This document shows, one piece after another, positions 1 to 35,597 of a stretch of DNA of 35,597 nucleotides (its first letter is position 1; every line of letters starts with the position of its first letter). The stretch lies in IMG/VR virus record IMGVR_UViG_3300028454_001154; one strand, given 5' to 3'. The notes below the pieces were generated by a model. That model was not told where the DNA came from, ran no database searches, and saw only the letters and a list, made by a program, of their open reading frames with translations. The position numbers were made by a program, and so were the translations under genes. The DNA comes from an uncultured virus (IMG/VR IMGVR_UViG_3300028454_001154) (taxonomy: Duplodnaviria; Heunggongvirae; Uroviricota; Caudoviricetes).

Positions 1-348
1 AATGGTGAAGAGATCGTCGTCCGATTCAATCGACCTGAGAGTATTGACGTGTACTTCCAGCTGCTCGTAACGCCTATCGACAGTTCGACTTTTGTGTTGA
101 CGAACGAGATCAAAGACACCATGAAGGACATTGTGCTCAACTACATGACCATCCTCACAGCTGGACAAGCTGTCATTCCGCAACAGTTTATGACACCGCT
201 TTACGATGCAGTTGAGGGTATCTCTTATATCGATATTGGAATCGGTATTGGCAGCTCTGCTTCGTACAACGCAAGAAGCTTTACCCCTACTGCGCGTCAA
301 AGAGCTGTATCCACCGCGAGCAAGATTGTGGTGATTCTTGATGAATGA
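1..348 (+). CDS. Baseplate J-like protein, C-terminal part (5' end outside window)
   Basis: Frame is open from base 1 (NGEEIVVRFNRPESIDVYFQ...). The 'F.RP....VY' motif and position before a baseplate gene and tail fibre are typical of baseplate J C-termini. Confidence 0.7.
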   Translation, partial: NGEEIVVRFNRPESIDVYFQLLVTPIDSSTFVLTNEIKDTMKDIVLNYMTILTAGQAVIPQQFMTPLYDAVEGISYIDIGIGIGSSASYNARSFTPTARQRAVSTASKIVVILDE

Positions 349-1000
349 TTACACGGTCTATCTTCGCGATGATTTGCTTGAACAGTTTAAGGAGCAGCCA
401 AACATTGAATCTCTTATCCAAGTAATCGGCAAGCAGTTGCAGGATGTTTACGAGTTCTTAGAAGACCTTTCCGCGCTCAGATGGATTGATTCTGCAAAGG
501 GCATTCAGCTTGATCGAGTTGGAGATATCGTTGTTCTCTCAAGAGCTGAGGCTCTGAAGCTGCTTGGAAGATCTGGAACTATTACTGATGACGAGTATAG
601 ATATCTTCTAAAATACAAGATTTTCAGAAACTCCGTCACACCGACTTACCCAGATATGATGCGAGCGATCCGTACATTCTGGACCAAGCCTTTATATTAC
701 GGAGAGAAGCCTGAGAATCCTGCAACTATCTTCCTCAAAACCGATCCGCTTTCTGATCAGACGGATATAGAAACGGTCGTAACTATTCCGGTGCCGAAGC
801 CAGCAGGTGTTCAGCTGGCTATTGAACTGCAGAACCCCACAAAAAGAGAGAACCTCGCATGTGGGATGGTTTCATATACCGTTCAGCATATCAAGGTCAC
901 ATGTGAGAAGCCAGGCGTTACTGTGTTTGTACTTGTAGACGAAAACGGAAATCAGCTTTTGGATGAGTACGGAAACCGCATTCTGGACAATGCGTTGTAA
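338..1000 (+). CDS. Phage baseplate wedge protein (DUF2612/gp48-like)
   Basis: Motifs 'IDSAKGIQLDRVGDIV', 'DDEYRYLLKYKI..N' and 'PKPAGV'; lies between baseplate J and tail fibre. Confidence 0.75.
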   Translation: MMNDYTVYLRDDLLEQFKEQPNIESLIQVIGKQLQDVYEFLEDLSALRWIDSAKGIQLDRVGDIVVLSRAEALKLLGRSGTITDDEYRYLLKYKIFRNSVTPTYPDMMRAIRTFWTKPLYYGEKPENPATIFLKTDPLSDQTDIETVVTIPVPKPAGVQLAIELQNPTKRENLACGMVSYTVQHIKVTCEKPGVTVFVLVDENGNQLLDEYGNRILDNAL

Positions 1001-1020
1001 TGATAAACAGGAGGTAATAG

Positions 1021-2421
1021 ATGCTACTCTTAACAAATGGAGGCCGTGACCTCCTTGCCAGAACTGTAGCTGGTGAAACGGGGATAGTATTCACCAAAGT
1101 ACAGCGAGGCAATGGCTCTGATCAAGGCCGCACTGCCACAGCTCTGGGAAACAGCCTTCTGGAGGTTGGTATCAGCAGTTATGAGATTAACGTTGACGGC
1201 ACGATCACCTTGCATTGGAACTACAACAATGCCAATGTCTTTAGCGGATTCCGGGCCACCGAACTTGGCATTTTTGCCGTTGAAGATGAAGATGACGCCG
1301 ACGATCCAACTGCCCAGATTCTGTTTGCTTATGAATACTGCCCGAGTGCGGATGCCGATTATGTTCCGGCGAACAGCAGCGGACGGATCGTAACCACGTC
1401 TTTTGATACTGATGTGTACATCGGCGATGCAACAGATGTCAGCGTAGTCATTTCGGAGAGCTCCATTTATGCGACAAAAGCAGAGCTTGATGCTCTGGCA
1501 GACGAGGTTGACAACTTGGGCCCGAGTGATGTTGGTCTCGGCAATGTGCCGAACGTTAGCACGAATGAACAGACGCCGACATATACAGTCGCTCAAACGC
1601 TTTCCAATCTTGTAAGTGGAGAGCATCTCAGCATTGCTTTTAGCAAAATCTCCAAGGCGATTTCCAGCCTTATCGACCACATTGCAAACCGAAGCAATCC
1701 TCATGGAGTAACCGCCACTCAAATAGGTGCTGCCGCAGAAGATCATACTCATGGAGCATCTGATATTTCTTCCGGTGTCTTATCTATCGAAAGAGGCGGA
1801 ACTGGAAACATAGATGGCGCTGCGCAAAAACTGTATTCAGCTCGCTTGCTTCGCGTCAATCTGGAGAGCTCAGATGCCGTCACATTTAACGGAACGCAAA
1901 ATGCCGACAATATAGGGACTTCGGGAGTTCTTCCCATTCACAAAGGCGGCACAGGACGAGTTGACGGACATGCTATCGCTCTGGCAAATAAGAGACAGAT
2001 GAAGGTCAATCTTGCAAGCACTTCATATGCTGAGTTTGACGGAACAGCTAATGTTGATCTTGGCGTTGATGGTGTGCTGCCATTACGCAACGGAGGTACA
2101 GGTGTCACAACCCTTGCAGAACTTCAGGCACTTGTTGGCAGTGGTGGAGGAGGAAGTGCAGATCTTAGCGCACACCTGGCAGATTACAACAATCCGCACC
2201 AAGTAAGTGCCGCACAGATCGGCGCGGCTGCTGCGAATCATTCGCACACGGCAGCTTCCATCAACGCCGGAACACTTGCAGGGAAAGTGCTTGCAAATGC
2301 CGCTGCACAGCAGGATCTGGCAGCATCGCAAATTAGGAACATTTACGCAGGAACTGCCCGAATGACAGCTGGAGAGACGGCCCTGCCCACTGGGACGATC
2401 TATCTGGTTTATGAGGAGTAG
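1021..2421 (+). CDS. Tail fibre protein with N-terminal tail-collar/attachment domain
   Basis: N-terminal 'LTNGG..LLA...G...FTKV..G.G' and 'GFRATELGIFA'; two 'NPH.V.A.QIGAAA..H.H' repeats; three 'GVL.I..GGTG' fibre repeats; RBS caggagg. Confidence 0.85.
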   Translation: MLLLTNGGRDLLARTVAGETGIVFTKVQRGNGSDQGRTATALGNSLLEVGISSYEINVDGTITLHWNYNNANVFSGFRATELGIFAVEDEDDADDPTAQILFAYEYCPSADADYVPANSSGRIVTTSFDTDVYIGDATDVSVVISESSIYATKAELDALADEVDNLGPSDVGLGNVPNVSTNEQTPTYTVAQTLSNLVSGEHLSIAFSKISKAISSLIDHIANRSNPHGVTATQIGAAAEDHTHGASDISSGVLSIERGGTGNIDGAAQKLYSARLLRVNLESSDAVTFNGTQNADNIGTSGVLPIHKGGTGRVDGHAIALANKRQMKVNLASTSYAEFDGTANVDLGVDGVLPLRNGGTGVTTLAELQALVGSGGGGSADLSAHLADYNNPHQVSAAQIGAAAANHSHTAASINAGTLAGKVLANAAAQQDLAASQIRNIYAGTARMTAGETALPTGTIYLVYEE

Positions 2422-2424
2422 ACC

Positions 2425-3558
2425 ATGAGCGTATATCTTGGCAGAAGCGGCCTCGCCTCCCGCGTAACCAACATGTATGTGGGCGTTGGCGGCACAGCAA
2501 AGATCGTCACGGATGGCTACGTTGGCGTGGGCGGCGTGGCCCGACCATTCTGGACGATTCAGCGTGGCGTGCAGTATTACGGGCCCGGCCCGACCTTGCG
2601 TCACGCCCGTGTTTATGGTGCTGCAGCTACCGCAGGAAATCAAATGCTTTATGGCGGCGGACGAAATAATGACGAATGTGTCGACTGGGTTGAACAACTG
2701 AGCCCTTCGCTGACGCTTACAGACGGTACAGCTCTAACGGTAGCTCGTTCCGATTTCGCGGCAACTGAGGTCGGCAGCAAAGCTGTGTTTGCAGGAGGCG
2801 AGACCACAAGTGGCATAAACAAGGACACTGTTGATGTCTACGATTCCTCTCAAACACACAGCGATGGGCCTGTATTACGCATCGCCCGAGATGACTTGGC
2901 TGCCGGGAGCCTCAGCACCGTCGCCTATTTCGGCGGCGGTGCCGACAACAGCACGAATGAGACGGCCGTTGTTGACGCCTACGACACGTCGCTGACCCGC
3001 TATTCTCCAGACAGCCTTTCCTTCGCTGTCACGAATCCTGCCGCTGCCGTAGCAGGTACGCGAGTCTTGTTTGCTGGTGGTACTGGATCAGACAACATAG
3101 ACGGGTACGACAGTTCAATGACCCGTTTGACTGGCGGGCATCTGGCCGTTGCCCGAGGCAGGCTTACAGGATCTTCCGCTGGACGAATTGCGTTGTTCGC
3201 TGGCGGAATCATCAGCGGAACGCTCTGCCGTAAACTGGAGGCTGTCACTGAGTCACTGACACGGTTGGCAGCAGTCGAACTTGGCTTTGGAGTCATGGAC
3301 GGCGCAGGTAGTCGGCTTGGCAACTGGGCTGTCTTTGGCGGCGGTTTTGGCGAGGATGGGCCGTCAACTGTTGTGGCTTGCTGCGACAATAACTTGACCA
3401 TTTTGCCTAACACGCCCATGCCGACAGGCCGTGGAGGGCTTAGCGCTGCTTCTTGTGGAAATTATTTTGCTTTTTTCGGCGGCTCCACAAGCGAGTCATG
3501 GTCTTTTGCGAGCCGTGATGCAAGTAATCTGGTCGATATCTACACTATAGGAGGTTAG
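2425..3558 (+). CDS. Kelch-like beta-propeller tail-associated protein
   Basis: About six ~45-aa repeats 'L..AR..LAA...G....FAGG.......VD.YD.SLT'. Confidence 0.75.
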   Translation: MSVYLGRSGLASRVTNMYVGVGGTAKIVTDGYVGVGGVARPFWTIQRGVQYYGPGPTLRHARVYGAAATAGNQMLYGGGRNNDECVDWVEQLSPSLTLTDGTALTVARSDFAATEVGSKAVFAGGETTSGINKDTVDVYDSSQTHSDGPVLRIARDDLAAGSLSTVAYFGGGADNSTNETAVVDAYDTSLTRYSPDSLSFAVTNPAAAVAGTRVLFAGGTGSDNIDGYDSSMTRLTGGHLAVARGRLTGSSAGRIALFAGGIISGTLCRKLEAVTESLTRLAAVELGFGVMDGAGSRLGNWAVFGGGFGEDGPSTVVACCDNNLTILPNTPMPTGRGGLSAASCGNYFAFFGGSTSESWSFASRDASNLVDIYTIGG

Positions 3559-3559
3559 T

Positions 3560-3946
3560 ATGAGATACGCAATCTGGAACAAGCAAGATCCTATTATCAC
3601 ACCTATCGGAGAAGTGTTGACACCTGAACAATGGATTCAGAGATATCCTGTTGCAGGATTGCCCAGCATTACCGTTGTTTGCGCCGCAGGGGAGATCAAT
3701 GGCGCATTCTTCGGAACACTTGGGCAAATGAAGCACAACTACGAGGAAATGGGTGTTGACTTCTCTCAGTGCGAAACAGACATGGATGTTCTTGAAGTCA
3801 TTGATGCCTATGAAAAGAGCGCAAACTCCGCCGATGCGAAGAGTCTTGAACTTCGCCAGACAGAAGCTCTTGAAACACTTGCCGCAAATCAAGGCGGCTC
3901 TGAGAATCAGGCTGTAATCAATGCTCTTCTTGGGGAGGATGAGTAA
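3560..3946 (+). CDS. Hypothetical tail-associated protein
   Basis: RBS ggagg; coupled to neighbours. Confidence 0.65.
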   Translation: MRYAIWNKQDPIITPIGEVLTPEQWIQRYPVAGLPSITVVCAAGEINGAFFGTLGQMKHNYEEMGVDFSQCETDMDVLEVIDAYEKSANSADAKSLELRQTEALETLAANQGGSENQAVINALLGEDE

Positions 3947-3948
3947 AA

Positions 3949-4371
3949 ATGGATGATAAGATCATGATGGCTAAGCAGCTCGGCCGAGCTCTCGAACTCT
4001 GGGCTGCAACTTTTACTGACGAGAGCACCATGCTTGAGGTTGCTGGTGTTTACCCCAAGTGGAAGACTGACTGCCAGTATAAGAATGGGGACATTGTACG
4101 CTATGAGACTGATGAGAACGGCGAGTTTATGCTTTGGCGCGTTCTTCAGGATCATAAGTCTCAAAGCAATTGGACACCTGATACTGCCGTTTCCCTCTAT
4201 AAGCGTATTGGCATCACTGACGATGGCATCAATATTTGGACGCAACCTCTTGGTGCCTCCGATGCTTATGAAAAGGGCGATATCGTTTCACACAAGGATA
4301 AGCTTTGGGCGTCCACCTGCGACGGGAATGTCTGGGAGCCCGGCGTATATGGCTGGGAACTCAAAGACTGA
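3949..4371 (+). CDS. Carbohydrate-binding module (CBM5/12-like) protein
   Basis: 'YP.W.....Y..GD.VRY', 'LQDH.SQ.NWTPD.A.SLY', 'WTQP.GA.DAY.KGD.VSH....W.S..D.NVWEPGVYGW'. Confidence 0.75.
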   Translation: MDDKIMMAKQLGRALELWAATFTDESTMLEVAGVYPKWKTDCQYKNGDIVRYETDENGEFMLWRVLQDHKSQSNWTPDTAVSLYKRIGITDDGINIWTQPLGASDAYEKGDIVSHKDKLWASTCDGNVWEPGVYGWELKD

Positions 4372-4408
4372 TCAGTAGAAGCACTTATGGATTAAGGAGG
4401 CAACAGAC

Positions 4409-5566
4409 ATGCCTGATGTTTACCTTAGCAACAAAGACCTTGTTGCGAGTATCAAAGATACCGATACTGTTGTTCTGGTCATGTCGAACAACAGCATTCG
4501 CCGAATCCAGAAAGGCAAAATCATTCCAACGCCCACGACGAGCGACAATGGAAAGATCGCTTACATCCAGAATGGCGCATGGGTAAAGTTCGACCTCGAC
4601 TCCCTCGGCTATGCTGTAGCCATTGACATAACCTACTCCACCGCACACGGCACCGCGCCAGTAGCAAAACAGGTCGTTGTCAAGCGAAGCACTGGCTATA
4701 CACTTACGGCTGCAGATCTTCCAACCTTGAGCGCAACAGGTTGGACGTTTAATGGCTGGAATCATCGCGTCGGAGACGTTATCCGAGAGGACACTCAGCT
4801 CGTTGCTTCGTGGACACAGATCGAGTACACATCTATTACGCTTAGCTATCAGACAGCGCATGGAGTTGCTCCCGCGAACAAGGTTCGGCAATATCCTACC
4901 GGATCGTATTACACTCTCACAAACGCTGATGTGGAGCCTATTTCCGCCAGCGGATGGCGGTTTACAGGATGGAGTAAATCTGCTGGAGCACATGTTACTG
5001 AGGACACCGTTCTCGTGGCGTCTTGGGAGGAGATCGTCTATACCAACATCACTCTCAGCTATGTATCAGCTCACGGTACGCCCCCCGATGCGAAAGTTAA
5101 GACGATTGAGCAGGGTAAGTCTTACACCCTGACAAATGATGACTTGCCTGACCTCAGCGCGGAAGGCTGGATCTGGGGCGGTTGGAACAAATCCGCTGGA
5201 CAAACGGTGTCGTCCAACACAACGATCACAGCCTCGTGGACGGAGGATACTACGCCGAGAGTCTACTATGGCAAGCTGGCTACCGATTCTATTCCCGGCA
5301 GTGTCAGCGGACTGACAGAGGAAAGCTATACCGGATCTGCAATTGCCTTTAATACGAATACGGGAGCCAACGAGTACACGTTCTTCATTGCGCCTGTCAG
5401 CGCTGGAACAGTGTCGCTCGAATATCAGGTGAACGGTCAGGGCTCGTGGCTCAGCGGCGGTTTTACCTCTCTCGGAACAGCCACTTACAACGGCGTTTCC
5501 TGCAATGTCTATCGGACATCTAACGAAGACCTCGGATCTGTCTCGTTCAAAGCTACCATCAATTAG
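4409..5566 (+). CDS. Surface/tail protein with three InlB B-repeat (Flg_new-like) domains
   Basis: Three ~71-aa repeats 'I.LSY.TAHG.AP..K......YTLT..DLP.LSA.GW.F.GW......V..DT.L.ASW'. Confidence 0.75.
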   Translation: MPDVYLSNKDLVASIKDTDTVVLVMSNNSIRRIQKGKIIPTPTTSDNGKIAYIQNGAWVKFDLDSLGYAVAIDITYSTAHGTAPVAKQVVVKRSTGYTLTAADLPTLSATGWTFNGWNHRVGDVIREDTQLVASWTQIEYTSITLSYQTAHGVAPANKVRQYPTGSYYTLTNADVEPISASGWRFTGWSKSAGAHVTEDTVLVASWEEIVYTNITLSYVSAHGTPPDAKVKTIEQGKSYTLTNDDLPDLSAEGWIWGGWNKSAGQTVSSNTTITASWTEDTTPRVYYGKLATDSIPGSVSGLTEESYTGSAIAFNTNTGANEYTFFIAPVSAGTVSLEYQVNGQGSWLSGGFTSLGTATYNGVSCNVYRTSNEDLGSVSFKATIN

Positions 5567-5580
5567 GGAGGCGATCTTAG

Positions 5581-5862
5581 ATGGCATATAACGGTTCTAC
5601 TCAGCTTATAAGCGGCATTATCCAAGCCAATAACAAGACGTTTCCACTTGTTCATGCCGACGATGTTCAGGTAGGAGACAATGCGTCTGACAGGCTGCCT
5701 TCGTTTATCCTGCCTAAGGTTACGACTACAAATGATTCTGCACTTTTGCAGGTTGTCGATGGCGTGTGGTCAATCGGTATCAAAGTTTGGATTGGATCGG
5801 CCTCCGAGTACGCAGCTATCAGAACAAAAGACGCCCGGACCTTGTACTTTATAACTGGGTGA
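5581..5862 (+). CDS. Small tail protein
   Basis: C-terminal 'W.G...EYAAI.TKD..TLYFI' motif common in small tail-fibre-associated proteins; RBS gggagg. Confidence 0.6.
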   Translation: MAYNGSTQLISGIIQANNKTFPLVHADDVQVGDNASDRLPSFILPKVTTTNDSALLQVVDGVWSIGIKVWIGSASEYAAIRTKDARTLYFITG

Positions 5863-6141
5863 TTGTCTATGATCTCTTTTGGATTTAATAAGCAAATTGT
5901 TGAAATCATGTTCGGTTCCACTCCCGTTACCACAGTCATGCTCGGAAATGTAGAGATCTGGCCCCGAGCAAGTGTTAATTACAAACAACTGTCTTACGAA
6001 TGGGATGACGAGCAAATGAAGCTTACGATACAGGAAGAGGATAAAGAGACCGACGAGAACTACTATGTGTGGTCAGCCGACACAAAAACTCTCGATGTTC
6101 ACGAGATTCCTCAGGAAGAGGTGGAAGGGAGCAACTCATGA
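5863..6141 (+). CDS. Hypothetical protein (start may be ATG 5869)
   Basis: ORF in the operon; acidic C-terminus. Confidence 0.55.
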   Translation: MSMISFGFNKQIVEIMFGSTPVTTVMLGNVEIWPRASVNYKQLSYEWDDEQMKLTIQEEDKETDENYYVWSADTKTLDVHEIPQEEVEGSNS

Positions 6142-6314
6142 TAATCACATGGGAAGACCTCGCAGAAAGCGGGACAATCATTCAGATTTTCTTTGGAACC
6201 TCATATCCTGACGGATTGACGGAAGAAGAAATGCGTGACTCTCCTGAAGGATGGGTCAGGCGAGCCTATGCCCGTTGGAAGGAGGCACATGTCAATGGCG
6301 GAGAATCCACTTAA
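6138..6314 (+). CDS. Small hypothetical protein (MIITWEDLAESG...)
   Basis: ATGA overlap with the previous stop; RBS ggaaggga. Confidence 0.55.
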   Translation: MIITWEDLAESGTIIQIFFGTSYPDGLTEEEMRDSPEGWVRRAYARWKEAHVNGGEST

Positions 6315-7164
6315 TCTACCGATCTACTTGCTGCAATGTGCAAAGAAGGGGTTCTTCAACGAGAGGGACAGGTGGGGTTGGATTTCCAGATCCTTATACA
6401 AGCTCATCTACGGAGATTTTGTTGGTACTTTTGATGCTGGCGTTAATGGCGCTTACTGGGTGCAATTAGAGGAGGAAAGGCCCAAAGCCCTGTGGATTGT
6501 TTGCCCGGATAACAGCTTAGATTTTCAAGAACTGGTCCAACTGGATATCACTGAAGTTTTTGAAGAGATGGCCGAGTACGATACTTACTATCCGGTTCCC
6601 CAATGGGATGACTTGGCCGAATGGATTAGCAGTAAAAACACCACACTTTCTTTTGCTTTGGATGCAATACAGAGCGTTACGATTGGAAATCTGACCACTG
6701 ATAATATTCCCAAGTGGACTGACCCGAAAAGCGACCTTTCCATTGTCTTTAGATGGATCAAGCAGCTTGCCATCAATGCCGAGGAAGACAATAACCAAAG
6801 CCTCCCGTGTATGGATTTTTGGGAACCGTGGGTGGACAGAGACCAATTGGTTCCGGGAACGTCGTTTGTTTGCAGAACTGATGGTGAGAACTCTCAATCT
6901 GTTCCTTTGCAAGGCGGGGGTTTGCTCAGATCACAGTTAGACAGCCTCGTTTATCAACATATTTTTGTTGGAACCGCACCGCACACAGTTACTGGTGGCG
7001 AATGGGGAGACACACCGTTTCTTCATGTAGTCCCATTTGCCACATTTTCAGAAGGTGATCCTGTTATGTTGGCTGGCACAAACCCGAACAAGATCATCTT
7101 GCCAATCAGCTGTGACGCCGGACAATTCGGGACTTTCTCACTCGACACAACGCTGCAGATATGA
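6289..7164 (+). CDS. Hypothetical protein
   Basis: Long ORF; RBS aggagg before ATG 6289 (ORF track starts at 6235). Confidence 0.6.
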   Translation: MSMAENPLNLPIYLLQCAKKGFFNERDRWGWISRSLYKLIYGDFVGTFDAGVNGAYWVQLEEERPKALWIVCPDNSLDFQELVQLDITEVFEEMAEYDTYYPVPQWDDLAEWISSKNTTLSFALDAIQSVTIGNLTTDNIPKWTDPKSDLSIVFRWIKQLAINAEEDNNQSLPCMDFWEPWVDRDQLVPGTSFVCRTDGENSQSVPLQGGGLLRSQLDSLVYQHIFVGTAPHTVTGGEWGDTPFLHVVPFATFSEGDPVMLAGTNPNKIILPISCDAGQFGTFSLDTTLQI

Positions 7165-7637
7165 ATAGGGTTGCCAGCTGGATTGGGTACTGCGAACACA
7201 AATCTCCGAAGTTTCTCGGTATTCCCAATGCCAACGTAGGGAAAGGCTATACTATTTTCGCGGACATAGTTGGCTTACCCCAAAAGATTCCTTGGTGTAC
7301 TACGTTTGTTTTTGCAGTGCATCCTCAGGCATCGTTGCTGGGTGAACCTTGTTCCGGAACACGGACGCTGAAGAAAAGGATGAAACGGGCTCGTTTATAC
7401 CGAGGGAAAGAATATACTCCAAAGCCCGGTGATATCATTTTCCTAAGCAACACAAGGACCAAGCTCGTAGACCATTGCGGAATTGTAGAAAGCTGCGATG
7501 GCCTTTTTGTTACTTCAATAGAAGGGAATGCCCGTGATGATCAAGGTCGGTTTCGCCCGGATGAAGGCGGTGTCGTAGCCCGGCGCACCAGAGCAATGGA
7601 CGATACGCTGATCGTCGGATACGCAGAAATAGATTAA
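7161..7637 (+). CDS. CHAP-domain peptidoglycan hydrolase
   Basis: 'PWC.TFV' catalytic Cys, 'PKPGDIIF', 'DHCGIVE', 'TSIEGN', 'IVGYA'. Confidence 0.85.
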   Translation: MNRVASWIGYCEHKSPKFLGIPNANVGKGYTIFADIVGLPQKIPWCTTFVFAVHPQASLLGEPCSGTRTLKKRMKRARLYRGKEYTPKPGDIIFLSNTRTKLVDHCGIVESCDGLFVTSIEGNARDDQGRFRPDEGGVVARRTRAMDDTLIVGYAEID

Positions 7638-7646
7638 CGCACATAG

Positions 7647-7677
7647 AACAGGGCATCGAAAGATGCTCTGTTTTCTT
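7647..7677 (+). terminator. Rho-independent terminator
   Basis: aacagggcatc-GAAA-gatgctctgtt followed by ttctt. Confidence 0.65.
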
Positions 7678-7697
7678 ATGCTTGGAAAGGAGCACAA

Positions 7698-8507
7698 ATG
7701 AAAGTACTACAGACCCCATACACCCAAGATCGCATGCTCGTCGATGCCCTCGACTCTGCGAGTAACGAAAAAAACACACAGTTGGCAAGTCCGCAATCCA
7801 GAGATGCACTTGTTCTGCACGCTATTTCCGATGACTATGGTCCTGTCGATACCGGAAGCAGTCCGGTCACTGCGGATCGACTGCTTTCCGAAGCAGTAAA
7901 GAAATCCCGGTCCGGAGGCGGTTCCGCTCCTGTGCTGGAGGAGTTGCATGTGGATGTTAACGGCGAGTATATGCCTGAAGAAGGCGTGGATGGTTTTAAC
8001 TATGTTAACGTCAACGTCCCTGGATCCGTGCTGGATACGCTGAATGTCACCGCGAACGGCACCTACACGCCCGGGAGCGGTTATGACGGATTCGATCAGG
8101 TGGTTGTTGAGGTGGAGCAAGAGTGGGACTCAGCTACGTTCACTGGTACACTTGATGCTCCGTTCACTTGGGCCGAACTTTTTGAGCTGGATAACGCTGA
8201 TAAAGTATATGGCATTATGACGATAGATGCGACAGCTATCGGGTCAGATACAGTGAAGGTTCCTCTTGTTGCCGTGGTCCCATCTACTGGAAACATATAC
8301 TTCTCAGTATGCGAAATCCCGTCCACGACTGTTAGTGATGTAAATGCGGTATCTATTGTCATAATGGTTGACGTTGATAATCAAACAGTACTGCTTAGCA
8401 GAGCAAATACAATGCAACAGGGAGTGATTACAGACTTGTCGCAGTATGCCTCGACCATATCGACCACAACGACATTTGTGTATCATATTCCGTCGAGTGA
8501 CGACTAA
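7698..8507 (+). CDS. Virion-associated protein with 'NG.Y.P..G.DGF..V.V.V' repeats
   Basis: Two tandem beta-rich repeats after a Gly/Ser linker; RBS aaggag. Confidence 0.6.
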   Translation: MKVLQTPYTQDRMLVDALDSASNEKNTQLASPQSRDALVLHAISDDYGPVDTGSSPVTADRLLSEAVKKSRSGGGSAPVLEELHVDVNGEYMPEEGVDGFNYVNVNVPGSVLDTLNVTANGTYTPGSGYDGFDQVVVEVEQEWDSATFTGTLDAPFTWAELFELDNADKVYGIMTIDATAIGSDTVKVPLVAVVPSTGNIYFSVCEIPSTTVSDVNAVSIVIMVDVDNQTVLLSRANTMQQGVITDLSQYASTISTTTTFVYHIPSSDD

Positions 8508-8666
8508 TGAGGGATGACCTATGGCATACTCGACAACGGCCAGCAAGTGGCCGGGCGATAAGAGATACATGGCGCGTACAGCGGAGGCATCCGCATCACA
8601 TGGGATGTCACAGCCTTCGAGCTTTTGGATTAAAGAGGTACATATTCCGAATAAAGGAGGAACAAT

Positions 8667-8897
8667 ATGAAAATCGAACCTATCTACGATAGCACTTCGA
8701 ACCCTCGGCATCGCGCGTACTGCATGATTGATGACCTTCAGGCTGGCGCGGCTTCTGGCACATATACGTTCGTGGACAGCAAAGTGGCTGACCTTCTCGG
8801 CTTTGCATCCGAGATCCTTGTCATTGATCAGCCGGGGATGATTCTTTTCTTCGACAATCAAACGAAAGTCGCTTACGACTGGAGCAAGACCGAGTAG
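8667..8897 (+). CDS. Hypothetical protein
   Basis: RBS aaggagga. Confidence 0.6.
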   Translation: MKIEPIYDSTSNPRHRAYCMIDDLQAGAASGTYTFVDSKVADLLGFASEILVIDQPGMILFFDNQTKVAYDWSKTE

Positions 8898-8911
8898 GGA
8901 GGAGGAAAACC

Positions 8912-10141
8912 ATGAGTTTTGATCCTGTATCCTACGTGATCGGAAAGAATGGCGCATCTTCTGGCGGCGGTGGGTCGAGCGTCCCGTCGAAGGACGTCAA
9001 TTTTATCGACTACGACGGCACGATCACCAACAGCTACACGGCGGCGGAGTTTGCTGCGCTGACGGCTATGCCTGACAACCCATCCCATGATGGTCTGACC
9101 TCGCAGGGTTGGAACTGGAGCCTGTCTGACGCACAGGCCTATGTTGCAAAATATGGCGAGCTTACTATCGGGCAGATGTATATTACCGATGACGGCAAGA
9201 CGCGCATCTACATCCATCTGGAGGAGGGGCGGCTCGCACCGTATCTCGGTATTGGGGTAAATGGCACAGCGGTGATTGATTGGGGCGATGGGTCTGAAAC
9301 GAATACCGTGACCGGGACAAGCGTCACCACCATCATTAACACGCAGCACACATACGCGGCGGCAGGGGACTACGTTATCATCATCGACGTGACGGGGAGC
9401 ATGACCCTGTCTGGGCACTCCAAATGGGGTTCGCAGCTTTTGTGGAATCAAGGCTCATCGGAAACCGAAAACGGCGTTTACCAAAATGCCGTGCAGCGGG
9501 TGGAAATCGGCAGTAATATAACTATCGGGAGTTTTGCGTTCAGATACTGCCACGGCCTTTCAAGCATTACGATTCCAGATAGTGTGACAACTATCGGGAG
9601 TAGTGCGTTCAGCTCCTGCTACAGCCTTTCGAGCGTTACTATTCCGGACGGTGTGACAACTATCGAGATTGGTGTGTTCAATAGCTGCTCCAGTTTGACG
9701 AGTATTACAATTCCAGATAGTGTGAAAACTATCGAGAATAGTGTGTTCAGCGGCTGCTACATCCTTTCGAGCGTTATTATTCCAGATAGTGTGACAACTA
9801 TCGGGAGTAATGCGTTCAATAACTGCCACCGCTTGACGAGTATTATAATTCCGGACAGTGTGACAACTATCGAGAGTGGTGCGTTCAGCTTCTGCCACAA
9901 CCTTTCGAGCGTTACTATTCCAGACAGTGTGACAACTATCGGGAGTAATGCGTTCAGTACCTGCCACGGTTTAGGCTTCATTCGCTTTGAGTCGACCATC
10001 CCACCGACGGTAGCAAATAGCAACGCCTTCCTTAATCTCACCACCGACTGTATTATTTACGTCCCAGCGGGGACGCTGAGTGACTACACCAGCGCGACTA
10101 ACTACCCGTCCAGTAGCACTTACACCTATGTGGAGTATTAA
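8912..10141 (+). CDS. BspA-type leucine-rich repeat (LRR_5/TpLRR) protein with N-terminal PKD-like domain
   Basis: Seven 23-aa repeats 'TTIGS.AF..C..LSS.TIPDSV'; 'IDWGDG' PKD-like motif; typical C-cap 'IIYVPAG....Y..ATN'. Confidence 0.9.
   Translation: MSFDPVSYVIGKNGASSGGGGSSVPSKDVNFIDYDGTITNSYTAAEFAALTAMPDNPSHDGLTSQGWNWSLSDAQAYVAKYGELTIGQMYITDDGKTRIYIHLEEGRLAPYLGIGVNGTAVIDWGDGSETNTVTGTSVTTIINTQHTYAAAGDYVIIIDVTGSMTLSGHSKWGSQLLWNQGSSETENGVYQNAVQRVEIGSNITIGSFAFRYCHGLSSITIPDSVTTIGSSAFSSCYSLSSVTIPDGVTTIEIGVFNSCSSLTSITIPDSVKTIENSVFSGCYILSSVIIPDSVTTIGSNAFNNCHRLTSIIIPDSVTTIESGAFSFCHNLSSVTIPDSVTTIGSNAFSTCHGLGFIRFESTIPPTVANSNAFLNLTTDCIIYVPAGTLSDYTSATNYPSSSTYTYVEY
9521..9975 (+). repeat. About 6.6 x 69-bp tandem repeat encoding the LRRs
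   Basis: Units start actatcgRg at 9521, 9590, 9659, 9728, 9797, 9866, 9935. Confidence 0.95.
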
Positions 10142-10153
10142 GGAGATGACAGC

Positions 10154-10339
10154 ATAATCCGCGAAGAACTCATTGAAGACGGCGAGCGCGTCTACCATTG
10201 GAGCGATCTCAACCTCAAAATCCGCCAGATCGAGACTGGCGTCGTGTACGACGACGCGGTCGATGTTGTCCCGTGCCGCTACACCTACGAGGAAACGGAC
10301 GAGCCAATCGACTTGCCCGACGAGCCAATCAATATGTAA
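10154..10339 (+). CDS. Small acidic protein following the LRR gene; apparent ATA start (absent from ORF track)
   Basis: Frame IIREELIEDGERVYHWSD.NLKIRQIETGVVYDDAVDV..C.YTYEETDEPI; RBS aaggag 8 nt upstream; resembles small proteins that follow phage LRR genes. Confidence 0.6.
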   Translation: MIREELIEDGERVYHWSDLNLKIRQIETGVVYDDAVDVVPCRYTYEETDEPIDLPDEPINM

Positions 10340-10454
10340 CGGCGCACTTGCAGCAACGACACAAATGGCGCTGCCGGACAGAGCGCCGAATAAGTGAATA
10401 TTCCGGCCGGGGAGAGCGAAAGCTCTCCCCACTTAGCCGAAGAGAGGAGGAGTT

Positions 10455-10790
10455 ATGACCACATATCAATGGCTCTCTCTGTTCGGCGTTCCGACGATCA
10501 TCCTGTCGCTGATCATGCATATCAGCAGCAAGCTGAAAAAGGAGCGCATCGAGCTCAGAGAGAGTGACGCGGCATTCAGAGCAGGACTCCAGGCGCTTTT
10601 GCGAGCGCAGATGATTAACGACTACAACAAGTGGAATGATCGTGGGTATGCCCCGATCTACGCAAGAGAGAACTTTGAGAATTGCTGGATGCAGTACCAC
10701 GCACTCGGCGCAAACGGCGTGATGAACAATATCCGCTCGCTGTTCTTAGCCCTCCCTACAGAACCGCCGGAGGTGAAAAATGAGCAATAA
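10455..10790 (+). CDS. Putative holin-like lysis protein
   Basis: N-terminal TM helix; 'LQALLR..MI..Y..W...GYAP.Y..ENF...W.QYH.LG.NG.M'; directly upstream of the endolysin. Confidence 0.6.
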   Translation: MTTYQWLSLFGVPTIILSLIMHISSKLKKERIELRESDAAFRAGLQALLRAQMINDYNKWNDRGYAPIYARENFENCWMQYHALGANGVMNNIRSLFLALPTEPPEVKNEQ

Positions 10791-11478
10791 AATCGAAGAT
10801 TTGTATCCAGAATTGCAGGTAATCTGCCGCAATTTCATCAAAAAATGTGCAGATCAGGGGCTGAATGTCGGTATTTCGCATACTTTTCGATCAAAAGCGG
10901 AGCAAGACGCCCTGTACGCGCAAGGCAGAACGAAGCCCGGGAGCATCGTGACGAATGCAAAATACCCGAAGTCCGCTCATTGCTGGGGGCTCGCCTTCGA
11001 TATCTACCGTAATGACGGGACTGGAGCATACAACGAGAGCGGTCAATGGTTTGAACGCTGCGGAGCGATAGGGAAGGGCCTTGGCCTTGCTTGGGGAGGA
11101 GACTTCCGAAGCATCAAGGATCGACCTCATTTTGAGTTTAAGCGGCTGCTGCCGAATAACAGTTGCAATCAGCTCATCAAGCAGTACGGAACGCCTGATC
11201 GCTTCATGGCGACATGGAAGGAGGCTGATGAAGACATGACTCAGGAACAATTCTATCGTATGTTCGAAGCTGCAATGACTCAGTACAACACACAGCTTCG
11301 CGCCAAGCCTGAGAGCGCATGGTCTGCTGCAGAAGGAGCATGGACCAAAGCGCAGGAAATGATCGGAACCAACGGTAAGCCTATCGTTGATGGAACGGCG
11401 CCGCAGGCTTCGATCACAAGAGAACAGTTTGTCGCTGTCCTTGGCCGCCTCGGCTTGCTGGACGATAGCCATGAATAA
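10780..11478 (+). CDS. Endolysin, peptidase M15 family (L-Ala-D-Glu peptidase-like), with SLH-like C-terminus
   Basis: 'TFRS.AEQDALYAQGRTKPG.IVTNA...S.H..GLAFD', 'WGGDF....DRPHFE'; C-terminal 'DGT.PQ..ITREQF..VL.R'. Confidence 0.9.
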   Translation: MSNKIEDLYPELQVICRNFIKKCADQGLNVGISHTFRSKAEQDALYAQGRTKPGSIVTNAKYPKSAHCWGLAFDIYRNDGTGAYNESGQWFERCGAIGKGLGLAWGGDFRSIKDRPHFEFKRLLPNNSCNQLIKQYGTPDRFMATWKEADEDMTQEQFYRMFEAAMTQYNTQLRAKPESAWSAAEGAWTKAQEMIGTNGKPIVDGTAPQASITREQFVAVLGRLGLLDDSHE

Positions 11479-11737
11479 GAAAAAGAAGAACACCTTCGCG
11501 AACCGCATTATCGCCCTGTGTGTCTTCATGTGCTCAATCATCACCGTCGTTGTCCTCGCGCAGTATTGGCGGCTGTACATTGCCCTTCCTGCTGGTGTCA
11601 TAGGGACGCTTGTCGGCTTCTGGGGCGGCGAGCTACTTATCATTGCGCTCAGACAGATCTTTGGCAGCGATGTGGTCGAGCAAAGCAAGAAGACAAAAGA
11701 AAAGCCATCCTCGGAGGATGACGAGTTCAAGATATGA
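11471..11737 (+). CDS. Two-TM membrane protein (lysis cassette)
   Basis: MNKKKKN... followed by two hydrophobic segments; overlaps the endolysin stop. Confidence 0.6.
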   Translation: MNKKKKNTFANRIIALCVFMCSIITVVVLAQYWRLYIALPAGVIGTLVGFWGGELLIIALRQIFGSDVVEQSKKTKEKPSSEDDEFKI

Positions 11738-12093
11738 AAGGAGCTGCAATGGAAGCCATCCTTACTTACTGGTATGTCGTGTTTCTCGCCGTCATCGCAA
11801 TCTGCATTTTCATCGTGTATTGCCGCAAGTTCTTTTGCCTGAGCGATGAAGAAAAGTACGAGAAAGTCCATGCATGGCTGCTGCAGGCCGTCCTTTTGGC
11901 TGAAAAAGAATACGGCGGTAAAACCGGAAAGCTAAAGCTTTCTGTCGTGTATTCTGCCTTTTGCGAACAGCTCCCGTGGCTTGCAAAGGTAGTCCCGTTT
12001 GAGATTTTCTCTGAATGGGTAGATGCTGCGCTTGTTGAAATGCGAGCGCTGATCGAATCCAATAAGGTCATTGCGCACTTTGTTGGAGAATAA
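11734..12093 (+). CDS. Holin (LL-H-like); start may be 11749
   Basis: N-terminal TM; 'WLL.AV..AEKEYG..TG.LKL..VY..F'. Confidence 0.7.
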   Translation: MKGAAMEAILTYWYVVFLAVIAICIFIVYCRKFFCLSDEEKYEKVHAWLLQAVLLAEKEYGGKTGKLKLSVVYSAFCEQLPWLAKVVPFEIFSEWVDAALVEMRALIESNKVIAHFVGE

Positions 12094-12197
12094 CTGAATC
12101 AGGCTAATTCCGGCTCCAACCTCCGGCCGGATAAGCACACCGAGAATGTCTGTTGCCACCCCAAGCGCAGACCGCCGAATCTCGGCGTATATAGAAT

Positions 12198-12239
12198 AAT
12201 CCCCCGGTTTGGCTATATGCCAGATCGGGGGATTTTTTT
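12198..12239 (+). terminator. Rho-independent terminator ending the late operon
   Basis: aatcccccggtttggc...gccagatcggggg followed by attttttt. Confidence 0.8.
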
Positions 12240-12269
12240 GTCTCCAACTATTCGGCTGTACGACATTTC

Positions 12270-12297
12270 TTGACAAATGGTCGGCTTGTGTTATCGT
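12270..12297 (+). promoter_or_regulatory. Sigma70-like promoter
   Basis: TTGACA-16 nt-TATCGT with TG extended -10. Confidence 0.6.
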
Positions 12298-12794
12298 AAC
12301 GTTACAGGGAACATTACCCATAAAAATCACAGCGCAAATGGCAGGAGGTGCAAAGAAATGGAGCGTGATGAGATGACTCAGAACGAGTTGTACTTATTGC
12401 TGCTGTCACCGGCTGACAGCGTCGAACTGCGAACCCTTACCAGTAAGGAAGCAGCCGATTACATAAGGAAACAAGCCGAGCTTCTGAAACAGAAGTAAGA
12501 AGCGTCAGGCCATCGCCAAAGGTTGACAGCCGTGCGATGACCTGACCCAATGCACAGGCGGGAGGCCAGTCCTGCCAACCTCTCGTCTGTGCTCATGGTA
12601 ACATATCGGCAGGAAGAAAGCAAGAGGTTGAATATGTGGGCATATGAAATCATGTGGAGAGAAGAAGGAATCCTGAGGAACAAGGGATTCAAGTATCGGG
12701 ATCAGTTTGACCGATTCCTTAGAAAGTTGAACAGAAAGGATGACGTTGAAATTGTCGCATGTGCGATAAATGTTGCCGAATAATCAGAAATGCA

Positions 12795-12819
12795 AGCCGC
12801 CTTCGGGCGGCTCTTTTTT
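12795..12819 (+). terminator. Rho-independent terminator
   Basis: agccgcc-TTCG-ggcggct followed by ctttttt. Confidence 0.85.
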
Positions 12820-12830
12820 GTTGTTCAAAA

Positions 12831-12870
12831 ACAAAAAACAGATTGACATTGCATCTCTACATGCTATAGT
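12831..12870 (+). promoter_or_regulatory. Strong sigma70-like promoter with A-rich UP element
   Basis: acaaaaaacaga TTGACA-16-TATAGT, TG extended -10. Confidence 0.8.
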
Positions 12871-12893
12871 AAAGTCAAAGAAAAAATACCAAT

Positions 12894-13106
12894 ATGAAGA
12901 TAAATAATCTTCGTTATGGTATATTGAGAGAGGCGGCGATTTCAATGACAAGCGCAATCATTTTCACGGTTGGCACTATTTCTGGCTTCATCCTGTTTCT
13001 CTGTGCCGGAGGATTCTTTATGGAGCACATAGTTCCTCATATCAAGCCGCTCGAAAGGTGGATCGACAGCCTTGAAATCTGCGTTTATGACGAAGAGGAG
13101 GAATGA
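12894..13106 (+). CDS. Small membrane protein (start possibly 12945)
   Basis: Hydrophobic segment; first gene after the promoter. Confidence 0.5.
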   Translation: MKINNLRYGILREAAISMTSAIIFTVGTISGFILFLCAGGFFMEHIVPHIKPLERWIDSLEICVYDEEEE

Positions 13107-13393
13107 TGATGGAACTCAAGGACATTTACGAGCACATGGCCGTGGTTGATATCGAATGTTATGAACGCCGTCTGGTTGTATTCTGGGATGCTTATATCAG
13201 TGAGAAGAAGATAACCGACCTGCTTGAAGCCCGTTACGAGCAATGGGTGCATGTCAGCGAAAACCCCGAAGTCGAGGATTACTGCTGCGAGGAATGGATT
13301 CTTCTTGGATTAGATGAGATCGGCTTGGATTACTTGCAATTCTATATTAACAAGGAGGTTTCTGATGCGAGAAGAGTTTCAAGCTATTTATGA
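13103..13393 (+). CDS. Hypothetical acidic protein
   Basis: RBS gaggagg; overlaps previous stop. Confidence 0.6.
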   Translation: MMMELKDIYEHMAVVDIECYERRLVVFWDAYISEKKITDLLEARYEQWVHVSENPEVEDYCCEEWILLGLDEIGLDYLQFYINKEVSDARRVSSYL

Positions 13394-14000
13394 ATCAACT
13401 ATTAAACGGACAGGATCGGAAGACCTGCTGAAATGGCTGACCGATGGATCGTCTTTTTTCGATGATCCAGCTTCTGCCCGGCACCATCTGGCTGTTGATG
13501 GAGGGCTTTGCCGACACAGCATCAATGTCTACAGGCGTCTGAAATGGCTGTGCGAAATGGAAGCCCTGCAGAGCCCTGATTTCCAAATGCCGAGCGAGGA
13601 GACTATCGCCATTGTCGGGCTTCTGCATGACCTCTGCAAGGTTGGCACCTATGTTAAGGAACCAAAGAATCAGAAGACTTACGATCCTGAAAAGGTAGCT
13701 GCAGCCTTGTTTAAGGAACGAAAGCGTGACAGCCACGGTGAGTTCATCTGGGAAACCGTCATGCAGTTCACGAATAATGACACTCTCCCGTATGGACACG
13801 GAGAGAAAAGCGTCTATATCATCAGCAGCTTTATGAAGCTGACGAGGGATGAGGCTTTCGCCATTCGGTTCCATATGGGATCGTGGAATGACGGCGAAAA
13901 GAACAATGCCAGCAAAGCCTTTGAAATGAATGAGCTTGCGCTGCTCGTTCATATGGCAGACGAGTTCGCAACCTTTGTAGACGAAAAGGAGGAAAGATGA
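13365..14000 (+). CDS. HD-domain phosphohydrolase
   Basis: 'FF..PAS..HH....GGL..HS.NVY', 'LLHDLCK', 'GHGEKS', 'AIRFHMG', 'H.AD'; RBS aaggagg before 13365. Confidence 0.9.
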   Translation: MREEFQAIYESTIKRTGSEDLLKWLTDGSSFFDDPASARHHLAVDGGLCRHSINVYRRLKWLCEMEALQSPDFQMPSEETIAIVGLLHDLCKVGTYVKEPKNQKTYDPEKVAAALFKERKRDSHGEFIWETVMQFTNNDTLPYGHGEKSVYIISSFMKLTRDEAFAIRFHMGSWNDGEKNNASKAFEMNELALLVHMADEFATFVDEKEER

Positions 14001-14707
14001 ACACCAAAGAGTTTTCAAAGAAACTTCTTGAGCTTCGTAACGATATCGACGATATTTATTCGAAGCTCACTCACGAAGAAGAAAACGATGAAGAAGAAAC
14101 GGAGATGCCCTCTAAGCATTACATGGGAAAGCAGATTACACTTAAACACCCTGCTTATGGAGACATTTTGATGGATTGCATTGATGTTAGCCGTAGTGGT
14201 AAAGAGGGCTGCTATCTTATGCACTATGCCATTCCCAACATAGAGTTTGACGCAATTGAAGCTGCTGGACGAGGTAGCCCTCGCGGCAATAATGACTACG
14301 GCGACAGTAACATTCGTCAGTGGCTCAACTCTGAAGAAGGTGATTGGTGGTATAGGACACATCAGTTTGATGCGCCTCCTTCTTATGCAAATAAGCCTGG
14401 CTTCCTTTACGGATTTGACTATCAGTCTTACGGCATTGTGCCCTTCTATATTCCTAAAGTAGGCGAGGATTTGTTTTTCCTCCTCAGCTATGAGGAAGTT
14501 ACGGAAGAAATCCCTTACCTCACCACTGAAGAAGGTGAAAAGCTGTTGCAAAAAACCACAAAGGATGGAGTAACGGCATTTTGGTGGCTTCGTTCCCCGG
14601 CCAACGGAATTACGGGCTACTCCCGTGGTGTTTTTCTCGGAAACCATGGAAACAGATGCGCATTTAATCGTTTGAGTGCAGTAGCGCCTGCCTGTGTAAT
14701 CCGATAA
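13997..14707 (+). CDS. DUF6273-like protein (putative CLec-type C-terminus)
   Basis: 'GNNDY.DSNIRQWLNS', 'FFLLSYEE', 'WWLRSP', terminal 'VAPACVI'. Confidence 0.75.
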   Translation: MNTKEFSKKLLELRNDIDDIYSKLTHEEENDEEETEMPSKHYMGKQITLKHPAYGDILMDCIDVSRSGKEGCYLMHYAIPNIEFDAIEAAGRGSPRGNNDYGDSNIRQWLNSEEGDWWYRTHQFDAPPSYANKPGFLYGFDYQSYGIVPFYIPKVGEDLFFLLSYEEVTEEIPYLTTEEGEKLLQKTTKDGVTAFWWLRSPANGITGYSRGVFLGNHGNRCAFNRLSAVAPACVIR

Positions 14708-14761
14708 TCCAAAATCCAGCTTTTTGGCTGGACATTTACGTAGAAGGAGCTTGAAAAAGAA

Positions 14762-15211
14762 ATGACTAACAAAGATCTGCTGTTCCGCAAATGCGAATGT
14801 TTCTCATACCTTAAATCCGTGCATGATGGCGTTTGTATTGAACGTGTCGATCCAAAGGATGCTGAGGATGGGGAAGAGCATTATGTCCTGTGCAAGTCAG
14901 GCAGTGGCCCACGGCTGCCATACTATCCCGGAAGCTGTGACGAATCACCTTGCGAAGGCTCTTTCGACCTTGAAAAGACATATTACAAAAAGACCGAGAA
15001 AAACTTTGTGGGTGTCTGCGTCGGATTCAGGGATATTGTCACAGAAGGCTATCTCGGTGTTGATACCATCACACCGTCCTATGGCGATGAACAAAGGGTC
15101 GTCTTTAAGGAGCCCAAGACAGCAGTTCCCTGTGCTTTGGTCTACTTCGGAAGCAACATGAAGCGCTGGGTGCCGATTGAAGATATCATTTTGCTGAGGG
15201 AGGGCAATTAA
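14762..15211 (+). CDS. Hypothetical protein
   Basis: ORF with RBS aaggag. Confidence 0.6.
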   Translation: MTNKDLLFRKCECFSYLKSVHDGVCIERVDPKDAEDGEEHYVLCKSGSGPRLPYYPGSCDESPCEGSFDLEKTYYKKTEKNFVGVCVGFRDIVTEGYLGVDTITPSYGDEQRVVFKEPKTAVPCALVYFGSNMKRWVPIEDIILLREGN

Positions 15212-15649
15212 ATGGGAGACAAAAGGATCGTGATGACTCTTACCTCCGGTCAGCTTGCCTTGATACAAGACGCTTTGGAGGAACACTTCCGTTTGCGAAT
15301 GGGGCAGGCGTTCTCGTCTGAACTGGCAGATGATCTCGCTTTTCAGAATATTGACTTGCCCAACGATGATCCAGCTGAACGCGAGCGCATTTTCGATGCA
15401 GCCATCAAAAGACGGAATGCTGGCGTTGAAAAGCTTGAGGAGTTCATCCGGATTTGTCTTGGCTATGAGAGTGGACGCTACAGGAAGACAGATGCAGTTC
15501 AAAATGAGATTGACATGTGGGCAACTGTCAGACACTGGCGGTGGCAACAGAGTGACCACAAGTCATCGTTCGATGTAAGATCCGATCCTGTTTTCTTAAC
15601 TGGAACCGAACCCGCGCTTGAAATCGAATGGGAGAATGATGAGCCATGA
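15212..15649 (+). CDS. Hypothetical protein
   Basis: Coupled ORF; RBS gggaggg. Confidence 0.6.
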   Translation: MGDKRIVMTLTSGQLALIQDALEEHFRLRMGQAFSSELADDLAFQNIDLPNDDPAERERIFDAAIKRRNAGVEKLEEFIRICLGYESGRYRKTDAVQNEIDMWATVRHWRWQQSDHKSSFDVRSDPVFLTGTEPALEIEWENDEP

Positions 15650-16272
15650 GCATAGAAAAACTGAAAATCATGTTGGACCCGCATGCTTTTTTGCCTATGC
15701 GGGCCCATGCTGCAGATGCCGGATTAGATTTGTTCGCGCCATATAAAGTCACAATCCAGCCGGGAGAGAGGGAAACCATTGATACAGGCGTCCATCTTCG
15801 GATACCGGATGGATATGTCGGCCTGCTGACATCCAAGAGCGGCCTTATGAAGTATTACGGAATTACATGCAGAGGCACTATAGATGCCGGGTACACTGGT
15901 TCGATACAGCCCGTCTTGTTCAACCACTCGAAGCATGTGATTCAGCTTAAACGCGGGGACAAGATAACTCAGCTTGTCATCATGCCTATCGAGACTCCTG
16001 ATCTTGAAATCGTCGATCAACTTGATGAAACTGAGCGTGGAGCGAGCGGTTTTGGAAGCACTGGATACTCCCTTGTGACCGAAAAAGAACCTTCCTTAGG
16101 CAACCTTACCATTTGTCACGGTGACATAATACGTGACTGTCACAAACGGAAATCAACATTACAATATGTAAATAAAATATTAAGGCAAAACCTGCCAAAA
16201 ATATCATCAATAAAGACCTTTGTTTTTCGCTGTTTTCCTTTGATTTTCTCTGTTTTTCTCATGTCACTGTGA
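15646..16272 (+). CDS. dut: Trimeric dUTPase (homology ends ~16065; anomalous C-terminal extension)
   Basis: Motifs 'DAGLDL', 'SKSGL', 'GTIDAGYTG', 'ITQL', 'RG.SGFGSTG'. Confidence 0.93.
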   Translation: MSIEKLKIMLDPHAFLPMRAHAADAGLDLFAPYKVTIQPGERETIDTGVHLRIPDGYVGLLTSKSGLMKYYGITCRGTIDAGYTGSIQPVLFNHSKHVIQLKRGDKITQLVIMPIETPDLEIVDQLDETERGASGFGSTGYSLVTEKEPSLGNLTICHGDIIRDCHKRKSTLQYVNKILRQNLPKISSIKTFVFRCFPLIFSVFLMSL

Positions 16273-16440
16273 CAGTAACGTTATGTGTAACGTAACGCGT
16301 AACGTCTACAGTAACCGTGACAATAACCGTTACTGTCACGTTTGAGCGGAACTAATATATATTATATATAATATATAATATTTTATATTGGTTAATTAGA
16401 AAGAAGAAAAGAAAAAGAAAAGAAGAAAGAGTGGAGTCAC
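16115..16440. repeat. Cluster of GTNAC pentamers/palindromes followed by AT-rich and A/G-rich tracts (candidate origin or terminus)
   Basis: gtcacggtgac, gtgactgtcac, gtcactgtgac, gtaacgtaacgcgtaac, gttactgtcac; then taatatatattatatataat... and aaagaagaaaagaaaaag. Confidence 0.6.
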
Positions 16441-16795
16441 GGCATAAAGACCACAATGATCCCTACAGTCAAAACTCAGCCAGAAGTGAACATCAGGTCA
16501 TCGTATGGACCATGAGCTCTCAAGCCATCTCAAAGGGCAAATACAAGAAATAACAGGAGCCTGTTCAAACATCCACTCATAAAGCCTCAGGCTATCAGTT
16601 CCAAAGCTTGATTATGGCCCGTTCTACCGGATGGCAGCACAGTACACGTCCTGAATAGGGCAAAAATCAAAATAAAGCAACGGGAAGGGAGGAATTATGG
16701 TCCGATAAACAAACTTTCACCCCAGAGAGAAAAAGGCCCGTACAGGTGATCTACGAAGTAATCCAGCAACCCTCCCAAGGAAAGGAAGAAGAAAG

Positions 16796-17083
16796 ATGAA
16801 AGTGAACATCAACGAACTCAGAAAGGATTCGCTCCAGCTTGTGGCATTGGCTCGCATGTATCAAGAAACGTTTTTAGATCGTGTAGAGCTGCTGGAGACT
16901 GACGATCCGAATGAATTGTTCGACCGCCGAATGGCGCTTGAAGCATACTATATGCTGTACGACCTCAGCGATTCCATCGCGAAGGACATTTTGGATCTTG
17001 CTGATGAACTGGAGGCCTATGATCAGAAGTTGAAAATGCTGAATGATCAGTTGGCCCAGCTGAGGAATGCTTACGGGGAATAA
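16796..17083 (+). CDS. Hypothetical coiled-coil protein
   Basis: ORF with purine-rich RBS. Confidence 0.55.
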   Translation: MKVNINELRKDSLQLVALARMYQETFLDRVELLETDDPNELFDRRMALEAYYMLYDLSDSIAKDILDLADELEAYDQKLKMLNDQLAQLRNAYGE

Positions 17084-17239
17084 TCCGAACGCAGGGGCTT
17101 GCAGCTGCAGGCTCCGGTACATAAAAATCCGATAAAATGCCTTCGAACATACCCACATTCATTGGCGGTAAAAATAAAGACAGGGAGGCAGTCAGAAATG
17201 GCTATTCGCCCGCACAACTATTTGCTCGAATTACATTAT

Positions 17240-17268
17240 TTGACAAAAGAATCGCAATGTGTTACGAT
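17240..17268 (+). promoter_or_regulatory. Sigma70-like promoter
   Basis: TTGACA-17-TACGAT with TG extended -10. Confidence 0.75.
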
Positions 17269-17318
17269 ATAGTTGAGGGAAAGGAAACTTTTCCATCTCA
17301 GAATGGAGGTCATTGATA

Positions 17319-17657
17319 ATGACAGAATTGACCAAGCAGTACCTCTTGGAAATCCAGTTCGCCATGGATGAGGAAAACGGCGTTTGGAAATATGGCGCCG
17401 CATATGACAAGGGGATCGGGAGTAAGTTCTACACCTCTAAGGAGGCAGCCGAAGCTGGTCTGGCAAGGCTCCTTCGCAAGTTTAATCTGGATTACACCTA
17501 TGGTGACGATGGTAAGCGCCGCGAGACGCACGAGATCGGCGGAGGCCTTGGCGCCGATATGGTCATCACCAAGGAGATCGATGACATGAATCGCATCGTT
17601 CATTGGAAGATCAAGGTCAGGGAGGTTACGCCGTGGGAGGAGGTCGAATCCAAATGA
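17319..17657 (+). CDS. Hypothetical early protein
   Basis: RBS ggaggt; follows promoter. Confidence 0.6.
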   Translation: MTELTKQYLLEIQFAMDEENGVWKYGAAYDKGIGSKFYTSKEAAEAGLARLLRKFNLDYTYGDDGKRRETHEIGGGLGADMVITKEIDDMNRIVHWKIKVREVTPWEEVESK

Positions 17658-17875
17658 GAAAATGGTATTACATAGCCCTCGAACGATATGACAAGGACGG
17701 AAACCGAACGGACAGATTGTTCGTTAATGAGAGAGCCTTCGGCTTCTTGTACAGCTTTGTATCGGATGTCAATAAGGCCAAGTTCTTCACCAATAAGAGG
17801 GCTGCACAGGAGTTCGGAAAGAACCTCGTGTGCGCGCAGCGTGAAAAGATTTTCTACGAGGATATGTACTTTTAG
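17654..17875 (+). CDS. Hypothetical protein
   Basis: RBS ggaggaggt; ATGA overlap. Confidence 0.55.
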   Translation: MRKWYYIALERYDKDGNRTDRLFVNERAFGFLYSFVSDVNKAKFFTNKRAAQEFGKNLVCAQREKIFYEDMYF

Positions 17876-17878
17876 GGC

Positions 17879-17962
17879 GTAACGATTTTCAAATAGCCTT
17901 TGTCACCCGGCCTGTTATCATAAAGATACAGGGAATCATCCCCGAAAGCTACCGAACGGTAG
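17879..17962 (+). promoter_or_regulatory. Family promoter plus 14-bp palindrome
   Basis: gtaac...TAGCCT-16-TATCAT; CTACCGAACGGTAG at 17949-17962. Confidence 0.65.
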
Positions 17963-18000
17963 CCGTAGGGGATGACTTATCAAGAACAAGGAGGACAGAT

Positions 18001-18198
18001 ATGAAAGTGGAACGGTTTGTTAGCGAGTTCGCCAAGTACGAGAAGCGAAAGCTTCAGGGTGCTGGCGAGCTTTTTGGCAATTGGGAGGTAATCGATCCTG
18101 CCATTGAGAGGATCGACCTCGCAGTAACGTATCGTGAGCGTGGGATTATAACGGCCACCGAGGCCGTCAGAATGATTGCGGAAGTGGAGGGAAAGTGA
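18001..18198 (+). CDS. Hypothetical protein
   Basis: RBS aaggagg. Confidence 0.6.
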   Translation: MKVERFVSEFAKYEKRKLQGAGELFGNWEVIDPAIERIDLAVTYRERGIITATEAVRMIAEVEGK

Positions 18199-18199
18199 A

Positions 18200-18583
18200 A
18201 TGACGAAAAACAAGAAGCTGACCAAGCCCCAGATCGAGAAGCTTGCCAAAGAAATCCGCAAGTGGATGTTGGACAATGAACTCTGGGTTGACACCAGAAT
18301 ATACTTCAATGGCAAGGCCTTTTCCACCGACGATGGTCATGGACAATATGCCTACAATGACCCAGACCGTCTGTTCGTGCTGGAGAACGAAGATCCGAAA
18401 AGGTACTTTGATTATGTCGGACCTATCCTCAGCATGAGCTTCGAGGGTGATCTGTACGACATACTCAACTACTGTGAAGCTCCGAGGCTGGAGGAAGAGT
18501 TCAGGGCGATCTTCGCCAAATATGGGCTGTACTTCGAGCTCGGCAATGCGTGGAATCTCACTGCTGTATACAACTGGTGTTAG
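18200..18583 (+). CDS. Hypothetical phage protein
   Basis: RBS ggaggg; C-terminal 'IF.KYGLYFELG.AWNL'. Confidence 0.6.
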   Translation: MTKNKKLTKPQIEKLAKEIRKWMLDNELWVDTRIYFNGKAFSTDDGHGQYAYNDPDRLFVLENEDPKRYFDYVGPILSMSFEGDLYDILNYCEAPRLEEEFRAIFAKYGLYFELGNAWNLTAVYNWC

Positions 18584-18599
18584 AAAGGAGAGGTGGACA

Positions 18600-19169
18600 A
18601 TGGTCAGAATCGGAAAACAGTACACTTTCGATACTCACGGGATAGATAGCGGCCTGACCTGCCTTGATGGCAGCGAGTGTGTTGTTCTCTATCCAGTGAA
18701 GGAAGATGAATATGACAAGGAAGATGTCGGGCCAATGTGGCGTGTGAAGATGCCGATGCGCGGAGGGCTGGAACTTGATGCTTTTGACGATGAGCTGATC
18801 GGGCATTACCTCCAGAAGGATGTTTTGCCACTCTACAATGTTCATCCGGCTCAGCGAGAGTTGGCAATCAGCAATTTTGCGAAGGAGTTGATTGCCGATC
18901 TCGGCAATGGCGATCCTGCCGAGTCAGGTGATCGGACAAGCACTTACCACGATTTCGCGGCAAGTCTCGACGGAAAGAGCAAGCTGACACTCTCCCTGAT
19001 TGAAGTTAAAAACGATCTGGGGGAAAAGTATTGGGATTATGCGTTGCATGTTCTTAATGACATTGACGAGGTCGATGGATATTGTCTCTGGTCGGACGGT
19101 GGTTCTGTTGACTGTCTCACAAAGCTGTTAGACGATTTCGCGCACGAATTGGCATGCTGCCGAGCGTAA
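18600..19169 (+). CDS. Hypothetical protein
   Basis: RBS aaggagaggt before ATG 18600. Confidence 0.6.
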   Translation: MVRIGKQYTFDTHGIDSGLTCLDGSECVVLYPVKEDEYDKEDVGPMWRVKMPMRGGLELDAFDDELIGHYLQKDVLPLYNVHPAQRELAISNFAKELIADLGNGDPAESGDRTSTYHDFAASLDGKSKLTLSLIEVKNDLGEKYWDYALHVLNDIDEVDGYCLWSDGGSVDCLTKLLDDFAHELACCRA

Positions 19170-19184
19170 AAGGAGGATGAAGAA

Positions 19185-19442
19185 ATGAACGATCTTGCAA
19201 TCGAAACCTTTTCCTTTGACGATGCTCTTGTGGTGGTTACTGAAAACTCCGATGGAGAAATCTATGCGATCAAGGCAGATTACGTTCAGGATTTGATCGA
19301 CGATTGGAACGGTGAATGTAATGCTGTCCCGCCGAATGAAGCCAGAGTTTTCTTTGCCACTTACAATGGCAAGCAGATCAACCCATATGAATGTCCAGAT
19401 TTTGGAACGATGATGGAGTATCTGAAGCGTATGGTGCGATAG
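19185..19442 (+). CDS. Hypothetical acidic protein
   Basis: RBS aaggagg. Confidence 0.6.
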   Translation: MNDLAIETFSFDDALVVVTENSDGEIYAIKADYVQDLIDDWNGECNAVPPNEARVFFATYNGKQINPYECPDFGTMMEYLKRMVR

Positions 19443-19449
19443 AAGGGAC

Positions 19450-19701
19450 TTGGAAATGCTGATCATCGAAAAGCTTACTGGATATACAATCCCTCTTTTT
19501 GGGAACAGACGAAGCTTGCCATACGGAAAACTTCTCGTTTCAGATGGCTACGCCAGAAAGCAATGCGAGATCCGGGAAACCAAAAATGGAGATCAGTATA
19601 TTGTTTTCCGTCGCCAGCGTTATGGTGTCAAGAACGCTGGGACGCTGTATCAACCGAATTATTGTTTGTATGAGAAAGGATGGACGAATAATGACAATTA
19701 A
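19450..19701 (+). CDS. Hypothetical protein
   Basis: ORF in the operon (TTG 19450 or ATG 19456). Confidence 0.5.
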   Translation: MEMLIIEKLTGYTIPLFGNRRSLPYGKLLVSDGYARKQCEIRETKNGDQYIVFRRQRYGVKNAGTLYQPNYCLYEKGWTNNDN

Positions 19702-20083
19702 CCTCACCGAACAGGACGTTATTGATACGGGCGAAAATCTTTTGTGGACGGTTCGTTTTGAAACACAGTCGAACGTCAATCAGTCCGGAATGGAGAAGTA
19801 TGTCTCCTTTTACAAAGAATCTCCTGCGGGAGAAGATATCGAAGTATGTGTTTTCTATGAAGACATCGAAGATATCCCTTCGGCTGTTCACGAATACTAC
19901 ATAGACTTTGATCCTGAGGAACATGTCCATATGTGGCTCGAAGCCAAGAGGAACGGGATCGCAAATGTGCCGTATATTACAGAGCTTGTCGAGGATTCAA
20001 TTGCCATCGAGAGAATGATCTTGAAATTGTACCTCGCTCTGCAGGATTGCTACGAAAGGAAGTGCCATGATGGTGAAGTTTGA
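19691..20083 (+). CDS. Hypothetical phage protein
   Basis: RBS aaagga; 'FDPEEH..MW.EAK.NG...VP...ELVED..AI'. Confidence 0.6.
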   Translation: MTINLTEQDVIDTGENLLWTVRFETQSNVNQSGMEKYVSFYKESPAGEDIEVCVFYEDIEDIPSAVHEYYIDFDPEEHVHMWLEAKRNGIANVPYITELVEDSIAIERMILKLYLALQDCYERKCHDGEV

Positions 20084-20732
20084 TGTTTTCCAGCTCGATG
20101 TTTGGGGAAATGAGAAAGACGGGTATGAAATCAACGACAGTATCTGTCTTGGCAGTGTCCAAGTTGAAGGCACTCTCGCCGATATGACTGAGTCTGCTGT
20201 TCTCAAAGCCGTCTGTGGTTTCAGAACCAAAGATGTTATCGGTAGGGAGATATCCGTTCTCGACACAACTGATCGACGCCGTGTGTATGCGGAAGATCTG
20301 TTTGAGTCCGGGAGCTATTGGGAAATCGGCACCAAGAAGGGTCACAGGCCGTTTTTAGGTCTCTGGATAAGGTGCGAAGAAACGGAAAGAGCTCCTTTGA
20401 AGCTTGCAGCTATCAGGGAAGCCCTCATGCAGGGAAGGAGCCTCGACAGCATTCTTAGCTTCGGCCCCGGTCAGGATTGCACCATTTTCAAAGCGAAGGA
20501 GTTCGTTCCCACGGATGATATCATCTACATTCCGGACGTTGCACTCAATCACATTCCTCTTGATGAAGATATCAGCAAGGACGAAGATGCAATTCAATAC
20601 GTTATTGATATGTGCTATACCGGGTTGGATTTTGTCCATATTTGTGATGGTGACGAGAAATTGGCAAGAACGTTGTTTGATTACTGTGATTGGCAGCACC
20701 CGACGTCTGCTTATCCAGAGCTGTTCGAATAG
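20067..20732 (+). CDS. Hypothetical two-domain protein
   Basis: N-terminal 'LDVWGNE.DGYEIND' and C-terminal 'A..LF..CDWQHP'. Confidence 0.6.
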   Translation: MMVKFDVFQLDVWGNEKDGYEINDSICLGSVQVEGTLADMTESAVLKAVCGFRTKDVIGREISVLDTTDRRRVYAEDLFESGSYWEIGTKKGHRPFLGLWIRCEETERAPLKLAAIREALMQGRSLDSILSFGPGQDCTIFKAKEFVPTDDIIYIPDVALNHIPLDEDISKDEDAIQYVIDMCYTGLDFVHICDGDEKLARTLFDYCDWQHPTSAYPELFE

Positions 20733-20749
20733 TGTAAGGAGGACCTCTA

Positions 20750-20986
20750 ATGAACTTTGATCCGAATGAACTTCACTACGAGTATAACACCAAAGGCTAT
20801 ATGTTGTTTTACAAAGGCAAAGCTATTGGTGGGGCTGGTATTGACCGACACGCAAAAGGTTGTCGCTCCAATCTGACACTATTCAGAGATATGGCCGAGC
20901 AAGACAAGAATGCAATTCTCGCGGGGAGAGGCCAAAACCGATATCTCTATGAGATGTCGAAAATCGACGAACAAAAAACAGATTGA
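20750..20986 (+). CDS. Hypothetical protein
   Basis: RBS aaggagg. Confidence 0.6.
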   Translation: MNFDPNELHYEYNTKGYMLFYKGKAIGGAGIDRHAKGCRSNLTLFRDMAEQDKNAILAGRGQNRYLYEMSKIDEQKTD

Positions 20987-21039
20987 CATAGCCCAGCCAT
21001 GTTATACGATATAGCTATCGATAAACTACCAAATGGTAG
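20971..21039 (+). promoter_or_regulatory. Family promoter plus 14-bp palindrome
   Basis: acaaaaaacaga TTGACA-16-TACGAT; CTACCAAATGGTAG at 21026-21039. Confidence 0.75.
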
Positions 21040-21054
21040 AAAGGAAGGTTCCCG

Positions 21055-21957
21055 ATGATTAAGCTAAAGGAGCAGAAAGCAAGCCTCAATCTTTATGATG
21101 ACGACGTCATCAAATGGGAAGAAGACGGCAAGAAATGCGCGATCCGCGTGGCTTCCGATGATTGCCCGGACAGTCCGAGAGAAGGCTATGATTACAACCA
21201 GAACATCATGGCCTGCTTCCATCCGAGATACAATCTTGGAGACCGCGATCTGGGACAGTATGACATGAAAAATCCTGAGGACTTCTGGCGCGATCTTGTC
21301 AGGTCGCATGTTCCGTCTGATGAATTGATCGACCGGGCTTTCGCAGGAGAACTCCCCAACATTCAGATTCGCAAACTGGACGATGAACTGTTCGACCTTC
21401 TTTGCAGAGAAGACTATAACGACGAATGGTTCACACAGGAACGAAATGTCGAATCTTCCACTTTGTATGTGAGTCTTGTGGATATTCTAACCGTTGATGA
21501 ATGCCAGACGATCATGGAGCCGCATGCAGAATGGCTCCCGCTCTGGCTGTACGATCATTCCGGAATCTCGATGTCCTGTGGTACTCGTACATATCCTTAC
21601 AATGACAGATGGGACAGCGGACAGATTGGCTGGATTATCACACTCAAGGAATCGGTGCCGGAAAGCAAGCGGCAGAACGACGATGAAACATGGCGGAAGA
21701 AAGCTGTTGAGTCCATGGCTCTTGACGTGGAGCTTTATGACCTTTACCTCAGAGGCGATTGCTACGGTCTCGTTTACTATGAATATGAGGACGGCGAGTG
21801 GATCGAAAAGGATTCCTGCTTTGGCTTTTACGGTTCTGACATTTATCGGAATGGAATGCTCGAATATGTGGGAACGGATCTGAAAAAAGCTCTTGAGGAT
21901 GACATGGTCGAACGCACACACGCCAAACGTCATTATACCGTCACCTTTGATTTTTAG
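21055..21957 (+). CDS. Hypothetical phage protein ('LYDHSG...WDSGQ.G' family)
   Basis: 'LPLWLYDHSGISMS', 'WDSGQIGWI', 'DSCFGFYG'. Confidence 0.65.
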   Translation: MIKLKEQKASLNLYDDDVIKWEEDGKKCAIRVASDDCPDSPREGYDYNQNIMACFHPRYNLGDRDLGQYDMKNPEDFWRDLVRSHVPSDELIDRAFAGELPNIQIRKLDDELFDLLCREDYNDEWFTQERNVESSTLYVSLVDILTVDECQTIMEPHAEWLPLWLYDHSGISMSCGTRTYPYNDRWDSGQIGWIITLKESVPESKRQNDDETWRKKAVESMALDVELYDLYLRGDCYGLVYYEYEDGEWIEKDSCFGFYGSDIYRNGMLEYVGTDLKKALEDDMVERTHAKRHYTVTFDF

Positions 21958-21963
21958 GAGGGA

Positions 21964-22611
21964 ATGAAAATGGAAGAAAAGACTCTGAAAGGCTGGAGCC
22001 AGTTTTGCGATTTCTCCGGGAAAGGATCTTGGACAGATTATTGTCTGCCCGGAGAGCGAGTTTCGGAGGATGTAGTGGATTACTTCAGAAATGTGATGCC
22101 GCCCATTTTCACGGCCTCGCGTTATCTTCAGGTCGGCGAGCCTTACGATCACCGGACGGATTATCTTTCCGGCAAAGTAAAGCCTATTTACATGACATTC
22201 CAGCGTTATGAAGGAGGACCTTGGATTTACGAAGGTCTGTGTTTCAAGAGAGAAGACACGGATATCAGTCGGATGATCGATTACGGAGATGTCAAGACCT
22301 ACCTCAAAGAGATGAAGCTGCTTGAGACTCGACATAAAGTTAGGCCGAGAATTGTTTGTAAAGACGGATTCACGGTGTCTGTTCAGGCCAGTGCGTTTCA
22401 TTATTGCACTCCGCGTGATGATCTGGCAGACGGGAATTACACTAATGTTGAAGTGGGCTACCCGAGCCAGCCTGAATCGATGCTTGAGCAGTACGCCGAA
22501 AATCCAGACGACCCTTGCAACACAGTATACGGCGATGTGCCTATTGAAATCGTGGACGCTGTTATTCAAAAGCATGGGGGCTTTTTTGAAAGTCGTCCGG
22601 TAAGCATTTAG
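21964..22611 (+). CDS. Hypothetical two-domain protein
   Basis: 'Q.GEPYDH' domain plus 'CKDGF.VSVQAS.FHYC.PR...EVGYPS' domain. Confidence 0.65.
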   Translation: MKMEEKTLKGWSQFCDFSGKGSWTDYCLPGERVSEDVVDYFRNVMPPIFTASRYLQVGEPYDHRTDYLSGKVKPIYMTFQRYEGGPWIYEGLCFKREDTDISRMIDYGDVKTYLKEMKLLETRHKVRPRIVCKDGFTVSVQASAFHYCTPRDDLADGNYTNVEVGYPSQPESMLEQYAENPDDPCNTVYGDVPIEIVDAVIQKHGGFFESRPVSI

Positions 22612-22618
22612 AGCGACA

Positions 22619-22707
22619 TGTAACTGTTTATCATATTGCCTTAGTCCCTTCAAATGGTACGATTTAGTTGTAAAACAACAATATCATTTGGTTCTGCCAA
22701 ATGGACG
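22619..22707 (+). promoter_or_regulatory. Family promoter plus degenerate palindrome
   Basis: tgtaac...TTGCCT-16-TACGAT; CTGCCAAATGGACG at 22694. Confidence 0.6.
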
Positions 22708-22727
22708 CCGATGAAAGGAGCCAAAAA

Positions 22728-23297
22728 ATGAAAGTGTGGATTTTGCAGAAAAGGCACCCCGGATATGCCTTGGTCGATGATTCGCTTGAAATCTACGACT
22801 ACGACTCCGGAGAAATCGTAGGTGTGTTCAATAGTGAATACCATGCTATGGAACGGCGCGATGATCTGCAGCATGAAGCAGACCTCGAAAAGCAGCTCTA
22901 TGATTGCGATGAAACCGAGTATTTCATCACCGAATGGAATGTTGAAGAGGAGTTCAACACGGAGCTGCATTATCTGTATCGCGATGCTTCCAACTATAGG
23001 TGGAACTATAAGGCCGTAGTCCGTGGAAGGGTGACAGACGCACAGAAAGCAGCCATTTTCCAGAAGCTCCAGAGTGACGGAGATATTCACTACTTCCTGC
23101 CTGACGCTGTTGGCCTGCCGTGCGATTATGCTGCTGGCTGCGAATATGACACTGAGCTTGACCATCCATATTGTGAGATTAGGAAGGACGATATCAGCCT
23201 CACCAAGAATCCTCCAACAGTCAATATTGATGCAGATGGTCTGTTTGAATTGTTTATGATGATGCCCGCATTTGATGTGGAGAGATTCATCCGATAA
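22728..23297 (+). CDS. Hypothetical acidic protein
   Basis: RBS aaggag before ATG 22728; 'YLYRDASNY' motif. Confidence 0.6.
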   Translation: MKVWILQKRHPGYALVDDSLEIYDYDSGEIVGVFNSEYHAMERRDDLQHEADLEKQLYDCDETEYFITEWNVEEEFNTELHYLYRDASNYRWNYKAVVRGRVTDAQKAAIFQKLQSDGDIHYFLPDAVGLPCDYAAGCEYDTELDHPYCEIRKDDISLTKNPPTVNIDADGLFELFMMMPAFDVERFIR

Positions 23298-23332
23298 CAA
23301 GCATCCAGAAGCACCAAAGGAGGGCTGATACC

Positions 23333-23445
23333 ATGATGGACATAAAAGAATTGAAAGTGACTGTCGGCGAGGTCTGTGAAGGCTATTTCAACGACGCAGA
23401 GGAAGGCGTTGTCGGCTAACAAGAAGCCGGACATACATACACCCA
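23333..23445 (+). pseudogene. Truncated N-terminus resembling DUF262 (GmrSD-like)/HNH protein
   Basis: RBS aaggaggg; MMDIKELKVTVGEVCEGYFNDAEEGVVG* then frameshifted NKKPDIH, similar to the recalled 'TV..L.EGY.D..E.GV.GY..KLDIRP' start. Confidence 0.5.
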
Positions 23446-23490
23446 TTGGTTGTTCGGCTATTGTCTGGGAGGCAGACAGGCTGGAGACAT

Positions 23491-23584
23491 TGTAACGACA
23501 TATCAGATAGCCATAGTCCTCCAACAGGGTACAATATAGTTGTAGAAAACAAACACATTATGTCCCGGTTCTACCGAACGGTAG
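23491..23584 (+). promoter_or_regulatory. Family promoter plus 14-bp palindrome
   Basis: tgtaac...TAGCCA-16-TACAAT; CTACCGAACGGTAG at 23571-23584. Confidence 0.7.
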
Positions 23585-23600
23585 AAATCCGGAGAAAGGA

Positions 23601-24002
23601 ATGACGACAATGAATGACGACAAGAAAATCCTCAGGGTGGTTAATGTATCGATCACAGCCAACCTTACGAGGGAAGATGTAGACGATATCATGTCGGGGG
23701 CGCTTGACGGTGGAATCACCTACTGGGCAGACCGAGTTGAGGTTGTCGGAGACTACATGGCTCAGTATGCTTCGGAGCAGATTTCCAGAGGAGGGGAGCT
23801 GCTGATTCACGATGTCGAAGCCGAGCAGAGCTATTACTTTACTTTGGATATGTTTATCAAGGGTTTCAAGTTGTGGCTGCAACATGGAAACGATATTCAC
23901 AGAGCTGTTTCCGATGGGAAGGTCGATACCTGTAATATCGACGCGGGAGATTGCGATGCAATCATCCAGTATGCATTGTTCGGCGAAATCATTTACGCAT
24001 AA
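23601..24002 (+). CDS. Hypothetical phage protein
   Basis: 'AL.GGI.YW' and 'IDA..CD.IIQYALFGE..Y'. Confidence 0.65.
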   Translation: MTTMNDDKKILRVVNVSITANLTREDVDDIMSGALDGGITYWADRVEVVGDYMAQYASEQISRGGELLIHDVEAEQSYYFTLDMFIKGFKLWLQHGNDIHRAVSDGKVDTCNIDAGDCDAIIQYALFGEIIYA

Positions 24003-24014
24003 GGAGGATGAATC

Positions 24015-24590
24015 ATGGGGACCAGAAATCTTACCGCCGTGTACAGTGACGGCCAGTACAAGATCGCCCAGTACGGACAGTGGGATGGATACCCGAGTGG
24101 TCAGGGAATCACAGTGCTTCGGTTCATGCATAAGATCATGGACAATGGCTTGATCGATGATTTCCGGAAGGTTATTCGCAAAACGAAGTTCTTCACTGAA
24201 CGGGAGATCGAGAGAATTGACGAGAGAATCCACAACAGGAAGCTGAAGAACTGGCAGGATATTTACCCTGAACTCAGTCGAGATACTGGCGCGGAGATTC
24301 TCGATCTGGTTTACAGCAGCCGAGCAAGCAAAAAGCTGCATAACAGTATCGAGTTTGCTGCAGACAGCGTTTTCTGCGAATGGGCATGGGTTATCGACCT
24401 CGACAGAATGACCTTTGAAGGTTATAAGGGCTTCAATAAGGAAGAGCTTACTCCGGATGATCGCTTTTATTTCCTGCGCGATGAAGAAACTGATGAAGAA
24501 TACCACGGTGTCAAGATGGTTGCATCTTGGGATTTGAACAGCCTTCCCAATGATGAAGACTTCCTTGCGGCGTTCAAGGAGGAGGAGTGA
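24015..24590 (+). CDS. Hypothetical phage protein ('MGTR...Y.QWDGYP' family)
   Basis: RBS aaggagg; 'QYGQWDGYPSGQG', 'CEWAWVIDLD'. Confidence 0.65.
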   Translation: MGTRNLTAVYSDGQYKIAQYGQWDGYPSGQGITVLRFMHKIMDNGLIDDFRKVIRKTKFFTEREIERIDERIHNRKLKNWQDIYPELSRDTGAEILDLVYSSRASKKLHNSIEFAADSVFCEWAWVIDLDRMTFEGYKGFNKEELTPDDRFYFLRDEETDEEYHGVKMVASWDLNSLPNDEDFLAAFKEEE

Positions 24591-24967
24591 TCATGAGCTA
24601 CTACAGCAATTTCACGCTGAATGTCTATGATTGGCCTGAAGGCTCGAAAAATGTCGAATATGGGCGATTGGTCACTGACGAATATCTCAAGATCGCTGTG
24701 GATAATGCAATCCAAGCGCTTGACGTGTTTGAAGAAGGAAACATGCGCAGTGGTTATTACGCCTATGCTCCGTGGAGTACAGTAGACGAAGACATGTGCG
24801 AACTCTCCAGAAAGTTTCCCACTGTTCTCTTTGAACTCAACGGAAATGGCGATGACTGGGATGATATCTGGGTAACGTATTATCTTGACGGCAAAATGCA
24901 GTTTTGCCCTGCCGCCATCGTATATCCTGATTTTGACCCCGATGGATTTAAGGAGTATCAGCCATGA
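24587..24967 (+). CDS. Hypothetical protein
   Basis: 'DM..LS.KFP.VLF.L.G.G.D..D.W..YY..GK'. Confidence 0.6.
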   Translation: MIMSYYSNFTLNVYDWPEGSKNVEYGRLVTDEYLKIAVDNAIQALDVFEEGNMRSGYYAYAPWSTVDEDMCELSRKFPTVLFELNGNGDDWDDIWVTYYLDGKMQFCPAAIVYPDFDPDGFKEYQP

Positions 24968-25353
24968 CGAGCAGTCAACAAGCAATCAGGGACAAGGTTC
25001 TGGAAGATCTTTGGGCTGAGTTCGAAGACGTCCCGATGAATCCGGAAACAGAGTGTATAGAGGCGCCGTTTAGGGATTTCCCGGCTGGAACAAATCGGTG
25101 GGATATTCTCGAATGGTTCGACAAGCATTACTCGAAAGGAGTCTATGCATTGATGTACGATGCAGACGCTGCAAAGGAAGATTTATTGCAGTATTATGCC
25201 AACCTTGGGACATGGTGCTGCGACTGCGAATCTGATGACTGCGCGTTTAATAGGTATGGTGAATGCCGTTTTTCACTCGTGAATGAGCGAGCCCCAGAAA
25301 TCACAGATAATGCGGGCTGCCTCGATTATATTGTCAGGAGGATTGAATCTTGA
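24964..25353 (+). CDS. Hypothetical protein with Cys-rich C-terminus
   Basis: 'LE.LW..F.DVPM.PETEC.E.PF..FP.GT.R..I..WFD..YSKGV'. Confidence 0.6.
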   Translation: MTSSQQAIRDKVLEDLWAEFEDVPMNPETECIEAPFRDFPAGTNRWDILEWFDKHYSKGVYALMYDADAAKEDLLQYYANLGTWCCDCESDDCAFNRYGECRFSLVNERAPEITDNAGCLDYIVRRIES

Positions 25354-25601
25354 AGAAATACACTGTCTATGGGGAAGCAAAAGTCCGTGTCTCCTGCACC
25401 GTCTTCGCAAGAGATGATGAAGAGGTATCTTTTGAAAAGCTCAAAAAGAGAGCCAACAGGAAGTTCGGCGGCGTTTCGTTCTTGGACGGCAATGGGCATA
25501 TGCGATCAGTTGGCGTCAATGGAGAAGGGGAGACCATTTCCCCGCGCAGGGAGCCCATCCACTGGTATGACTATGATGAGGAGGTTGAACAGCTATGGTG
25601 A
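25350..25601 (+). CDS. Hypothetical protein
   Basis: RBS aggagg; TTG start. Confidence 0.55.
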   Translation: MKKYTVYGEAKVRVSCTVFARDDEEVSFEKLKKRANRKFGGVSFLDGNGHMRSVGVNGEGETISPRREPIHWYDYDEEVEQLW

Positions 25602-25861
25602 ACGGTGATCTCTTACATGACATCGATCTCGAATTGGAAGCATTCACTGCCGATCTCGTTCCGGCCATTCTGGGGGATGACGGAGGGTTTTTCATAACCT
25701 ACTCATACACTCCGAACAGTCTGTGTCTTGAGTGGGAGTGGGAACGGCTGGACAGCAGGAAACGGAGAAAGTCTTTTGAAACGGACGAAGAAGAAAGCTC
25801 TGAAATGCTGAAGAATCGCATTAAAGCATATTTGTTCGATTTATGTGTGTTGCTCTCGTGA
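25595..25861 (+). CDS. Hypothetical protein
   Basis: RBS gaggaggt. Confidence 0.55.
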   Translation: MVNGDLLHDIDLELEAFTADLVPAILGDDGGFFITYSYTPNSLCLEWEWERLDSRKRRKSFETDEEESSEMLKNRIKAYLFDLCVLLS

Positions 25862-25884
25862 ATCTTTAAGGAGGCTTGTAGATT

Positions 25885-26394
25885 ATGAGTTATGACATCA
25901 AGCGCGGCGACATCTTTTACATTGATCGATTTGGCGTTCAGACCGGGAACGAACAGATTCCCGGCAGACCGGGTATCGTTGTCTCAAATGATCTGAACAA
26001 TAAGTACAGCGGCACCGTCGAAGTCGTGTACCTCACCACCCAGCCCAAGGCGGAACTGGCTACTCATGTAACCATTCGAAGCTCCCAGAAGGTAAGCACT
26101 GCGTTATGTGAGCAGGTAACAACAGTCAGTGTAGAACGGCTTGGAGATTGGGTCGCTACATGTACGGCAGACGAAATGTTCGAAATCGACATCGCATTGT
26201 TGAAGTCGTTGGATATCAATATCCCAGAACTGAAAAAGCAGCTGAATGCAAAACTGGAAATCGCAGCACAGGAGTCCGCAAAACAGCCTCCTGTTACTGC
26301 AGCAGAAGAGAACATTGCGAGATACAAGATGGAAGCCGAAATGTATAAAAACCTCTATCAGGAACTTCTGAACAGGTTGCTTCCGGCAAAATAG
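25885..26394 (+). CDS. PemK/MazF-family endoribonuclease-like protein with C-terminal coiled coil
   Basis: 'IKRGDIFY......G.EQ..GRP.IVVSND..N..S..VEVVYLTT', 'ALCEQ.TTV...RL'. Confidence 0.85.
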   Translation: MSYDIKRGDIFYIDRFGVQTGNEQIPGRPGIVVSNDLNNKYSGTVEVVYLTTQPKAELATHVTIRSSQKVSTALCEQVTTVSVERLGDWVATCTADEMFEIDIALLKSLDINIPELKKQLNAKLEIAAQESAKQPPVTAAEENIARYKMEAEMYKNLYQELLNRLLPAK

Positions 26395-26397
26395 CGC

Positions 26398-26430
26398 GAT
26401 CCCTCCGGTCAAAACCGGAGGGATATTTTT
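26398..26430 (+). terminator. Rho-independent terminator
   Basis: atccctccggt-caaa-accggagggat followed by attttt. Confidence 0.85.
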
Positions 26431-26503
26431 GTAAGCAATTATAGCTTGACATTGCCTCCTTGGGTGTTATAGTTTAGTCAACGGGAAAACTACCGTTTGG
26501 TAG
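26430..26503 (+). promoter_or_regulatory. Strong promoter plus 14-bp palindrome driving the OB-fold/RAMP/array operon
   Basis: TTGACA(26446)-16-TATAGT, TG extended -10; CTACCGTTTGGTAG at 26490-26503. Confidence 0.8.
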
Positions 26504-26549
26504 ATGACAAGGCTCCAAAATGGAGTGCTACTGAAAGGAGAGTTACATA

Positions 26550-27809
26550 ATGAAGTACCCGATTTATGCCAGCAAGATTGAAGAAATCGAAAAGAGCCTG
26601 AACAAGATTCAGAAAAAAGCCGAGAAGTACAATGTCCCGTTCAAGTGGGATGTCAGCGAACCCTATGCCAAGACAATCCGCGTATATGGATATGACAACA
26701 CTGTCCTGCACACTGTCGATGTCGAGGCTGTTGACCTTACCATTGAGGCTGACCAGCTCGTTAAGATGAATGGCTGGAAGCTGAGAGCGAAGATCGAGCA
26801 CGGAGCTGAAGGCAATATCGTTACCCCGATTGGTAATGGGGAGGTCCTGAAAGAGTGGTACACCGCTCCACCAAAATGTGACCACTGCGGCGTCAACCGA
26901 TTTAGGTCCGTGACGTTCATCTGCGAGAATGAGTCTGGCGAGCTGAGACAAGTTGGCAGAAGCTGTCTCAAGGATTACACCGGAATCGATCCTTCTCTGG
27001 CAGCACTTTGGGCGTCTGTGACAGACTTGTTCCCTAACGGGATGGATTGTTCTGTTGAGGCATGGGAAGAGCACAAGCCTGCCCAGATGTTCAATGTCAG
27101 GAAGGTGCTTGCTCTGGCCTGTGAATCCATTGAACGATTCGGATATCGCAAGAGCAGCGAAAACAGCTCCACCAAGGAAAGGGTTATTGCCGAGATCCAC
27201 GCGGAGCCGTCCGAGGAAGCATACAAAAGCGCAGACTCCATTATCAACTGGATGGCGGAACGCAAGGAAAAGACCAAGATGGAAGATGAGTTTTACCATG
27301 AGCTCTATGAGAAGTATGCCGCCGAAGACTCCTTGTACGATGAAGACTATTGGAGAGAGTACCGGGTTGTTTCACAGGCGTGGGATGCTGTTTCTGATCT
27401 TGAAAGGAATTGCATTCCGCTGATCGATTCTGGTTACTGCAAGATGATGCACATGGGAAGGCTGGTTTATCTCCCCATCGCCCATAAGGTTTTCCTTGAG
27501 AGAAAGGAACGCGAGAAAGCCAAGGCCGAGGCAAGAGAAAAAGCGTTGGCAACCTCCAAACACATCGGGGAAGTTGGGCAGAGAATCACTGTGACTGCTG
27601 AGAAGGCAGAGCTTGTAACCTCGTGGGAGAACTTTTACGGAACGACGTGGCTGTATCGGTTCACCGATCCGGAAGGCAATATTTTCATCTGGTATGCATC
27701 GAGGCCGATCGAATACACGAACGGCATGAAGATTCGCGGCACCATCAAGGACCATTCGGAATATGACGGAATCAAGCAGACGGTCATGACGAGATGCGCC
27801 GTTGCTTAA
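26550..27809 (+). CDS. Protein with CxxC...C zinc site and C-terminal OB-fold-like domain
   Basis: 'CDHCG.NR.R.......QVG.SCLKDY.G'; C-terminal 'HIG.VG.R', 'TIK.H.EY.G.KQT..TR'. Confidence 0.6.
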   Translation: MKYPIYASKIEEIEKSLNKIQKKAEKYNVPFKWDVSEPYAKTIRVYGYDNTVLHTVDVEAVDLTIEADQLVKMNGWKLRAKIEHGAEGNIVTPIGNGEVLKEWYTAPPKCDHCGVNRFRSVTFICENESGELRQVGRSCLKDYTGIDPSLAALWASVTDLFPNGMDCSVEAWEEHKPAQMFNVRKVLALACESIERFGYRKSSENSSTKERVIAEIHAEPSEEAYKSADSIINWMAERKEKTKMEDEFYHELYEKYAAEDSLYDEDYWREYRVVSQAWDAVSDLERNCIPLIDSGYCKMMHMGRLVYLPIAHKVFLERKEREKAKAEAREKALATSKHIGEVGQRITVTAEKAELVTSWENFYGTTWLYRFTDPEGNIFIWYASRPIEYTNGMKIRGTIKDHSEYDGIKQTVMTRCAVA

Positions 27810-27850
27810 TCAAACAAGAATAAACAAATGACAATAAGGAGGACAATTCA

Positions 27851-28576
27851 ATGCCCGCAAAGAAGACTGAGACCATTGTAATCAAGCCCTTGAAGATGGA
27901 AAAGGTCAAGATCCGCGTTGTCGGAGATTCGCCTCTTATCATGCATGCTTGGTCTGCTAAGGCCAAGCGAGACATTCTCAGCAAGGAGATCGGCATTACA
28001 AAGATGACGAAAAGTATCCGGAATCCTTTTGAAGATTTTGCAACAAGCATGTACTGGCTTGATCAGATGCCGGAAGAACCGGACGAAAAGAGTGTAACGG
28101 AAGCTCTCTCTGCAGGGGTGAGATTCGGATTTCCACTTACTGCGTTTAAGCAGGCAGCTATTTCTTCGGCTTATCGGCTGGGCTGGGCAAAAGACAAGAT
28201 GTCCCTTCGCGGAGCGTTCTTCATCGACCCGGATCAGGATGGCTATTACGGAGGAGACCTAAAGATCGACTTAGATCGCAAGGAGATCGAGATTGTCCCA
28301 AATGTCTATCGTTATGAGCCGATGGTCGAAATCCACTCGGATATTCCGCTGATCAGAGAAGATTGTGTCCGTGTTGGAATGGGCACCGATTTGAGATATC
28401 GAGGCGAATTTCGGAATTGGTATGCTGATTTGACCGTTAGCTTCAATGCAAACGGGCAGTACACCTTGGATCAGATTATCAACTTGATCAATGCTGGTGG
28501 CACTGTTTGTGGCGTTGGAGAATGGCGTCCCGAGCGTGACGGCCAATATGGTATGTTCCATGTAGACGCAAAGTAG
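27851..28576 (+). CDS. Stand-alone RAMP/Cas7-like RNA-binding protein (Vipr-like)
   Basis: N-terminal strand 'IRVVGDSPLIMH', helix 'P..AFKQA..S.A', 'LRYRGEF..W', C-terminal Gly-rich loop 'AG..CGVGEWRPE.DG.YG.F.V'; no other cas genes nearby. Confidence 0.7.
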   Translation: MPAKKTETIVIKPLKMEKVKIRVVGDSPLIMHAWSAKAKRDILSKEIGITKMTKSIRNPFEDFATSMYWLDQMPEEPDEKSVTEALSAGVRFGFPLTAFKQAAISSAYRLGWAKDKMSLRGAFFIDPDQDGYYGGDLKIDLDRKEIEIVPNVYRYEPMVEIHSDIPLIREDCVRVGMGTDLRYRGEFRNWYADLTVSFNANGQYTLDQIINLINAGGTVCGVGEWRPERDGQYGMFHVDAK

Positions 28577-28581
28577 CACCG

Positions 28582-28840
28582 AGGCAGGCGAGTTAAGTTT
28601 AGGACTGGCGTGTTCCGGTATGGAAGGGCGCGTTCTTGTTGGGCAAGGCTCATTCAGGCAGGCAAGGTGGGTCAAGGCAAGGCGATGCTTGGAAGGAATG
28701 GCTTGGTCTGGTTAGACGAGGCAGGCATGGTTTGTTCAGATGTGGTCCGTTGTGGCGATGCAAGGTCAGGCGGGGAGTGGAAAGGCGCTTTTAAGGCAGG
28801 CAAGGCGAAGTTTGTTATGGTCAGGCGAGGAGCGGTTGGC
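28582..28840 (+). ncRNA. 5-nt-periodic GGY/NN guide array (VIPR-like RNA), four units
   Basis: AGGCAGGC separators at 28582, 28656, 28719, 28794; between them GGY-like triplets alternate with variable dinucleotides. Confidence 0.8.
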
Positions 28841-28866
28841 CAATACTCAGCAAACCTCAAGGCAAC

Positions 28867-28892
28867 GGCTACGGGTGGTTTCACCCGTAGCC
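28867..28892 (+). terminator. Perfect 11-bp hairpin closing the array (3' end or processing signal; no U-tract)
   Basis: ggctacgggtg-gttt-cacccgtagcc. Confidence 0.6.
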
Positions 28893-28916
28893 AATAATTC
28901 AAAAGGAGTATAGAAA

Positions 28917-29441
28917 ATGATCTACAAATGGAAAATGCCCGGCTTAATGCCTGTTAAGGCGCAGACGGCAGGAGAGGAGTTGGATCGAATCTATCAGAAG
29001 AACGGTCGGCTTGATGCCGCTGATGTTGTTGATGAGAGCAGACCGATAACTGCACCCCTTCACGATTGCTTTGAATGGAATGATGCTATTGCTGCGGAAG
29101 AATACCGGAAAAGCCAGGCAAGCCACATCATCCGTTCGATCACTGTTGTTCCTGAGACAGTCAACGGCAAACAGGACGCGAGAATCACACGAGCATTCGT
29201 CAATGTCCAGCAGACTTTCCGTCCGATCGATGTCGTCATGAATGACGAAAACATGCGCAGAGAGCTCATGGAAAAGGCTCTCAGAGACCTCGATGCTTTT
29301 CAAAAGAAGTATGCTTCGCTGGAAGCTCTTCAGCCCGTCTTCGACGCGACAAGAACAGTTGCAGCCAAATACAGAAGAACTCAGGTTCATCAGGAGCAGA
29401 AGTCCGTTTCGCTCTCTATGGATGACGAGTTTGACGTGTAA
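28917..29441 (+). CDS. Conserved phage protein adjacent to the RAMP-like gene/array (putative accessory)
   Basis: 'AQ.AGEEL.RI....G.L....VV..SRP..APLH.CFEWND..AAE.YR..QA..IIRSI'; RBS aaggag. Confidence 0.7.
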   Translation: MIYKWKMPGLMPVKAQTAGEELDRIYQKNGRLDAADVVDESRPITAPLHDCFEWNDAIAAEEYRKSQASHIIRSITVVPETVNGKQDARITRAFVNVQQTFRPIDVVMNDENMRRELMEKALRDLDAFQKKYASLEALQPVFDATRTVAAKYRRTQVHQEQKSVSLSMDDEFDV

Positions 29442-29442
29442 A

Positions 29443-29488
29443 ATGTAACTGCTTTACAGCTTGCTTTAGTCCAGCCATCCTTTACGAT
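29443..29488 (+). promoter_or_regulatory. Family promoter
   Basis: atgtaac...TTGCTT-16-TACGAT atag. Confidence 0.65.
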
Positions 29489-29524
29489 ATAGATAAGAAA
29501 TCCAACCACAAAGGAGATGCTCAA

Positions 29525-30334
29525 ATGCCCAGAAACGAGTATGTGCAGTCGAGAAAAGGGCTCAACGATCTTGTCGGAGAGCCGCTTTACTTCGAAGAGC
29601 AGCAGGCGATCAGAGATGTTGCCGAAGCCTATGGATTCGTGGCCTTCAGGCCGGATTATCATGGGGCCAAGGGGGATGGCAACACCATTCTCCTGTACCT
29701 GCCCGAAGACGAGGAACACAACCGCAAGGTCGAGAAGGAGCCCACGCATTACAGCAGCAAGGATGAGGCTGCGCTGTACCACTGCTATGACGAGAAGTAT
29801 TACTACCGCCCGTACTTCTGGAGCTTCGAGAACACCGATGTAAACGGGAACCTCGATCTGCACTTCGCCAACCGGGGCAGACTTGATCTCCGTGGCATTG
29901 ATTTCCGGAAGGTTATCGCTGGCTCCATTTTGAGAGCGTACTTCAAGAAGCTTCAGGCGAAGTATGTGGTCGGGAACGGCGGATTCCTCATGATCCGTGA
30001 GGCCGACGATAACTACAACACCCTGAACCGCGCCATCATGAAGAACTTCGCTCTGGAGAATGGAGGCATCGCTTATATCGGGCGCTTCGTTATCGATAAT
30101 AAGGATTTGGAGCGCATCAAGGCTGGCGATGCTGATGTTTTCAAGGAATACCACGGAGAAAGCATCAAAAACTTCGGCGCGGACTTCATCATCCCCAAGC
30201 GAGATGAGAAGCTTAGGAGTATGATTTTGGACTGGAACCGGGGCGGACGCAAAGACAGCGTACTTTTCGGCCAGATTGAAAGCCGAATCACCCATTCGTG
30301 GAATCTGTACGGAGAGCAGTTCATCTGGTATTAG
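29525..30334 (+). CDS. Hypothetical protein
   Basis: RBS aaggag; first gene after promoter. Confidence 0.65.
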   Translation: MPRNEYVQSRKGLNDLVGEPLYFEEQQAIRDVAEAYGFVAFRPDYHGAKGDGNTILLYLPEDEEHNRKVEKEPTHYSSKDEAALYHCYDEKYYYRPYFWSFENTDVNGNLDLHFANRGRLDLRGIDFRKVIAGSILRAYFKKLQAKYVVGNGGFLMIREADDNYNTLNRAIMKNFALENGGIAYIGRFVIDNKDLERIKAGDADVFKEYHGESIKNFGADFIIPKRDEKLRSMILDWNRGGRKDSVLFGQIESRITHSWNLYGEQFIWY

Positions 30335-30345
30335 GAGGGAAGGGA

Positions 30346-30600
30346 ATGACGAAGAAAGAGATCTGCGAGGCGCATGAAACCTGCGCTTACTATGCCGGAG
30401 GTTTGACGCAGCATATTTTCGTCAAGCACATTGAGTACGGTATCGAGGACTACATGTACTGTACTACCGGAGAAGGGACGGAAGAAAACCCTTATCGCTA
30501 CCACAAGCTCATGATCCATTACAACGGCGAAAATGATGCCTATGTACAGTTGTGGGGCCGTCGCCTGCGACTGAACATGTTCCTCAGGACAAATATTTAG
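30346..30600 (+). CDS. Hypothetical protein
   Basis: RBS aggagggaaggg before ATG 30346. Confidence 0.6.
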   Translation: MTKKEICEAHETCAYYAGGLTQHIFVKHIEYGIEDYMYCTTGEGTEENPYRYHKLMIHYNGENDAYVQLWGRRLRLNMFLRTNI

Positions 30601-30611
30601 GAGGTGCCAAT

Positions 30612-31541
30612 ATGGAGTACAAGGTAAAGCTCAGGTATCAGGAGGATGACAGCTACAACGAGCTCTGGCAGATCGTCGGCACAAAAAAGTATGTTGCGAG
30701 GCATACCCACGGTGGCGGGATTTGGTATCACGTTTGCGACCCTCTCGGCTATCGCGAGCTCGACTATCCGTTCCGTGATGACGACATTTTCATTGTATGC
30801 GATCAGAAAGGGAAAGAGCTTTTCCGGACTTCAAACGGTGATGGTACATCACGGTTCAACACGATAGAGCAGGAGGGAAGGGAGCAGTGGAGCAAGTATT
30901 TCTCTAATCTGCCGCATAGCTTTAAGCCAAGCAACCCTCATGCCGAGTTCATGGCTCATTGGGCTACAGGAGTCCCTCAGGGAAAGCTAAACAAATGGCT
31001 TCTGAGCTTCAAAGACCCTGACATCTACCCCGAGGCCAAAGATTACGATGATAACTGGGTCTATTTCATGATCGAGAAGGATGACAAGCCGGAGACTCTT
31101 TATGAGTTCCAATGGCTTGGCGAGACTTGGAAAATCGAGAAAGTCCACTGCAAGCATAAGATTTGCGGTGTCGAATGGGACGAATACTACAGCGCCGACT
31201 ACTTCATGGGGTCTGACTTTGACGAGACCAACATCGGCACTATGTATTCAGAAACCGAAGCCAGAAAGATTCTCTCAGAAGCGATTAAAGCAAATTGGCC
31301 GGACACCGGGATTGTTTCCTATGTCAACGAGGTTCGGAATGGGAAAGAGTGCTACTACCGAGAGCATCGAGTGCGAGTTGAATACGCATGGGACGTCTTG
31401 AATGGCGGAGACATTCATCGCAAGGTTGTTGATCAAGCTGCTGCAGCTGAAAGGGAGAAGACGAGGTTTTACCACAGCCTCCGCGAGATCCGCGAGCAGT
31501 ATCCGGATTGCGTTCCCGATACGACATTCAGGTATTACTAA
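30612..31541 (+). CDS. Hypothetical protein
   Basis: RBS aggaggt before ATG 30612. Confidence 0.65.
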   Translation: MEYKVKLRYQEDDSYNELWQIVGTKKYVARHTHGGGIWYHVCDPLGYRELDYPFRDDDIFIVCDQKGKELFRTSNGDGTSRFNTIEQEGREQWSKYFSNLPHSFKPSNPHAEFMAHWATGVPQGKLNKWLLSFKDPDIYPEAKDYDDNWVYFMIEKDDKPETLYEFQWLGETWKIEKVHCKHKICGVEWDEYYSADYFMGSDFDETNIGTMYSETEARKILSEAIKANWPDTGIVSYVNEVRNGKECYYREHRVRVEYAWDVLNGGDIHRKVVDQAAAAEREKTRFYHSLREIREQYPDCVPDTTFRYY

Positions 31542-31550
31542 GGAGGCAGT

Positions 31551-32135
31551 ATGAAATCCATACTTATTTCGATACGGCCCAAGTGGTGTCACCTGATTAC
31601 AAGTGGTGAGAAACGACTTGAGATCAGGAAAACCAAGCCGAGGGAGCCTCTGCCCATTAAGTGCTATATCTACAGGACGGGCACTTATGTTTCCGGCTAT
31701 CTGGAAGCAAAAAAGCAGCGAAGCGCGGTGATAGGAGAGTTTATTTGTAACGAGATCGAGGATTTTGAAAAATGGGAAGGCGATTCAGAATCCCTGCTGA
31801 ATCATATCTACGATGAAGCAGGCGTCACCAAGGAAGAACTTGAACACTATATGCCCCATGGCGGTGGCTATGGTTGGAAGATATCAGATCTTAAGATATA
31901 CAGAACTCCGCTGCACTTACGGGCATTTTGCAAACCATGCCCCGGTAAGCACCTTTGCAATCAATGCATCCACGAAAACAATGATTCCGCGTTGGCTGCA
32001 AATTATCATAACTGTGATTGGTTCGCAAGGAGACAGTCGAGGCTTGCAATGCCTCCTTTGTCATGGGGATACGTAGACAGCGAATTGGTGGATTTGCAAG
32101 CGATTCTTGGAGGCGAAATCAGTGAAAGACCATAG
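31551..32135 (+). CDS. ASCH-domain protein
   Basis: 'ILISIRPKWC..I..GEK.LEIRKT.P......CYIY', 'VIGEF.C', 'YGW.ISDL.IY', 'PP.SW.Y'. Confidence 0.8.
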   Translation: MKSILISIRPKWCHLITSGEKRLEIRKTKPREPLPIKCYIYRTGTYVSGYLEAKKQRSAVIGEFICNEIEDFEKWEGDSESLLNHIYDEAGVTKEELEHYMPHGGGYGWKISDLKIYRTPLHLRAFCKPCPGKHLCNQCIHENNDSALAANYHNCDWFARRQSRLAMPPLSWGYVDSELVDLQAILGGEISERP

Positions 32136-32155
32136 CAATCTGAGGGGTTTAGCAA

Positions 32156-32437
32156 ATGGCAAATGACATTCGAGCAAAGCAGTATTGTCGATATTGCGTA
32201 CACTGCCATACAGGGAATGGGTATTGGTGCGATGTAAAACAGCGAGAATATTCCCCAGCCACGTTTAAGACACCAAACAATTGCAAGTTCTTCGATTACT
32301 GTGAGATCGATGCATTTGCAGAAAACCCGCGCCCATACCATCCGCGTTTGCCATATCGAAAGAATGATGAAACACAAGCTTTCGAGAACATGAGCCTATA
32401 TGAGCTTGATACAGAGGTTGAGAGACATGGAAGATAA
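32156..32437 (+). CDS. Cys-rich hypothetical protein
   Basis: CRYC..C...C...C. Confidence 0.55.
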   Translation: MANDIRAKQYCRYCVHCHTGNGYWCDVKQREYSPATFKTPNNCKFFDYCEIDAFAENPRPYHPRLPYRKNDETQAFENMSLYELDTEVERHGR

Positions 32438-32849
32438 AATGAGAACTGTTTTGTTAAGCATGCATCCACTGAGAAGTTCCCTTGTTTCTCATGGTTTTAC
32501 AACGATCGATCTTCGCAAAACAAAACCTCAGCTGGAGCCTCCGTTCAAATGCTACGTCTATCAAACGATGCTTAAGTACGGCTACTGGAACGAAAAAGAT
32601 GGAAAGGTCGTTGGCGAGTTTGTGTGCGACTCAATTGAGAAATACGATCAACTGACTGATGAATTGGCCCGAATGGTGTGTATGACGCAGCAGGAACTAC
32701 TTGATTACGCAAGTCCTAAAGGATACCTGTATGGACTGCATGTATCATCTTTCATCGAGTACAAAATCCCGATGTTACTTCATCACTTTGGCATTAGACA
32801 TCCTCCTGTGAGCTGGCAGTATTTGAAGGCGCAGCCTAATGATAGGTAG
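32427..32849 (+). CDS. Second, divergent ASCH-domain protein
   Basis: 'VLLSMHP', 'DLRKT.P....PFKCYVY', 'VVGEFVCD', 'PP.SWQY'. Confidence 0.75.
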   Translation: MEDKMRTVLLSMHPLRSSLVSHGFTTIDLRKTKPQLEPPFKCYVYQTMLKYGYWNEKDGKVVGEFVCDSIEKYDQLTDELARMVCMTQQELLDYASPKGYLYGLHVSSFIEYKIPMLLHHFGIRHPPVSWQYLKAQPNDR

Positions 32850-33021
32850 CCAGAAATCGCGCAAGTGTGTTGGTTGTCCATACTTTGAAATCAGAATGGA
32901 GCCATTAAAAGGTGTTGATTTTGGCCTTGCCATCTGCAAAAAGTACGATTTGGCATGTGATTGGATCACAAAAAGACAACTCGAAAGGCTTGAATGTATA
33001 GAGGAGGATGAAAATGGCTGA
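32839..33021 (+). CDS. Small Cys-containing protein
   Basis: CVGC...C...C; overlaps neighbours. Confidence 0.5.
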   Translation: MIGSQKSRKCVGCPYFEIRMEPLKGVDFGLAICKKYDLACDWITKRQLERLECIEEDENG

Positions 33022-33331
33022 GAAGAAGTACATCGACGCCGAGAAGGTTATCAAGCTGCTGCGGAAGGACTTGATCTGTAAATATCCATCTACATTCGCT
33101 TTCGGTCTGTGGGCGGCAGCTGACGAGATCGCCAAGATGGACGGCGAGGACGTGCGGCCCGTGAAGCGGGGCGAGTGGGTCGGCGATTACGATGGATATG
33201 CAGACGGTATGCCCGTATACGATATGTGGTCGTGTCCGTTCTGCGGCAAACGTTTTGACGAGTGGGACGAGCGTCCGAGTTGGAACTTCTGCCCCAATTG
33301 CGGGGCGGACATGAGAGGAGAAGAGAAATGA
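33014..33331 (+). CDS. Zinc-ribbon protein
   Basis: 'YIDA', 'DVRPV..GEW', CPFC...CPNCGA.M. Confidence 0.7.
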   Translation: MAEKKYIDAEKVIKLLRKDLICKYPSTFAFGLWAAADEIAKMDGEDVRPVKRGEWVGDYDGYADGMPVYDMWSCPFCGKRFDEWDERPSWNFCPNCGADMRGEEK

Positions 33332-33633
33332 GCGTATATGTCAAAAATATGGAGATGCCGAAAGAAGGCGAGTATCACATGACGCTTTATGTGTGCTCAG
33401 ATGGAAGCGCATACATTGATGTGGCATCGTTTCCAGTGGATGAGGATAGATTTGAGGCCATCCCCGTCCCGCCGCATGGACGGTTGATTGACGCCGATGT
33501 ATTAGCAGAGAAGCACACAAAACTTGCTTATGAAGATCGTGGCGCGAATTACGGTTTTCATATAACCGCGCGGGCATGGGTTGACAGCTCTCCCACCATC
33601 ATTCCGGCAAGCGAGGAGGCACGCAATGGCTGA
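33328..33633 (+). CDS. Hypothetical phage protein
   Basis: 'MEMPK', 'VPPHGRLIDAD', 'PTIIPA'. Confidence 0.65.
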   Translation: MSVYVKNMEMPKEGEYHMTLYVCSDGSAYIDVASFPVDEDRFEAIPVPPHGRLIDADVLAEKHTKLAYEDRGANYGFHITARAWVDSSPTIIPASEEARNG

Positions 33634-34009
33634 GAAGAAGTACATCGATTCTGAGCGTGCTGCCGATATGATCTATGAGATGATCTCGTTTAATGCTGCG
33701 ATGGCACCCGACTGGACAGCAGAGCAAAAGGATCTTGTCAAATCCACAGCCCGAATTTGTGCGGATTATGTGCGTTACTCTGTGCCCGCTGCCGACGTGC
33801 GGAAAGTGGTGCAGGGAAAGCCTGTGCCGCACTATGAAATCTGGCTCAATTCGGACGGTGAGCCAGTACAAACAGTCAGACTTGGATTGCAGTGCCCTTT
33901 CTGCGGCGATACAGGTATCAAAAAGTATTGCCCCAATTGTGGTGCAGAGATCATAGATGAGAAAGAAGGCGAACGCAATGTGGATACTGCTCATTTGGAT
34001 CGGCGTTAA
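33626..34009 (+). CDS. Zinc-ribbon protein, paralog of 33014-33331
   Basis: Same start MAEKKYID; CPFC...CPNCGA. Confidence 0.7.
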   Translation: MAEKKYIDSERAADMIYEMISFNAAMAPDWTAEQKDLVKSTARICADYVRYSVPAADVRKVVQGKPVPHYEIWLNSDGEPVQTVRLGLQCPFCGDTGIKKYCPNCGAEIIDEKEGERNVDTAHLDRR

Positions 34010-34112
34010 GTTATCAATGCCGCCTCTATACTGGGTTGTATTTGTTCTTTCCGTGCTCGTACACGTTGAAAGGAACCGATTTAACAACATGGATGAGTAG
34101 AGGTGGGACGGT

Positions 34113-34277
34113 TTGAAAGGCAACTGGTACAGAAAGCTATATGGCATTGATCGCTTTGCCCGACGATGGTACTGTGATCACGCCCGACTGAATCAACTTC
34201 GGGCTGACAAAAAGGCTGCCAAAAAAGCAGCCAGAACAGAAAGGAAGAAGTTAGATGGCATGGACATCGGGGAATGA
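34113..34277 (+). CDS. Small basic protein (TTG start; not in ORF track)
   Basis: RBS gaggtgg; MKGNWYRKLYGIDRFARRWYCDHARL... Confidence 0.4.
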   Translation: MKGNWYRKLYGIDRFARRWYCDHARLNQLRADKKAAKKAARTERKKLDGMDIGE

Positions 34278-34668
34278 TTTAATGCTGGTGTCTACGGATC
34301 TTGAGCAGATTATCAAATCACTTGATCAGCTCCAGAAAGACTACATCTGGCACTACACGCAAGTTAAAGCCTGTGATGAGAAGACGCAGGACTATCTTCA
34401 CGCAATAGAGTTTGATGAACTTGGATATAAGGGACGAGCACGACTTGCTACACAGCTGGAAACGCTCCGAAAAGAACGGCGCCAACACAAGAACGCCGTG
34501 GAGCAGCTGAAAATCTTTGATGACTGGTATGAGTCTGGAGATGGACGCAAGGCACTACAAAAGCTGCGCCAGATACTCGGAAAGGTCAGAGATACAGAAA
34601 AAGTACAGAGTGTTCGCACATATACCAATAAGGTTGTCGGCAAAGAAGAAAGCAATACAAGGGGATAA
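34255..34668 (+). CDS. Coiled-coil phage protein
   Basis: 'QD.LH.IE', 'R.ERR..K', 'R.Y..KV'. Confidence 0.6.
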   Translation: MAWTSGNDLMLVSTDLEQIIKSLDQLQKDYIWHYTQVKACDEKTQDYLHAIEFDELGYKGRARLATQLETLRKERRQHKNAVEQLKIFDDWYESGDGRKALQKLRQILGKVRDTEKVQSVRTYTNKVVGKEESNTRG

Positions 34669-34671
34669 GAT

Positions 34672-35208
34672 ATGGAAGATAAGCCGAAGATCGATCATAA
34701 GCAGTGCAGAGTATGTTTCTTTCGTTTAAGATTGGCGGGAGCGGAAAACCAGACCGGATGCGATCTGCTTGGTATGACCGGAATATGCCGAATTACCAAT
34801 AAGCCCCTCGCGTTGCCCAATGGACTGTGCAAGTATTTTACGCAAGATCAGTCCATGCCCCCGCTTCGCATGAAAGGTGTCGATATCGAAAGCACATTCG
34901 ACAAAAGCGAGATCAGCAAGTTCATGCCTACCCCTGTCCTTAAGAATAAGACAAGAGCAAAGAAGAAGGTCGTTCAAATTGATCGGGATGGGAACATCTT
35001 AGCTGTTTTTTCAGGAGCACAGCAAGCGGCAGATAAAACAGGCACACGAAAAGAAACTGTTTATGGATCCTGCAACTGGAGAGCCATGAAGAGAACCGAG
35101 ACGTTCAGAGGTTGCGGAAAAAAAGGATACACATTCCGGTACACCACTGATCCGGATATAGCAGAACAGTATGAAGCGTATGAAAAAGCTAAAGGGAAAA
35201 CGATATGA
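34672..35208 (+). CDS. Cys-rich protein with NUMOD1-like DNA-binding C-terminus
   Basis: 'KKVVQ.D.DGN.LA.F.....AA...G......C....GY.FRY'. Confidence 0.6.
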   Translation: MEDKPKIDHKQCRVCFFRLRLAGAENQTGCDLLGMTGICRITNKPLALPNGLCKYFTQDQSMPPLRMKGVDIESTFDKSEISKFMPTPVLKNKTRAKKKVVQIDRDGNILAVFSGAQQAADKTGTRKETVYGSCNWRAMKRTETFRGCGKKGYTFRYTTDPDIAEQYEAYEKAKGKTI

Positions 35209-35340
35209 GACCTGTATCATCTGCGGCAATGTCTGGAATGTCAGTCTTGAGGCTGTAGTTCCGAAGGGAGGTTACATCTGTCCGGACTGTATAAGGCTCA
35301 ACAAGATAGCCAGAAACAGAATAAGGTCAAAAAGACGCAG

Positions 35341-35367
35341 CAAGAGGGTGTGACATGCACCCTCTTG
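35341..35367. terminator. Hairpin between convergent transcription units
   Basis: caagagggtgt-gac-atgcaccctcttg inverted repeat. Confidence 0.5.
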
Positions 35368-35390
35368 TCTGTTATAATAAATGAAAGTGT

Positions 35391-35597
35391 TCACCCTTTA
35401 CTTAGTACGGGATACTCCACATCGCCGCCTTTCAGGATTATCACCATATATTTATGGTTGATACCACGGCGAGACCGATTGGCTAAAGCATAGAATGAGT
35501 CCATGGAACTGCATCCGAGCTTTTTCCTGCATTCACGCGCTGTACCCGCAGCAATAAGTGTTTCCGTTACCCGGTCGTATATCTCATAGTAGTTCAT
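35391..35597 (-). CDS. Small hypothetical protein (possible HTH)
   Basis: 'Y.IYD...E.LIA.GTARECR.KLG....SFY'; convergent with the + strand block. Confidence 0.6.
   Translation of the reverse strand: MNYYEIYDRVTETLIAAGTARECRKKLGCSSMDSFYALANRSRRGINHKYMVIILKGGDVEYPVLSKG

Follow-up and report, generated by a model that had tools for sequence, protein, structure and literature searches.

A phage-borne VIPR module with a putative guide against the DNA polymerase gene of competing phages

We analyzed a stretch of 35,597 nucleotides from an uncultured virus of the Caudoviricetes (IMG/VR record IMGVR_UViG_3300028454_001154), which we will call the window. Positions 27851-29441 are very probably a phage-borne VIPR (Viral Interference Programmable Repeat) module in which one unit of the array, unit 3, is a guide against the family A DNA polymerase gene (polA) of competing phages. 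The evidence for this comes from the anatomy of the locus, the homology and predicted fold of the Vipr protein, the in-phase complementarity of unit 3 to polA, control patterns, and the guides of related arrays, which converge on the same region.

VIPR was described in 2026 (bioRxiv, April 2026). In the published work, vrRNAs have 9-16 YNNGG repeats with one Vipr protomer per repeat (PMC13142463), the NN bases pair with double-stranded DNA and every third base is skipped (PMC13142463; 10.64898/2026.04.26.720927), and skips that fall on codon wobble positions block escape by synonymous mutation (PMC13142463; 10.64898/2026.10.15.759431). Vipr itself is a minimal RAMP made up of an RRM core, a thumb, and a loop rich in glycine. 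PMC13142463 also reports that the NN positions are hypervariable. Because the gapped code, the advantage of skipping wobble bases, and the role in conflict between phages have already been published, the module in the window is not a new kind of system. An earlier reading of this DNA, made from its letters alone (the sequence-only reading), had arrived at the wobble-skipping mechanism and its resistance to synonymous escape, and this is the mechanism described for VIPR in PMC13142463 and 10.64898/2026.10.15.759431.

Results

Unit 3 of the array matches polA in codon phase

The array (28583-28838, + strand) is a series of pentamers, each with a GGY-like triplet and a pair of variable bases (NN), and is divided by GGCAGGC delimiters at 28583, 28657, 28720, and 28795. 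At each of the first three delimiters, and also at GGAAGGA (28691-28697), the register moves by -1. We parsed the array into five units, all on the + strand: unit 1 (28587-28656, 14 pairs), unit 2a (28661-28690, 6 pairs), unit 2b (28695-28719, 5 pairs), unit 3 (28724-28788, 13 pairs), and unit 4 (28799-28838, 8 pairs). In the array region, the autocorrelation of G is +0.29 to +0.38 at lags of 5, 10, 15, and 20. All eight of the strongest 120-nt segments for 5-nt periodicity of G in the 35.6-kb window lie within 28561-28731 (power 2.7-3.5), while the 5-nt periodicity of C, which corresponds to the other strand, has a maximum power of 1.3 in the window.

Unit 3 parses as GGC-AT GGT-TT GTT-CA GAT-GT GGT-CC GTT-GT GGC-GA, followed by TGC-AA GGT-CA GGC-GG GGA-GT GGA-AA GGC-GC. 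The pentamer before it, AGG-CA (28719-28723), is in the same register. The 13 pairs of unit 3 are exactly those that the sequence-only reading had listed. If one base is skipped after each pair, then the guide with its preceding CA pentamer (28719-28788, + strand) reads as (Q)MFHVPVEKHGVN(A).

We scanned viral and genome contigs for pairs 1-12 of unit 3 with one N between pairs (24 specified bases; only the 1-nt skip was considered). There were at least 95 exact matches in IMG/VR viral contigs and at least 120 in the contigs of a collection with one genome per species. For all 215 of the matches listed (95 viral and 120 from genomes), the skipped base is codon position 3, as the sequence-only reading had proposed, and for 214 of them the frame is free of stop codons within 30 nt on either side. 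At the 95 listed viral sites, the peptide is MF[H/Q]VPVEKHGVN, with MFHVPVEKHGVN at 94 sites and MFQVPVEKHGVN at 1, and it is followed by G at 78 sites, S at 11, and A at 2.

The targets encode family A DNA polymerases. The commonest context of the viral sites is IYCASASQMFHVPVEKHGVNGHLRQKGKIAELALGYGG, and each of the five target ORFs that we tested matches Pfam PF00476 (DNA_pol_A, E values of 1e-22 to 1e-25). The full-length target ORFs have about 645-690 amino acids; some others are cut by the ends of the loci. So, the polymerase motif that the sequence-only reading had given is real. That reading had also placed the motif just before motif B. When aligned to Taq Pol I, the site corresponds to WMFGVPRE..AVDP and lies directly before RRAAKTINFGVLYG, which is motif B, the O-helix.

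The sites are diverse at the nucleotide level. The listed sites include 67 distinct 35-mers among the 95 viral sites and 91 among the 120 genome sites (158 if the two sets are counted separately). For instance, the skipped base of the fourth codon (GTx) is T in 11 cases, C in 37, G in 12, and A in 35. Since the skipped bases are wobble positions, a single guide covers many synonymous variants. In addition, the CA of AGG-CA matches a Gln codon before the Met codon in 50 of the 95 viral and 82 of the 120 genome sites listed, so the best targets match 13 consecutive pairs (CA plus pairs 1-12), or 38 bp. The 13th pair of unit 3 (GC) rarely matches (2 of 95 viral and 8 of 120 genome sites listed).

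The match depends on the order of the pairs

With the pairs of unit 3 in reversed order, there were no matches in the viral contigs. Similarly, among 401 genomes from the order of genome G002, the pattern of unit 3 was present with up to 2 mismatches in 23, and the backwards pattern was present in none. We also compared unit 3 to Acutalibacteraceae phage NatCom_991, using the first 50 kb of the 56.8-kb record. Unit 3 scored 27 of 28 guide bases, and none of 200 shuffled pair orders reached this score. Judging from these comparisons, the match between unit 3 and polA is not due to chance.

Pairs 1-11 and pairs 5-14 of unit 1 and a pattern of 9 pairs from unit 4 (three patterns, with 18-22 specified bases) each had no exact match in the viral contigs. 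The scores of units 1, 2a, 2b, 2a+2b, and 4 against the first 50 kb of NatCom_991 were no better than those of shuffled pair orders.

The sequence-only reading had raised the question of whether this phage's own polymerase lacks the site. The window contains no site for unit 3 at up to 3 mismatches (the best gapped score is 19/28), and tblastn did not find polA in the window (best E value of 3.4).

The gene upstream of the array encodes a Vipr homolog

The module is on the + strand and consists of a gene for a 241-amino-acid Cas7-like (RAMP) protein (vipr, 27851-28576), the array, and a conserved accessory gene (28917-29441), in that order. The 340 nt between the stop codon of vipr and the start of the accessory gene are G-rich on the + strand only.

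Using phmmer, we found that the 241-amino-acid protein is similar to the Vipr protein of Escherichia phage SUSP1 (PDB 36pp_D, E = 4e-7), which is the one solved structure that it matched by sequence. A profile built from 26 homologs matched the same chain with E = 2.2e-10. Of the residues of SUSP1 Vipr that contact RNA, R138 (thumb) aligns in the profile alignment with R184, and D177-W178-R179 (G-loop) align with E224-W225-R226; R184, E224, W225, and R226 are invariant among the 26 homologs. Two other RNA-contact residues, H17 and K33 of SUSP1 Vipr, lie outside the aligned stretch, and the window's protein has an invariant H32.

The predicted structure is consistent with this assignment. The AlphaFold2 model of the window's Vipr has a pLDDT of 86.8 and a pTM of 0.83, and its best Foldseek matches in PDB are Cas7-family subunits from type III and type VII complexes. 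Every one of the 28 top matches listed (E values of 5e-5 to 3.4e-3) comes from a CRISPR effector complex (type III Csm/Cmr or type VII), with probabilities of about 1.0 and TM-scores of 0.32-0.44. No Vipr chain was among the matches from this PDB library (up to 2026-04-08). From these similarities, we presume that the product of vipr is the vrRNA-binding subunit of a filament.

We noticed that the 3' end of vipr (28553-28564) encodes an invariant ...GQYGMFHV and that pairs 1-4 of unit 3 (AT TT CA GT) recur in its codons ATG TTC CAT GTA. As only four pairs are involved, far fewer than in a target, this likeness is probably a coincidence of sequence.

The accessory gene (vap-like; + strand) encodes 174 amino acids and belongs to phrog_15946, and its product had no sequence match in Pfam, NCBIfam, or PDB. 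We compared the window to 47 related viral loci (L001-L047). A homolog of this gene is downstream of vipr and on the same strand in 43 of the 47. The other neighbors of vipr (the 419-amino-acid ORF, a MazF-like gene, and ORFs of 269, 329, and 194 amino acids) were found in none of the 47. In nearly all of the 47 loci, an array with 5-nt periodicity of G directly follows the vipr homolog or is one gene further on. Three loci also have a second 5-nt periodic array upstream of vipr (L003, 2838-2945; L043, 2870-2979; L045, 2865-2979), which resembles the upstream-plus-downstream layout reported for SUSP1.

The window contains a sigma-70-like promoter upstream of vipr (26446-26473, + strand; TTGACA-16-TATAGT with TG, 11/12, which is a match to the consensus only) and a terminator-like hairpin just 5' of it (26400-26423). 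By its sequence, this promoter is the likely start of a transcript that includes the 419-amino-acid ORF, vipr, and the array. The 419-amino-acid ORF (26550-27809; phrog_2319, function unknown) lies between the promoter and vipr. None of the 47 related VIPR loci has this ORF, so the conserved module does not include it. A gene for a MazF/PemK-like endoribonuclease toxin (25885-26394; Pfam PemK_toxin, E = 4e-20; phrog_1936) is located about 150 bp before the operon's promoter. Downstream of the array, there is a perfect 11-bp hairpin without a T-run (GGCTACGGGTG-GTTT-CACCCGTAGCC, 28867-28892, + strand). This hairpin was not among the terminator calls of our promoter/terminator scan, and it may be the 3' end or a stabiliser of the RNA.

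We also searched for other known elements. The whole window had no Rfam matches at gathering thresholds and no tRNAs. We found no match to positions 27851-29441 among GenBank phages by blastn. The nearest virus record (G001) had no match to positions 20000-29441, no Vipr, and no PF00476, but as this record is a 65%-complete fragment, the absence of Vipr and PF00476 from it is uninformative. Elsewhere in the window, within an ORF at 8912-10141 (phrog_35892), a 69-nt unit (23 amino acids) is repeated 6.5 times in tandem at 9520-9967; we take this unit to resemble a BspA-type leucine-rich repeat. There are also several short tandem repeats (16217-16430) in an AT-rich non-coding gap (16272-16796) between a dUTPase-like gene and the next module; this gap may be a regulatory or origin region.

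Guides from related arrays converge on polA and its neighbor

We decoded the arrays of the related loci and used them as seeds against every locus that we had collected (1820 seven-pair queries, with 942 matches). When the order of the pairs was reversed, there were 13 matches, so we treated seven-pair matches that could not be extended as noise.

Two more guides to these target phages came out of this comparison. First, the array of L011/L012 (4062-4116) contains a guide, GA AT TA TG GC TC GC TC AA AT TT, that decodes to DIYCASASKMF and has three codons in common with the window's polA site. All 11 of its pairs match in L062 and L092, and its seven-pair seeds match up to 71 polA loci. Second, a guide in L001 (about 3943-3992) matches 17-19 of 20 bases in 12 target loci. 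It corresponds to the antisense strand of an ORF of about 142-197 amino acids (motif ..IPIAPHLLFP) that lies immediately downstream of polA; in all 12 loci, codon position 3 is the one skipped. So, distinct guides from different arrays fall on the same stretch of about 22 codons of polA and on the adjoining gene.

A seven-pair match from L026 inside polA (4 loci) did not extend. Seven-pair matches of the arrays of L016-L022 to the window near 22665, and those involving L025, L029, L035, L041, and L044, also did not extend past seven pairs, and we consider these to be noise.

The predicted targets are a subfamily of polymerases, mainly from Bacillota

The sequence-only reading had attributed the motif to prophages of Bacillota, and the hosts of the targets are mainly Bacillota: Lachnospiraceae, Oscillospiraceae, Streptococcus, Veillonella, and Selenomonadaceae. 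More precisely, according to the titles of the records, most of the genome matches listed are from Lachnospiraceae, Oscillospiraceae or Ruminococcus, and other Clostridia. The rest of those listed are from several Streptococcus (mitis, oralis, and infantis), Veillonella or Selenomonadaceae, and a few others.

When we compared one of the target polymerases to GenBank phages (tblastn), we found 1341 records, and we scored the guide over 28 bases against seven of these. Besides NatCom_991, Streptococcus phage Javan100 matched 22 of 28 bases (MFGVPVEKHGVN). The polA genes of SPO2 (Bacillus) and of phages of Paenibacillus, Staphylococcus, Phocaeicola, and Salmonella scored 16-17, which is at background: shuffled sequences had a mean score of 15.8 and a maximum of 17 of 28. 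As the distant polA genes are at background, the guide covers one subfamily of polymerases, not all of them.

Vipr homologs were present in 2 of the 401 genomes from the order of G002 and in none of five target-bearing genomes. One genome from this order, G276, has both a Vipr homolog (contig C66, 3665-4268) and a polA site with 2 mismatches (contig C169, 19412-19446). Its Vipr homolog aligns in three pieces with 44-64% identity and is possibly broken.

Discussion

How the module might act

By analogy with the SUSP1 and P. fulva systems, Vipr would form a filament on each vrRNA, with one protomer gripping each GGY-like triplet and displaying the two bases after it. These NN pairs would pair with double-stranded DNA while every third base is skipped. 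Unit 3 would be transcribed, processed, and loaded into Vipr, and would then present (CA) and 12 pairs that correspond to codon positions 1-2 of (Q)MFHVPVEKHGVN. The predicted target encodes part of the fingers domain, and this family A DNA polymerase is common among phages and prophages of Bacillota. Upon binding the DNA, the likely effect would be a protein-RNA roadblock inside polA that silences it. This would keep a competing phage, either resident or co-infecting, from expressing its replication module. With no polA in the window, the phage that carries the VIPR module would be spared and would benefit in the competition.

Is the guide still active?

We considered whether unit 3 might be a relic, that is, a former guide against polA whose scaffold has decayed and which is no longer loaded or active. 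Only 7 of its 13 triplets are GGY, and the other 6 (46%) are GTT (twice), GGA (twice), TGC, and GAT. For SUSP1, replacements of GGY by AGY, GAY, GGA, or AAY were tested, and perturbing GGY abolished silencing (PMC13142463, with the legend of fig. S12). The GGY fraction of the window's whole array is 0.52, which is among the lowest (relatives have 0.37-0.92). Also, TTTTAA comes after unit 3 and makes the distance to the next delimiter 75 nt instead of the usual 5n+4, and units 2a and 2b are shorter than the published range of 9-16 repeats.

However, none of the 24 guide bases of pairs 1-12 has been lost relative to a target that is constrained at codon positions 1-2. Given the reported hypervariability of NN positions in VIPR (PMC13142463), a decaying unit should have lost such matches. 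Except for GAT, the non-GGY triplets of unit 3 are common in the in-register units of its clade: of 691 in-register triplets, 69.5% are GGY, 11% GTT, 6% GGA, 4% GTC, and 1.6% TGC. GTY as a whole accounts for about 15%, and TGT is regular too. The polA guide of L011/L012 carries the same kinds of variants (GTT, TGC, TGT, and GGA). Finally, vipr is intact and has all of the conserved residues. We therefore think that a relic is unlikely, and that unit 3 is probably a working guide against polA.

DNA or RNA as the target

If the guide acted on the mRNA of polA instead of on the DNA, then it should be complementary to it. The structures in 10.64898/2026.04.26.720927 show that Vipr-vrRNA can pair with a single-stranded RNA target, but in the published work such targets gave mostly incomplete filaments, and the triplex needs DNA. 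In the window, unit 3 has the sense of the coding strand of polA at all 215 of the sites listed, and is identical rather than complementary to the mRNA. It can thus pair with the template strand of the DNA, but not with the mRNA. Moreover, the guides of this clade match both strands, which, together with the mRNA sense of unit 3, fits the targeting of DNA and not of RNA. We consider RNA targeting to be very improbable.

A role other than as a guide

Least probable of the three, and hardly credible in our view, is that the array is a structural or protein-binding element, in RNA or DNA, without any role as a guide, and that its match to polA is a coincidence. The 5-nt periodicity of GG would suit such an element, as GGN3 repeats could conceivably form two-tier quadruplexes, and in the window the array is surrounded by genes of unknown function and is next to structural genes. 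But a gapped match of 24 bases recurs at least 215 times in one gene and in one phase, while the reversed order never occurs in the viral contigs; further arrays of the family have guides that match this gene module; and the adjoining protein is a homolog of Vipr. More specific versions (a TRAP-like RNA, a run of G-quadruplexes, or a terminase [pac] site) were dropped given the match of the protein to Vipr in PDB and of the gapped pattern to polA.

Comparison to known systems

The module is most easily compared to VIPR type II, as represented by SUSP1 and a prophage of Pseudomonas fulva (PMC13142463; 10.64898/2026.04.26.720927; 10.64898/2026.10.15.759431). Shared features include a small Cas7-like Vipr with a probable thumb Arg; a similar G-loop (GVGDWRP in SUSP1 Vipr and GVGEWRP in the window's Vipr); pentamers of GGY and NN, with NN and one skipped wobble base in the target; a phage-borne locus with an adjacent accessory gene, which in the window is a putative vap; and targets in competing mobile elements. 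On the other hand, only about the last 70 residues are similar in sequence to SUSP1 Vipr, and the window's protein has 241 amino acids as opposed to 202. In VIPR type II, each tract is followed by an invariant structured 3' tail (a pseudoknot), whereas the units in the window abut at GGCAGGC with a shift of -1, and the single hairpin (28867-28892) comes after the array as a whole. As the units lack the 3' tail, we did not assign the locus to VIPR type II. The triplet code is also looser in the window's clade than in published VIPR type II. The numbers of pentamers in units 3 and 1 (13 and 14) are within the published range, while units 2a, 2b, and 4 (6, 5, and 8) are below it; in relatives, in-register units range from 6 to 16 pairs and most often have 9. 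Last, the target in the window is a conserved replication enzyme of many phages with unrelated hosts, while the targets of VIPR type II are a satellite recombinase or a lysogeny regulator.

The layout of the array fits the "staggered" type described in the legend of fig. S18 (supplement of PMC13142463), where neighboring vrRNAs share 1 nt. The GGC-A-GGC junctions fit a 1-nt overlap, as does the spacing of successive GGCAGGC delimiters in relatives, which is 5n+4 in 69 of 90 cases.

In the published texts that we searched, we found no polymerase among the targets: the word "polymerase" is absent from the main text and the supplement PDF of PMC13142463, and "DNA polymerase" and "polA" are absent from 10.64898/2026.10.15.759431.

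There are similarities to two other kinds of systems. In the Cas7 proteins of class 1 CRISPR systems (type III Csm3 and type VII), the thumb of the RAMP likewise interrupts the pairing of guide and target periodically, but there 5 of every 6 bases are paired, while in VIPR it is 2 of 5 guide bases and 2 of 3 target bases. Unlike those systems, the window has no CRISPR repeats or spacers and no cas genes: Tandem Repeats Finder did not report a CRISPR-type array (direct repeats of about 24-48 nt with spacers) at the locus, and PHROG and Pfam scans of the window did not identify cas1/cas2 or other cas families. The attenuation sites of TRAP consist of (G/U)AG triplets spaced by 2-3 nt. Like them, the array has about 11-13 G-rich triplets at a spacing of about 5 nt on one strand. 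However, the variable dinucleotides of the array match a foreign gene, and the protein encoded next to it is a RAMP rather than a ring like TRAP.

Implications

The results amount to an independent and purely computational confirmation of the published 1-nt-skip code of VIPR, in a distant clade from gut and rumen-type Bacillota phages and with a different layout of the array. They also add a new class of natural target, in the form of a motif that is conserved in a replication enzyme. Because at least 215 sequences share codon positions 1-2 of the target while position 3 is free, they illustrate how much breadth is gained by skipping the wobble base. The guide of unit 3, together with polA of NatCom_991, whose host is cultured, or of a Streptococcus Javan prophage, would be a testable pair outside of E. 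coli.

A broader possibility, which we put forward tentatively and with more doubt than belief, is that the guides of this clade are directed at codons that do not vary in the catalytic core of a replication enzyme, and so achieve family-wide interference instead of strain-specific immunity. If this is true, then one guide of 12-13 pairs would work against polA-bearing phages across families and even classes of bacteria, with a reach that includes Lachnospiraceae, Oscillospiraceae, Streptococcus, and Veillonella. The clustering of the guides points to a recurrent hot spot, which might reflect either strong selection or an unknown means of acquiring guides from the replication modules of invaders. 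Overall, our analysis suggests that the replication modules of polA-bearing phages are a recurrent battleground for this clade of VIPR.
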